A program made the position numbers and the translations under genes. This document shows, piece after piece, positions 1-64,000 of a DNA stretch of 64,000 bases. The first letter of the stretch is position 1. Each line of letters starts with the position of its first letter. The stretch spans positions 704,001-768,000 of the forward strand of contig CM000431.1 in NCBI GenBank assembly GCA_000165345.1. Direction: 5' to 3'. The notes below the pieces were generated by a model. It searched no databases and had not been told where the DNA came from. It worked only from the letters and a program-made list of their open reading frames with translations.

Positions 1-1
1 A

Positions 2-466
2 ACAATAAACAACAAGAACTTAAATGAAAATAAAGGAATAATTGGAGTCACAGAACTCAACATTTGCCCAAAAGAACATTTTCCTACAAACACGAACTCA
101 TTAATAGCTTCAGTTTCTCTTACCGACATTATTTGCATTAATAACGATGCAAATGTAAAAGATAATTCTATTATCAAATATAATTATGACTCTCTAGATC
201 TTAATTATGAAATTAAACAAAATTTTGACTCCGAAGGTTCTTCGATACGAGATAAAGGTTATATTATTGATTCAATTATAGTCCGAAATCTAAAGAAAAA
301 TAAGACCCTTCATATTGATGATATTACCAGGAGGGTGATTAATCATAATGATGTACTGCTACATGGAAGCACTGAGCTTATTGTTGAGAGACTAGAAATG
401 CTCTGTCAAAAAGAGTTTGTTTCTAAAGATTTATTTTCGCAAAACCTATATAGCTACGTTCCATGA
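2..466 (+). CDS. 3' end of a gene that starts upstream of the window. The frame is open from position 2 to the TGA at 464-466. Hypothetical protein.
   Basis: Manual translation of frame 2 gives 154 codons without a stop (…GIIGVTELNICPKEHFPT…LEMLCQKEFVSKDLFSQNLYSYVP*). The ORF track omits it because it has no in-window Met start. Confidence 0.4.
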   Translation, partial: TINNKNLNENKGIIGVTELNICPKEHFPTNTNSLIASVSLTDIICINNDANVKDNSIIKYNYDSLDLNYEIKQNFDSEGSSIRDKGYIIDSIIVRNLKKNKTLHIDDITRRVINHNDVLLHGSTELIVERLEMLCQKEFVSKDLFSQNLYSYVP

Positions 467-479
467 ATAAAGATAACAA

Positions 480-1070
480 TTAACAAATATTTTCAGTGAG
501 CTGTGACTTTCTTGCAAGTCTTCGTTCTTTTTTTCTCACAAATTTCATCTTTTTTGCAATAATTTGCTCTTCAGACAAGTTAGAGCTTTTTCGCCTCTTA
601 TTTTTTCTATTTGATTGTTTGTTGGGAGTCAAGCCAGAGCTTAATGCATTTTTAGGGTTAATCTCATCTATAATTTTATCTCCATCTGTCAAATTATGAA
701 GAATATTGAATTTTTCTCTTATTTTCCTTGCATCTTCCTGTTTTTTTTGCCATTTTTCTACCATATTTAGATGTTGTTTAGATTTGATATGCTTATCAAG
801 ATCAGACTCATTAATAATTATTTTTTTGGGACAGAGAATGCATTTAAATTTCCCAATAAAGTCATATTCAACGGAATCAATGCTTTCAGTTTTTATATCT
901 TCATTTTTCAATAGAGAATCTGAATGTTCTTCAACGTTCTTTGGGGATTCATCTGAAAAGTCATCTCCATAAACTTTATTTATTTGTTTTTCAATATTTT
1001 CACGTAAATATTTACAATTTAATGAGTTTGAAAGCAAATCTGACGAAAATAATGCAACTCTCTTATACAT
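480..1070 (-). CDS. U1/matrin-type C2H2 zinc-finger protein, basic C-terminus, possibly a ZNF593/Bud20-like ribosome-biogenesis factor.
   Basis: Single C-x2-C-x13-H-x5-H finger (CILCPKKIIINESDLDKHIKSKQH) followed by a Lys/Arg-rich tail (RKNKRRKSS…KKMKFVRKKERRLARK). Family assigned from recalled motif only. Confidence 0.5.
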   Translation of the reverse strand: MYKRVALFSSDLLSNSLNCKYLRENIEKQINKVYGDDFSDESPKNVEEHSDSLLKNEDIKTESIDSVEYDFIGKFKCILCPKKIIINESDLDKHIKSKQHLNMVEKWQKKQEDARKIREKFNILHNLTDGDKIIDEINPKNALSSGLTPNKQSNRKNKRRKSSNLSEEQIIAKKMKFVRKKERRLARKSQLTENIC

Positions 1071-1140
1071 TATATCTATTTTGACAACTAATTTAAATAT
1101 TTGTAAAGCGCCGCTTTTATTAAAAAAAATTATTTTTAAT

Positions 1141-1875
1141 CTAATTATCTAATATTGATGAGGCACGATCACTAAGTTTTTGATAAATACGAAGCTCTTT
1201 TAAAATAGATAATATTTTTGTTATAGAAAAATTATCTTTCTCAAATTCGTTTTCCAAAGATTTAATACAATTATCGATCTTAAATTTGTTCTTTTTTGAT
1301 ATTTCATCAAAGTCTGTAATATTAAAATCGGCATTCGAAATTTCCATAATTTTGTCATCTATCTCAAATATCTGTTCTAATAAACTTGAGTTTACTGGAA
1401 TTGTATCCATTATATTTATTAAACTATCTCTTGTCATGCCACTCTTCAAAGATATCAATAATAGAGCTCTTTCAAATGGATCGTTCACAGTGTTATATTG
1501 TTTTATGATATGAATAGAAATATTTTCGTTTACATTGTTACTTACATCAGGATGCAACTTTCTCATTAGTTCTTTATAACTTAAATCAACACTTTTTTTG
1601 TTAATTGAAAATTTATTTTCAAGACCAAATAACTGGAATGCATTCATATTTAAAATTCCAGATAAATTTTCCTCATTTAATAGTTTAAAAGTTTTTCTCA
1701 TATCTGAATAATTGCTTTTATCTCTCAAATATCGATTCGTTTTAAAATTTGAATTTATCAGTAGATAAGAGCATGGGAATTGCTTAAAATAAGAAACTAA
1801 AATTTTGTAATTTGGAGCTAACTTTGATATTAAACGTGAAACCAAAAGTTTTTCATTGCTAATATTAAAGATCAT
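1141..1875 (-). CDS. HSCB: J-type co-chaperone HscB/Jac1 (Fe-S cluster assembly, mitochondrion/mitosome).
   Basis: J-domain with HPD (NAFQLFGLENKFSINKKSVDLSYKELMRKLHPDVS…) followed by the HscB-type helical C-domain (…NDPFERALLLISLKSG…). N-terminal 70 aa basic/hydroxylated, as expected for a targeting extension. Confidence 0.7.
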   Translation of the reverse strand: MIFNISNEKLLVSRLISKLAPNYKILVSYFKQFPCSYLLINSNFKTNRYLRDKSNYSDMRKTFKLLNEENLSGILNMNAFQLFGLENKFSINKKSVDLSYKELMRKLHPDVSNNVNENISIHIIKQYNTVNDPFERALLLISLKSGMTRDSLINIMDTIPVNSSLLEQIFEIDDKIMEISNADFNITDFDEISKKNKFKIDNCIKSLENEFEKDNFSITKILSILKELRIYQKLSDRASSILDN

Positions 1876-1907
1876 TAATCAATTCTAATTAGAATAAACA
1901 AATTCAA

Positions 1908-1923
1908 CTTGGCGGTAGCCGAC
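1908..1923. promoter_or_regulatory. TTGGCGG (E2F-like) element in the 89-bp divergent spacer between Jac1/HscB (-) and POP1 (+).
   Basis: cttggcggtagccgac at 1908-1923, the only GC-rich block in the spacer. Confidence 0.35.
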
Positions 1924-1964
1924 AATTAAGTCAAAAGTCTAATTAAATAATAATTGAGTTAATA

Positions 1965-4436
1965 ATGAACTCAAGGTTTGAATACCAGCTAAATCCATTA
2001 ACACTTACTTCTAGTAAAAATTCATTACCTCAAATTGTCAATGTTCCCCATCTATCTAGTGGCCGGAAGGATGAAATTTGTAGATATGTAAATTTCATTA
2101 AGAAAAGTAACTCTACAAAACGATGTTTTCAAAGACTTCCACCCGCAATTAGGCGTAGGTCAATGTCATATAATGTTTATAGAGCACCAAGGAAAATCAG
2201 GCCAACTCTTTTCTACGAAATGGCCAAAGCGCCTCCAAGGATTTCAAGAAAGAGAAGAAAAGAAAGGAAAAAGCTACCTTGGATCAGACGAAACCTTTTA
2301 CTTAGAGCGATTAATCGGGAAAATTTTTGTGGAAAAGAAATTCTCCCATTTAATATAAGGAATTCAAGTGATTTAAGCACTGCCTTCCGCAAAAAAGGAC
2401 AAAGAAGTACAAAACTGCCATTTAATCAGTTTAAGTGGATGGAATCGCATTTGTATCATTCAAAAAGATTCAAAATGTGCGATGCCTTTGGATACAAATT
2501 GCCAATATGCTCAACCTCAAAAAGAAACCGAAAAATTTATAGAGCATTTAAACATGAATTTGTTGTTCACGATTCATCATATTTACAGCTATTTGAATTA
2601 AATGGTGTTATAGAGGATATTTCTATATTATTTAAGCTTTGTAATTTTAATGTTGACTTTTTATTTAGCAATGATTATTTTAATACCAGCTATCGCGGAG
2701 GTGGATTCCTTTTTAAGCTAAAGGACAATATACTGGATAAAATGTCTATAAATACATTATTTCCTGAGAAAACGCATTTTTATTCTTGGGAAAGAATTGC
2801 TCCTATTGAGTTTTTATGGTCTCCATTCTGTAAAAATTGCGGATACAGTAAATCTCTTTGGGTTTGGATACATCCTATTGCTTCTCATCAACAATTTTTT
2901 TATTGGGAAAAATGCATTGAGATATTTGGTCTAGATGTTTGCATAAACCTAGTAGAAGATGTAAATAGATTTGAGTTTAGAGGCCCAAAATCTTTGAATT
3001 TTATTGAGTCATTTAGATTAAAACGTCCCCTTTCTCAAATTGAAAAATTTGTGGCTGAACAAGATTTTGTGAATAGTATTCACATTAAAGTACCACTAAC
3101 ATACAGTTCAAATAAATTACCTAATGAGGTTTTTAAGTCAAATAAATATCCAGCTTTAAAAGATAATTTTATGGGATGCTCACTTTTTTGCAAGAAATAT
3201 AGAGAAGCCATTCGAAGCCAATTTTTTTCTTCAAAAAATTTATTATATAACAAGCAAACAACAAAATGTGAAAAATATCACTCACCATTGATCAATATTC
3301 TAAATTACAGAAGTAGAAAGAGAAAGAATATAAAAACCCTTCTTTCAAACATTATGGAGAGGAACGAAAAGTTTAACTCTTCCTTAGGGTCCAATTCAAG
3401 TAGAAAAAGAGTACAACAGAAATTCGTTGTTTCAAAAGCGTTAATTATTATTCATCAAGGTTCAAACTTTGGTTTTGATCTTGTTTTTCCGCGTGGATTA
3501 AATTCATCATTGATATTAAGATATATGCACTTTTATTCTGCCCAAATTATTGGGATTGGAGAGAGAAGAAAACTATTTACTCAATTTGGAATTCCAATGT
3601 TTCCATTTGATTTCATTGAAACTTTAAGTAACCAAAAATTACAAATTTCTAACCCAATTTATACTGAATCAAAAGAGTTATTCGAGGAGTTATCTAATGA
3701 GGTAGTTAATTTCTCAAACTTTTTAAAAACTCCACCAAGTAAAAGGATAAACTATTTTTTTAATAAAATTGAGTTCCCTTTTCTGATCAATTGGAATAAA
3801 ATATTGAATTATTCATGTGAAGAATTTGTTACATTTCAAAATAACTTCTTAACACTTAATCAAATTGTTTCAACCTCAACTGCCAATAATCCGGATAAAA
3901 TTACAGAAGTTGAAAATTACAATATATTTGTTGCTAGGGTTGGATACAGAGGAACTAGAAAAGAGTATAAAAATGTATCTTCTTATATTCTAGAAAACCC
4001 AATAATGAAGCTAAGAACTTTAGTGCTAGTAAAAATTACATCACCACGTAAAATAAATCATAAAGCGCATATTTACATGTGTAACAAAGATGATATCAAA
4101 GAGATTAAAAGGAAAAATTATTTGACTGAAGAGCCTAATAAATATGGAAAGATTTCTTTGAAAGAAAATGCAACAAATCAACCTGAATTTTTCAATTTTA
4201 GAAACCCTGGTTTTTCCACCTTGAGGAAACTTGTGGGCATTGTTACAAGCGGAGGATACTCCATGCTTTTGAGAAAAGGAATAGGAATAGGCTATATTTC
4301 GCTTTTCTCATTTGATGAATCTTGTCTAGAACAAAACAAAGAATCATTTTTCTGGATTAGAGATCGCTGCCTTAGATATACTCCTGTTAATGTAGAAAAA
4401 TACAGTGCAACAAATCTTCATTTCAATATTTATTAA
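1965..4436 (+). CDS. POP1: RNase P / RNase MRP protein subunit POP1.
   Basis: Arg/Lys-rich N-terminal POP1 region (…APRKIRPTLFYEMAKAPPRISRKRRKERKKLP…). The signature block WMESHLYHSKRFKMCDAFGYKLPICSTSKRNRKIYRAFKHEFVVHDSSYLQLFELNG matches the conserved LETHxWHAKRFHM…GYKLP…YRA.KH…HD.SY core of POP1. Confidence 0.75.
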   Translation: MNSRFEYQLNPLTLTSSKNSLPQIVNVPHLSSGRKDEICRYVNFIKKSNSTKRCFQRLPPAIRRRSMSYNVYRAPRKIRPTLFYEMAKAPPRISRKRRKERKKLPWIRRNLLLRAINRENFCGKEILPFNIRNSSDLSTAFRKKGQRSTKLPFNQFKWMESHLYHSKRFKMCDAFGYKLPICSTSKRNRKIYRAFKHEFVVHDSSYLQLFELNGVIEDISILFKLCNFNVDFLFSNDYFNTSYRGGGFLFKLKDNILDKMSINTLFPEKTHFYSWERIAPIEFLWSPFCKNCGYSKSLWVWIHPIASHQQFFYWEKCIEIFGLDVCINLVEDVNRFEFRGPKSLNFIESFRLKRPLSQIEKFVAEQDFVNSIHIKVPLTYSSNKLPNEVFKSNKYPALKDNFMGCSLFCKKYREAIRSQFFSSKNLLYNKQTTKCEKYHSPLINILNYRSRKRKNIKTLLSNIMERNEKFNSSLGSNSSRKRVQQKFVVSKALIIIHQGSNFGFDLVFPRGLNSSLILRYMHFYSAQIIGIGERRKLFTQFGIPMFPFDFIETLSNQKLQISNPIYTESKELFEELSNEVVNFSNFLKTPPSKRINYFFNKIEFPFLINWNKILNYSCEEFVTFQNNFLTLNQIVSTSTANNPDKITEVENYNIFVARVGYRGTRKEYKNVSSYILENPIMKLRTLVLVKITSPRKINHKAHIYMCNKDDIKEIKRKNYLTEEPNKYGKISLKENATNQPEFFNFRNPGFSTLRKLVGIVTSGGYSMLLRKGIGIGYISLFSFDESCLEQNKESFFWIRDRCLRYTPVNVEKYSATNLHFNIY

Positions 4437-4437
4437 G

Positions 4438-5322
4438 TTATAGTAGTTTAATTTTAGGTTTTCTTTTCATTGACGAAACTTTTGATAACAATAATTTTGG
4501 GGATTTAGTAGATATTAAGTACGCTTTGGAACCAGAAGTTTCAGATGATTTACTTTCTTCTTTACACTCTAAGAAATGTCTCGGAAGGCTAATGATATAG
4601 CTTTTTGTATATTCCTTTGGTAAATTTGATGAATAGTCTCTAACATATTTGTATAACTTATTTTCAATTTTATTATAAAGTGAGAACCTTGTCGTGGGAT
4701 GATTCCAACCTTCGTCCAATTCAAGAATGGTGTCCATGCCCTCTTCCTGAGAATCAAGCATCACTTGGAATGTTGAGCAGTAATTCATATCTAAAGGTAT
4801 AATGTCTAGTATCGATACAGCTGTAACATTTTGTTTTATTGGATGCATTAGTTTTACTACTTGATCATCAGTTTCTATTGTACCCCTCTCCATACAAACA
4901 GACTGACTGGTAATATCGCATTCATTTGCTTTAGTGCCATAATAAACTCCAATTATTTCTTCATCTATTATTGCCAAATCATCTGACGATATATGATTTT
5001 TACGAGAGGGATTTTCAACCGCATCTTCGGCTTTAATTGAATCATTTGAAAAGCCTGCATTATGTCTAGGGATCATATTTATTTGCAAATTGTGTGTAAA
5101 TTCATATAGAGTTGTAAGGTATTCTTGAATACTGGCTTGGCTAATTGGAAAATTAATATATTCAGGTTCAGATGATAAAAAAGGTAGTTTAATTAAGCCC
5201 GAAAAAAACTCATGTTTGTATGGGAACGGCATATTAGAGTCTGATAAATTTGCAGATGAAACCTGAAGACTCTTACGAAAATAATCTGCAACATTATGAT
5301 TTAGCTTGCTTCTTAATTGCAT
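4438..5322 (-). CDS. Hypothetical protein (294 aa), no motif recognised.
   Basis: Long uninterrupted ORF in AT-rich DNA, convergent with POP1, the two stop codons separated by 1 nt. Composition typical of a real coding frame. Confidence 0.45.
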   Translation of the reverse strand: MQLRSKLNHNVADYFRKSLQVSSANLSDSNMPFPYKHEFFSGLIKLPFLSSEPEYINFPISQASIQEYLTTLYEFTHNLQINMIPRHNAGFSNDSIKAEDAVENPSRKNHISSDDLAIIDEEIIGVYYGTKANECDITSQSVCMERGTIETDDQVVKLMHPIKQNVTAVSILDIIPLDMNYCSTFQVMLDSQEEGMDTILELDEGWNHPTTRFSLYNKIENKLYKYVRDYSSNLPKEYTKSYIISLPRHFLECKEESKSSETSGSKAYLISTKSPKLLLSKVSSMKRKPKIKLL

Positions 5323-5598
5323 TTGAAAAAGAAAATGAGTTATAAAAAAAAAATATAAATTTTGGCTCCAGAAATATGCGCCTTAATAAGTTTAATCATG
5401 TAATGATTGACATTTCTATAAATCAAATCCAAACAAAATAATTATTCGGATCTTTGTCAATTTATCTCTGAAAATATTTTATTAAAACGTGCAAACAATC
5501 AATTTCAGTTCAAGAATAATACAGGATATGCAACTAGCGCCCGAATATATTTTTATATAAAAAAACACGCTACGCAAAACGACAAATTAATCTTCTAC

Positions 5599-6252
5599 AT
5601 GAAAAAAAATAACAAGTCAACATACCAAAAAACTAGAAAACTTGACAATTACTGTAATGTTTGCGAAAAAGGATTTATCAACAATGAAAAACATGTACAA
5701 CATATTTTAAATTTTCATGTCACTTGCAGTGAAGAAAATTGTAACTACTCTGCACCAAAAGAAATAATGCACTATCATAAACTAAAACATATTAATAATA
5801 ATGAAGGTAATAGCATTACAGAATCAACTGAAGAGATCGAAAAATGGTTAATTTGTAGGAAAATGAAGTTCCCTAGACCTGTATGTTCAAAGAACCATTC
5901 GATTAAAAGTCAAGATTCAAATGAGATTCTGCAAGATAATAAAAAAAAATGTCAAAGTACTCAAATTTCTGCATTGGAACATTATATAAGGATAAATATG
6001 AGTAATCAGTTACCGTTTTCCCGTTCTAAAAAGCTAAACAAGCCTTTAAATAAAAAGAATATTAATTATAATTCTAACTTAAAGGTACATAAAAATAAAA
6101 TGTATGGGGAAGCCTTTCCAGAAAACAAAAAAATACAGAAATCTCTTTTATTTAGACTATTTAAAAGTGAGATTCATATATATGAAAAGAAAATGATATC
6201 CGCCATTAATCACATATTAGAACGTTCTCATTTCAAAAATCTGTTGAATTAA
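5599..6252 (+). CDS. Hypothetical Cys/His-rich protein, possible C2H2-like zinc binding.
   Basis: CNVCEKGFINNEKHVQHILNFHVTCSEENCNYSAPKEIMHYHKLKH spacing suggests one or two C2H2-like knuckles; basic C-terminus. Confidence 0.4.
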   Translation: MKKNNKSTYQKTRKLDNYCNVCEKGFINNEKHVQHILNFHVTCSEENCNYSAPKEIMHYHKLKHINNNEGNSITESTEEIEKWLICRKMKFPRPVCSKNHSIKSQDSNEILQDNKKKCQSTQISALEHYIRINMSNQLPFSRSKKLNKPLNKKNINYNSNLKVHKNKMYGEAFPENKKIQKSLLFRLFKSEIHIYEKKMISAINHILERSHFKNLLN

Positions 6253-6271
6253 CGTTGAATCAAATATAATT

Positions 6272-6313
6272 GCTTTATTATTATTTATAAACGCTTTATT
6301 ATTATTTATAAAC
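6272..6313. repeat. Perfect tandem duplication of the 21-mer gctttattattatttataaac.
   Basis: 6272-6292 is repeated exactly at 6293-6313, in the 3' flank between convergent genes. Confidence 0.8.
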
Positions 6314-6599
6314 TTCTTAAAATTAATGACGTCCTTCCACTGCTTATAATATCATCATCCTTCTTATGATTATCGGATAATTTCCTATTCACAGCTTTCT
6401 TATTCTTTTTAAATTTCTTTCTTTCAATCGCTTTACTAATAATGTTTTTTTTATCAACTTTAATTTTATCCTTTTTTGAATTAAGGAGAGATACCTCTAC
6501 TAGACTTTCATTCTTGAAATTAATAGTTGTATCTATCCACGATTCTATGTTCAAATCTTCATCTAGAGAATTTCTAAAAGTTATTTCGGAAAGATCCAT
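6306..6599 (-). CDS. Small Lys-rich hypothetical protein (97 aa).
   Basis: Non-overlapping ORF in an intergenic gap. Basic tail (KKFKKNKKAVNRKLSDNHKK). Its 3' end abuts a 21-bp tandem duplication. Could be spurious. Confidence 0.3.
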   Translation of the reverse strand: MDLSEITFRNSLDEDLNIESWIDTTINFKNESLVEVSLLNSKKDKIKVDKKNIISKAIERKKFKKNKKAVNRKLSDNHKKDDDIISSGRTSLILRSL

Positions 6600-6783
6600 T
6601 TATAGATATTTTCTATATAATTAATAAATTATCCCGCGGCAAAATATTTGAAATAATCGAGTTACAGAATGAATACTAAATATAAAATTTATAACATCAA
6701 AATAGAAATTTAGGTGTACTAAGATATGGATTTGTTGTATAAATAATCTAAGGTAAACCTTATATTTATTATATCAAATTGTT

Positions 6784-7893
6784 TCAGTTGTCAATACTGA
6801 AAAACTGTCCGTTATTCACTTGTGTTGCAATTTTAGTTTCAAGCGCTAGTGTCCTAAACATGCTTGCAATATTATCATGTGGATTACCATTATTTATTCC
6901 GAATGGTGAATAGCTTCCTGTTGAATGTATGTTTCTATCCTCCTCACTAATGCTTTGGGTTCCTATTGTCTGCATCCCTAAACTTGGAAAACTACTTGCA
7001 ACTGAGTTTATTTTGCTTTGTGAAGATCTTTTCAAGTCTTGAAGAGCAACTTTTTTTCCTCTTCGTCCAATATTTGGCATTTCATTTGCATTTAATAAGG
7101 ATTCAGAAAACAACCAAGAAATGGCACGCCTAACCTCTATTAAATTTTGTGAAAGAAATTTTATAGAGGAAACTTTAGAACACCACTTAATATGATATTC
7201 AGCATGAGGGCCACAATAAAGTACCACTCCAAGAAAATTTGACAACTTTTTTTTTGATATTTCTTCAGCCAATCTCTCATTCAGAGCTACATCTGCAGAC
7301 GTAACAATCAACCTTTTACAACCATCCAGTTCATTGTTAACATCTAACAACTCCTTACAATTATCTGCAATGAAAACATACGCTCCAAGCGCCTCTACTT
7401 CTTCTTTGAAATTTTTTGCAACATTAATCCCTAAATTTGCTCTTAAAAATAATACAATCGACTTTACTTTGCTTTTAACTTTCACTTCACTATTGTGGAA
7501 ATAATTTGTAACAAAATTGGAATTAATTAATGAAGGCAGAAAATTATCTTTATTATAATAATCATGGCAAGTGTACTCAGCATCATTTACATGATTCATT
7601 CCGTTTATATTTGTGTTAATATTTGATGGTATGCATTCTTCAAAATATTTAGTGTTTTCTACACTATTGAAGTTAACCCAATTATTGATTCCATTAATTT
7701 CGTTTTTTTTGTTTAAAATAGATGAAATATCTTCGTTGTTGTATGTATTATCACTATAATAGTAACAATAACTCTCAAAATCAAGGTCGACTGTATTTCC
7801 TGTGGGTAGAGATAGTGCCAACGTTTCATTTTCCGAAATGCCCTGGCTAAATGAGTTTAAATTAATTAGTTTTTCAATATTAAAACCTGACAT
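6784..7893 (-). CDS. Hypothetical protein (369 aa), Asn-rich N-terminal half and a globular C-terminal half.
   Basis: Uninterrupted ORF. Upstream region at 7979-8003 carries two TGCATGC motifs. No family recognised. Confidence 0.5.
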   Translation of the reverse strand: MSGFNIEKLINLNSFSQGISENETLALSLPTGNTVDLDFESYCYYYSDNTYNNEDISSILNKKNEINGINNWVNFNSVENTKYFEECIPSNINTNINGMNHVNDAEYTCHDYYNKDNFLPSLINSNFVTNYFHNSEVKVKSKVKSIVLFLRANLGINVAKNFKEEVEALGAYVFIADNCKELLDVNNELDGCKRLIVTSADVALNERLAEEISKKKLSNFLGVVLYCGPHAEYHIKWCSKVSSIKFLSQNLIEVRRAISWLFSESLLNANEMPNIGRRGKKVALQDLKRSSQSKINSVASSFPSLGMQTIGTQSISEEDRNIHSTGSYSPFGINNGNPHDNIASMFRTLALETKIATQVNNGQFFSIDN

Positions 7894-7978
7894 ATCTTTA
7901 TTCTTCTGACTTATCTTTGTTATTAATATTAATTATTGAAGGTTTTTCGTATAGAAAGTTATGCAACTTTAAAAGTAT

Positions 7979-8003
7979 TGCATGCGAAATTTTGGTGCAT
8001 GCA
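7979..8003. promoter_or_regulatory. Two TGCATGC(A) motifs 85-110 bp upstream of the 6784..7893 (-) gene.
   Basis: ttgcatgcg at 7978-7986 and gtgcatgcacgcacatgcc at 7995-8013. GCATGC is a palindromic motif widely over-represented in apicomplexan (AP2-regulated) promoters. Confidence 0.4.
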
Positions 8004-8148
8004 CGCACATGCCAGGTCAAATACACTTTTTTCAGAAGTTAGAAATTAGTATAACTTTTTGGAAATGTTTATAACTCGTAATTGACAAATATCATATAAA
8101 CCTAAATCCTCCGTTCACCCCACTCCAGGTTTATAATGAAAACAATCA

Positions 8149-10218
8149 TTATTTCGGTGTTTGTGTATTAATTCCTTGTGTCGCGGAGCTAGAGATATTT
8201 GAACTAGATATTGAAGATTGTTTGTCCTCAAAACTATCAAAATGTGAATCAAATGAGCTACAGCTGCAGGTTTCGGAATATTCATCGCTTTCATCACTTA
8301 ATATTGGACGGCTCCCGAGCCTGAACCAAGGTAAAATTGCCTTATTAATCATTGTTTGTAAACTTTTTACATTATCAAATTCCCCAGAAACAGATTGATC
8401 CAGTACCACATCTTCACACTTTTCAAAATTGTTAGGTTGATATATCATCAAAATCAACGGAATTATATATTTTCTTATTATGATTTGGAATGCAGAAATA
8501 GGATCATTTCCGCAGGAAGATGCTTCTCCGCAATAAAGCAATATTTCTTTAAATTCCCAATAGTCCAAACCTTTCGGATTAGTAATGACTGCAGAGTAGC
8601 ATCTTTCTAATTGAATTGGAGTAATATATTCCTCAAAATTCCCTCCTAGTAAACCAGAATCATTCATTAAATTGTAAAATTGACGATAAGAAAGTCTGTC
8701 ACTATTGGGCCCAGAGTAATAAACAAAGATCCTATATAATTTCTTATCATCCTCTTGATTAATGCTTGTAAGCGCTACTAAAATTTCTGATTCTGGGTCT
8801 GAAATTTTTTGAATTTTTTTTTTTTGAAGGTTTTTCTTCTCGCTTTTTTTTAAATCTTGTTGATTTAGCTCTTCCAGCTCGGGTTTTACAACAATCTCCT
8901 GAAGTCTTAGCTGATCTTGTATATTATAAACATTTAAATAATCAAATACTTGATTTTGATGTTCTTCATTGGAAGGATCATCTAATTCTCTCTGGATGTT
9001 AGTTAAATTTAACTCTTGTTCTATGTCACAATAGCAACTAGCATCTGCTACAGAAAAAGTTGCATCAACTGCTACACTATTTAAACTTTGTTCTATTTGG
9101 ATAGAGCTATCCCTTAATTCAGCCTTTATCTGTATATCTTTATCTTTTCTTTGCATTGTTGGATCATTTACTTGAATGGATCTTTCAGACCTAATCAACT
9201 TATTCGAAATTATATCAGCATAATCACAACTAAGTAAAAAAGAAACTACTAAATTCAATTTTTCATCTTCAGTTGCCCCGATCGATCTGAATTTAAATTG
9301 AGAAAAGCGATGCAAGAGCTTGAGAAATAAATTATATTCTATTTGTCTCTCCTCACTTGGTAAATTCTCTTGGCTTGAAGGAAACATCCTACCCAAAATA
9401 TCAATAGGCTTGCTTTTATGATAAAGCTTACTTAAATGAAGCATGCTTGCAAATTGCTTACACTTTAGATAGACTGAGTTATTTGAAAAGTAGTAAAATA
9501 AACTCTCTAGATCCATATTTAATTTACATGGAACAGAAATAATAACTTCATTATTATCATCTTTAGATACCTTAATTAAATTCGATCTTAAGTAGATGTC
9601 ATTTTTGACTTCCTTTTCTAAGTTTTGATTTTCAATATTAAATAAATTATTTTTATCTGCATTTTCTTCACTTAATTGTATTTTTTTTTCTCCAAGTACC
9701 TTGAAATCTTCCGAGTCCTTATTTTTTCTAATATTAAAATCTTCACTATCTACCTTATTTTTCGCATTAGAATCAATATTTGATGGAACAATACTTTGGT
9801 CATCTGATCTATCTAATAATGAAAATTTCCCTAATTCACTCGTAGGATTGTTTTTATTCGTTAAACAATTTGAATTATATTTAGTTGTAATATTTGATTT
9901 TGTGGTATTAACAGAATTCGAGTTTAAACATTTTGAATTAACCTTACTAATACTTGATTTTTCGCAACTATTTAAACTAATTTGTTTGTTTATTATTTTA
10001 GATCTCGAATTATTTACCTTAATATCAAGATTTTTTATTTTTAGATTTGGTTTGTTGCTGTCAGGAGTTTCTGAACCAAGTTTAGATGAATGGCCATTGG
10101 ACAAGAATAATGAAGAATAAAGAGAAGACTTCAAATTATTTGCGTTCATTTGAACAATTAATCCATTTGTTTTTTTCTTAAAATAAATTTGCACACAGCT
10201 CAAGGGCACACAATCCAC
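8149..10218 (-). CDS. Hypothetical Ser/Asn/Lys-rich protein (689 aa). The C-terminal ~150 aa is possibly a p25-alpha/TPPP-like fold (very tentative).
   Basis: Long ORF. N-terminal two thirds low-complexity (S/N/K). The C-terminal segment …YYSGPNSDRLSYRQFYNLMNDSGLLGGNFEEYITPIQLERCYSAVITNPKGLDYWEFKEIL… is globular. Confidence 0.5.
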   Translation of the reverse strand: MDCVPLSCVQIYFKKKTNGLIVQMNANNLKSSLYSSLFLSNGHSSKLGSETPDSNKPNLKIKNLDIKVNNSRSKIINKQISLNSCEKSSISKVNSKCLNSNSVNTTKSNITTKYNSNCLTNKNNPTSELGKFSLLDRSDDQSIVPSNIDSNAKNKVDSEDFNIRKNKDSEDFKVLGEKKIQLSEENADKNNLFNIENQNLEKEVKNDIYLRSNLIKVSKDDNNEVIISVPCKLNMDLESLFYYFSNNSVYLKCKQFASMLHLSKLYHKSKPIDILGRMFPSSQENLPSEERQIEYNLFLKLLHRFSQFKFRSIGATEDEKLNLVVSFLLSCDYADIISNKLIRSERSIQVNDPTMQRKDKDIQIKAELRDSSIQIEQSLNSVAVDATFSVADASCYCDIEQELNLTNIQRELDDPSNEEHQNQVFDYLNVYNIQDQLRLQEIVVKPELEELNQQDLKKSEKKNLQKKKIQKISDPESEILVALTSINQEDDKKLYRIFVYYSGPNSDRLSYRQFYNLMNDSGLLGGNFEEYITPIQLERCYSAVITNPKGLDYWEFKEILLYCGEASSCGNDPISAFQIIIRKYIIPLILMIYQPNNFEKCEDVVLDQSVSGEFDNVKSLQTMINKAILPWFRLGSRPILSDESDEYSETCSCSSFDSHFDSFEDKQSSISSSNISSSATQGINTQTPK

Positions 10219-10363
10219 AATTAATGAAAAAACATTTTAAAACAATTTAAAATCTAAAACTTATGTTTACAAAACTTTTGTAAATCAATTTATTGACTTT
10301 TCAATGTTCAACTATTATATTACTTATTAGATTGTGTTTACAGAGAATTTAAGTTAATATTAT

Positions 10364-12697
10364 CTAGAATTCAATTTTTTCTAATAATTTTTCTCTGTCA
10401 ATTGAACCTTTAAATGTTTTTGGTATATTTGTCTCTATAATTTTGTATGGAATATATGATTTTGGTATGTTAGAATAATTAAGCTCATTCCTTATAAAAT
10501 GTTCAAAATTTTCACTATTCTCGAAGGGTTCATAAATGAATATTATTTTATCATCTTCTGAAATTTTATCATCCTTATTACTGATAACAGTAGAAAAAAA
10601 ATTTTTGGGAAATTTTTTTTTGTTTAAATTCCTTAGAGTACTTACAATTCTATCATTAATTTCTTCAGAACTGTATTTTACGCCTCCAATTTTAATAATT
10701 GAAGAAGAGCGAGATAACCAAAATAAAAATATATTATCTACAAAAATATTATCTTTACAGCATGCGCAAGAATTTAGTTTTTCTTCAATAATTATATTTG
10801 GATCTTTATTGATGTGGGCTACCTGCCTTTCTTCACCTAATATGTACACGGTTGATGGCTCTGAATTTGTATTAATTTTCTCAGCAGTCCAGTAACCTTG
10901 ATCTCCTAATCCAAGATACCAAGGATGATTGTCGCAAATAAATAACATCTTACGACATTTTTGCGTGCTAAAGCCAATTTTATTAATTCTATTTACTATT
11001 TCTCTTGTAATTAATACATTCTCGTGATTAATGTAACCACTCATTATAGTTTTCCCACGGCAAATAATGTGACCAACTTCAAATTCGTTCGTTGGAATAA
11101 GAAAGTTATCTGCATTAATGTCTATTGACTTTACAACAAAAACTTCTGCGAATGGTTGTATAGATCTGCCAATAAAGTACCCATTTTTCTTTTTTGTTTT
11201 AGAATTAATTTCATTGATATTACTTGTGATTTTTAAAGCTGCGTTTAGCAGAGAATGATCCATTAATAAATCAGTTCCGCACAACTGTAAACATGTTTCC
11301 GTTGATCCAAATCTAATTCTTGGAATTTTTCCATTAAATAATTTTTTAAATTCATTTATTAAATCATTTGATACAGCCGATGAGCCAAAAAAAAAACTAA
11401 CTGATGGATGAGATAAATTAGTCAATATTTCATTTCTATCTTCAAAGTAATTATTTTCAATCATTGACGAGAAATATTCGAAGTGTTTTGGAACTAATGG
11501 GACAATCATATTGAAGTTATTACCGTAGCTATTTATTGAGATTTTGATTGTTTCGTTCAATATTTGCCAGTAAACTTTAGAATATTTATGAATTAATATC
11601 AACTTTGATGAGCTCCTAATGCAGTATTCAGTAAAACAAGTACTGTTTACATGATGTAATGGGTTTGTAATAACAAATATAGACTTTATGTTATTGTTAT
11701 TATTACATAAAACACTTAAAGTACTAATCATTCCCGAATAATTACCAAAAGTTAGCTTTGCCCCTTTAGGTCTTCCCGTTGATCCAGACGTAAATACAAT
11801 ATTTCTAACCTTTGAATAAATTTCTGGCCCTGATATGCCCATCTTTTTTCCCACATTAGTTATATTATTCGTTTCATTTCCTGAATAGACGCCCTCAATG
11901 TTACCTAGAGACTGATTAATTTTAGAATTTTGGACTTTTTTTGATGTATTCGTATACTCATTAGCCTTATCAATTTTGACTTGATTTGTTTCAAAAAAGT
12001 TTTCTAAATAATTTTCAGAATAAGAATAAATTTTCTGAGAATCATTAGTCAATTCATTGTTTGGAAAATTATTCAAATATAAGTTTTGATTTGTTAAATT
12101 CGAAAATAAAACCTGATCTGAAGGTAGAAGAAAGATCTTTTTGTCATATTTGGTTGAAAAATTGCTCGATACTTCATCAATAAATGATTTAGGAATATCA
12201 ACATCAAATAGTAGAATTTGGCAATCAGCAACAGATAATTTATATGAGATAATTTCTGGATTATCAACTGCGTAATTTAAAAAAACAGGTATGAAGGTGT
12301 TATTATTATAGCATACTTCTCTAAATATTAAGTCTTCTATTTTATTTCCATCCCATAAGGTACCCACTTTAATTGTATTTATGCTACAACTATCATTTTC
12401 TTTAATTTGGTTCAAATCTACAAATTGATTGAGCTTAATGGTCATAAAATATTGAAAATATTCAAACGAATCTTTTAAAATAGAAATTTTCTCAGGTCTT
12501 TCACCGTTTTTCCTCCAATATTCAATACTGAACTCCTCTTTTGTTTGGTCACATATGTTCTTTTCTGAGTTATAAAATATTGAGCTGTACTCAAAACTTA
12601 CATATTTTTTTTTGGTTTCTGTCGTATTTAGAACCTTCATTTTCATTTTAATAAAATTTATGTTTAAATTGACGGTGAACAACAAAAATACGCACAT
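10364..12697 (-). CDS. AMP-binding (adenylate-forming) enzyme, acyl-CoA synthetase / acyl-AMP ligase superfamily.
   Basis: Core A3 motif VFTSGSTGRPKGAKL (nt ~11761-11810). Downstream A5-like RFGSTETC, A7-like LGLGDQGYW and A8-like IKIGGVKYSSEEIN. 777 aa with an N-terminal extension. Confidence 0.65.
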   Translation of the reverse strand: MCVFLLFTVNLNINFIKMKMKVLNTTETKKKYVSFEYSSIFYNSEKNICDQTKEEFSIEYWRKNGERPEKISILKDSFEYFQYFMTIKLNQFVDLNQIKENDSCSINTIKVGTLWDGNKIEDLIFREVCYNNNTFIPVFLNYAVDNPEIISYKLSVADCQILLFDVDIPKSFIDEVSSNFSTKYDKKIFLLPSDQVLFSNLTNQNLYLNNFPNNELTNDSQKIYSYSENYLENFFETNQVKIDKANEYTNTSKKVQNSKINQSLGNIEGVYSGNETNNITNVGKKMGISGPEIYSKVRNIVFTSGSTGRPKGAKLTFGNYSGMISTLSVLCNNNNNIKSIFVITNPLHHVNSTCFTEYCIRSSSKLILIHKYSKVYWQILNETIKISINSYGNNFNMIVPLVPKHFEYFSSMIENNYFEDRNEILTNLSHPSVSFFFGSSAVSNDLINEFKKLFNGKIPRIRFGSTETCLQLCGTDLLMDHSLLNAALKITSNINEINSKTKKKNGYFIGRSIQPFAEVFVVKSIDINADNFLIPTNEFEVGHIICRGKTIMSGYINHENVLITREIVNRINKIGFSTQKCRKMLFICDNHPWYLGLGDQGYWTAEKINTNSEPSTVYILGEERQVAHINKDPNIIIEEKLNSCACCKDNIFVDNIFLFWLSRSSSIIKIGGVKYSSEEINDRIVSTLRNLNKKKFPKNFFSTVISNKDDKISEDDKIIFIYEPFENSENFEHFIRNELNYSNIPKSYIPYKIIETNIPKTFKGSIDREKLLEKIEF

Positions 12698-12758
12698 GGA
12701 AAAAATAATAAAGTAAATTTTATAAAATCGGAAACGAATAAGTAATAAATATTAGGTT

Positions 12759-13517
12759 TTATTCATTGATGTAATTGTCAACGATTTCTTGTGCTTCTGG
12801 TGTGATTTCGCTTTTCATAAGCGAATCTTCAAGAACTCTTAATTGTTTAATGTCATTACATAGAGAAATTGCTATTTTTATATTGTTCAATTGAGTATGA
12901 TTCGGCTTATTAATTGGCAAATTTATTATAGTATTTATTTTTGAGGTTGAAACATTATTCATAATTTTTATGGAGTTATCTTCGAAATTTTTGAAAGAGT
13001 ATTGAACTAATAAGTCCTTACCGATACTATTAGTTTCGAAAAATAACTCAGATGCGTTCCTATCTACTTTATTGATCTTTTGGAAATCCAGATAAATTAA
13101 ATTAGGAAGCATCCCTATTAAAATTGTTTTGTAATTAGGAATTTTTGTAATTGGATTATTAACCAACGATAATCTTTTCAAATTCCTAAGAAAGAATATT
13201 GCTGATATTGACTCGATATTTTTAATTTGATTATTTGTTAATACCAAACTCTCGAGATTTGGTAAACTCTTAGTGAATCCAGACTCTATATATTCTATTT
13301 CATTATTGCACGCAATAAAAGTCGACAGTCTATTTAAATTCGAAATATAGCTAAGAGATGAAATTGAGTTATCGCTTAAGTCAATGCATTCAAATTGATC
13401 TTTTAGTATTCCAGTATTATCAAATGCCTTGATTTTTGAGTTTCTAATATTAAATGAATACGATTCGTTTATCTTATTTAGAAAAATAGTTGACAGTTGA
13501 GTCAACAAGGTATCCAT
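12759..13517 (-). CDS. SNRPA1: U2 snRNP protein A' (leucine-rich repeat, SNRPA1/Lea1 family).
   Basis: LRR block ILKDQFECIDLSDNSISSLSYISNLNRLSTFIACNNEIEYIESGFTKSLPNLESLVLTNNQIKNIESISAIFFLRNLKRLSLVNNPITKIPNYKTILIGMLPNLIYLDFQKINKVDRN follows the U2A' pattern (…DLSDNEI…LxxLKTLLxNNNRI…LPxLxxLxLTNN…LxxLSxLxNPV…YRxYVIxxxPxLxxLDFxKV). Confidence 0.7.
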   Translation of the reverse strand: MDTLLTQLSTIFLNKINESYSFNIRNSKIKAFDNTGILKDQFECIDLSDNSISSLSYISNLNRLSTFIACNNEIEYIESGFTKSLPNLESLVLTNNQIKNIESISAIFFLRNLKRLSLVNNPITKIPNYKTILIGMLPNLIYLDFQKINKVDRNASELFFETNSIGKDLLVQYSFKNFEDNSIKIMNNVSTSKINTIINLPINKPNHTQLNNIKIAISLCNDIKQLRVLEDSLMKSEITPEAQEIVDNYINE

Positions 13518-13589
13518 TATTAATAAATATGTTTAAAATGCTGGGATCTTATTTGAAGAAATTGTATATGAACCATTTTTTGTTATAAA

Positions 13590-13598
13590 TTTTCGCGC
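13590..13598. promoter_or_regulatory. E2F-like site TTTTCGCGC in the 255-bp divergent promoter shared by the U2A' (-) and PRP8 (+) genes.
   Basis: Exact TTTSGCGC-type sequence seen at 13590-13598. It is the only GC-rich element in an otherwise >75% AT spacer. Confidence 0.4.
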
Positions 13599-13772
13599 TT
13601 CAAGTCATTAGCTGGGTCTAAAGTTAAATTCCAAAAAAACTAACTTTCAAAGCCAAGTATTGTGTACTCTAAAATTAAAAGGGTATTTTTAATTGTTTAC
13701 ATTATTTTGTATTTTATGTAACTAATCAGCTTATAAGATAAATGTTTCTAACTTATTTAGACGACCCAAAGT

Positions 13773-16700
13773 ATGGATTTCAATAACGCCCTTCAAAATG
13801 AACAAGCAAGCCAGATAAATTTGGGAATAAAGCACTTAAATTGGTCGAAGCTAAATGAAGCCCGATATTGCAGACGCTCAAAAGTTAATGGAAATCAGAT
13901 TGTGAGAAAATCTAAATTACCACCTGAACATTTAAGGAAACTAATTAATATTCATGGCGATATGTCATCGAGAAAGTTTCAGAATGAGAAGAGAGTCTAT
14001 TTAGGTGCGCTAAAATATATCCCTCATTCAATTTTTAAGTTGTTAGAAAACATACCAATGCCTTGGGAAAGAGTAAAGTATGTAGATTGTTTGTATCATA
14101 CTACAGGCGCAATAACTTTTGTAAATGAAATACCATGGGTTATTGAACCTATCTATATTGCTCAGTGGTCTACAATGTGGACGATGATGAGAAGGGAAAA
14201 GCGTGATAGGAAACATTTTAAAAGGATTCGTTTTCCACCCTTCGATGATGAAGAGCCCCCGATAGATTATTGCGAAAATATCTTAGGTGTTGAACCACTT
14301 GATTCTATACAGATAGTTTTGGATGGTGAAGAAGATATTTCTGTTTATGATTGGTTTTATTTAGATTCAAAACAACAATTTAAGTATTTTCATAAAAAGG
14401 GGAATTATAAAAAACATCAGTGGCATTTAACATTTGAACAACTTGGGACTCTTTATAGATTATCCATGCAAATATTGCCAATCTTATTAGAAAATAACTC
14501 TTATTATTTATTTAATAAAGATGCATTTTTTACTGCGAAAGCACTAAACATTGCAATTCCAGGAGGGCCTAAATTTGAGCCACTAAATAGTACTTCATTT
14601 GATGAGGATGAAGATTGGAATGAATTTAACGATCTTAACCGAGTAATTTTCAGGTCGATTACAAGATCTGAATATAAAATAGCCTTTCCGCATTTTTATA
14701 ACTCATTACCTAAATTTGTTTCTACATCAGTCTATCATTACATAGTTAATATATTTACAAAGCCGGAAAACCCGAATTCTCCAATATTCGAGTTCAATGA
14801 ATATTACCATCCAATTTCTCCAAATAACTCCTTGTTGGAAAATATTTACCAAATCGTTGACGAGGAAATACATAATATTAAAATTCACTTTAGCCCTTTT
14901 TTCCACGAATATAGCCTTGAGACAAGTTCCACAACAAATGGAATTTTATTATTTTGGTCTCCATTTCCATTTAATGTTAGATCAAACCCAAGAAGAAGAA
15001 GTTATGACATTTCTTTATTAAAAGAATGGTATAAGTATAACAATATTTCTTCTGAGCAGCCAGTTAAGATCCGTATTTCACAACAAAAATTATTAAAAAA
15101 CTGGATATTAAACTCTTTGCATAATAAGGTTGCAAAGAACTGTAAAAGACGTAATTTTTTAAAAATATTACAAAATACAAAATTCTTTCAATCTACTGAA
15201 ATGGACTGGGTTGAGGTCGGGCTTCAGGTATGCAAACAAGGATATAATATGCTAAATTTACTAATTCATAGAAAGAACCTAACGTATTTGCATTTAGACT
15301 ACAATTTTAATCTAAAACCAATTAAAACATTAACTACTAAAGAAAGGAAAAAAAGTAGGTTTGGAAATGCTTTTCATCTTTGTAGAGAGGTATTAAGGTT
15401 AACAAAGTTAGTTGTTGATTGCCACGTACAGTATAGACTAGGGAATATTGATGCGTTCCAACTTGCAGATGGGCTACAATATATTTTTAATCATGTTGGA
15501 CAACTTACTGGGATATATCGATATAAATATCGAATTATGAGACAAGTTAGAATGTGCAAAGATATAAAACATATTGTCTATTATAGATTTAATACTGGTT
15601 CGGTGGGCAAAGGTCCCGGAGTTGGATTCTGGGAACCAAGTTGGAGAATTTGGATATTTTTTCTTCGTGGAATAATACCAATTCTTGAACGTTGGATTGG
15701 TAATTTATTATCTAGGCAATTTACAGGACGTCAGAATTCCAATCCATATAGATCTATTAGCAAGCAAAGAGTTGAAAGTCACTTTGATCTTGAGTTGAGA
15801 GCTTCCGTAATGCATGATATACTTGATATGATGCCTGAGCAACTTCGATCTAGTAAAGCACGCCCAATATTGCAACATTTGAGTGAATCATGGCGATGCT
15901 GGAAGGCAAATCTTCCTTGGAAAGTACATGGAATGCCACCCGCAGTAGAAAATATTATTTTGAGATATGTAAAATTAAAAGCAGATTGGTGGACAAATTC
16001 AGCTTATTTTAATAGAGAAAGGATTCGAAGAGGGGCAACTGTTGATAAAACTGTTGTAAAAAAAAATTTAGGTAGATTAACAAGATTATACATTAAGGCA
16101 GAACAAGAAAGACAAATAAGCTATCTAAAGGATGGTCCTTATATATCTAGCGAAGAAGCTGTTGCAATTTATACTACTGCAGTTCATTGGCTGGAGAGTC
16201 GTAGATTTATTCATATTCCATTTCCTCCATTAAATTATAAACATGACACGAAACTACTTATTTTAGCATTAGAACGCCTAAAAGAAGTATATAGCGTAAA
16301 ATCAAGGCTTAATCGTTCACAACGTGAAGAGTTGACATTAATTGAAAATGCTTATGATAATCCACACGAAACTCTAGCCAGAATAAAAAGACATTTATTA
16401 ACTCAAAGAACATTTAAAGAAACAAATATTGAGTTTATGGACTTATATTCTCATTTAATACCTGTTTATGAAATCGATCCATTGGAAAAAATTACTGACA
16501 CATATTTAGACCAGTATTTATGGTATGAATCTGACAACAGAAAACTGTTTCCGAATTGGGTAAAGCCATCGGATAATGAACCGCCTCCACTGCTTGTATA
16601 TAAACTATGTAATGGAATAAATAATCTTGACGGATTTTGGAAGTTTGATGATGATTCAGTTGGTCTTTTGGTTGAGACTCAATTTGAACAAATCATGGAA

Positions 16701-19700
16701 AAAATTGACTTAACTTTGCTAAATAGACTTTTAAGATTAATTACCGATCACAATATTGCTGACTATATCACAAGCAAAAATAATATTAATGTAACATATA
16801 AAGATATGAATTATTTGAACTCTTATGGAATTATTCGTGGTTTACAATTCTCTTCATTTGTTTGCCAGTATTATCTCTTGATTGTTGATTTGCTATTACT
16901 TGGATTGACTCGAGCAAATCAAATTGCAGGCTCGCCAAGTCATCCTAATGAGTTTTTAAAGTATTCAGATAAAAAGATAGAGCTATCTCATCCAATTAGA
17001 TTGTATTGCAGATTTGTTGATAAGTTATACATAATTATTAAACTTAGTAAACAAGAAATAAAAGAAATAGTTCAACGATACTTATCTGAAAACCCAGATT
17101 TTAGCAATAATCAAAATTTAATAGGATATAATAACAAGAAATGTTGGCCAAGAGAATGCCGCATGAGACTAGTTAAAAATGACGTAATTATAGGCAAAAG
17201 TGTCTATTGGGAGCTATCTAATCGACTTCCAAAGAGTATAACTACATTAGAATGGGAAAGATCATTTGTTTCAGTATATTCGAAAAGTAACCCAAATCTA
17301 TTATTTTCATTGGCTGGATTTTCAGTGAGAATACTTCCCACTTGCAGGATAGGAAAAAGAACTTTTGAAGCAAGCAATACATCTTTTATTGGTAATGAAG
17401 ATTCCCAATATTATACAAGAGAAAGTACATGGCAATTGAGTAATAATTTGACAAAGGAAATTACATCTTATGTCTTTTTAATGGTAGACGAGTCAGAAAT
17501 TAGAAATTTTGAAAATAGAGTTAGGCAGATTCTAATTACTTCAGGATCTGCAACATTTACTAAAATTGCGAACAAGTGGAATACGTGCTTGATTGGTCTA
17601 ATGACATATTTTAGAGAGGCAGTTATTTATACTGAAAAATTATTGGACTTACTTGTAAGGTGCGAAAACAAAATCCAAACTAGAATAAAAATAGGTCTTA
17701 ATTCAAAAATGCCAACAAGATTTCCGCCTGTAGTTTTCTATACACCTAAAGAACTTGGAGGACTTGGTATGCTATCAATGGGGCATATATTAATTCCACA
17801 AAGTGATTTACGCTTTACTAGACAAACTGATTTAGGAACAATTTCACATTTCAGAGCTGGAATGACTCATGACCAAGATGAGCATATACCAAATTTGTAT
17901 CGCTATATTCAAACATGGGAAAGCGAATTTATAGAATCTCAACGTGTCTGGCTAGAATATTCACTTAAAAGGCAGCAAGCTCAGTTGCAAAATAAGAGGC
18001 TCACACTAGAAGATATAGAAGATAGTTGGGATAAAGGAATTCCAAGGATAAATACTTTATTTCAAAAAGATAGGCATACTCTTGCTTATGATAAAGGTTG
18101 GAGAATTAGACAGATTTTTAGGCAGTTCCAGATATTAAGAAATAATCCTTTCTGGTGGACTCACCAGAAACATGACGGTAAGTTATGGAACTTAAGTAAC
18201 TATAGAACCGATATGATACAGGCATTGGGAGGGGTTGAAAGCATTTTAGAACATACATTATTTAAAGGCACATACTTTTCAACCTGGGAAGGACTTTTCT
18301 GGGAAAAATCATCGGGCTTTGAAGAGAGCATGAAATATAAAAAACTTACAAATGCACAAAGAAGTGGATTAAATCAAATTCCAAACCGTAGATTTACTTT
18401 GTGGTGGAGTCCTACAATTAATCGCGCAAACGTCTATATTGGTTTCCAAGTACAACTGGATTTAACCGGCATTTTTATGCATGGAAAACTTCCAACATTG
18501 AAGATTTCATTGATCCAGATTTTTAGGGCCCATTTATGGCAAAAAATACACGAGTCAATCGTGATGGATATTTGCCAGGTTTTAGATAATGAAGTTGATG
18601 CACTAGGGATTGAAATGGTACAAAAAGAAGCCATTCATCCTAGAAAAAGTTATAAAATGAATTCTTCTTGTGCGGATATTTTGTTATTATCATCTTATAA
18701 ATGGGTAGCAACGAATCCATCTCTTTTACTGGACAAAAAAGATGACATTTCTTCTAATTCATTAATTAACACTAATAAATTTTGGATCGATATTCAGTTG
18801 AGATGGGGGGATTATGATTCACATGATATTGAAAGGTATTGCCGTGCAAAGTTTCTCGATTATACTAGCGATGCAATGTCAATTTACCCTTCTCCTACAG
18901 GAGTATTGATTGCAGTTGACCTAGCTTATAACCTTTATTCTGCATATGGAAATTGGATTCCAGGTCTTAAGGAATTAATTCAGAAAGCTATGGCAAAAAT
19001 TATGAAATCAAATCCTGCATTGTATGTTTTAAGGGAAAGAATAAGGAAAGGACTTCAGCTATATTGCTCTGAGCCTACTGAACCATATTTAAATAGCCAA
19101 AATTATAATGAACTGTTTAGCAACCAGACTACTTGGTTTGTAGATGATACAAATGTATATAGAGTTTCAATACATAAAACATTTGAAGGGAACCTAACTA
19201 CAAAACCAGTAAATGGCTGTATATTGATACTTAACCCATGCAATGGAAAGCTATTTATGAAAGTAATACACACCTCTGTTTGGGCTGGCCAAAAAAGACT
19301 TTCACAATTAGCCAAATGGAAGACGGCAGAAGAAGTTGTTGCGCTTATCCGCTCTTTACCTATTGAGGAACAACCAAAACAGGTAATAGTTACAAGAAAG
19401 GGTATGCTAGATCCTCTAGAAGTTCACTTACTTGATTTTCCCAATATTGTCATTAAAGGTTCAGATCTAAGCCTTCCGTTTCAGGCACTCCTCAAGATAG
19501 AAAAATTTGGAGATTTAGTACTTAAGTCAACACAACCATCAATGGTACTATTTTCCCTATATGATGATTGGCTTAAAACAATTTCTCCATTTACAGCATT
19601 TAGCAGATTAGTATTAATTTTAAGGTCAATGCATATTAACCCCGAAAGAACAAAGGTGATTCTTAAACCAAATAAAAATATTATTACAATGCATAATCAT

Positions 19701-20912
19701 ATTTGGCCATCATTAACAGATGAAGAATGGGCTAATGTCGAAGTTGCAATGAAAGACATAATATTGGATGATTACTCCAAAAAGAACAATGTACATATAT
19801 CTGCACTGACACAGAGCGAAATACGAGATATTATATTAGGAATGGAAATAACTCCTCCTTCAATTCAAAGACAACAAATTGCAGAAATCGAGAGACAAGT
19901 TAAGGATCTTGCGAACAAAACGACTGAATGTTCGGATATTACTAGTTTAACTACTAAAACGGTCAACGTTCATGGGCAGGAAATTGTAGTCACGACTCAA
20001 ACACAATATGAACAGAAGACTTTCTCTTCGAAAACCGACTGGAGAGCAAGAGCTTTAGCTTCAACGACTTTAAGCTTAAGAAGCGATAATATTTATATTT
20101 TATCTGATGATTCAATTCTTAACATTTCAAATAACTCGATTATCCCATATATTATCCCAAAAAATTTATTGAAAACATTTATTGAAATTTCAGATTTAAG
20201 GACGCAGATTGGAGCATTTATGTATGGTAAAAAAATCGTTGAATCGATCGGGAAAGGAAAATGCTATTCCGAAAATAGTTGTGAAATGGAAACTGTTATT
20301 GAGATAAGATGTTTAGTATTAGCTCCTCAACATGGCAATCAAAACTCTATTAATATGACTGACATTCTGCCCAAAAACCCGGAAATTTCAGACTTAGAAT
20401 TTATTGGATTAATAAAAACCAAAGTCCAAGAAGAGTTTTCTATAGCTATATCTGATATTGATTACTTATGGAGGATTTCTCAAAATAATTTGGATGTTCA
20501 AGTAGACAATATCGCGATGGTTAGCTGCAGCTTTACCCCAGGATCCACTACCCTTTCTGCAATTAAATTAGATCATGACTGTATTGATTGGTATAAAAAT
20601 AACATTGAAAATAAGGACTTGAACTATGAAACTTTTAAAACTTGTTCATCAGATTATACAGAAAAAATCAAGCTGATACTTTCGGAAACTTATAATGGAT
20701 TCTTTCTAATTCCGGAAGATGGCGTATGGAGCTACAATTCCATGGTGGTTAAGTACAATTATTCCTCTAAATGTTCATATATAGTGGACAAGCCTAATGC
20801 ATTTTATGATGAGGTTCATAGACCACAACATTTTTTGCAATTTGCATATTTAGAAAACATAGATGATTTTGATGAATGCGGACTATTGGAAATAGATGAA
20901 ATTTTTGAATAA
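13773..20912 (+). CDS. PRP8: Pre-mRNA-processing-splicing factor 8 (PRP8), full length 2,379 aa, no intein.
   Basis: Collinear with Prp8 throughout: N-terminal PRO8NT, an RT-like region (…[37 protein letters not shown]…), the U5/U6-binding block [39 protein letters not shown], an RNaseH-like domain and a C-terminal MPN/JAB domain (…[27 protein letters not shown]…). Length matches yeast/human Prp8. Confidence 0.95.
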
Positions 20913-20929
20913 TTTTTTAATTATTATAA

Positions 20930-20963
20930 TTTTTTTTTTTTTTTTTGCAATAATTTTTTTTTT
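20930..20963. repeat. Poly-T tracts (17 T, gcaataa, 10 T) immediately downstream of the PRP8 stop.
   Basis: Read directly. Likely a 3'-end/polyadenylation-region homopolymer. Confidence 0.7.
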
Positions 20964-21142
20964 CCGCTCCTATGAGTCATTTCATGCAACCTCGTATAAT
21001 TAACCACCCCACTTTCACTTGACCTTAAATGCCTCTTTATTAAACTAAAACTTTGAAAATATGATTAAAACTTGAAAATTGAGCCTATAGTATGGAATAA
21101 ATAATTGATGGTTTATTTATTTTTATTGAATTAAGTTGAAAG

Positions 21143-23041
21143 ATGCAGCAGATTCCTACCATACTAAAGAATTCAAAGTCTTGGTCAAATTCAACACAGA
21201 GATCTGAATATAACAAACATTCTAATAATTGGGTAGATTTTAATCTCAATGTTGAAAAACTGAATAATTGTTCGAATTCGAATTTTATTTACAAGTTTTT
21301 AAATACAGATCTTTCTAGGAACTATCATGGAAATTTGAATCATGCTGGATCAGAAAGATATCGGACAAAAAACGAAGGGGTAATTCAAAATTCATTGATA
21401 AAAGAAAATAAAGTTTCAAGACAAAAATTAGTCAATTCAAGGCCAGTTGAAATTGAATGCAAAACTTTACTTCCTAATTTATTTTCTGTGAATGGGCAAA
21501 AACATATTCCTTTTGACATTAATTTAAATCGATTTGATACTTTTGAAACTGAGAGTAAAAATTCTCATAAAAGCAAACCACAAATAATTAATAGGAAATT
21601 AGGAAACGATTTGAATTATTATAACACAAAAATTATTAACTCAAATCATTGCCCGAAGCTTGTACCAATAGCTTGTAATAATCTATTTCGTGCAACTTCT
21701 TTTTTAGAAGTCAAGCCAAATTTCAATAATTGCAACAATAACTCAAGTTTTTTGAGAAAAAATTCAAGTTTCATATCAGAGAATTATAGAAACAACGGTA
21801 TAAAATCGAATGTCAATGTGTCTTGTATTCAAGAAAAAAATTACAGTTCAAGTAATCTAACTAATAGTCAACAAAAAATTATTTATTCAGCAAATCAAGA
21901 AAATTCTTCGATATTGTTGAATAGCAAATCAAAAAATCTAAAAATGCCAAATTATTTCAGTTCTAAACTCTTTATAAGAAATCTTCCAAAAGTTTCAATT
22001 AATAATTTAAGTTCAAAGCCAATTTACCAAATAGATGGTCTTGAATCCAGTGATAATGGAATGGAAGTAAACTTGACGAGTATAAAGATGTTTTCAATAC
22101 TTGGATTTGGGTCAACCAGTTTAGTTTATTCAGCAGTTTGGAGAGGGACTGAAGTTGCCGTAAAAATATTGGGTAACTATGCAAAAAGTATTAAATCATC
22201 CGATTGTAATCACTTAAATCTAAGTATTAATAAAGCAATTAAACACATGGAAATTACCAAAAAGGATTGCCAACGTTACTTAGAATTTAGAAATGAGATT
22301 AGAATCATGAATCTGTTACGTCATCCAAATATTGTACAGTATATGGGAGGCAATATTAGTTCAAATCCGCCATTTTTGATATGTGAATTTTGCTCTGGAG
22401 GCACTCTTTTTAACTTATTACATGGAGACTCAAAAAAATGTTTAGGATCGAACAGTTTTTCTTTTTCTGGACCATCTGTTAACTTATCTTTGTACCAAAG
22501 AATAAAAATTCTGCAGGATATTGCTCGAGGGATTCATTTTTTGCACTCAGCAAATCCACCAATAATTCACAGGGATATTAAGTCACTAAATATTTTCTTA
22601 TCATTGCCAATTAAATCTAATGCTGACGTCCCAATTGCTAAAGTTGGAGATTTTGGCCTCTGTCAGCAATTATTCTCAGACAAAGGTTTTATAAATGGAT
22701 CTGGAAATTTGGTTGGTACATACCAATGGATGGCACCTGAGGTGTTAACAAGCCAAATCTACAACGAACATATAGATGTATATAGCTTTGGAATGATCAT
22801 GTATGAAGTTCTCTCAAACAGGACACCTTTTTTCGAATTAGGAGTTGATGTAAACCCAGAAATATTGGCTGATGAAATCATCAAAGGTATTAGACCTACA
22901 TTAAAGTATATAGTTAACGATGTACCTATCGAAATAAAAAACATAATGATTCGATGCTGGGACCCGCAACCTTCCAAGAGAGGGACGATGCTTGTAATAA
23001 TTAATGAATTACAGCATTTTATGGAAAAAATAGGGAATTAA
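21143..23041 (+). CDS. Protein kinase, TKL/tyrosine-kinase-like group, with an Asn/Ser-rich N-terminal half.
   Basis: C-terminal kinase domain: atypical Gly-loop LGFGSTSLVYSAVWRG, VAVK, catalytic HRDIKSLNIFL, VGDFGLCQ, GTYQWMAPEV, DVYSFGMIMYEVL, CWDPQPSKR. Confidence 0.8.
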   Translation: MQQIPTILKNSKSWSNSTQRSEYNKHSNNWVDFNLNVEKLNNCSNSNFIYKFLNTDLSRNYHGNLNHAGSERYRTKNEGVIQNSLIKENKVSRQKLVNSRPVEIECKTLLPNLFSVNGQKHIPFDINLNRFDTFETESKNSHKSKPQIINRKLGNDLNYYNTKIINSNHCPKLVPIACNNLFRATSFLEVKPNFNNCNNNSSFLRKNSSFISENYRNNGIKSNVNVSCIQEKNYSSSNLTNSQQKIIYSANQENSSILLNSKSKNLKMPNYFSSKLFIRNLPKVSINNLSSKPIYQIDGLESSDNGMEVNLTSIKMFSILGFGSTSLVYSAVWRGTEVAVKILGNYAKSIKSSDCNHLNLSINKAIKHMEITKKDCQRYLEFRNEIRIMNLLRHPNIVQYMGGNISSNPPFLICEFCSGGTLFNLLHGDSKKCLGSNSFSFSGPSVNLSLYQRIKILQDIARGIHFLHSANPPIIHRDIKSLNIFLSLPIKSNADVPIAKVGDFGLCQQLFSDKGFINGSGNLVGTYQWMAPEVLTSQIYNEHIDVYSFGMIMYEVLSNRTPFFELGVDVNPEILADEIIKGIRPTLKYIVNDVPIEIKNIMIRCWDPQPSKRGTMLVIINELQHFMEKIGN

Positions 23042-23090
23042 CTACGAGGAAAACTAATAAACTCGAGTTAACATTGGTTGGTTTAAAGAG

Positions 23091-23777
23091 TTAAAATGAA
23101 ACTATTTTTTCTAATTTCCTACTTAGATTAAGAATTGCTTGTTTATTCGTAGAAATGACATTTTCATTCAAACATTTAGATTTTAGAATAACTAGTATAT
23201 GGTCATTGGAATTATAATTAAAATTTATATCTTTGAATTCGGTTTGAACAAAAATCACCACCTCATCTGCTTTGAGAGGGTTAAAAGTACACAAATAACA
23301 GCTGATATAAAGCGTGTTGTAAAGCGTAGGGGGTGTTGAATTTAAAGAACCAATATTCAAATGCTGCATAATCTCCAATATTGATTTAGATGAAAAACAT
23401 TCAACCACTTTATTGACCTGTATAGTCGCTTTTTTATCTTTATCGCTTGTTAAAGCCATTTCCAAACTATTAGTTGTGGGTTCAATAATTGGTGTTTGGT
23501 ACGAAATGTTGACTAAGTCTTTGCTTTCTGTAGGATAAATATACTGTAATATACGAGCTTCTGCTTCAGTGTGTTTTTGCGCCTTTGTAAAGTCTAATTT
23601 TCTAGAAAAACAATGCGACTCCATAACATTAGGACACCATGTGTTCTCACGCCACTTAACAAGCTTAACTTCTACGCATAAGGATTTCAACAGGTCAAGA
23701 AGGTCCTCAAGTTGATTAATATTGACTCTACCTACTTTACTACATTCGATATAACTCATTTGTTTATCTAATAGCAA
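23091..23777 (-). CDS. Hypothetical protein (228 aa).
   Basis: Uninterrupted ORF. Start is 92 bp from the divergent ATG4 start. No motif recognised. Confidence 0.45.
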   Translation of the reverse strand: MLLDKQMSYIECSKVGRVNINQLEDLLDLLKSLCVEVKLVKWRENTWCPNVMESHCFSRKLDFTKAQKHTEAEARILQYIYPTESKDLVNISYQTPIIEPTTNSLEMALTSDKDKKATIQVNKVVECFSSKSILEIMQHLNIGSLNSTPPTLYNTLYISCYLCTFNPLKADEVVIFVQTEFKDINFNYNSNDHILVILKSKCLNENVISTNKQAILNLSRKLEKIVSF

Positions 23778-23869
23778 TAGATTATTAAAACATTTAAGGC
23801 AGCGCGGTAATTCAAATTAAGCTTACATTCAAACTTTGGTTCCAAAGTTTTAATTTAAAACATGAAATA

Positions 23870-24916
23870 ATGAATTTTGGAAGGACAATTTATTTTTCGA
23901 TCAGTTCATTCTTCAGAGAAATGACACAAAAGTTTCTCAGCGCTGAAGAAGAAATTTTTATGCTAAAAAATAAATTTGCACCAGAAGAAAAAAAATACTT
24001 CTTAAAAGAATTTCACGATATTATACTATTCACATACAGGAATGAATTTAAAAATATTATCATAACTAGAAATACAGTACAACTAACAAAAAATTATTCA
24101 AAAAATATAAACTCTGATGTCGGGTGGGGATGCATGTATAGAGTGACCCAAATGTCGATTGCTCACGGTATATGCCAATTTATGAAGAGGTTTCTGGGCA
24201 ATTTAAATATCGAAAAAATTTTGAATAACTTTCAAGATAATGAAAGTGCAAAATTTTCAATTCATAATATGGTAAATATTGGTCTGAGTGAATTCGGAAT
24301 TGATCCTACATCTTGGATTGGACCAACAACATCATCAATGATCGCAAATAAGCTAATAAATGATAATAGAAGCATTATATCTAATATTCAGATTGCGAGT
24401 ATTACCTACGTAGAAGGCACTATTTATAGGGATCAAGCGGTTAAACACTTTTCAGAAGTGGGTTCAGATAGCTGTACTTTTGTATGGCTTTGCATGAAGT
24501 TGGGTACGTCCAAATTCAATATTAACTCATATAAGAAAACAGTAATTTCAATGAGTAATGTCTCACAGTTCATATGTATTATGGGAGGTAATAATTATTC
24601 GTCAGGGGCTTTATTAATTGTTGCATTTAGCAATTCCTTTTTGTATTGCTTAGATCCGCATATTAAAGTACTTCCATCATTTTCCGATAAAAACTTTATT
24701 AGGGATGACTTTATTCAAAAAGTTCCGACAAGGATTTATTGGGGGGAACTGAATTCATCTTTATCCATGGTTTATATTTGCCGAAACCTTGAAGATTTTG
24801 ATGATTTGTGCAGCAATTTAACTAGAATTAATTCTGATTTATTTGAAGTTATAAATAATTGTGATTTTGAAGTAAAGAGTATAAATGAATTAGATTCTGG
24901 TTTTTTAGTAGTATAA
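23870..24916 (+). CDS. ATG4: Autophagy cysteine protease ATG4 (peptidase C54).
   Basis: Catalytic-Cys block NSDVGWGCMYRVTQMSIAHG (nt ~24121-24150) matches D.GWGCMLR.GQM. Downstream YCLDPHIKV matches the catalytic His region (LDPH). Size 348 aa fits. Confidence 0.75.
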   Translation: MNFGRTIYFSISSFFREMTQKFLSAEEEIFMLKNKFAPEEKKYFLKEFHDIILFTYRNEFKNIIITRNTVQLTKNYSKNINSDVGWGCMYRVTQMSIAHGICQFMKRFLGNLNIEKILNNFQDNESAKFSIHNMVNIGLSEFGIDPTSWIGPTTSSMIANKLINDNRSIISNIQIASITYVEGTIYRDQAVKHFSEVGSDSCTFVWLCMKLGTSKFNINSYKKTVISMSNVSQFICIMGGNNYSSGALLIVAFSNSFLYCLDPHIKVLPSFSDKNFIRDDFIQKVPTRIYWGELNSSLSMVYICRNLEDFDDLCSNLTRINSDLFEVINNCDFEVKSINELDSGFLVV

Positions 24917-24934
24917 TACCTTAAATTGCCAGCT

Positions 24935-26209
24935 TTAAAAAATGGGGATTGAACCTATTATTTCCAGATTAGTTATCAAATAGGGGTATTCCAGACCAGG
25001 AACATTGGCATTTGGATGAGGAGTTACTTTGATTGAATATTGTAACTCTTTGATATCGTCTATGGAACCGGAAATTATTCTTCCATTAGAGTCTTGCAAG
25101 CAATTAATTTGTTGCGTTTTAAATGTAAACATAAATTCCGGTTGATTTGTTTGTATTTTACAATCCTTAAAAGAAAACATTAAATCTGAGATTTCTGCTC
25201 CTATCAGCTCTACATTTCCTAATTGAAGAATTTTTGTATTTAAGCAAAGCCCCATCTTTTTAAGTTTTTCAATGTTTGAGCAAAGTTGTCTATATGCTAC
25301 ATCCCCACAATGCAATCTCAGCTTGTGCTCGTCGCATTTAAGATATGATTCCATGAATTTTGGGAGAATGTATTCTTCAAAAAATGACATAAAGTCAGTT
25401 AATTTAAAATTTGGATTGATTGCCTTCATTTCTTTAACGACTTTAGATATTTTATTTCCATTATATATAGTTTTAAAATATTCACTTTCAAATATATTTT
25501 TCAATAATAACATATCCTTAAGTTTTACGCCGAGCCTGTTCCGTAAAGAATAATTGTGTAGCACAACAGAATTTTCTACTATTGGAACTATAGTTTTGCC
25601 TTCAATATTCTTATTTATAATTTTCTTATTGCTAGTTTTAATTTCACTGTTACTTTCTTTATTACAATCTGACTTCCAACTCGAAAGCTCTCTTTCTATC
25701 ACATTCCTATTGGTTTCATCATAGAATAAAACTTTTATTATTTCTATGTGCCTTGAAAAAAGGTTACTTGAAAGGAATCGAGAGAAAATTGAAGAAATTT
25801 TAGCTGTAAAAAATTTAATATGGGATAAAAATCTATTAATTTTATACAATTCTGCAATATTTATGAAATAAACCGAAGAATAGAAATTTATAAATGGTAA
25901 ATTACTGTAAAACTTGAAATATAAATTATCAAATTTTTTCTTCAAAAGTGCAATATCATCCTGTAGTATTTTGTCACTCTTAATTTCATTTTTTAATTGT
26001 GAAACAAATTTATTAAAATATGAATTAAATGTTGAATAACATCTTCGTTTTCTAAAATTTAAATTATTAAGTTGAGTGAAATGCATATAATATTTGTTGC
26101 TCTGATAAAACAAGAAAATATTTCTGCATATAGAAATATCCTGTCGAAGGTTGTATCTCAAGCTATTTATGCAAACTTTTGTTAAGGCATTGCTACTAAG
26201 CCCTTCCAT
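24935..26209 (-). CDS. Tim44-like domain protein (mitochondrial/mitosomal inner-membrane import motor tether; Tim44/MRPL45/Mba1 fold).
   Basis: C-terminal ~150 aa (FMSFFEEYILPKFMESYLKCDEHKLRLHCGDVAYRQLCSNIEKLKKMGLCLNTKILQLGNVELIGAEISD…FMFTFKTQQINCLQDSNGRIISGSIDDIKELQYSIKV…) parallels the Tim44 C-domain pattern (…VLEAY.KGD…L…CSE..Y..L…GL…D..ILDI.NVDL…G…F…F.AQ.I.CVRD..G.VVEG…I….YVW). Basic N-terminus. Confidence 0.55.
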   Translation of the reverse strand: MEGLSSNALTKVCINSLRYNLRQDISICRNIFLFYQSNKYYMHFTQLNNLNFRKRRCYSTFNSYFNKFVSQLKNEIKSDKILQDDIALLKKKFDNLYFKFYSNLPFINFYSSVYFINIAELYKINRFLSHIKFFTAKISSIFSRFLSSNLFSRHIEIIKVLFYDETNRNVIERELSSWKSDCNKESNSEIKTSNKKIINKNIEGKTIVPIVENSVVLHNYSLRNRLGVKLKDMLLLKNIFESEYFKTIYNGNKISKVVKEMKAINPNFKLTDFMSFFEEYILPKFMESYLKCDEHKLRLHCGDVAYRQLCSNIEKLKKMGLCLNTKILQLGNVELIGAEISDLMFSFKDCKIQTNQPEFMFTFKTQQINCLQDSNGRIISGSIDDIKELQYSIKVTPHPNANVPGLEYPYLITNLEIIGSIPIF

Positions 26210-26394
26210 TAATAAATATTAATGTCTAAAATATATGAAGTATTACAAATAAATCTAAGAACATTAATTTTTTTGGATTGATTTCATTGAAATATAATAA
26301 GATAAATTTCAACCTGAGCATTAATTTAAAAACTAAATAAATATACCGCTGTGTATAATGAGCTTGTAAAGAAATACCTTATTTTTTTTTTTTA

Positions 26395-27792
26395 ATGAAA
26401 AGAAAAGATAAAAATGAAATTATAAATACGAATTACATTGCAAGTAAGCCTTGGTTAGCTGAGGAGGTTAATAATAGACTAAAAGAAAGAGACAATATCT
26501 TTAATGTTTGTGAAGATGAGTTTGAAAGTAATAAATGGTTTCAATTAATGAACAAATTTTCTAAATATGGAGAAATAACTAGAGGGAACAAAATAAAATT
26601 ATTTGAAAATAGCCGGGATTCATACTTGTCGATGATTGAAAGTATCGATTCAGCGAAAAAGAGAGTATGGTTTGAAACATATATCTTTGAGGAATGCGAA
26701 ACTGGAGAAAAATTTGTTGATTCGTTTTGTGAAGCATCACAAAGAGGATGCGAAGTTATTTTACTACTAGACGCTTTTGGTAGCTCTAAATTCCCGAAAA
26801 GATGGGAACAAAAGTTACTAAAAAATAATGTGAAGGTTATATGGTTTAATCCCATTTCTCAAATTTTTAAGGATACCTTTTTATTCAGGAATCACAGAAA
26901 GTTATTAATTGCTGATGAAAAGGCATATTGCGGATCAATTAATATTACTAACCGAATTAATGATTCATCGTTGAATGACGAAGCTAATATCAAAAATTAC
27001 AACATAATTTGTAACTCGGCGTATAAAAAACTAATTTTTTTATTTAAACAAGTAATTTATTCAATTTCACCAATAAAGGTTAATAAGCTTTGTTTCTACG
27101 ATGTACACGCGGAGATAGAAGGCCCTGCAACTTACGATCTCGGAAAAGTTTTTATCGACTCACTCAAAGAATCTAAATGTGGACAAATTCCAATAATATT
27201 CCAGAGACCGAAGGAAATCAAGAATGGCACTATATTACAGGTACTATACAGTAATACAAGAAGGCAGCATAGAGGAATTCAAAATGTTTTAAATATTGCA
27301 ACAAAAAATTCAAATAGTTATATTTATCTCACAACTTCTTATTTTTTTCCTCCAAGTTTTCTACGTAGAGCCATTCAAACTGCAATTAATAATAATGTAA
27401 AAGTTTCGATGTTGTTATCAGGTAGATCCGATATTCCAGGAGATACAATTGCAACAAAGTATTTAATCAAAAGGTTTATTCAAAACAATGTAAGATTTTT
27501 TTTTACAAGAAATATTCACTGTCACGCTAAATACATTACAATAGATGGGATATGGTCATCTTTTGGAAGTTTTAACTGGGACGGGTTTTCTGCGAATCGA
27601 AATTTGGAAGTTTCTGTAGCGTCATTCGATTCAAAGATTGCAAGCCAGTTAATGAAAATGCACTCAAAAATGACGCATTCATTTCAAAGTACAGAACAAA
27701 CAATAAATCAATGGAATGAGCAGTCTAGGCTCACCAGAGTTTGCTCAAAAGCTGCATATATGCTTATCAAATTTGTAAATAAGTATTTGTAA
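26395..27792 (+). CDS. PLD-superfamily phospholipid synthase with two HKD motifs, i.e. a PLD-type cardiolipin synthase (CLS_pld) or PGP synthase of the cardiolipin pathway.
   Basis: HKD1 NHRKLLIADEKAYCGSINITNRI (nt ~26890-26960) and HKD2 HCHAKYITIDGIWSSFGSFNWDGFSANRN (nt ~27516-27600). N-terminal region (…KIKLFENSRDSYLSMIESIDSAKKRVWFETYIFEE…GEKFVDSFCEASQRGCEVILLLDAFGS) matches the first PLD repeat of bacterial-type Cls. Confidence 0.7.
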   Translation: MKRKDKNEIINTNYIASKPWLAEEVNNRLKERDNIFNVCEDEFESNKWFQLMNKFSKYGEITRGNKIKLFENSRDSYLSMIESIDSAKKRVWFETYIFEECETGEKFVDSFCEASQRGCEVILLLDAFGSSKFPKRWEQKLLKNNVKVIWFNPISQIFKDTFLFRNHRKLLIADEKAYCGSINITNRINDSSLNDEANIKNYNIICNSAYKKLIFLFKQVIYSISPIKVNKLCFYDVHAEIEGPATYDLGKVFIDSLKESKCGQIPIIFQRPKEIKNGTILQVLYSNTRRQHRGIQNVLNIATKNSNSYIYLTTSYFFPPSFLRRAIQTAINNNVKVSMLLSGRSDIPGDTIATKYLIKRFIQNNVRFFFTRNIHCHAKYITIDGIWSSFGSFNWDGFSANRNLEVSVASFDSKIASQLMKMHSKMTHSFQSTEQTINQWNEQSRLTRVCSKAAYMLIKFVNKYL

Positions 27793-27820
27793 CAATATTT
27801 TACAAACTTCAACTGTTATA

Positions 27821-27852
27821 TTTTTGCGCGCATAAAATTGCGCCATTTGGGA
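27821..27852. promoter_or_regulatory. Paired E2F-like elements (TTTTTGCGCGC … TTGCGCCATTTGGG) about 50-80 bp upstream of the KRR1 start codon.
   Basis: Sequence tttttgcgcgcataaaattgcgccatttggg read directly. GCGC cores resemble the E2F/DP TTTGGCGC family. Confidence 0.4.
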
Positions 27853-27898
27853 GGTCATATTTTACATTACCAATAATTTTAGGTTTAGTATTAATTGA

Positions 27899-28975
27899 AT
27901 GTTAGAGATGAGTGTAGGTACTCCAATGGAAAATCAAGAGATTATTTCTAAAAAAAGAAGGTATAGAAAGGATAAGCCGTGGGATACCGATGATATTGAT
28001 CACTGGAACGTTCCTAAATTAACACCTGAAGATAATCCTCATGGACTTTTAGAAGAAAGTAGTTTTGCAGTGCTATTTCCAAAATATCGTGAAAAATATT
28101 TACGTGATATTTGGCCAGATATACGTAATGCCCTGAAAGCCCATCATATTAAATGCGAGCTTGATTTAGTAGAAGGATCTATTACTGTAAGAACGACAGG
28201 CAAGACTTGGGACCCGTTTATTATTATACGCGCTAGAGATATGGTAAAGCTCTTATCAAGAAGCGTACCATTTCACCAAGCAGTTCGAATTCTAGGTGAG
28301 GGGGAGGATGATAACAATCTTGGCTGTGACATAATAAAAATCGGGCATAGGAATAAGGAGAAGATGGTTAAAAGACGTCAGAGACTAGTAGGCCCAAATG
28401 GATCTACATTAAAAGCTATTGAATTGCTAACAAATTGCTACGTGTTAGTTCAAGGTCAAACAGTTAGTGTAATTGGGTCATATAAAAGCTTAAAGCTCGT
28501 GCGCCGAATAGTAGAAGATTGTATGAATAATATACACCCAGTCTACCATATCAAAGAACTCATGATAAAGAGAGAATTAGAAAAAGATGAAAGATTAAGA
28601 GGAGAAAATTGGGATCGGTTTTTACCAAAATTTAAAAACAAATGTGTAAAGAGGAAGGTGAAGAAACAAATTAAAAAGAAAAACAAGTCAATATTCCCAC
28701 CTGAGCCTACTCCTAGAAAAGAAGATATGTTACTCGAAACTGGTGAGTACTTTTATAGTGAATTGGAAAGAAAAGCTAAACAAATTAAAGAAAGAATATC
28801 TGAGCAAAAAGAGAAAAAAAATGAAAAACATATGGAAAGAGAAAAGATGTATATTCCTCCGAATGAAAAATTGTTTTTAAAAAATAAAACAAGTAACCAA
28901 AACGAAATTAATTATAAAACTTTTGGGCAGAATTCCGAGAAATACAAGAATAATTTATCAAATTTTGTTGTTTAG
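27899..28975 (+). CDS. KRR1: KRR1 small-subunit processome component (KH-domain ribosome biogenesis factor).
   Basis: Near-collinear with KRR1 over ~250 aa: [13 protein letters not shown]…[17 protein letters not shown]…[23 protein letters not shown]…CDIIKIG…[36 protein letters not shown]…[16 protein letters not shown]…WDRFLPKFK, then a Lys-rich tail. Confidence 0.85.
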
Positions 28976-28981
28976 ATTGGA

Positions 28982-31900
28982 CTAGGACTTCAACTGATCA
29001 ATTAATTCTTGAACAATATTTGTTGACTTATACTTTTTGCTCAATTTGATAATTACTTCTTTAATGTAATTATATATTTCTTTTTTACTTAATTCGTGGT
29101 TGTTTGCTCGATTCTCTAACAAACTAATTTGCTCTACTATTGCAGATTCAGATTTAACCTGCCCAGATAGAAACTTAATGATTAGTGGAATAATAGCTTC
29201 AATTTTATAGAACTCGATGCATCTTCTAATTATTCTAACTGACTCTGTACTATATATATTTTTGTATTTATTAACGATAAACTCATATACTTGTGTAGCC
29301 TTAATTGACTCCATTAAGTATATTTCCTCTACCTGAGATTTTCTCTTGAAATCAATTAGTTCATCCAATTGAGCTCCAATTTCAAAAAAAAGTTTTGAAT
29401 TATTTGTTTTAATTAATTCATTTGAAAGAGCTGAAGCCAATATGTTTGAATTTGTTGAATATATTAAATAAGGAAGCATATTGAAGCTATCTTTTTTATC
29501 AATTATTACTTTTATTATTTTTTCCCTGTTCATAGAAAATAATGCATAATGCAAATCTACCGGATTCACGTATGAAAATAGTAATTCAATTATTGCAACA
29601 TCAAATATACTATTGACTTCATAAATGTCAAAGTTCTTATCACGCATAATCGACGAGAGCTTACATCTTTTCTCTAGACTATTTATTTTATTATTTTCAG
29701 AAATATCCTTGATCAAATTTGTGAAAAATGATAAAATATTATTTATCAATCTTCGATCATTTTCCTTAGAAAAAGAATTCAAGCTTTCAATTAACTTTTT
29801 TAAATTTAGAATAGAGTTGATTAGCTCAATTATTGCATTTAATAGTTCAAACACTTCAATGAAGGGGATGACTGGGCATGTATTAAATATCTTAGAAAGA
29901 ATGGGGATAATAAATCGTTTATTTGGTAAATTATAAAGCAAGTTGTTATTGTAAACGCATTCTTTTTTATCTTTTCCATTTTGTGCATATTTATTAATTA
30001 GGTTTGAAATGTACTCAACCGTATTTTTGAGTAAAAATATCGGATCTAAAACTAACAAATTCCATACATCAATGATTGATTTATTAATTTTAACTTTATA
30101 TATATATCCGCTAATATATGCTGCAAAAATTAAATTGCTGAATATTTTTACATCATTTTCGTCAAAAAGCTGCAAATATAAATTTTTTATTGTGTTTGAA
30201 AATAGGTTTGAATCGTAGATTCCAAAATCTAAACAAAGTTTTGTGATTAAATATAATATTTGGTTTAATTTCTTATCAACACTTTGACATCGAGTATTAG
30301 AGCTGAGATATAAAGCGTTTGAATATTCATTCTCTTTACCGACTATACATCTTACCTTTCTTTTTCTATTTTCATCTTTAAGAAATTCAGCATCTTTTGT
30401 ATCTTCAATTTGGTCAAGGTGTATCTGATTTGGCTTTAACAATTTATAGGAATCCTTTCTATTATTAAACTCCCTCCAAAGAGATCTGGCCAATCCAACC
30501 TTTTCAGATAAATAAAACTTGCTAAAATCTTGTGGAATGTGCAATTCATTAAAGTAAATCATATAGTAATTGTGAAGCCATATAACTTGCAGATCATCAT
30601 ACTTTGGGTATCTCTTTTGAATGTTTTTGATAGAGGCAATTTGAAATAGAGTTTTTAAAGCATTGCACTTAGTTGAATAGCTATAATTCGATGAGTTTTT
30701 AAACGAAATAGATAACAAAAGTATTATTGCATCGTTCAAAGATATTCCTCCGCAAATGAATGAGATCCTATCAATATAGGTGCAGTCATAAACCTTTGAG
30801 TTGAGTGATTGTATTCTGTACCAGTGATCAAATCCTGTAATTATTCCAGAACTTTCAATATCTTTAAAAATATCTTTTATAGTTGGAAATTTATTTTTTA
30901 AAGCTTCATAAGGCGTTTCAAATGGCTTGCTTAAGAGATTCTTAATTATTCTCACTCTGATTTTTCTTATATCAGAAGAATATACGCTTGATATTTCATC
31001 AATAAAAAAATTAAAATTTTCTTTCAGCGTAAAATTTGAAGAGCCAGGAGATTTTTCTATAGAATTTTTCCTACTAAAACTATAAATTTCTCGTTCTGGT
31101 TTAGGATCAATACAAAAAGATTGACAAACTGATTCCTGTAATTTGTTCCTAAATTTCCAGTAAATTCCTTCTGAAATAAGCGGTGTAAGATAGTAGTATA
31201 AAGAACTGATGAAAATATTAATGTCATTTGTCTCTTCTATAAGTTTTGAAAAAATGATGTCTAATTTATGTTTTTTTAAAATAAGCTTTGATGAAATTAG
31301 GCTTTTTTTTGATTTTAAGTAGTTTTCAATATTTATGATGACTTCGTTAAATCTGTTATATAATAAGAATTCCATGTTTATGATTGGATACCCTTTCTTT
31401 AATTCGACTCTTGCAATTGATCCTGATTTTCTTTCGCACCACTCTATTAATTTAATCTTTGTTTTTGAAAGGGGAATCTCGTCGATAACAAGTAAAACTA
31501 TTGCAATGCCAGCTTCCAAATCAACTGAAGCAATTGATTCAATATATCTCAATAAAATTTTGTCACTCTCCACTAGTTTAAAGCAATATTCTTGAAATTC
31601 ATTTGATTCCGTTTTTAATAAATTATTTTCCGATAGATATTTATACTTTCTGCACAATACAATATTCCAGACAAATTGAATATCAATTGATATATTCTTT
31701 ATGCCCAAATATTCTGACATTTTCTTTATCTTATATATAGTCTCGTCATTTATTTCATATTTTAATGCATTTATCGGATGTTTAATGAGATAATGGAAAG
31801 GAATTCTATATTTATTAGATTCCACTTTAAAATTAACTTTTTTACCCAACTCAATATTTCCATTAATACGCTCGGCTTCATTTTTAATGAATAGTTTTTC

Positions 31901-34900
31901 ATCTTTATCTGCAGGGCAAACTCTTTTATAAGTTGATAGTATTTTGAGAACTTCTAGTTTAGAAATTGTGGAAATATTTTTATGGTTTTGATTTTCAACA
32001 AATCCTTTATTTATTTCACTAGAGCTACTACTCGTAGAATATTCATTGTTTGCTTCTGTTCTCAAATAAGCATTCATAGAGTTAGGAAGTTCAATAGTAT
32101 TAATACAATTTTTATTATACCAATTTAATACGAACTTTAGTCTTTCATAGTTAAAAGAAGAAATAAATTCAAAAGTGCTTTCAAAAATCTCCTTTCCAAG
32201 TTCTGGTGTCACAAATGAAAGAATATTTTGCATTATTAGTTCGAATTTAGGATCAAAATTGTGAAGTATCATTTGTTTCGACCAAAGAAATAGGATATAT
32301 TCATCGTTAATATTATAATCCTTTGCATACTGTAAACAAAGAATTAAGTCAAAATCACTTTTATGAATCAGCTTGCAAATAATACTTTTCTTATAACCCT
32401 GATTGTTATTTTGAGGATCTTGTTTCTGAAAAAAGAGTGACTGATCAAATTCAATTTTTAGTTGCCTAAAGCTGTTACACCACTTAGATTGTTTGTGAAG
32501 ATCTTCCATCTCCTTCCTCATGCTGTAATGGTTGAACAAAATTCCTAAATCCCATCCAATTCTTGCCATCCTCTGTGTCCTATAATAGTTATCAAGGATA
32601 TTTGATGGGTTTAAAGATTGTACAAAAACATTCCATGAATCTTTTTTTTCCAGGGAAGAAGATAATGCCATGCAAAGTTGGCCGTCTATAGGATCTCTAC
32701 CCTTCAGTACTTTACGGAAAAATTCTGTGTTAATATTCAAGGCTAATTTCACATCAGAAATTAGAAGAGGATGCTTTAAATATATGCTCATTGCTAATGT
32801 TAAGCATTCTGATTGATAGAGTTGTTTTGCTAGTACATCAACATTTTCTCTTAATTCTTGAATATATTTCCCAACGTCAATAGGATAGTTTTCGTTAGTT
32901 TGAATTGTCCAAAGTGTTGGGTCAGTCCAGAAATTATAAATTAAAAATGGAGATATGTAAATTTTTTTAATTGAAATCTGTTTTGAAAGCTCTTTGAAAA
33001 TTCTTATTTTGGTGTAGAGAAAAGCCATTACAATTTGCTTTGCATCAGTAAAGGGATAAAGAGTACAAATCTCTTTATAATATGATTTGTAAGAGTCCAA
33101 TGGCAAAAAATGTAAATTTTTGAGTGATTTCATGATAATTTTAGAAAAAAGGTGATTATCTAAATGATTGCTAATCAATTTATTATTTGGGTTCTCAATA
33201 TTATCAATCGCATCTGAAGCGTATAAAAGAAAATCGTGTACCCATAAAATATCCGAAGATAGTGCCAGTACAAAGCTGATTAATTTAATGGGGCAATAAG
33301 GAATACAAGTTGCAACTACTTGAAGCAACTTTGAAAATATAAAAATTAACTCCAATCCATCAATACGAGACTCTTTGTCAAATTTTGCTGCATAATTTTT
33401 TTTTTTATCAACTAAATCAACCGTAAGTAAATTCAAAATAATATTTTGCACTTCATCAACTATTGTTATTGCATTTTTTGAAGATGGGGTCTTAAATAAT
33501 TCTTGTGTTAACCTTCGAAAAATACACAATTTTCCACCATCTCTTAAGGAATTCCGTATATTAGTCCTTCTAATATAGCTTTCATCAACTCCAATCAAAC
33601 TTCCCAGCCTTAACAATTTTGTAAAGATACCTTTTTTTTTCTCATCCGATATCTTTTTTTCAAAATATGGTTGTGCAAACTCATCGAAAATTTCGCATAG
33701 CTTTATATAACAAGACTCTTTATATAATTGAAAATAACCATTTCTCCATTCAGAAATAAAACTTTCATCAATTATCTGTTTATTACACAAATCAGCTTCA
33801 ATCTTTCCAAATGGATTTGATAATGTATTTTTGTTTTGAATTGGTTCTAAATACGTCATTTTGTCTTGAATTTCTTTTCCTATTAAACAATTCTGATCGT
33901 GATCCATTTTGTCTATCATTATGTCGCTAGGCCTTATGTAAATCCCAAATTCAAATTGAAGCTGTTGAAGCCTAATAAGAGTATTAAAAGATTCATTTGA
34001 AGTCCAAAAAGTGTTTTGTCTTAATTTCCATTTGTTTTCTTGGATTGTTTTAAATAGTTCTCTTAAAACGACTACTGCAGAATATGTGGCAATTTCGCAT
34101 CTTATTTTTAATCTGTTAGACTTAATACAATTTTTTGAATAACAATCCAAAAACTGCCAAACAAAGCACACAAACTGTTGCGTAATACTATAAATCTTTT
34201 TACAATCTACATTCGAAAATATATCCAATATATCCTCTTCAATTGTTTTGTTATGTATCTCTTTTATTGACTTTTTGGTCATTTTTTCCCATTCAATAAT
34301 GTTTCTTCTCCTGAAAATTAAAAATCTTAGTCTTAAGCAATATGCCTCTGAGATACCCATAAATGTAGTGTTAGTTTCTTGTTTTAAATAGTCTATTAAA
34401 AACATTGCATCGTTGAATGATTCTATTCCAGCATCGACTTGAGAGATCACATGCAGGATCAATCGTCTAGGTGCATTTTTTTCGAACAATATTATTGATG
34501 CCATACTATCTAAATTATATCTAGAAAGTAAATTTTGTGCATCTATTAACGCGATTCTATTTTTAAGTTCAAATGATTTTTTACCATTAACAGAAATGTT
34601 CTTTGCATATGACATCAAAAAATCTATTTCATTTTGAGCGGAATGAGGAAACTTCAGATCTATGTTACGATCTATTGCAAGACATTTATTATTCAATGAT
34701 AAGTACTGCAATAAAGCATGTGCCTTGTACTCATCATTTGTAATTGAATTGATCAAAGAAATGATTCTCGGTTGATAATATTTCTTGCCATCTGTAGAAT
34801 TCAAGTTGCTTTCAAGGGAGTTATAATTTATAGATGAAATTAGTTCTAACAAATATTCCATGATTATTTGATCAGCTTCCAATCCTCTTATTTTGCAAAA

Positions 34901-37060
34901 TGGTATAACGTGATGATTAATTTCGTAATTAAGTAATTCAGAAGAAGAAATTCTACTTAAAAGCTTAAAAGCAATATCCCGATTAGATATTTTCTTGTAA
35001 TAAAGAGAGCTGAAGTTTATTTCTAGTTTATATCTGTTCTTTAAATCATTACATTCCAAAAACGCCCAATAAACTTGATTAATTTTATTTAAAGGAATTT
35101 TATTAATAGAATAGCGTTTATCGCCAGAGCCTGCCCAAAGGATACCATTCGAAACAATTTGTTTTGGAAGTACATGATTGTTTGAATAACTGTACTCATT
35201 TAGAAAAACTGATGATAAAAGGAATAAGCAACGATCAATATCTCCATTGGAAACGTGTTCCAACGTAATAGCTCTATCTGCTATCAAATTTAGTAATTTG
35301 TTTTTGTTAGTTACAAATGGGAATACTTGATTCACTAACCATGATGGAATTTCTTTTTCAATTTTCTCTGGCAAATTTACGGGCAAATTACTCAATGATT
35401 CTAATATAATTTCACTTCTAACTTCCTCATCGCCATCACCAAAGTGAATAAAGTGTCTGTTAAAAAGAAAAAAAAACTCCTCAACCAAGTTAAAAGATAA
35501 TAAGCAGTTACATAATTTTCCCAAGTCACATTTTAAAAATCTCTTTAATAAAATATCCCAATTTGTGTCGATTTCGTTTGGGTTAGAATCATATTCTGAA
35601 CATATTTTAAGTGCAGCTTCAAAATTTTTATAGTTATTTTTATAAATTATATCGAAAGTTATTGACTTTTGAATGATGTAGTTCATCTTCATTATGTGAG
35701 AATTACTCGAGTTTGAATTTTCAAGAGCGGAAATTAGTGAAGAAAGTAAATTTAGTGCATCTTCAACATTATATAAAGGAATTTTGTCTAAATACTCAAA
35801 TACATCATTCCAATCAACTTTTTCTGAATTAGAAATCAACTTTGTGAGTTGGGGAATTACTATATTAAATTTGAAAGCTCTATCGAACTGATTATTTAAT
35901 GTTTTTTCGGAATTTAAAATAATTTGTTCATCTTTTACGTTATAATTTTCAAATCTAGGAATTCTTTTGTCTTTAATTAAATTATAATTTGGTTCTTCTT
36001 CCAAAATATTAATGAGAATATTGCCGGTTTTCTCTTCTAAAGTACAACCTGCATAAAAAATAGTTGTTTCACACAAACCATGTGAGACAAAAGGAATAAA
36101 AGATGTGTTTAAGTCATTATAATTTGCTATGCATATTTCTGAAGAAATTTCGTGGCCTTTAAAAACCACTACACTAGAATCGTATACTATAATGTTTGCC
36201 AAAATATCGTCTAAAAATTTGGTCTGAGAAATATTAATAATATTATCTGGATCTTTGATATTGATTTTATTAGCCCTTAGTGGAATAAGGTTATCACTTG
36301 AAATGGCTATCTCAATTCCATTAAATGGAATTCCATCCTCGATATTCAAAAATATTACATTTACAATATTGCCTTTTACTGCTTTATAAAACGAAATTAG
36401 TTTAAAATCACATTTTCCCAAAGACATGTTTAAGATCTCTCCAATGGACAAAGAGTCTATCATTGTGCATTTAATCGTATTGCTATCAATATAAAATTTT
36501 TGTATAAAACTCGAATTTACAACAAATATCCCATTCTCGCATGGTGTTGCTCCTTTACTTTCGGTTGTTATTATGTTTCCAATTTCAATGGAATAACCTG
36601 AATTGAAGCGATCAATAGAAACAGGGAAAAAACCAGAAGAAAAATTAACTATAGCAATGATTCTTTGACGATCAATTGGTATATTAGAGAAGTTATCTAT
36701 TAGTATAATCTCGGAGTTTTCAATAGTTTTTGTTAAACCATGTTTCGCAGTTTTTACTTCGAGGACTGATTCATTTTCCAATGCAAGTAAATACACTGAA
36801 CTGCTGCTTAATATTATAAATAAATTATTATCTATCCATATACCATTTAATATTAATTCTTCCTCTGAATTGATCTTCCAAGAATAAATTAATTTCGCGT
36901 TCTCGTGATCTTTCGTAATTATAAAGAAAAATACTAAGTTTTCCACAATGATAGATAGCCTTTCATTGAAAATGGTTACCTTTCGAATACTATTTGTGTA
37001 TTTTTGCAAGTTTAGACCAGGTAGACTTCCTAGTTCGATTACTTTTTTTAGATACATCAA
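28982..37060 (-). CDS. Giant hypothetical protein (2,692 aa). The N-terminal ~350 aa is probably a beta-propeller; the rest alpha-solenoid-like.
   Basis: Single uninterrupted 8.1-kb ORF, convergent with KRR1 (stop codons 6 nt apart). No catalytic or named motif recognised. Confidence 0.6.
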   Translation of the reverse strand: MMYLKKVIELGSLPGLNLQKYTNSIRKVTIFNERLSIIVENLVFFFIITKDHENAKLIYSWKINSEEELILNGIWIDNNLFIILSSSSVYLLALENESVLEVKTAKHGLTKTIENSEIILIDNFSNIPIDRQRIIAIVNFSSGFFPVSIDRFNSGYSIEIGNIITTESKGATPCENGIFVVNSSFIQKFYIDSNTIKCTMIDSLSIGEILNMSLGKCDFKLISFYKAVKGNIVNVIFLNIEDGIPFNGIEIAISSDNLIPLRANKINIKDPDNIINISQTKFLDDILANIIVYDSSVVVFKGHEISSEICIANYNDLNTSFIPFVSHGLCETTIFYAGCTLEEKTGNILINILEEEPNYNLIKDKRIPRFENYNVKDEQIILNSEKTLNNQFDRAFKFNIVIPQLTKLISNSEKVDWNDVFEYLDKIPLYNVEDALNLLSSLISALENSNSSNSHIMKMNYIIQKSITFDIIYKNNYKNFEAALKICSEYDSNPNEIDTNWDILLKRFLKCDLGKLCNCLLSFNLVEEFFFLFNRHFIHFGDGDEEVRSEIILESLSNLPVNLPEKIEKEIPSWLVNQVFPFVTNKNKLLNLIADRAITLEHVSNGDIDRCLFLLSSVFLNEYSYSNNHVLPKQIVSNGILWAGSGDKRYSINKIPLNKINQVYWAFLECNDLKNRYKLEINFSSLYYKKISNRDIAFKLLSRISSSELLNYEINHHVIPFCKIRGLEADQIIMEYLLELISSINYNSLESNLNSTDGKKYYQPRIISLINSITNDEYKAHALLQYLSLNNKCLAIDRNIDLKFPHSAQNEIDFLMSYAKNISVNGKKSFELKNRIALIDAQNLLSRYNLDSMASIILFEKNAPRRLILHVISQVDAGIESFNDAMFLIDYLKQETNTTFMGISEAYCLRLRFLIFRRRNIIEWEKMTKKSIKEIHNKTIEEDILDIFSNVDCKKIYSITQQFVCFVWQFLDCYSKNCIKSNRLKIRCEIATYSAVVVLRELFKTIQENKWKLRQNTFWTSNESFNTLIRLQQLQFEFGIYIRPSDIMIDKMDHDQNCLIGKEIQDKMTYLEPIQNKNTLSNPFGKIEADLCNKQIIDESFISEWRNGYFQLYKESCYIKLCEIFDEFAQPYFEKKISDEKKKGIFTKLLRLGSLIGVDESYIRRTNIRNSLRDGGKLCIFRRLTQELFKTPSSKNAITIVDEVQNIILNLLTVDLVDKKKNYAAKFDKESRIDGLELIFIFSKLLQVVATCIPYCPIKLISFVLALSSDILWVHDFLLYASDAIDNIENPNNKLISNHLDNHLFSKIIMKSLKNLHFLPLDSYKSYYKEICTLYPFTDAKQIVMAFLYTKIRIFKELSKQISIKKIYISPFLIYNFWTDPTLWTIQTNENYPIDVGKYIQELRENVDVLAKQLYQSECLTLAMSIYLKHPLLISDVKLALNINTEFFRKVLKGRDPIDGQLCMALSSSLEKKDSWNVFVQSLNPSNILDNYYRTQRMARIGWDLGILFNHYSMRKEMEDLHKQSKWCNSFRQLKIEFDQSLFFQKQDPQNNNQGYKKSIICKLIHKSDFDLILCLQYAKDYNINDEYILFLWSKQMILHNFDPKFELIMQNILSFVTPELGKEIFESTFEFISSFNYERLKFVLNWYNKNCINTIELPNSMNAYLRTEANNEYSTSSSSSEINKGFVENQNHKNISTISKLEVLKILSTYKRVCPADKDEKLFIKNEAERINGNIELGKKVNFKVESNKYRIPFHYLIKHPINALKYEINDETIYKIKKMSEYLGIKNISIDIQFVWNIVLCRKYKYLSENNLLKTESNEFQEYCFKLVESDKILLRYIESIASVDLEAGIAIVLLVIDEIPLSKTKIKLIEWCERKSGSIARVELKKGYPIINMEFLLYNRFNEVIINIENYLKSKKSLISSKLILKKHKLDIIFSKLIEETNDINIFISSLYYYLTPLISEGIYWKFRNKLQESVCQSFCIDPKPEREIYSFSRKNSIEKSPGSSNFTLKENFNFFIDEISSVYSSDIRKIRVRIIKNLLSKPFETPYEALKNKFPTIKDIFKDIESSGIITGFDHWYRIQSLNSKVYDCTYIDRISFICGGISLNDAIILLLSISFKNSSNYSYSTKCNALKTLFQIASIKNIQKRYPKYDDLQVIWLHNYYMIYFNELHIPQDFSKFYLSEKVGLARSLWREFNNRKDSYKLLKPNQIHLDQIEDTKDAEFLKDENRKRKVRCIVGKENEYSNALYLSSNTRCQSVDKKLNQILYLITKLCLDFGIYDSNLFSNTIKNLYLQLFDENDVKIFSNLIFAAYISGYIYKVKINKSIIDVWNLLVLDPIFLLKNTVEYISNLINKYAQNGKDKKECVYNNNLLYNLPNKRFIIPILSKIFNTCPVIPFIEVFELLNAIIELINSILNLKKLIESLNSFSKENDRRLINNILSFFTNLIKDISENNKINSLEKRCKLSSIMRDKNFDIYEVNSIFDVAIIELLFSYVNPVDLHYALFSMNREKIIKVIIDKKDSFNMLPYLIYSTNSNILASALSNELIKTNNSKLFFEIGAQLDELIDFKRKSQVEEIYLMESIKATQVYEFIVNKYKNIYSTESVRIIRRCIEFYKIEAIIPLIIKFLSGQVKSESAIVEQISLLENRANNHELSKKEIYNYIKEVIIKLSKKYKSTNIVQELIDQLKS

Positions 37061-37337
37061 TATTAGTTTAATTAATTTTAGAAATCCATATGCGGTACAT
37101 GTATTATTGAGGGGAAATATTCAATTATTATCAACAGCAAATATTTTAAAAACTTAAAAATATTAGTATTAAGTTGGAATATTTTAGCTCTAACCTAGGT
37201 TATTTGTTGAATTTGAAATAAATTAAAACCTTTAACGAAAACTTAGTTTATTAGTGTCATTATTTCTGAAAAAAATAAAATGATCAGATTTTATCAAATT
37301 GAGAATAATATAAATTATTTTAAGAAAATGAAAATAA

Positions 37338-37380
37338 ATAAATAAATAAATAAATGTATATGTACATTTATTTATTTATA
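37338..37380. repeat. (AAATA)n microsatellite forming an imperfect ~17-bp-arm inverted repeat (ataaataaataaatgta / tacatttatttatttat).
   Basis: Seen at 37331-37380 in the 420-bp divergent spacer between the 2,692-aa gene and the AP2 gene. Confidence 0.6.
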
Positions 37381-37481
37381 GGATTCGGCTAAACTTGATA
37401 GCAAGTAATAAATATTTCAAGTATGTATAATTTCAAGTAATAAATTATTCGCCATGCCTTTTACATGTTAAATCTCTAAAT

Positions 37482-40400
37482 TTGTATTCAAATACAAATT
37501 TAACAGGCGTGATGAGAAATATAGATTTTTTTGAAATTTTTAAAAGATTGGATATTAATTATACAAATAAACAAGTAAATTCATGTTCAAGTATTAATTT
37601 AAAAAAAGACAGTATTCAACAAGAAGTTAATTCAAAAGAAAATCAACCACCTGAAAGTGGTGGATATAAACATCGTGAAAATGATGGAATATATTTAGAC
37701 ATTAACTTCAACTCTAACTCTATTGCACTCCAGCCATGTATCGCAATTAAAGAGAAATCATTCAGATTACCAATATTTGAATTGACGTATGATTTTCAAA
37801 TGCCTAATACTACATACCAAGTTAAACAAAACAGCAGGCTTTATGAAGAAATTTACTCATTAGTATATGCAAATTATTCAAATATCATAATTAATGAGAT
37901 TACTCCTTCGAGAAAAATAAAAATTTCTGAAACAAAACCTATTTTTGAAATCTCTGAAAAAGAAGGGAATCAATATTCTATATTTTGGGATGATGAAGAT
38001 ATCAAATCCAACTCATCAATTTTACTTGGTGAGTTTACTGGATTGCTGTATAATGACGAAAAAAAATACTATAACAAGTATTCTTTCAAATTGCCCAATG
38101 TTTCAAATGAAGAGTTAAGTGTTATTTTGGATGCGTCTCATTACTGTAATGAATTTGCTTTTCTAAAACATTGTAGGCTCCCCTTTCCATTCGATGATCA
38201 AAGAATAAGACCAAACACTCAGTTACAGTGGTTATTTATTGATAAATGGCCACATCTTGTTGTATTAACTATTCCTGGAATCGAAATTAAACAAGGCGAT
38301 GAACTTGTTGTCGATTTTGGGAACAATTATCATATGTATTACGTAAATAGTTTGAAAACAATATTTAAAAACATCATCAAAATTAAAGCGGAGAATACGC
38401 AAATTTTCCAAATTTGCACTGTATGTAGACTTGAACTAGAGAAAAGCATTATTGAATGTAAAAAGTGTATAATTTGCCGTGAATACATACATGATAAGTG
38501 TGGTTATTATTATAAAAACAGTGGAAACTCGGTTTGTTGTACTACTTGTTTAAAAAAATCTTTTAATATTATCTTTGGCATTAATAAAAAATTTGATTAT
38601 CCCTTCAGCGGAACAAATAATTCGAGTAAGGATTCAATTATTAGTATACTAAAAATTTATGATGGGGATGCATGCGAAGAATGTTTATCATTGTTTCGTA
38701 AAAAAGACTTGGAATTAGAAAGATGTAAGTCTGCATTCTTTTGTAAACTACTCCATGAATTTTATCAGGTAGATAAACACCCTGATAATATTGACTCTTT
38801 TTATGCAGAATATAATTCCAAAAACGAGACAGAACCAAAGTCAAGCATTAATATGGACATTAAAGCCCTTGAAAATATTTATTATATTTTTGAAAGACTA
38901 GTGAAATACTTAAAGGATTTTTATGATGAAAACAGTGTTTGCGAAAGATTAAAATTTGAATCATATTTTTCCCAAGATAATTATGTTGGTTATTCAAACC
39001 GTCAATCAAAATGTTTATTTCCAGATTCGTTAATCTACGAAACATGGGGAAAGTCGAAATGGAAAGATTTTATTTTTTGGGATCAGGCAAAAAATTCTTG
39101 GGTCGGATTACTAAGACCAAATGGGATATTTTCAAGATTCGATTGCTGTAATAAATATCCAACTATAATTGAAAGTTTTTATGAAACAGAAAAGTGGGTA
39201 GAACAGAGAATAAGCGAAACTACAATTCCAAAGAATTTGATTTCTGCAATATTGAATAATTCTGATAAAGGTTCCAATTGTAATGAAAAAGACTATTCTA
39301 AAAGTCAAGAAGATATTGTTTCACATACTTATTACCACTCGCCGTATTTACCTACTGATCTAGCATCACACCCAGACTTCAAAATATTCAGCAATGAAAA
39401 TGGAAACAAGTATCAAGGTAATTTACCTCCAGTCAACGAAACTAATAATCTATTTTCAATGAATGATAATCAGTTATTGAATGGAAAACTCAAGAACGCA
39501 AATGCTACTCATAGTGTTGAATCAGAATTGTTCTCATTTTCAAATTCGCCTGAATTTTTATTAAATGATATTAGACCACGTGTTTCTACCACAGGTTATA
39601 TTCAATGCTGTTCGCCAGTCAACAGAAAACGTAGAATAAGGTCAACTCTCCCCTTAACTTCGAATGCTGCAAAATGCCCAACTGAATGGAGAGTAAGAGG
39701 GATCACGTGGCATGCAGAAAGAAAAGCATTTATTGTACCATATAGAAGAGATAAAGATGGTGGGCTTACTTCAACAACTTTTGGTGCAATGAAGTATGGA
39801 AGCCCTTTGACTGCATTTTTAAAAGCTTTAGAATTTAGGGAAAATTATTTAAAGGAGCAGGCGACAAAGTTACCAGAAGAAATAAAGCAGCCAAGTGTTA
39901 TTTGTGATCAAGCATTATTAATTAGAAATTTACCAAATATAATTTGGGATTCGAACAAACTTGTATGGAGAGCTCTTGCAGATGAGGAACTCCTATGCAA
40001 TAATAACTTAACACATAAATTAACTTTTTATACACAAGATATTGAAATAAACGCAATGCCTTATGGAGCAAGAATTGCATATGAAATAGCCGAAGTTTGC
40101 TATATTCGTAGAAAAGCATTACTTCTTAACTCAAAGGTAAATACTATAAAAAATTCATCTGTAAGCCGTATAAGAAATAAGAGTAATTCATTAGAGGGTC
40201 ATGGAGACGAGTACCAATTGATATTAGAGGATCAAAACCATTTATTATTACCTAAAAATTCACAAATGGATATTTCAAACTCGCAAAGCTCTTGTTTCAA
40301 ACAAATCAGGTTGAAAATTATTTTTCCAAATGGAGAGGAAGTTATTAGAAGTGACTTGATTGCATGGCATTTTAGGAGTAATTCATGGATAATTACCAAT

Positions 40401-41144
40401 ATGATTGATGGAAGTACATCTAATCAAACGAAAAATATTAGTTTCCTCAATTATTCAGATTCCAATATAAAACAGAAATCTCTTATTCAATCATTAATTT
40501 ACGCAATTGAATGTTGTACATCTATACCTCCAAAGTGTCAAGTATACGTTCATGCAGAGGAAGCTGAGTCAATAATTGATTCTGAAGATCTTGCGGAATT
40601 GTTGAAACCTTTCCCAACAGGGATATCGTGGTATTGCAAAAAAAGAAGGTTTTATACATCAAATGGGCTTGATAGTAATGGAAGAGGACAACACTTTAGT
40701 ATTGCATTATACGGTTCACTTATTTCTGCATTTAATGCCGCAATTGACTATAGAAATATTTTTTTGAAAAATAGGAGAAAGGCTATTTTGCCAAAAGTTG
40801 AATGGATTCTATGCTTTCCTGTTAATCAATGTTCAACTAATACAGGTTCAAATGAAAGAATAAGCGATTCAGATATTATTAATAATCGAGATATAGTAAA
40901 GGAATTGGATAGTTGCAACATTTATCATTTATCCGATAATTATATGGGGAGTTGTAACGATAGAAATATTGATCGAATAAATAGTCAAATATCATCATTA
41001 AATACATGTATTTCAGGAGATTCATATCATTCTGGAAGTGATTGGCTTCAACATCCAACAACAGTTTCATTGTTGGACGATCAGATAATTGAGCCACAAA
41101 ATGATTTGGATAACAGAATAATGAATATTGAATTAATAGAATAA
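37482..41144 (+). CDS. ApiAP2-family DNA-binding protein with two AP2 domains plus an N-terminal SET-like domain and a PHD-like Cys-rich finger.
   Basis: AP2-1 (nt ~39671-39855): CPTEWRVRGITWHAERKAFIVPYRRDKDGGLTSTTFGAMKYGSPLTAFLKALEFRENYL. AP2-2 (nt ~40621-40775): ISWYCKKRRFYTSNGLDSNGRGQHFSIALYGSLISAFNAAIDYRNIFL. SET-like (nt ~38019-38340): ILLGEFTGLLYNDEKKYYNKYSFKL … ILDASHYCNEFAFLKHC … HLVVLTIPGIEIKQGDELVVDFGNNY. PHD-like (nt ~38415-38560): CTVCRLELEKSIIECKKCIICREYIHDKCGYYYKNSGNSVCCTTCLKK. Confidence 0.7.
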   Translation: MYSNTNLTGVMRNIDFFEIFKRLDINYTNKQVNSCSSINLKKDSIQQEVNSKENQPPESGGYKHRENDGIYLDINFNSNSIALQPCIAIKEKSFRLPIFELTYDFQMPNTTYQVKQNSRLYEEIYSLVYANYSNIIINEITPSRKIKISETKPIFEISEKEGNQYSIFWDDEDIKSNSSILLGEFTGLLYNDEKKYYNKYSFKLPNVSNEELSVILDASHYCNEFAFLKHCRLPFPFDDQRIRPNTQLQWLFIDKWPHLVVLTIPGIEIKQGDELVVDFGNNYHMYYVNSLKTIFKNIIKIKAENTQIFQICTVCRLELEKSIIECKKCIICREYIHDKCGYYYKNSGNSVCCTTCLKKSFNIIFGINKKFDYPFSGTNNSSKDSIISILKIYDGDACEECLSLFRKKDLELERCKSAFFCKLLHEFYQVDKHPDNIDSFYAEYNSKNETEPKSSINMDIKALENIYYIFERLVKYLKDFYDENSVCERLKFESYFSQDNYVGYSNRQSKCLFPDSLIYETWGKSKWKDFIFWDQAKNSWVGLLRPNGIFSRFDCCNKYPTIIESFYETEKWVEQRISETTIPKNLISAILNNSDKGSNCNEKDYSKSQEDIVSHTYYHSPYLPTDLASHPDFKIFSNENGNKYQGNLPPVNETNNLFSMNDNQLLNGKLKNANATHSVESELFSFSNSPEFLLNDIRPRVSTTGYIQCCSPVNRKRRIRSTLPLTSNAAKCPTEWRVRGITWHAERKAFIVPYRRDKDGGLTSTTFGAMKYGSPLTAFLKALEFRENYLKEQATKLPEEIKQPSVICDQALLIRNLPNIIWDSNKLVWRALADEELLCNNNLTHKLTFYTQDIEINAMPYGARIAYEIAEVCYIRRKALLLNSKVNTIKNSSVSRIRNKSNSLEGHGDEYQLILEDQNHLLLPKNSQMDISNSQSSCFKQIRLKIIFPNGEEVIRSDLIAWHFRSNSWIITNMIDGSTSNQTKNISFLNYSDSNIKQKSLIQSLIYAIECCTSIPPKCQVYVHAEEAESIIDSEDLAELLKPFPTGISWYCKKRRFYTSNGLDSNGRGQHFSIALYGSLISAFNAAIDYRNIFLKNRRKAILPKVEWILCFPVNQCSTNTGSNERISDSDIINNRDIVKELDSCNIYHLSDNYMGSCNDRNIDRINSQISSLNTCISGDSYHSGSDWLQHPTTVSLLDDQIIEPQNDLDNRIMNIELIE

Positions 41145-41199
41145 AAAAAAATTGCCGCTACAAAATTATTGTTAATTAGGCTGCAGTAATATTTACTAA

Positions 41200-44100
41200 A
41201 TGAACAGAAACTCGATAATATCTCAATGCAACGTTGATCCCACTGTTTTCTTCTATTATTCAGGTAATAACTTCCACAAAAAATTGGGATTATATTTTAT
41301 TGATGATTTTACCTACGAAAATATTAATAAAATTTTTGAACACACAAATGAGTCAAAACTAACTTTTACTCCAGCTATTGGTGAAATATCAGACCCAATT
41401 TTTTCCGGAGAAACATCTATTGAATATTCATCCGAATTTTTCCCAAGATTTTCCTGGAGCAAAAACGATACTTTTGGTGCATTTACAACTGGTATTTCTC
41501 GCGAAATAAAAATATTGTATTTGAACAAGGGGCAACTCCAAATTTCAGAAGAGATTCATACTCCTGATTACTTTTGTTCTTGTCTTGAACTAAATAATTA
41601 TGTAAATTTTCATTTATTGGCTTCTTCCAATATTAAATATTTCAATTCTCAAAATTTCGCTCAAGGAATTATTTCTATAATCGATTCCAACACTAAACAA
41701 AACATTGTAAATTATCATAAAGGTTCTAGCTTCGAAAGACTTAATAATATTTCCGGATATCCTAATAATGTTAAGTGGATAAACTCCAACTGCTTGGTTT
41801 CTGGCTGGAAGCTTTGTAATTATTCAAGCCAATTGCATTTTTACGACATACGAGCTAAAGATGCAATTTTTGCTACCAATATTATGACCAATTGTAATGA
41901 ACTCCTAGCAGTTAGCCAAACTGGAGGTAATTATTTACTTTCCAGTAACTTAAATAACATTATTTGTATATTTGATATAAGGTTTATGAAAAATGAACCA
42001 AGACAAAATATTATTCAAACATTAAACTGCATTTATTTTAATGATAATGAGATCAACGATATACAGTGGTTTCCAAATGGAGAACTCAATATTTCAATTT
42101 ATACTAATGATGGGATCTTTATTGCAGAGTTAAATAAAGAAATAAACTCACATATATCTTTTGAAGCATACAAGTCAGATAATCGTTTTGAAAATATCTA
42201 TTGGAATGAAAATTTAATCAAGCATTACAAGCCATTAAGTCTTAAAGAAGATTTCAGCGATACATTTTGTTGGGTTAATTATTTTGGAGGAAGTAACAAT
42301 AAACATTCATTAGTATACACAACTTCTGAGTCTGCATATCTTTTATCAAATTTAGAAATTAAAATTAATTCTTTTCCTACCTTTCGAATTTCTCCACTGG
42401 ATTCTCATTCAATAGATACGAAACATAAGCCTCAAAAAATTAATTACAGGGTTTCAAATTCTCCAAAATTGTTTGGTTACTCATGGATTCCATATAGGAT
42501 AATAAAATACTATAAAAATGATAAGAAAATTGAAGAGTACAACTGCATAGAGTTATTGAGAAGACTTGAGAACATAAATTCAACAGAAGCTAGAAATTTG
42601 GTCATTAATCAAAATGATCAGAAAAAGTTAATTGATATTGGAATTTTCCCATTAGCATTAAATAACTTAACTAATATTATAAAAATTATTAAATCTGCTT
42701 CTCATGCATTTAATTACTTATCAACTTTACCTAATCGAATTATTCATTGGAAAGATATTTTGAGGCAATTTAACAAGCAAGGCCTATTTAGTGGTGAAAA
42801 CGTGTCTGTTTTAGATAAATTAATGTTACCAGGAATCAGAGACTTAGTTTATATTTTTAAGTTGGAAGCAGGGAATAGTGATATATCTACCCAGCTGAGA
42901 TTTATTAATGTCAAGTATGAAGATTTAGAAAATAAGTCTTCTAAATGCTTGAATATGAGAGAAAATTTTCATCACATTGAAATATTTTGTTCTCCTTTTA
43001 GAGAGAAGTTAATAAATCTTTTTGGAGTATCCTCATTTATTATTGAAACGCCTATCTTTATAGACAATAATGACCCAATTCAATTAGAATCATTTTTAAT
43101 CACATTTTTTTGGAACTGCATTACACTTCAATACCAGAATTTTATTTCTCACGGTGATAAGCTATCAAATATTCTTGATAATTTTATTGATAATGAAAAT
43201 AAGCTACTCAAATCCTCTTTTTTAAAAAATATTAAGTTGTTTTTTAATTCTGCTGGGATTTTTATTTCGAATTTATATTCTTCAGAAGAACTAAATAAAA
43301 TTTCTTTAAGCAGAAAAGATATTCAGTTCTACTACTATTCAATTATTTCAACAAGCGAACATTTACTAGATGAAGATTATTACTTGCCTATTTGGAACAG
43401 CAACATTCATTTTGAATCTAGTCTTCAACTTTCAATAAGATTTATTGTTGCATTTTCCAAATTTATTAATATCCATGATCAAAACAAGCAATTTTCTTCA
43501 TATTTATTGGATGAACTATTAATTCCTTCCATGAGAATAAACTCTTATATTTATATTCCTGCTAATTTGTTACTTTTGATTGGAATTTATTATTTACCTT
43601 TGGAGGAAATTTGTAACTTGATAGAAATAATTATAAGAAAAATGGCTCAAAATGGTTTTTTAGATGGAATATCAATTTTAGGGTTTAATACATTTACTGA
43701 TGAAACATTTTTGTTAAGAAGTTTTCCTGATAACTACAACTCTGAACAATTTGAAACCTTTCTCGGGAATTTCAATTTGAACGAAAATCTTGATTCGATA
43801 TTTTTAGAGCCAGAAAATAATATAAATAAAAATTTTGGTTATAATTTGAGCTCTCAAGTATTTCTTAATTTAATTTTTCGCAAATATTTATCTCTTTCAT
43901 TTGGAGATATTCAAACAGTTGCATTAATTGGATCGTGTATTCCTAATCTCTCTGGTGGTCTCAAAAAAAATATGGAATTATTAAAGATTTGCATTGATGA
44001 ATACAAAGATTTATTGAAGAATAACTCTTTAATATATTATCTAATTTATAGCTCAAACATAATCGGCCTTTTAAAAAATGGATCTAAATCCGCAAAATTT

Positions 44101-44796
44101 ACTTATAATAATGTATCGGGCATACTTTATGAGCTTAATATCCTAAGATCGAGTTACTATAAAATGATTCATATTGACCAGGATCAATTAAAGCCACTAT
44201 TACCAACTGGGAATATATTATTTTGCTATTATTGCGAGCAGCCATTATGCCAAGCATATTTCGAGCAGAGTTGCTTTTTTGAAAAAAGCAATTCGAACAT
44301 GGATTGTAATTCAATAATTTCTCAATCATTCAATACAGACCTTTCTGAAGTTCAATTAGACAAAAAAGAAATAGTTTTTAAGAATATTTATAATAGAGAC
44401 TATCAGGTAGGATATTCGTTACGTTGGACAAGCAGTAATAAATCAAGTATAAATAGTTTAATTCAACCTGAAGCTATTCAAAGTTTGGAGTTATCATCTA
44501 TGATCTTAAACTGCCCTAATAAATATTGTAACAAACCTCTACCAAGATGCGTAATTTGTTTGACAGAAATGTCTATCAATGTGATTAGTAATTCAATCAA
44601 TGATGACGCTGCGCAAAAGGACTGTACTCAACAATGTAATTATAATAAATTGAGTAAATGGTATACTTGGTGTTTGCATTGCCACCATGGCGGATGTTTT
44701 AAACATATCAGTGAATGGTTTGAGTGTTTTGATGAATGCCCTGTACCGGAGTGCAATTGTTGGTGTAATTCAGTAGATCGTTGGCACAAATTATAA
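41200..44796 (+). CDS. WD40-repeat protein with a C-terminal GATOR2/SEACAT-type zinc finger (Mios/WDR24/WDR59 = Sea4/Sea2/Sea3-like).
   Basis: N-terminal region has WD-like strands (…DIQWFPNGELNISIYTNDGIFIAEL…). C-terminal 100 aa (nt ~44527-44796): CNKPLPRCVICLTEM…WCLHCHHGGCFKHISEWFECFDECPVPECNCWC resembles the GATOR2 RING signature C-x2-C…C-x2-C-x-H-G-G-H…W…CP-x-G-C-x-C-x-C. Confidence 0.5.
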   Translation: MNRNSIISQCNVDPTVFFYYSGNNFHKKLGLYFIDDFTYENINKIFEHTNESKLTFTPAIGEISDPIFSGETSIEYSSEFFPRFSWSKNDTFGAFTTGISREIKILYLNKGQLQISEEIHTPDYFCSCLELNNYVNFHLLASSNIKYFNSQNFAQGIISIIDSNTKQNIVNYHKGSSFERLNNISGYPNNVKWINSNCLVSGWKLCNYSSQLHFYDIRAKDAIFATNIMTNCNELLAVSQTGGNYLLSSNLNNIICIFDIRFMKNEPRQNIIQTLNCIYFNDNEINDIQWFPNGELNISIYTNDGIFIAELNKEINSHISFEAYKSDNRFENIYWNENLIKHYKPLSLKEDFSDTFCWVNYFGGSNNKHSLVYTTSESAYLLSNLEIKINSFPTFRISPLDSHSIDTKHKPQKINYRVSNSPKLFGYSWIPYRIIKYYKNDKKIEEYNCIELLRRLENINSTEARNLVINQNDQKKLIDIGIFPLALNNLTNIIKIIKSASHAFNYLSTLPNRIIHWKDILRQFNKQGLFSGENVSVLDKLMLPGIRDLVYIFKLEAGNSDISTQLRFINVKYEDLENKSSKCLNMRENFHHIEIFCSPFREKLINLFGVSSFIIETPIFIDNNDPIQLESFLITFFWNCITLQYQNFISHGDKLSNILDNFIDNENKLLKSSFLKNIKLFFNSAGIFISNLYSSEELNKISLSRKDIQFYYYSIISTSEHLLDEDYYLPIWNSNIHFESSLQLSIRFIVAFSKFINIHDQNKQFSSYLLDELLIPSMRINSYIYIPANLLLLIGIYYLPLEEICNLIEIIIRKMAQNGFLDGISILGFNTFTDETFLLRSFPDNYNSEQFETFLGNFNLNENLDSIFLEPENNINKNFGYNLSSQVFLNLIFRKYLSLSFGDIQTVALIGSCIPNLSGGLKKNMELLKICIDEYKDLLKNNSLIYYLIYSSNIIGLLKNGSKSAKFTYNNVSGILYELNILRSSYYKMIHIDQDQLKPLLPTGNILFCYYCEQPLCQAYFEQSCFFEKSNSNMDCNSIISQSFNTDLSEVQLDKKEIVFKNIYNRDYQVGYSLRWTSSNKSSINSLIQPEAIQSLELSSMILNCPNKYCNKPLPRCVICLTEMSINVISNSINDDAAQKDCTQQCNYNKLSKWYTWCLHCHHGGCFKHISEWFECFDECPVPECNCWCNSVDRWHKL

Positions 44797-44867
44797 TTGG
44801 TAAAATTTTCTACTTTAATATTCACTATAGGTATCTATTAATTTTCTGTCTATTATTTTTTCAATAG

Positions 44868-47800
44868 TCAATGATTAGTATCTGCTTCGTTTATTTTAAC
44901 ATTGACATTATCATCTTGCTCTACGTTGCCAAGCGATTCATTGCTTGACTGCTCCATCTCCATAATTGAGTCAGCAATCCTTGATTCATATCTCAATGAG
45001 ATTAACCATATTATTCCGATTACAATGCTAATTGCAAAACCTATAAACGTGGCAAAATTTAAAATAACGATAAGAGTGTCTTTGGTTCTACCGACCATCC
45101 CACAAAACGTAACGATCCCATTTGTAAAGTCAACTGAAACTTGTCCACAATTATGAGCTTCTGTCTTTATACTATTTAAAATCATTGCACTCCCAAACAT
45201 TTTCCTTATTCTATCGTTTAGAACCAAATTTAGTCTCTCGACCTCATTAGCTGCAAAGTTAGTTGGGTTAATTAAATAATCGTAACTAATACTGGCAATG
45301 TACTCTTGGAATTCAACGTATTTGCATGTATTATTATAGTATTTAATATAAAGGCTGTTATTTCCAAAATTGGGAATTTCCTTTATTCCTTCAATATCTA
45401 TCCAAGAAAATGGATAACAAAAAAAATTGTGATTATACAATTCCATTGATTTCTTTACCCATACTAGCGTATGTTTAAAGCTCGAAATTGGATAGTCCTT
45501 AAAATGTTTATTATCTTTATGATATTTTTCTATGGCTAGCTGATCAATGTCTGTGTCTGCTGAAATGATTAGATTCTCTTCTGAATTTGTATTATCCTCT
45601 GTAATAGAAGATGTTGGCTCAAATATATTTTCTAAGCTAGATAATTTTGAAGTAGGATTCTCCTCAGTTTTCTCTTGTTTTCCGTTAATAGTATCTGAAG
45701 TATCTACCAAGTATTTTATTTTAAATGGGTATATTATTGATTCAAGAACTTCCAAGCCAGGAACCTTAATTGGCAATGACTGAGAAATCATTAAAGTTGA
45801 AACATTAGAATTAGGACTGCTACATAGAGCAGTGTATGTAGTGTAGCCGAATATAGAACTTTTCATTAGCCAATTTTCTTCTTTGTAGCTCTGAGTTATT
45901 AAAACTAATACAGGCACGTCTTGTTCATCTGGTGTAGATTTCTCCACATCTGGAAAGTACATTAAAGAATATTTTATGTAGTCTGTTATATTCATGTAAT
46001 TAAAACATTGTTCTGCTATTGCTTGGCTGGTGGAAATAATATTGATATATTCTGGAACAATTTTTGACATATCATTGACAAAAGAGCCTGGTAGCAATTG
46101 AACTAATAAATAGGATAGACTGCTTTCTATTGGAGCATCGTCCAACAAACCAACTATTTCCTGATTACCGAACCTTTCAGCAAGTAAAATATCATTTGAG
46201 TTACTTTTTAGTAGTTCATTATTATAATTCAAAAACAAATTGGAAATAAAGTCATTTTTATTCATTGCTCTGCTTTTTGTACTCAAATCTCCCAAGTATA
46301 ATTCACTTTTTAAACTCTCGTTACTAAACAAGTGATTCTGATTCAACAAAAATCGAGGGCTTTTATTTGAATAGTTGAAAAATATGTCTTTAATATTTTC
46401 GCTATCTTTGGACTCATCACTCTGAAGTTTATTAAATAAATCTAAATATATATGATTTTTTATTCCATGATATTCTAAAACCCTTATCCTATCAGTTATA
46501 AAATCTTTTTCATTAAGATATCTTTTGTTATCACTTTTAATCTTAATATACGATGCAAGTGGATACATACATATACTCATAATCATTCCTAATTCGGGAC
46601 TTACAGTTGAAATCCAATTCATCCCTATTGGACTAAACAAATCACTAACTATCCAACCACAATAGTCTTTCCCTACTGTTCCTGAAACCGTTAGAGTATA
46701 TGAAACAAATGAAACAAATGTAGACAATCCCATAAATATGAATGCGACAGCAACCAATGCTGACCTACTTTGGAAAAATCCAATGTGACTTCTTCCAGAT
46801 AAGAATAGTTTTATGTGAAGAATTGAAAAAATAATTGAAATTACTCCAATTATTGTAGATGAAACGCATAGCACTGTAATTATTACAAACACAATGTTGC
46901 TTGCAGTCCTAGATACATTTAAAAATAATAAAATGTATGAAATAAATTTTTTGAAAATTTCAAAGTATTCATTAACACTAAATGACATTGATGAAGTATC
47001 CACTGATTTTATAATGTCAGTTATTTTATTTAAAACCGGAATCATAGAGTTAAATAAAGTTTCATTCACTGGCATAAATGAATTTACAGCATTTAATACA
47101 GAGTTCTTAAGTAATTCTTTGGCCGGAATATACCAATCAATTCCATTAGGATTAATTACTGATGAATTGGTAAAAACATTTGCTAATTCATTTAGTCTTA
47201 TACTTAGAGCAGTTGGAAACCCTGCACTTCTAATGTAATTAATTGTGTCTTTAAAAAATTCAATTAATGTTTCAACTGAACCCAATTCCTGAAATAAACC
47301 GTAAAGTGGTAGTGATCCAATGAATGGAACTGTTGTATTTGTTTTCAAGAATGATTTTGCAATACTGAACGAACCTGAAGTTGTGTTAATATTTATATTG
47401 CCATTTGAAAATGCATCCGCTCCAATTGCAAACCAACAAACTGATGTTAAAAAAGAATCAGAAAAGGCAAAAAAGTTTACAATAATCACAATAGAAAGAG
47501 TAATATAAATAACACATAGTCCACATAATAGGGTACTCAATATATATATACTCAGTTTTACTTTCCATAATCCGTTTGATGTTTCTTCAAATGAAACAAC
47601 TCTGTCGTTCATTACTCTGCACAAAACAAACCCAAGAGATACGGCAATAAAGGTAAAGATTGAAATACCAAAAATTATACAACTGGCAATTTCTCTCCAA
47701 ATCAATGCATCTAAATAGCTGGATATCAGCGGTTTAAGATTTATGTGAGTTTTATTGGAATCTGCAATGATTGCATTTTCAAAAATTATTCCTGCTAAGA

Positions 47801-48080
47801 CACTATAATCTGAATGCCACGATTTGAACGATTCCCACATTTCCTTTTTATAAGCGAGATCACTTTCTTGAAGTTTGTCGTACCTCCCACAGTTTTCAGA
47901 GACAAATTCTTCCAGAGTAGATACCCTGGAATAATTAATAACTTGCTGTGCCTTTTCAAGGCTAGATAAAATATATGGAGTGCTAACTGACCATGGTATA
48001 TCTGTTAAGGAGGCCTCAACTTTACCAAAAAGGTATATACATATACAAAAGATGGATGTTATGCAATATTTAACAGACAT
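44868..48080 (-). CDS. Signal-peptide-bearing multi-pass membrane glycoprotein (1,070 aa), prominin/tweety-like topology, acidic cytoplasmic tail.
   Basis: N-terminal hydrophobic signal (MSVKYCITSIFCICIYLFGKVEAS). TM helices at ~aa 120-145, 175-215, 375-420 and 440-465, a large Cys-containing loop, a last TM at ~aa 985-1015 (LIVILNFATFIGFAISIVIGIIWLISL), then a tail ending …EQDDNVNVKINEADTNH. Many N-x-S/T sites in the predicted luminal loops. Confidence 0.6.
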   Translation of the reverse strand: MSVKYCITSIFCICIYLFGKVEASLTDIPWSVSTPYILSSLEKAQQVINYSRVSTLEEFVSENCGRYDKLQESDLAYKKEMWESFKSWHSDYSVLAGIIFENAIIADSNKTHINLKPLISSYLDALIWREIASCIIFGISIFTFIAVSLGFVLCRVMNDRVVSFEETSNGLWKVKLSIYILSTLLCGLCVIYITLSIVIIVNFFAFSDSFLTSVCWFAIGADAFSNGNININTTSGSFSIAKSFLKTNTTVPFIGSLPLYGLFQELGSVETLIEFFKDTINYIRSAGFPTALSIRLNELANVFTNSSVINPNGIDWYIPAKELLKNSVLNAVNSFMPVNETLFNSMIPVLNKITDIIKSVDTSSMSFSVNEYFEIFKKFISYILLFLNVSRTASNIVFVIITVLCVSSTIIGVISIIFSILHIKLFLSGRSHIGFFQSRSALVAVAFIFMGLSTFVSFVSYTLTVSGTVGKDYCGWIVSDLFSPIGMNWISTVSPELGMIMSICMYPLASYIKIKSDNKRYLNEKDFITDRIRVLEYHGIKNHIYLDLFNKLQSDESKDSENIKDIFFNYSNKSPRFLLNQNHLFSNESLKSELYLGDLSTKSRAMNKNDFISNLFLNYNNELLKSNSNDILLAERFGNQEIVGLLDDAPIESSLSYLLVQLLPGSFVNDMSKIVPEYINIISTSQAIAEQCFNYMNITDYIKYSLMYFPDVEKSTPDEQDVPVLVLITQSYKEENWLMKSSIFGYTTYTALCSSPNSNVSTLMISQSLPIKVPGLEVLESIIYPFKIKYLVDTSDTINGKQEKTEENPTSKLSSLENIFEPTSSITEDNTNSEENLIISADTDIDQLAIEKYHKDNKHFKDYPISSFKHTLVWVKKSMELYNHNFFCYPFSWIDIEGIKEIPNFGNNSLYIKYYNNTCKYVEFQEYIASISYDYLINPTNFAANEVERLNLVLNDRIRKMFGSAMILNSIKTEAHNCGQVSVDFTNGIVTFCGMVGRTKDTLIVILNFATFIGFAISIVIGIIWLISLRYESRIADSIMEMEQSSNESLGNVEQDDNVNVKINEADTNH

Positions 48081-48198
48081 TTTGCTCCATTTTTCAAAGT
48101 TAAATAGGCTTCATGTAATTCAGAGTCGAAATTCACATTTTGGCGCTAGTACATTCGAAAACTTTTAATTAAATAGAAGTAATAAAAATAATTGTTTA

Positions 48199-49830
48199 TT
48201 AAATATTTTTTTCTTGTAAGATTTTACAAATTCTAAGTAATTCCCTACATGAACTAACTACATTGCACTTAACTTGCTCGATATCTTTAATATCCTTTGC
48301 ACTGTTGTACAAATTCTTAGTGATTTCTAATAAGCTTTCATTAAGTTTAGGCGCATTTGAATTTAATTCAGGCTCTGAATTTAAGTTACACCTTATTTGA
48401 GAATAATGTATGTCTCTATGTTCAAAAAAATGGCTTCTTTGATTGGATAATAGGACCTTTTTGTAGTTTTTATCATCAAAAGCTGAGCCACTTAATAATT
48501 TAGGCGAATTTAAGCACTCGTTTTCAGCAGAAACAGTGTAGCATAGTGATTTTGCGTTCGATAATATTTCAAGTGGACTAATAGATAAGTTTGATTGATT
48601 AACTATTAATTTCAACGTATGGTTAAAGTCAGAGTTTACTATTGCACTTCTTCTTGCAAGTAGTATTGAAATAGCAATAAAATTTACTATTGGTAAAGAT
48701 GATTCAACTGCTTCACAGACCTCTTTATTTATATTTTTTCTCCCTTTTGCAGAACCATCCATTAAAATTTCGCTATTAGAGAATTTCCCATTTTGAAGGG
48801 CATCACAAAAGATGCCTTCCCAAATTATAATTGAATTATTCAAATCGGAAAATTCTCTAGAAAATAAAAGTCTAATCCATCTTAAAAAAATAAGTTGGGG
48901 TTCAATTTCATGCTCTCTATATAGATGAATAAACAGCTCATAATCTACCTTTTCTAAAATGCCATAAATATTTATACATCTATGTACTATCGGAGGTTTA
49001 TTCGAATCATCGTTTTTCATTGAATTATTATCATTTGAATTACACTCATTGTATGTGGATTTAAACATATATTTTAAACCAAAAACATTCATAACAGAAT
49101 TAAACATAATATAAGTATCTGCTTCTATTGAATCGCTCCTAAAAATGTGTTCTAAACTGAAATTATCTCCATTGTATTCATTCTTTGACTCTAGACCATT
49201 AGAATAAACTCTATTATCAACAATTTTCTGACTGTGATTTATCAAAAATAAAATTGCAGCAATTTCATTCATTCCCTGCTTGTATCCCAGATCAGGGTTC
49301 TCGCGTGTCCATGTGAACAATATTCTTTGCAAAAGTTGTCTCGTATTTGAGTCAGAAAAAAGTTGTCGTTCAGAATAGGTTCTTGTGACGTCTTTCCAAA
49401 TTTCATCTAATAATTCACCATTTTTGTGTTGTTCATTCCACGGGTTATTAGCAATCTGAGATAGAGGATGAAACTTTAAAGGGTCCATTGAAGTAACTTT
49501 ACTAATATCTAATTTATTTTTGTTAAAAGAGCGAGAATAATTGCTTCTCTCCATTTCTAGTAATTCGTGAATTTTTTTATAGCAATCATGAATTGAAAGC
49601 GAAAAAAAATCAACAGGGATAATTCTGAGTAGAATCATCCACTTAAGACGTGGGATATCCAATATATTTTCATTTTTTCCTTGTACATATTTTACATTAC
49701 AAACATTTTCGGTATATTTAATAAAGTTTTGTTTTGGATTACCTTTCAAATATTCAAAAAAATCTATAAAGCTTGAATCTTCGATTTTTGAATAGTACTC
49801 GTCATTCTCAAAAACTTCAAAATCTGTCAT
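48199..49830 (-). CDS. TBC-domain Rab GTPase-activating protein.
   Basis: TBC Arg- and Gln-finger region RQLLQRILFTWTRENPDLGYKQGMNEIAAILFL (nt ~49180-49290), matching I..D..RT…Y.QGM. Start codon lies 32 bp downstream of the preceding gene's stop. Confidence 0.75.
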   Translation of the reverse strand: MTDFEVFENDEYYSKIEDSSFIDFFEYLKGNPKQNFIKYTENVCNVKYVQGKNENILDIPRLKWMILLRIIPVDFFSLSIHDCYKKIHELLEMERSNYSRSFNKNKLDISKVTSMDPLKFHPLSQIANNPWNEQHKNGELLDEIWKDVTRTYSERQLFSDSNTRQLLQRILFTWTRENPDLGYKQGMNEIAAILFLINHSQKIVDNRVYSNGLESKNEYNGDNFSLEHIFRSDSIEADTYIMFNSVMNVFGLKYMFKSTYNECNSNDNNSMKNDDSNKPPIVHRCINIYGILEKVDYELFIHLYREHEIEPQLIFLRWIRLLFSREFSDLNNSIIIWEGIFCDALQNGKFSNSEILMDGSAKGRKNINKEVCEAVESSLPIVNFIAISILLARRSAIVNSDFNHTLKLIVNQSNLSISPLEILSNAKSLCYTVSAENECLNSPKLLSGSAFDDKNYKKVLLSNQRSHFFEHRDIHYSQIRCNLNSEPELNSNAPKLNESLLEITKNLYNSAKDIKDIEQVKCNVVSSCRELLRICKILQEKNI

Positions 49831-49862
49831 TGTAAAATTTCACAATAATACAAATCGCAAAA

Positions 49863-52800
49863 TTACTTAGTCAAATTCCCCGCAAAATCTTTCGCATTAT
49901 AATTGGAGAAATTTATTTTTTTTTCATGGATATTTGATAGTAGGAAATCAAGGCGTTTTTCAAAAAAACTTATATAAAAACTGCTGTTTTCAAATATATC
50001 TTCTCTATTATTAATCTCCCTATATTTGGAAATTATAATCAATTTTCTAATTGATATCACAAAAGTTAAAATGCTTACTTCATCAATTAAAACGCTCCCA
50101 AAAAGTTCGATACTTATTAGTTGGGTCGGACACTCCTTTATACAATCATAAACTCTTTTAAACAGATTAATTTGACTCTTTATTTGCGTCCCCCATTGTT
50201 CAAAATGGAGCTCAATTTTCGATATTTCATCTGAATTTAGTGTTTTTTGGCTTATAGCTTTAAAATATTTGAAAATCTGACAAGTTGCTACCTGGGAAAT
50301 ATTCAAATATTCGTTACAAATATTATCAATCTCCCTTGGGAAAAATACGGAGTTATTTTGAGTTTCCATACTCCGTAAACTTTCAGATATTACGTCCAAG
50401 ATTATTATCGAAAATAAACATGAATTCTGGTCATTAAGCAAGACAATTTGTTTAATTTGATTTTCGTATTCGTTATAGCAATTTAAGCCACTGCCGTGAG
50501 AATCTTCATTTTGATGTAAGAAGTTACTACAGAAATATTTGATAATATGGATAAACGAATTAAAAGTAAGAATTGCTTTATTTTCGATGGACGCAGCTTC
50601 GTCAGTTATTAAATAAATTAAACAAACCATTAAGTTGTACCAATAATTGTGGTTAAAACACAACAAAAAAAGAATTGTTCCTTCATGAATATCATTAATG
50701 CCAATTTTTGTACAGAATAAGTTTCTAATTCTATCATTTTTTTCAACTTTTATTTCCAAAAATAATTCAGTTTCCAGAGATTCAAAAATAGTTCTTATTA
50801 TTTTGCAGATCAAACATTTTTTTTCAAGTGTTAACTGTGTTCCATTACATATGTTGTTACAAACCATCTTTAAGATTTTATCAAATACTATCTTTTCAAG
50901 TTCGTATACTATAAAATACGGAATACTATCATGTCTTGCTATATTTTTGTAAAACCTAATAAAAAAAATAGAAAATTCCAAAATCGCAATTTGATCTTCG
51001 AAAAAGAATCTTCCAATTTTGCTGTTTATTAAATCTATATCAGTTTTTTCCTCAGAGTTTTCATCTTCACCTTCGCTAGTCTTATATTTAGAAAGCTCTT
51101 GGTGATAAATCAGGTCAAAAACAGACTCTATTATTGAATCAGATTGTTCGTTTTCTAAAAAAACAAAAGACAACTTATAATTATAACCAATAAAAGATAA
51201 GCACCCTGTCAATACTTTAACTAAGTCTGTTAATATTGATAATTTTCTAATTTTCGTCTTCTCATTTATGTATTGCTCTTTATTGTTTGCTGAAATTAAA
51301 TGTTTTATGGACTTTAAATTGTTATCAATTAAGTTAAAAAGTTTCTGAACGAAGGTATCCTTCTTTTCTGATATAGATAGAATGTCAATAATTGACGAGT
51401 AGAATTCAAGTAAAATTTTCGGATGAATGATTTTATCAAAGGCTGGAGATAAACAAATTAATGAGTTTAATTCTCCAGAATCAATATATTTAAAAACATT
51501 ATTAACAATTATTTTTATCAAGTATATATGCTCTGATAGATTTTCATTAAAATAGTTCTTTGGATGACTTATTGATAAATATAGATTATTGTTTAGATTA
51601 GAGAAATCTATATAAAGTGTTTTAGATTTTGAACTGATGTTTTTCCAATAATAAATTAGATTTTCCAAACAATTCGATTTTTCATTTATAGGAAATTCAA
51701 GTTCAAATAACAAACTCATTAGTTCTAACGCCGTTATTCTTAATAGTGGATGCTTAAATGTTGTAAAGCTATCTCTAATAAAAACCAACAAATTTTCGTA
51801 AATTGAATTGTCTATAGATTTGAAAGAATTCCAACAAGATTGATTTTTAAATTTTTTCATCAGAACAATTCCCAAATTTAGAATTCCATGAATTAAGTTA
51901 TATTTATTCTCTGAATTGTTAATCGAAAATTTGATAGATTGAAAAATTAAATTTAGTAAAGAATTGGCTTTAGAAGCTTGATTATTCGAGTTATTGATAA
52001 AAATTTCAAGCAGGATTCCATCTAAATTTGCATTAGAAATTTCATTTAGTGGATGTAAACTCAAATTAGGGATATTTAATGTTAAAAAAATAATCTCTCC
52101 CAATAACTTTGAAGAATACATTCTAACGAAATATGAACTTGAATAAATTGATTTAATAATGCAAATAGCAAGCTCGTATGAGCAATCTGCCCATGAAATA
52201 GATATTTCAGTAAGTAGTAACAGAACCATTCCTTGAAATTGCGTATGAGTAGAATTTAGCAAAATATCAATAATGCATGGCTCAAAAATACCTGAAATTC
52301 TTTTAATCGATTTTAGTGAAAAACGGGTAGAAGTATTGATTTCAGATATCAAAGAATTAACACAATTATAATCAAATTGTTTATTTAATACGATTGATAA
52401 AACATCTTTGAGCACTTTATTAAATAAAATGGGTAAGTCGTCTGACCCCGGTGTGGTTTTAAAATCATTATTAAGAATTTCGCATCGATTGTTCGTCTTG
52501 CTAATATATTCAATATTACTTTCTATTCCGTTTGCTTTGAAACTAAACCTTTTCAAAAGTGCAGACATTAAATTCAATGAAGAATTGCATAAAGCAAACC
52601 CGTTTTCGTCTTTAACTTTCAAATCGTATATTTTAATATTATTGAATGCTGAAAATAAAGAACCACATAGTAAACTCAGATCAAAAATTTCGCAAAGAGT
52701 ATTTGTTCCAGAACTGCTTTTTGATTTAGAAATTAATTTTGCGAGGATATGATTAGAGTGAATACTGCATCTATAACGCTGGAATAAAATATAATCAGAA

Positions 52801-55800
52801 TCATAATCTTGCTTATTAATAATCCCATTAAATAAATTAATATTTAGGCTAGCTATTATTAATAATTTAATTGTATATTTAACGAGTTTATGTAATTTAA
52901 AGTCCTTGATTATAATCGATACTAAAATATTTATTATATTACAAAGATTATTTGATTTTCTTTTTGGAGGAGGAATATATAATTTTTCAAGATTGTTATT
53001 TAAATTGCCATGAAGTAAAAATAGCTTATTAGTATCATAAAATGAATTTGTTGTGATGAATTCATTGTTAACATATCCAGATTTTGTATAACCGTCGAAA
53101 AACTGAAAAAAAATATTGTCAATTTGTTCATAATCTAAAATACAGTTTTCAACTTCTCGATGATTAAATTTATCATTATTGCAATCTGAGCTGAGCTCAT
53201 CAAATGACAATAAAGAATAAAGAATGTGTAAAAGCAAATTTTTTGGTAGGTTATCTGTTTGTTTGTTCAAGGAGCTTTTATAATATGTTAAATCTTGAAT
53301 TTTTGCCTTATTTAAAATTGAATGTGAGCTCATTAAAATAAAATCATTGAAAGTTTTAGCAGCTTCATTATTTATCAATATATGAATTCTTGTAATTGGC
53401 AGCTTAAAACCTTTATTTTTTGATTGCTTTTCATGAGAACTCTCAAATAATTTTGTACTATATGAGTTTATTATTGCGTAAAATATTTCTAATAGGTTTT
53501 CGGAACTTCCTGGATGGTCGCACTTCAAAATAAAATTGATATAAATTATACATAGCTTATAGGAAAAATAATAGCATTTTTTAGAGTTAAATGCGATATT
53601 AAGACGATTCAAAAATGAATTCAAGTATAAATTTGATGTGATAAAATCATTAGGAATTGAATTTAGTTGATTATGAGATTCCTCAAAAATTGAATCAATG
53701 GTAATTTTTGCCAAAATGATTTTAATAAAATTACAGACTTCTTCGATAATTCTAGAAAAGTTTTGATTTAAGTTTTGGTTATAAAATCGTTCTGAAGGAT
53801 CTAATTCTTGAATTAACTCATCATGAAATTTATTTGAATAGTTAGAAATAAACTCAGAGTCGGATAAAATAAATAATAATAACGTAAATAAATAAAGAAT
53901 CTTCAATAAGTTCCAACACAAACGTTTAAAATTATTTTCAGAGTTAAATATAAATTCTGAAATAAAAGACATGTTGAGTAAGTTTATGATGCTTTGTAGT
54001 GGAATATTGTTATTCCCAAATATCAATACGTTAATATCAAAATTATTAGAACAGAAATTCTGAATTCTTGTAATTAACTCAAAAAATATTACTTCACTTA
54101 AAAAAAAGTAAATATTGTTAATTATATCCAACATTTCAAAGTTTTTCAAGTTGAATAAAGTTTTTAATAATATGATTATGCTTTCTCTCTGGCTTTCTAA
54201 ATCAATGGATAATTTTTTCATATAGTAATATAGTAAAATATTGGACACATAGTATTCTCTAGGCCGAATTATTTTAGATAATTTTTTCAGTATTGAAAAT
54301 GCACGATTAAAAGAAGGTAAATTATGTGGTTGAATAGTGTTAAAATGAAATTGATCAAAAATCTTACAAAATTTTTTATTATTGATTAGTAGGTTATTGA
54401 CTAAATTCTTGCATTCGTTTGACGATGAAAATAATTGAGATTGAATATTTGGCATTACTGACTCAACGATACATCTCTTGAGAATGATACTGCAGTCAAA
54501 TAGATCTCCATTTAAATCTTCAAAAGAGAAAGTTTCTAAAAACAGAAGAAATATAGGCAAATATAAGTCAACCTTATCACTAGAAATCTGAAGTCCAATA
54601 GAAGTTCTTAGGAAATTGAATATTTTATGTAACCATGAATAGTATACATCTCTAATTTTAAGTGGAAAAGTCTTATTCAATAATATTTTATTACTTAAAA
54701 TAAAAAATTGACCAAATATTGAAATAATACGAGACAAAACCCCCGAGCAGATATTTAATGGCTTAATATTGCAAATAATGATGTATAAGCATTCCATTTC
54801 ATTTAACAGGCAATTTCTTTCTGATAAATTTTTCATTTCTGAAGGTTTTATTGATAGAGATAGTAACTCTAATATTCTCGACAGAGAAATTGAATTATTA
54901 GAAGTTAGAGTTTTAATAAAATAATCACCGTGAATTTTGGAATATGGTTTTTTTTTGGAGTCAAAAATAACTACCAAACTAAAGTTATTAGTTAAATAAT
55001 CTCCACCTTCAAATTCATTTTCCCAAAACAAACATTCACTTCTTTTCAACTCAATTAGTGTTTGTATTTGAATAAAGTTTAATTCCGTAATAAATGAATT
55101 ATCTAATCTCAAAATTTCTTCAAAAAAACGATCAAATATTAAGGGTAATTTTTCATAATAATATTTTCTATCTGCTTTTTTTAATATTTGAAGTATTCTA
55201 GTAAATATGTCAGACTTTCCTTCTGGAGTTATTATTTCTTTTTTTTCAAAATTATTATGATCTCTTTTAATAATTTGAATCGACGTAAATAAAATAAAAT
55301 CTAAAAAAAAGTTTTCTTCTAATCCATTGTTAATTTCTTCTTTTAAAAAAACCCTTTTTCCGAGATTAAACCAAGCCAAAATTAAATTTTGTGATGAAGA
55401 AGATATATTATGTATTGAAAGTGAGTATACTAAATAGTATATAAGCTGGATTTCAACAAAACTATGATCTAATTGAGTAAGGTCAAGCTGATCTATGCTT
55501 AAGTTAATAAATCTGTTTAATTTACAAAATTGATTTTTGAATTTATGATTTTTTGAATGATTTAATATTCCGTTGAAAAGTATATTTAATGATAAAAATT
55601 TATTTTTATTATTATTGAAACTATTGTTTAATATTAAGTTCATAAACCAATTTAATGGACCTGAGCTTATTTCTTCAATGATATCTTGTTCAAAAATTGA
55701 ATCTAGAACTAATAGATAGTCAACAAATTCCTCCAAAATTTGGTTAGCCAATTTGGAATGGTAATTAATCGGTTGGTCTAAAAATGAAAAGATGATATCT

Positions 55801-57146
55801 GAAATAGGTGTTAAATAAAAGCAAAGGGCTGATAAATTAATCGAAGTTTTGTCTATACTTGAAATTTCATATTTAAATCTTGAAATCCAAATTACAAGAG
55901 ATTGCAATCCATACGCTGAGTCTTCATCTGACTTGTAATCAGTTATTAAGCACGCCAATGAGTGAAATGATACTTCAAAGATTTCATGATTATTAATAGG
56001 ATTTTTAAATTGAACAGCATCATGTATCATTGAGCAACAAAGAACTAATCCTCGGTAAAATGCCACTTGACAAACATTCGAAAATTTGCATTTTTGAACA
56101 TGCTCTTTAACATTTTTCGCAATTTTATTCATGCTTTTTATATATAAGTCATTTTTATCATCATACGTAACTTGTTCACTAATATACAATAATGACAAAA
56201 ATAGTCCAATTGATGTTATTAAATCTTTGTTAAATTTGTCAAGACTATTTGAGCACAAAATTCTGTAAAAAATAGAATTAATCACCTTTTTCGTAATTTT
56301 CCCATCCTTGTGTTCGCCTAAAACAGTATTAAAAAGAATTTTAGTATATTTTATTAAACTACTAAATGAATTGCTGCAGCATATCACAATACTAGAAATA
56401 CGGTTTAATATAGATATAATGGATAATAATATTTGCTGATCAATTTCAAAATAATGATCTATAGTATTTTCCATATTATTACTGTTTAGAAAAGATGTTA
56501 TTTTGTAAGCAAAATCTGGGGTTTGAAGTAAATAAATTAATATTTTTTTTAATACCAAATCTAAATTATATATTCCTTCAAATAATATTGGTAATACATT
56601 GTTAGAACGTAAAGTTTCTTTGTTATTAAGTCCTGCAGACGAAACTAACATTTCAAATAAGTCGTTGAGGATAAATTGAACAGAATAAATATATTTTTCA
56701 ATTAACAATTGATTTTCTCCCTTAAGTAAGTTAGAATTATTAGTATAAAAATCTGTATTAATATCTTCAATCATATTTTCCACAACAAAATTGACCAAGT
56801 TATTAAAACTATCAAGGACAAATTGGGTGTATTCTGAAATATTTGGTTGAATTATCTTCGATTTCTGCATAAAGCTTCGTAGGTAATTCAATAATTTTCT
56901 CTTTAGGTTTCTGTTATTTTCTACGAAAGCAATTAGTAGTAGTATTAGGCAACAGGACCTACTTATGCTAGAAACGTCTGTTGAACATATCTTCCCTTCT
57001 GCATTTCCATATTCGAAATCAATTTCTAGACCTAATCCAATTTCACGAATGATTTGAGCAACATCTTTCTTCACATAAGGGTATCTATAAAAATATCTAT
57101 TTGATAATTTGATCAATAAATTATTCATAAAAAGATAATTTAGCAC
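49863..57146 (-). CDS. Giant hypothetical protein (2,427 aa), Leu/Ile/Asn-rich, probably an alpha-helical (HEAT/ARM-like) scaffold.
   Basis: Single 7.3-kb ORF, no kinase/ATPase/named motif seen. Helical-repeat composition. Possibly a ribosome-biogenesis or trafficking scaffold (unassigned). Confidence 0.6.
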   Translation of the reverse strand: MLNYLFMNNLLIKLSNRYFYRYPYVKKDVAQIIREIGLGLEIDFEYGNAEGKICSTDVSSISRSCCLILLLIAFVENNRNLKRKLLNYLRSFMQKSKIIQPNISEYTQFVLDSFNNLVNFVVENMIEDINTDFYTNNSNLLKGENQLLIEKYIYSVQFILNDLFEMLVSSAGLNNKETLRSNNVLPILFEGIYNLDLVLKKILIYLLQTPDFAYKITSFLNSNNMENTIDHYFEIDQQILLSIISILNRISSIVICCSNSFSSLIKYTKILFNTVLGEHKDGKITKKVINSIFYRILCSNSLDKFNKDLITSIGLFLSLLYISEQVTYDDKNDLYIKSMNKIAKNVKEHVQKCKFSNVCQVAFYRGLVLCCSMIHDAVQFKNPINNHEIFEVSFHSLACLITDYKSDEDSAYGLQSLVIWISRFKYEISSIDKTSINLSALCFYLTPISDIIFSFLDQPINYHSKLANQILEEFVDYLLVLDSIFEQDIIEEISSGPLNWFMNLILNNSFNNNKNKFLSLNILFNGILNHSKNHKFKNQFCKLNRFINLSIDQLDLTQLDHSFVEIQLIYYLVYSLSIHNISSSSQNLILAWFNLGKRVFLKEEINNGLEENFFLDFILFTSIQIIKRDHNNFEKKEIITPEGKSDIFTRILQILKKADRKYYYEKLPLIFDRFFEEILRLDNSFITELNFIQIQTLIELKRSECLFWENEFEGGDYLTNNFSLVVIFDSKKKPYSKIHGDYFIKTLTSNNSISLSRILELLSLSIKPSEMKNLSERNCLLNEMECLYIIICNIKPLNICSGVLSRIISIFGQFFILSNKILLNKTFPLKIRDVYYSWLHKIFNFLRTSIGLQISSDKVDLYLPIFLLFLETFSFEDLNGDLFDCSIILKRCIVESVMPNIQSQLFSSSNECKNLVNNLLINNKKFCKIFDQFHFNTIQPHNLPSFNRAFSILKKLSKIIRPREYYVSNILLYYYMKKLSIDLESQRESIIILLKTLFNLKNFEMLDIINNIYFFLSEVIFFELITRIQNFCSNNFDINVLIFGNNNIPLQSIINLLNMSFISEFIFNSENNFKRLCWNLLKILYLFTLLLFILSDSEFISNYSNKFHDELIQELDPSERFYNQNLNQNFSRIIEEVCNFIKIILAKITIDSIFEESHNQLNSIPNDFITSNLYLNSFLNRLNIAFNSKKCYYFSYKLCIIYINFILKCDHPGSSENLLEIFYAIINSYSTKLFESSHEKQSKNKGFKLPITRIHILINNEAAKTFNDFILMSSHSILNKAKIQDLTYYKSSLNKQTDNLPKNLLLHILYSLLSFDELSSDCNNDKFNHREVENCILDYEQIDNIFFQFFDGYTKSGYVNNEFITTNSFYDTNKLFLLHGNLNNNLEKLYIPPPKRKSNNLCNIINILVSIIIKDFKLHKLVKYTIKLLIIASLNINLFNGIINKQDYDSDYILFQRYRCSIHSNHILAKLISKSKSSSGTNTLCEIFDLSLLCGSLFSAFNNIKIYDLKVKDENGFALCNSSLNLMSALLKRFSFKANGIESNIEYISKTNNRCEILNNDFKTTPGSDDLPILFNKVLKDVLSIVLNKQFDYNCVNSLISEINTSTRFSLKSIKRISGIFEPCIIDILLNSTHTQFQGMVLLLLTEISISWADCSYELAICIIKSIYSSSYFVRMYSSKLLGEIIFLTLNIPNLSLHPLNEISNANLDGILLEIFINNSNNQASKANSLLNLIFQSIKFSINNSENKYNLIHGILNLGIVLMKKFKNQSCWNSFKSIDNSIYENLLVFIRDSFTTFKHPLLRITALELMSLLFELEFPINEKSNCLENLIYYWKNISSKSKTLYIDFSNLNNNLYLSISHPKNYFNENLSEHIYLIKIIVNNVFKYIDSGELNSLICLSPAFDKIIHPKILLEFYSSIIDILSISEKKDTFVQKLFNLIDNNLKSIKHLISANNKEQYINEKTKIRKLSILTDLVKVLTGCLSFIGYNYKLSFVFLENEQSDSIIESVFDLIYHQELSKYKTSEGEDENSEEKTDIDLINSKIGRFFFEDQIAILEFSIFFIRFYKNIARHDSIPYFIVYELEKIVFDKILKMVCNNICNGTQLTLEKKCLICKIIRTIFESLETELFLEIKVEKNDRIRNLFCTKIGINDIHEGTILFLLCFNHNYWYNLMVCLIYLITDEAASIENKAILTFNSFIHIIKYFCSNFLHQNEDSHGSGLNCYNEYENQIKQIVLLNDQNSCLFSIIILDVISESLRSMETQNNSVFFPREIDNICNEYLNISQVATCQIFKYFKAISQKTLNSDEISKIELHFEQWGTQIKSQINLFKRVYDCIKECPTQLISIELFGSVLIDEVSILTFVISIRKLIIISKYREINNREDIFENSSFYISFFEKRLDFLLSNIHEKKINFSNYNAKDFAGNLTK

Positions 57147-57773
57147 TGAAAAAAAATACTTAAACTGAAAGCTAATTGTATTAATATTAATAGATTTTTA
57201 GAGCAAATAGATTAGACTAGGAATTTTGGATTACCTGCTATTAAAGAACGATATTCATCAACCAATCCAATAAGATGGAATTTCAGACTGGGGCGACAAG
57301 GAAGTCGTCATGAATCAACGCAAATTGTCAATCATCATACACTCCAATACTTACTGAAAATGCGAAGACCAAGGCTAATTGAAATTCAATACCTTAGTAG
57401 AATAATAATTTGAGCTCAGTTATTAGTTGTTTCTTCAAAAATACAATATTTCAGAAACACGGAAACCAAATACATCATTGCATTTAAAAATCGCATTTAA
57501 GTGATAAACTCCATCCGTAATAGAGGTAAAATCGATCCCTAAGCCATGGTAAACTTACGAATAAATTATAATCTTCACATTTCATTTAGGACACGGTAGT
57601 ATATAAAATTAATCTAGCTTAGCAATAATTTGATAGTTTGATAAGAGCCTCAGGACAATACATTATGCCGTCTAATTAAACTCGGCGCCCATGTCATTTT
57701 CGCCTTGAAAGAGATTCGAATGATTTGAAGCCAATTCCTTTTTTCGCAAACAACTTTTTATTAGACTGCTATT

Positions 57774-58847
57774 CTAATTTATGGGTTTATTTTGTATTGA
57801 AAATGATTCAGCAGAAAAAATACCGTCTTCTGTAACAATTGCGTTTATGAACTTGGGGGGGATTACGTCGTAGCAAGGGATAAATGTAGCTATTTGCGGT
57901 TTAGGTAAACTTTCCGAGTTTTCTGGAACATATTGGAGGTTATCAGATATGCCTTGTTCAACGACTTCGTTGAAAACTGTTGAATACTCAAAGTAATTCT
58001 TTTCGCATAGTTTATATGATTCTGAAACGATCATTACAGGAATGTGGTGTATATTTGCAAGCATTGCAACAAGTGATGATCCAGAACGATTCATTACATA
58101 TCCATTAGAAAATATTGCACAAGAACCAATAATTACTTTGGTTGCGTACCTCAAATGGTAGGCCAAACAATTAAGTAATGTATAGGTTATTTTTATCCCC
58201 TTTAGAGATAGTTTTTTAGCAATGTCTTGACTACTGGAATCAAGGTTGTTCTTTGAATCAACGACAATTAGTTGAAAGTTCTTGTTCATTTCTGCAGCCT
58301 TAAATAATGATTTGATTACAGAGCTAGAATTGGAATATGTAACTATTACATCGCCGTCAGTAATATATTTGTTTGAAACTAAATATGAAATTCTTTCACA
58401 TGCGTTCACAATTCTTTGATAAATATAAGTTTTTATACTAGAAATTAGTTGGTTTATTATTTCATTTGGTGGGAGAGATGGATTAATTTTGCATATTTGT
58501 TTTTTTAGCCATTTAATCACGTTCCCCATCGCAATGTTATGTTGTCTCTGCGATGTTATATATGAGATATGCACGTCTAAAACCATCTTTAAATGCTTTT
58601 CAATACTTTTGTATGGAGGACAGTAATAATCCTCAAGCATTTGCCCAATGGCAATTAGCAGGCATTTACTCCTCATATTTGTACCAACAATTTTCCTGTC
58701 TTTCATTCTCATTCCCAATCTCAAAATAGCAGGATGGATTTTAGACTGATCCAGTATCGAAATAAAAGAGTGTGAAATGGAATTCCTACCGAAGTATGGG
58801 CATATAGGACAATTAAATATGTTTTGTACAACATTTTTTTTCTCCAT
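57774..58847 (-). CDS. Translation initiation factor eIF2B subunit (alpha/beta/delta family; beta/delta-like regulatory subunit).
   Basis: N-terminal helical block IHPAILRLGMRMKDRKIVGTNMRSKCLLIAIGQMLEDYY (eIF2B-delta-like IHPAV.RLG…I.GSNARC.A.L…I.DY). IF-2B Rossmann core GDVIVTYSNSSSVIKSLFKAAEMNKNFQLIVVDS…GIKITYTLLNCLAYHLRYATKVIIGSCAIFSNGYVMNRSGSSLVAMLANIHHIPVMIVSESYKL… C-terminal …PCYDVIPPKFINAIVTEDGIF. Confidence 0.75.
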   Translation of the reverse strand: MEKKNVVQNIFNCPICPYFGRNSISHSFISILDQSKIHPAILRLGMRMKDRKIVGTNMRSKCLLIAIGQMLEDYYCPPYKSIEKHLKMVLDVHISYITSQRQHNIAMGNVIKWLKKQICKINPSLPPNEIINQLISSIKTYIYQRIVNACERISYLVSNKYITDGDVIVTYSNSSSVIKSLFKAAEMNKNFQLIVVDSKNNLDSSSQDIAKKLSLKGIKITYTLLNCLAYHLRYATKVIIGSCAIFSNGYVMNRSGSSLVAMLANIHHIPVMIVSESYKLCEKNYFEYSTVFNEVVEQGISDNLQYVPENSESLPKPQIATFIPCYDVIPPKFINAIVTEDGIFSAESFSIQNKPIN

Positions 58848-59046
58848 TATATTAAAAACCTAGTAAATACTAAAAAAAAATTGCGCCCAAATAAATCGTA
58901 CTTAACTTTTATTAACAGAGCTGACATATATTTCGATTTATAGGCCAGCATTTACTGTTGGATATAGTTTTAGCAACAAAATCAAATAAAATTACCCTCC
59001 AATAAATTTACTCAATCCTTTTAGATTTGAGTGGATTTCAAAATAT

Positions 59047-60765
59047 TTATATATTGCTTTCTGTTTTTCCATAGGCAATTCTTTTTAAATTGTCAGTAGT
59101 ACTCTTGACACGTTGACCCACGCCGATCACCGTGTTTTCCATATTCAAGTTTGCGTCATTACCTGATTCTGAGTCACTGGGGTATGATATAAATGGATAT
59201 GTTCTTTTTTGTAATGCTGGCGTTGTAAGACATAATTCTTGCGAACGATGAAGGAGAAGCCCTTCAGATCCAACGTCGTAATCATTTGAGGGAATAATAG
59301 TCCCTGATTGTGCAGGTTGAGAGTTTGACATTCTATTTTGTTTATGGACTATTGACAGCCTTTTAACCATATCGATTGTACCTAAAATATCAAAACTGTT
59401 GGAAGGGGTAATTGAAGTAGAAGATGACGTGCTCATAAGAGAATCAACCATGTATGCATTTATTCTATCTTTTCCCCTCAGTGTATTTGTAGCATACTTT
59501 GACCTTAGCATTTGTAGATGCTTTTTTGGGACGTTGATGCCTAAATGGTGAATAAACGGAAAGTCTCGAATTAAAATCTCTGGATGAAAATCTGCAATTT
59601 CTTCGTATACCTTATTCTGTAACAGTCTCTTTGTTGGCTCAAAGTTGTCGAAAGACCAATCAATAGAATCAGTAGTGTTGGAATCCAATGAGATTAATTC
59701 TGGTTCAATAGAGTTATTTGATTTAAACTGAATGTTATGAGCACTAGATGATTTTGGAGAGTCGTACCCTGAGTTAATATTAATTCCATTGAAATATGGA
59801 TGCGATAGAGCCTCTTCAGCTGTTATTCGCTTTTTTGGATTAAAGCTTAGCATTTTTTCAATAAGGTCAATAGCTTCAGGGCAATTAAATCCAGGGAATA
59901 AAGTTGAAATATGCCTACCCTTATAGTTTGGAAGCGTGTCTAAGTACTTTCTCGCATTCTCGGTACTCCCCTTGTAAGGAAGCCAGGAATCTAAGTCATC
60001 TCTGCTTGGGGTACCCAAACAAGAAATAATAGCTTTAAGTTGATCTAGATGGTCATGACCAGCAAACAAAGCACTCCTTTTAATTAATTCAGCAAAAATA
60101 CAGCCTGCACTCCATATATCCACAGCTTTATCGTATCTATTTACACACAAAATTATTTCGGGTGCCCTGTACCATCTCGTAACTACATAATCTGTTAATT
60201 CGTCCTTGCTTTTATCAATATCACAGACATTTCCTCTTGCTAAGCCAAAATCACAAATCTTTAAATCACATGATAAGTTTACAAGGATATTTGATGGCTT
60301 CAGATCACGGTGTATAATATTTACCTTATGTAGGTAAGATAATCCTCTCAAAATTTGATACATAAAATATTGTATATGCTCATTTGTCAGTGTCTGTTTA
60401 CTATATATCACACGGTGCAAATCTGTCTCCATTAACTGAGTAACAATATATATATCTTCAAAATTCGGAGAGTCTGGAGGAAGAAGATCAATAATACCCA
60501 AAATGTTTTCGTGTTGAAGCTGCCTTAAAAGCTTAATTTCTCTTAGAATTCTCTTTGCATCTATTAAGTCCTGAAATGCATCAAATATCTTCTTTACTGC
60601 AATATAAGATCCTCGAGATTTATCGTAAAATGAAACTACACATCCATAGGCACCACTTCCAACTTTTTTAATAAACTTGTAATGCTCGGGAACTGTGTAC
60701 GTGCTTCCATCTTCTACATTTACAGTAATATTTTTTGTGATTTTCATTATTTCATAGATTATCAA
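59047..60765 (-). CDS. Mitogen-activated protein kinase with TDY activation-loop motif and a ~220-aa C-terminal extension.
   Basis: GSGAYGCV Gly-loop, AVKKI, HRDLKPSNILVN, ICDFGLAR, activation loop DELTDYVVTRWYRAPEI (TDY at nt ~60185-60193), CDK/MAPK-type insert and the common docking region. Confidence 0.85.
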   Translation of the reverse strand: MIIYEIMKITKNITVNVEDGSTYTVPEHYKFIKKVGSGAYGCVVSFYDKSRGSYIAVKKIFDAFQDLIDAKRILREIKLLRQLQHENILGIIDLLPPDSPNFEDIYIVTQLMETDLHRVIYSKQTLTNEHIQYFMYQILRGLSYLHKVNIIHRDLKPSNILVNLSCDLKICDFGLARGNVCDIDKSKDELTDYVVTRWYRAPEIILCVNRYDKAVDIWSAGCIFAELIKRSALFAGHDHLDQLKAIISCLGTPSRDDLDSWLPYKGSTENARKYLDTLPNYKGRHISTLFPGFNCPEAIDLIEKMLSFNPKKRITAEEALSHPYFNGININSGYDSPKSSSAHNIQFKSNNSIEPELISLDSNTTDSIDWSFDNFEPTKRLLQNKVYEEIADFHPEILIRDFPFIHHLGINVPKKHLQMLRSKYATNTLRGKDRINAYMVDSLMSTSSSTSITPSNSFDILGTIDMVKRLSIVHKQNRMSNSQPAQSGTIIPSNDYDVGSEGLLLHRSQELCLTTPALQKRTYPFISYPSDSESGNDANLNMENTVIGVGQRVKSTTDNLKRIAYGKTESNI

Positions 60766-60829
60766 AATAATCTACATTACGAATTTATAATCTTACGGCC
60801 TTTTAGTGGTACATTTCAATATTAATAAT

Positions 60830-60850
60830 CCCACATGTTAAACATGTGGG
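60830..60850. promoter_or_regulatory. Perfect 21-nt palindrome CCCACATGTT-A-AACATGTGGG in the MAPK/PKA divergent promoter.
   Basis: Read directly: 10-nt arms are exact reverse complements around a central A. Contains two CACATG/CATGTG E-box-like cores. Confidence 0.45.
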
Positions 60851-61098
60851 CATTTTACCGCCTTAGCTACGGCACGACGTTCTTTGAGTGGAAATTATGA
60901 AGTTACAAAAAATTTACAACCAAATATTCATTGAAAAATTTATTAAAGGAGTTGAAAGTGTGTCGCCAATTACAAGTTAATAAAATGAATTTGAATGGTA
61001 AAAATTTAATTGATACATATTTTTAGCGAATAAGCAATAGTATATAGAGCTTCTAGATTTAATTTTTTTGTATTGCAATTACAAATTTGAATAATCAT

Positions 61099-61128
61099 GG
61101 CGCCCTAAGCGCCTATGTTCATGCATGA
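61099..61128. promoter_or_regulatory. GGCGCC…GCGCC (E2F-like) plus adjacent CATGCATG about 170-200 bp upstream of the PKA-C start.
   Basis: ggcgccctaagcgcctatgttcatgcatga read directly at 61099-61128. Confidence 0.35.
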
Positions 61129-61297
61129 CAGAAAAATCAGCGAGTGTAGACGGAGTGTGCAAAGCGAATTAATGTCTTAGTCTATAGTGTTGTATCTAAA
61201 GCCGTGCTCTCGCTCATATTTTTATAGCTATACACATACTTCGGTCCCAGACAATAATTATATTATATTTTTTGCTTAGTACCGTAGGGGACTTAAT

Positions 61298-62500
61298 TTG
61301 GTATTATTCAAATTATTACGAATGGATGGAATTTGGAAAAGACTTGTTTCTGGAGGGAAGAATCACTCTTCAAAAGAGGGCGGCAATAGTCAGAAAAATG
61401 CAGTTGCTGCTAACAATCGGACATGTGAAAATGGCCGAAGTTTAGATTTTAATACCAATAATAAGTCCCACAATAATCCAAATAATGACACCCGTTATCC
61501 TGCTACTTCAAACATGAACAAGCATGACACGGATATATCAGGGAATAACCAGAAAAAATATAGCATCGACGATTTTCAGCTTATTAGAACATTAGGAACA
61601 GGCTCGTTCGGAAGAGTTTTCTTATCTAAGCACAAGGAAGATAATAGCATTTATGCAATAAAAAGACTTAAAAAGAGTGTGGTTATTCGGCAAAAGCAGG
61701 TGGACCATATTACAAATGAAAAAGCGATTCTTTCAAGAATTAAACATCCATTTTTAGTTAGAATGTTTGGAACATTTAAAGATGACCGATATTTATACAT
61801 TATGATGGAATTTGTTATAGGGGGAGAGTTTTTCACATACCTAAGAAGGTGTAGGCACTTTGACAATGAAACTTCGAGGTTTTATGCTGCGCAAGTCGTG
61901 TTAATGTTTGAATATTTGCACGGAAAAAACATTATATATAGAGATCTTAAACCAGAAAATATTCTAATTGACAAAGATGGGTATTTGAAGCTAACTGATT
62001 TTGGATTTGCAAAGGCAATCGAATATAGGACGTTTACACTTTGTGGGACGCCTGAATATATCGCTCCAGAAGTTCTTTTAAACAAGGGCCATGGAAAGCC
62101 GGTTGATTGGTGGACGCTGGGCATATTGATATATGAAATGGTTGTAGGCTTTCCCCCTTTTTATGATGATGAACCTATGGGTATCTATCAAAAAATTCTA
62201 GCGGGTAAGATTTTTTTCCCTAAGTATTTTGACAAAAATTGTAAAAGTTTGGTAAAAAGACTACTTACTCCGGATTTAACAAAAAGATATGGTAACCTCA
62301 AAGGTGGTGTTAGTGATATAAAACTACACAAGTGGTTTTATAATTATGACTTTAATTCTTTGATATCAAGGAAAGTTGACCCCCCGTATATTCCTAAGGT
62401 CAACTCGTATGATGATTCATCGAATTTTGAAGAATATCCAGATAGCCATGAACAACCTACTACTGTTACAGGTAATGCTGATCCATTCGTTGACTGGTAG
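61298..62500 (+). CDS. PKAC: cAMP-dependent protein kinase catalytic subunit (PKA-C) with a ~90-aa N-terminal extension.
   Basis: Collinear with PKA-C: FQLIRTLGTGSFGRVFL…YAIKRLKK…ITNEKAIL…PFLVRMFGTFKD.RYLYIMMEFV.GGE.F..LRR…YRDLKPENILID.DGY.KLTDFGFAK…TLCGTPEYIAPEVLL.KGHGK.VDWW.LGILIYEM..G.PPF…YQKIL.GK..FP, then the AGC C-tail (…FNSLISRKVDPPYIPKV…FEEY). Confidence 0.9.
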   Translation: MVLFKLLRMDGIWKRLVSGGKNHSSKEGGNSQKNAVAANNRTCENGRSLDFNTNNKSHNNPNNDTRYPATSNMNKHDTDISGNNQKKYSIDDFQLIRTLGTGSFGRVFLSKHKEDNSIYAIKRLKKSVVIRQKQVDHITNEKAILSRIKHPFLVRMFGTFKDDRYLYIMMEFVIGGEFFTYLRRCRHFDNETSRFYAAQVVLMFEYLHGKNIIYRDLKPENILIDKDGYLKLTDFGFAKAIEYRTFTLCGTPEYIAPEVLLNKGHGKPVDWWTLGILIYEMVVGFPPFYDDEPMGIYQKILAGKIFFPKYFDKNCKSLVKRLLTPDLTKRYGNLKGGVSDIKLHKWFYNYDFNSLISRKVDPPYIPKVNSYDDSSNFEEYPDSHEQPTTVTGNADPFVDW

Positions 62501-62668
62501 TTTAACATATACATAGCTTAATCCTGCCCAAATAGTTATGTCTTTCTAGTTATTTCTTTCAATTGCAGCACACTTGACTTAGAAGATATTGTAAATGACT
62601 GTGTTGTAATATTCCATTAGTATTTAAATGATATTTTATTTTTTACAGTGTTTATAATGCGTAAATAA

Positions 62669-63628
62669 TCAATTATCAACAAAGCAGTTTCCCTGACTAT
62701 ATTTTAGGCTAACGTGATCGCTATACTCGCACGGAGTACAGGAAGAAAATATGCTATTTGTAAGCAGGTTTCCTTTATTGGGGTAAGCTTTATTATCTTT
62801 TAAGTTATGCTCAAAACATTCTTCAATACAGAAGCACTCTCTTTCAGAATTTTCTGGAAAGAAATCTTTAAATTCATTACTTTGATTCTCACTATGCTTT
62901 ATGAAATAATTCTCATCAATTATTTCTCGAGAAAGCGTGTTGTCAACAATTTTATGGAATGAATTGGACTCAATGTTATCGTATCTTTCTTCAAACTCTA
63001 TCTCTTGATGACTATTCCCTAAACAGTTACAAGTCAGTTTATTTGGTTCATTAAAAATAGGTGATTCAACAGTTTTTTCAACATACCTCCTTGGTCCATA
63101 AGAACTTGAAGAAGGCAATACGGAACGTCTATTAGAAGGATATTCAGCCTGAATAGTGCAGAAAGAAGCAGATGAGCCCGAACAAATAGGTGTAATACAA
63201 TTCCCTGCTAACGTTGGGTGTCTTAAATTTCCTTTAACTGAGCCATCAGCATTTATTGAACCTTGTAAATTTGGGCTTACTCCTATGTTGCTGCTTGCAC
63301 TGTAAAATTGATTATATTGGGGTTTTTGATTATTTGCGTTGTACGAGTATGCATTGTTATTATTATACTTTCTTTTGCTATATTTAGCTTTTTTCATTCT
63401 TCTTTTTTGTGATATACATCTTCCAGTAAGGAAAAAAGCTCTGCATGGATAAATACAGCACTTAAGACACGGAACCAAACATCCATACACAGGGTTTATA
63501 TCCTTAAATTCATCCCCATCTACTCCTTCAAATTCAAGTTGATCTTTTTTCACATTCTCCTTCCTGCACCCTCTAGGACTAATATTTTGACAAAACCTAC
63601 GTTCCTCTTCTTCACGTCTGATTGACAT
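62669..63628 (-). CDS. Hypothetical Cys-rich protein (319 aa).
   Basis: Uninterrupted ORF. N-terminal Cys cluster (FCQNISPRGC…YGCLVPCLKCCIYPCRAFFLTGRC), basic stretch (KRRMKKAKYSKRKY), Asn/Ser-rich middle. Confidence 0.45.
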   Translation of the reverse strand: MSIRREEEERRFCQNISPRGCRKENVKKDQLEFEGVDGDEFKDINPVYGCLVPCLKCCIYPCRAFFLTGRCISQKRRMKKAKYSKRKYNNNNAYSYNANNQKPQYNQFYSASSNIGVSPNLQGSINADGSVKGNLRHPTLAGNCITPICSGSSASFCTIQAEYPSNRRSVLPSSSSYGPRRYVEKTVESPIFNEPNKLTCNCLGNSHQEIEFEERYDNIESNSFHKIVDNTLSREIIDENYFIKHSENQSNEFKDFFPENSERECFCIEECFEHNLKDNKAYPNKGNLLTNSIFSSCTPCEYSDHVSLKYSQGNCFVDN

Positions 63629-63861
63629 ATTTTTTCAAGTAGACAAAAATAAAAGAATAAAATTCAATTAAGCTAAGAGATAATTAAACTTTTGTAGAGG
63701 TCTACCTAGTCCCATTTTTCTAAAATTGTTTTGTAGAATTATTATAACAAAGTTTCCAAAGTGCCCGGACCTCTGGTTTGAATAAGCTGGAGTAATGATG
63801 GATGCAAATATAATATATTTGTCTATAATTGGAACATTTAAAGAATTAAATATTTGACTAT

Positions 63862-64000
63862 TTATTCGTCTTCGTCGTCATCTTCAATATCATCATCATC
63901 ACCCTCACCGCTATTAGAGTTTAGCCCAATTTCTTGGTTTATTAGGCCGGGAATCATCCACTGCTTGCTGTTTTCAATTTCAATTGCACGTTTTAATGCA
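63862..64000 (-). CDS. C-terminal end of a minus-strand gene that continues beyond the window, acidic tail.
   Basis: Reverse-complement frame is open from the window edge to the TAA at 63862-63864 (…ALKRAIEIENSKQWMIPGLINQEIGLNSNSGEGDDDDIEDDDEDE*). Confidence 0.35.
   Translation of the reverse strand, partial: ALKRAIEIENSKQWMIPGLINQEIGLNSNSGEGDDDDIEDDDEDE

Follow-up and report, generated by a model that had tools for sequence, protein, structure and literature searches.

In Cryptosporidium, apparently few cis-regulatory elements have been put to the test at an individual gene, and most of the motifs proposed for the genus come from over-representation statistics, among them the motif families enriched upstream of C. 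parvum genes (PMC3734150, Table 1). The G-box, written as G[T/C]GGGG or DTGTGGGG, is bound in vitro by the ApiAP2 domains of cgd8_810, cgd2_2990 and cgd1_3520 (PMC3734150, PMC4117751), and cgd1_3520 is reported to bind motifs of the TGCAT type as well as the G-box (PMC4117751). E2F motifs dominate open chromatin and promoters in Cryptosporidium (preprint 10.1101/2025.01.17.633476), and the transcription factor families discussed in a 2025 review of Cryptosporidium are ApiAP2, E2F/DP, Myb/SANT, C2H2 zinc fingers and bZIP. At the RNA level, translation can be controlled by hairpins in a cap-proximal or leader position, such as the iron-responsive element, which are conserved, short and stable stem-loops located near and upstream of a coding sequence.

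Here we report on a palindrome lying between two divergently oriented kinase genes of C. parvum, in a 64-kb stretch of chromosome 3 (64,000 nt, hereafter the window) with a G+C content of ~30%. An earlier reading made from the letters of this stretch alone (hereafter the sequence-only reading) had pointed out the palindrome and proposed it as a switch shared by the two genes, which code for a MAPK and for the catalytic subunit of PKA (PKA-C). In the literature, PKA-C is cgd3_3040, and the MAPK encoded on chromosome 3 goes by the identifier cgd3_3030. The Toxoplasma orthologue of the latter, MAPKL1, is a kinase that associates with the centrosome, governs its duplication and may serve as a target for bumped kinase inhibitors. 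The PKA-C protein encoded in the window is identical to that on the C. parvum records GCA_015245375.1 (CP044420.1) and GCA_048859185.1, and we infer from adjacency and annotation that the neighbouring MAPK gene is cgd3_3030 (hereafter MAPKL1). Judging from its conservation, the block that contains the palindrome is a real and strongly selected non-coding element that appears to be previously undescribed. On balance we lean towards regarding the palindrome as the core of a composite DNA cis-regulatory module in the proximal promoter of MAPKL1. With its compact and sharply bounded footprint of ~55 nt beside a cell-division kinase gene, the block offers a small mutable target for CRISPR reporters in C. 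parvum, and it raises the questions of how the timing of the kinase is set, which factor reads a motif found on no published list, and whether regulation operates on DNA or on RNA.

An exact palindrome between two kinase genes

Positions 60830-60850 of the window, CCCACATGTTAAACATGTGGG, form an exact odd palindrome of 10+1+10 nt (CCCACATGTT-A-AACATGTGGG), just as the sequence-only reading had it, with 10-nt arms around a central A. Folding of this segment as RNA reproduced the 9-bp stem closed by a 3-nt loop that had been proposed, and the two CACATG cores that had been noted were recovered as one per strand, at 60832 (+) and 60843 (-), each of them conforming to the E-box hexamer CANNTG.

In the window, ~13 different inverted repeats are perfect over arms of 9 nt or more, and nearly all of them consist of A and T only. 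First-order Markov simulations gave an expectation of 0.025 per 64 kb for inverted repeats that combine arms of 10 nt or more with five or more G:C pairs and a loop no longer than 10 nt, and ~3-4 repeats of the same G:C-rich class would arise by chance in the 9-Mb genome. By itself, the palindrome is mildly improbable and as such suggestive, not compelling. Apart from the palindrome, perfect inverted repeats with a moderate G+C content occur in the window only at 18149-18170 (TTTCTGGTG-GACT-CACCAGAAA) and at 23831-23850 (AAACTTTGG-TT-CCAAAGTTT). Two long A+T-rich perfect palindromes are found 100 bp apart at 37342-37379 and 37477-37502, and the arms measure 17 nt (ATAAATAAATAAATGTATATGTACATTTATTTATTTAT) in one and 12 nt (TAAATTTGTATTCAAATACAAATTTA) in the other.

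No second copy of the palindrome was detected in the 64-kb window with up to three mismatches allowed. Its 8-mer half-site, CCCACATG, is absent elsewhere in the 64 kb; the motif lies upstream of no other gene of the window and so does not count among the common promoter words. The orthologous site was also the only one recovered from the window and 14 fetched loci, whether by exact matching, by half-site counts or with a covariance model (R1) applied without filters, and a search of JGI metagenome contigs with the composite pattern returned no match.

Conservation across the genus Cryptosporidium

The orthologous locus was taken from 11 other Cryptosporidium species via the PKA-C protein cluster, which together with C. 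parvum makes 12 species: C. parvum, C. meleagridis, chipmunk genotype I, C. ubiquitum, C. canis, C. felis, C. bovis, C. xiaoi, C. ryanae, C. muris, C. andersoni and C. serpentis, the last three being gastric species and the deepest branch available. The order and orientation of the genes for IF-2B, MAPK, PKA-C, a protein of 260-320 aa and CRM1 are the same in all fetched species. In the alignment of the MAPK/PKA-C intergenic region, the two arms of the palindrome, TCCCACAT(G) and (C)ATGTGGG, are unchanged in all 12 species apart from the bracketed innermost base. The arms belong to a block of ~55 nt (Table 1) that surpasses every other part of the intergenic region in conservation and that contains invariant runs of 8, 7, 6 and 6 nt (counted over 10 aligned species, the other two being identical to relatives already in the alignment). 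At the same loci, invariant runs never exceed 2 nt in three other intergenic regions, and the longest one in the full-length PKA-C coding sequence is 8 nt. Only 8.4% of the columns at third codon positions of PKA-C are invariant, and the identity between C. parvum and C. muris at these positions is 43%; synonymous sites are saturated across the species compared, and the neighbouring intergenic DNA is unalignable.

This pattern indicates very strong purifying selection on the palindrome throughout the genus, which makes the palindrome almost certainly functional. Far from being non-conserved in related species, an outcome that the sequence-only reading had named as counting against its proposal, the arms are decisively kept in all 12 species. 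That it is a functionless product of chance we regard as next to impossible: the few G+C-rich palindromes expected per genome and the single copy in the window would suit an accident, but invariance in 12 species with saturated synonymous sites and unalignable surroundings would not.

Table 1. Features of the locus, in window coordinates unless a species locus is named
Feature	Position	Strand	Remarks
Whole conserved non-coding block	60826-60884		Conservation peak of the intergenic region
Left arm TCCCACATG	60829-60837		TCCCACAT invariant in 12/12 species; last G replaced by A only in C. felis
Spacer/loop TTAAA	60838-60842		Sequence and length vary
Right arm CATGTGGG	60843-60850		ATGTGGG invariant; first C replaced by T only in C. 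bovis and C. xiaoi
Box CCGCCT	60858-60863		Invariant; 7-8 nt past the palindrome; minus strand AGGCGG(G/T)
Box ACGGCACGACGTT	60869-60881		After a 5-nt spacer of fixed length and free sequence; GACGTT invariant
Spacer inversion compared	C. muris L011:2230-2253; C. andersoni/C. serpentis L010:2228-2251, L013:2230-2253
MAPK gene	59047-60747	-	566 aa; TDY activation loop; start codon 82 nt from the palindrome
PKA catalytic subunit gene (cgd3_3040)	61322-62500	+	392 aa; start codon 471 nt from the palindrome
PKA-C-proximal conserved module	61095-61320		Separate from the palindrome element; GGCGCC-CTAA-GCGCC, CATGCATGA, TAGACGGAGTGTGCA

Frozen arms and a free spacer

The spacer between the two 8-mers differs in length from 4 nt in C. 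felis to 5 nt in C. parvum, C. meleagridis and chipmunk genotype I, 6 nt in C. ubiquitum, C. canis, C. bovis, C. xiaoi and C. ryanae, and 8 nt in C. muris, C. andersoni and C. serpentis. Only the innermost position of the arms ever changes: on the left in C. felis, and on the right in C. bovis and C. xiaoi, the half-site reads CCCACATA instead of CCCACATG. The occurrence of an identical half-site change in either arm suggests that the palindrome may comprise two equivalent half-sites with a softer eighth position. The T at position 60829, which lies beside the left arm and outside the paired region, is invariant, and the third box follows the consensus A(C/A)G(G/A)CA(C/T)GACGTT across species.

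The palindrome of C. muris, CCCACATG-TTTATTTA-CATGTGGG, is the exact reverse complement of that of C. andersoni and C. serpentis (TAAATAAA), with identical flanks. A single minute inversion of the spacer accounts best for this difference, and having flipped as a unit the spacer is evidently free in both sequence and orientation. The inversion further suggests that the arms can pair as a hairpin or a cruciform in vivo, at least occasionally. In 1996 Kelchner and Wendel reportedly ascribed minute inversions in chloroplast DNA to hairpins formed between inverted repeats. The present case is like the minute inversions of non-coding chloroplast DNA in that the spacer is exactly reverse-complemented between sister species while arms and flanks are kept, and unlike them in that it concerns a nuclear locus of an apicomplexan; the comparison explains how the spacer evolved, not what the element does.

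The spacer inversion that separates C. muris from C. andersoni/C. serpentis would also be in keeping with a DNA-structural element, namely a cruciform or hairpin that forms at replication or transcription and serves as an origin, a boundary or a recombination site. We consider such a role improbable, because structure alone would freeze neither the arms nor the non-palindromic CCGCCT and GACGTT, and because any inverted repeat may give rise to such an inversion as a side effect of mutation.

Folding potential and known RNA families

The potential of the arms to pair is kept in every species: 99.2% of the cells are paired, compared with 25-55% when the partner columns are slid. The loop is free in length and sequence, which gives the element the classic look of a hairpin, and the minus strand of the C. 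parvum block folds stably (-22.2 kcal/mol, z = -3.5). The block could accordingly be pictured as an RNA element transcribed in the sense of MAPKL1, that is from the minus strand; it would then either open a long 5' leader or form a small RNA close to the promoter, a reading that we hold to be possible though unlikely. Such an RNA would present a hairpin of 8-10 bp (CCCACAUG/CAUGUGGG) preceded by a small UGCC/GGCG stem, and a protein bound to the hairpin would control the translation or the stability of the MAPKL1 message. Within the small stem only one change was seen, C to U, shared by the gastric species; it leaves a G-U pair if the minus strand is read but abolishes pairing on the plus strand, in agreement with this orientation. 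Novel small RNAs conserved across the genus are documented in Cryptosporidium (PMC9465071) and might include the block, and the UTRs of neighbouring genes frequently overlap in this genome.

Against an RNA hairpin stands first of all the lack of compensatory changes, which were seen at none of the 12 candidate pairs, 10 of which never vary. Invariance of this kind, with both arms frozen in sequence, is uninformative on pairing and shows that the sequence itself is constrained; a constraint on pairing only should have left covariation at this divergence, and since none was seen it is the primary sequence that is constrained. Hairpins recognised by proteins usually combine a conserved loop with a covarying stem, the opposite of what is found here. 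An A-C mismatch arises at the innermost pair in one lineage, C. felis or C. bovis, whichever strand is considered, and a leader beginning upstream of the block would hold at least five upstream AUGs in C. parvum. The block shares with iron-responsive elements and cap-proximal leader hairpins the features listed above, but the arrangement of the iron-responsive element is reversed, the stem being frozen in sequence and the loop free, and transcription of the block is itself hypothesised. A more specific version, in which the block would be an unclassified, genus-specific structured RNA (a leader riboregulator or a tiny promoter-proximal RNA) whose frozen stem is read sequence-specifically by a protein that gates the production of the centrosome-associated MAPKL1, seems to us rather doubtful; if true, it would be the first post-transcriptional cis-element defined in Cryptosporidium.

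Rfam gave no match at the block, either in positions 58000-64000 of the window (E≤10) or in four orthologous loci (E≤5), and neither C/D nor H/ACA nor Sm boxes were seen on inspection of the block. A tRNA was likewise absent from the window. An Sm-bearing snRNA (RAU(3-6)GR) was considered and rejected, the candidate CAUUUUAC being present only in C. parvum and C. meleagridis; the corresponding positions read CAAAUGC, CAUGUGC, CAUACAGC or UGGAGGCA in other species. The stretch CAUUUUACC, which had been noted earlier for its resemblance to an Sm site, thus lacks conservation outside these two species, and no snRNA or other Rfam family matches it. The upstream GGCCTTTTAGTGG, in which the sequence-only reading had looked for U5 loop 1 and seen no identity, is unconserved too and has no Rfam match, and a U5-like snRNA was rejected on account of this missing conservation.

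Coding readings of the block were likewise rejected, because its indels are not multiples of three and its invariant boxes fall in different frames between species. The plus-strand open reading frame MLNMWAFYRLSYGTTFFEWKL and the upstream open reading frames of the minus strand are all broken by spacer indels of this kind. A short MWD-x upstream open reading frame starting from the right arm is present in all species, with neither its length nor its end conserved. A leader intron (GTAAGA...TAG) was rejected by inspection, being confined to C. parvum and only 25 nt long.

Elsewhere in the window, positions 63696-63774 (+) gave a sub-threshold Rfam match to the C/D snoRNA snoR160 (28 bits against a gathering threshold of 42, E = 0.27). 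This segment has a 7-bp terminal inverted repeat (AGAGGTC…GACCTCT) and no clear C or D boxes, and the match is probably due to chance, because the surrounding intergenic region has no genus-wide invariant run longer than 2 nt.

Position of the block relative to the two kinase genes

The two start codons are separated by 574 bp (60748-61321), which corrects the figure of 530 bp given previously for the spacer. The distance from the block to the annotated MAPK start codon is 67-102 nt in all species, whereas that to the PKA-C start codon ranges from 464 to 749 nt. The PKA-C gene is preceded by a conserved module of its own (Table 1), which is kept in the eight intestinal-clade species aligned, with TAGACGGAGTGTGCA invariant in all eight, and is absent in the gastric species; the intergenic region of C. 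muris and C. andersoni is ~290 bp longer. This module contains an inverted pair of E2F-like GGCGCC/GCGCC cores at 61098-61112 and, in CATGCATGA, an AP2_1-like TGCATG core; the module is probably the promoter or the leader of PKA-C. Between the block and the PKA-C module lie ~200 nt of unconserved A+T-rich DNA. The supplement of PMC3734150 assigns cgd3_3030 to expression cluster 31 and cgd3_3040 to cluster 101.

These observations bear directly on the proposal that the palindrome acts as a bidirectional switch shared by MAPK and PKA-C, with its two E-boxes bound by a dimeric factor. The fit of CACATG to CANNTG is in its favour. However, the distance is fixed to the MAPK gene only, PKA-C has its own proximal module some 200 nt of unconserved DNA away, and the two genes fall into different expression clusters, so that the shared switch is unsupported. 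As for the E-box itself, the conserved unit TCCCACAT is longer than the hexamer and offset from it, the G of CACATG is precisely the position that varies, and bHLH proteins are not among the factor families of the 2025 review. We therefore find a shared switch of this type hard to credit.

Relation to known DNA motifs and a putative MAPKL1 promoter module

In line with the favoured reading of a DNA module at MAPKL1, several parts of the block resemble motif families described upstream of C. parvum genes. The arm ATGTGGG agrees with the G-box at 7 of the 8 positions of DTGTGGGG and, like the G-box, lies upstream of a gene; it falls short of an exact match, as only 5 of the 6 positions of G[T/C]GGGG agree and the last G is missing on both arms in all species, which read GTGGGC, GTGGGT or GTGGGA. 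The conserved unit also differs from the G-box in running 5' into CATG and in forming an inverted pair, an arrangement undescribed for the G-box. The inner part of the arm, [A/G]CATGT, fits the AP2_1-like Motif 7 (ACATGY), but the arm is not GCATGC (TGCATGCA being the other AP2_1-like form considered), and conservation is strongest at the CCCACA/TGTGGG end, not at the CATG core. Each arm (ACATGTGGGC or GCATGTGGGA) thus looks like a fusion of ACATGY with a G-box-like motif.

The second box was compared with E2F/DP sites (Motif 4, TTTGGCGGGAAV), taken as a core [C/G]GCGC[G/C] or GGCGGG with T/A-rich flanks. Every species reads AGGCGG on the minus strand, and in C. ubiquitum, chipmunk genotype I and C. 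canis the sequence GGCGGGAAA(A) corresponds to the canonical E2F form. By contrast, the sequence is GGCGGT in C. parvum, C. meleagridis and the gastric species, and the T/A flanks are unconserved around a fixed 6-nt core; of the 10 aligned species, six have GGCGGG and four, C. parvum among them, have GGCGGT, with an A-tract in only some of the species. In the third box, the ACGACG contained in ACGGCACGACGTT fits the published Motif 10 (RMGACG). While its parts resemble known families, the palindromic composite appears to match none of the published motif lists compared.

Four invariant boxes, TCCCACAT(G), (C)ATGTGGG, CCGCCT and A-G-CA-GACGTT, are held 67-102 nt from the MAPKL1 start. We favour their interpretation as a DNA module because the sequence itself, and not only its pairing, is extremely conserved, because the same half-site change is tolerated in either arm, because the invariant T at 60829 lies outside the paired region, because the boxes recall motif families enriched upstream of C. 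parvum genes, and because the block is non-coding and has no Rfam match; we assign the module to MAPKL1 because its position is tied to this gene and not to PKA-C. Frozen arms around a free loop are the pattern expected of two inverted copies of a DNA half-site. In the proposed mechanism, the two arms would be inverted copies of one half-site, [A/G]CATGTGGG, each read on double-stranded DNA by the same factor, acting either as two monomers or as a flexibly linked dimer or multi-domain protein. An ApiAP2 or a C2H2-type protein is a candidate for this factor. A second factor, plausibly E2F/DP, would bind AGGCGG(G/T) and a third one AACGTC(G/A)TG, and together these factors would set the timing of MAPKL1 transcription.

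Three observations run counter to a DNA module, one of them being that the motif is absent upstream of all other genes of the window. The spacing of the half-sites varies by 4 bp, which is awkward for a rigid dimeric factor and natural for the loop of a hairpin, so that independent monomers or a flexibly linked factor would be required. In addition, the half-site GTGGGC/T/A has no exact match to any published Cryptosporidium motif.

Upstream ATGs between the palindrome and the MAPK start codon number 1-3, against ~1.7 expected, and are not depleted. This weakly suggests that the stretch is mostly untranscribed or unscanned, which would place the palindrome upstream of the scanned leader. Two short conserved segments were observed in the same stretch. 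The first, at 60805-60816 (minus strand, about -67 from the MAPK ATG), reads GAAATG(T/G)ACCAC / GAATGTACCAAAA with a GTAC core and is found in the C. parvum group and in C. bovis and C. ryanae. The second, CGTAATGTAGAT at 60771-60782 (about -30 from the MAPK ATG), is common to the species from C. parvum to C. felis and has a one-codon ATG-TAG mini-ORF inside it.
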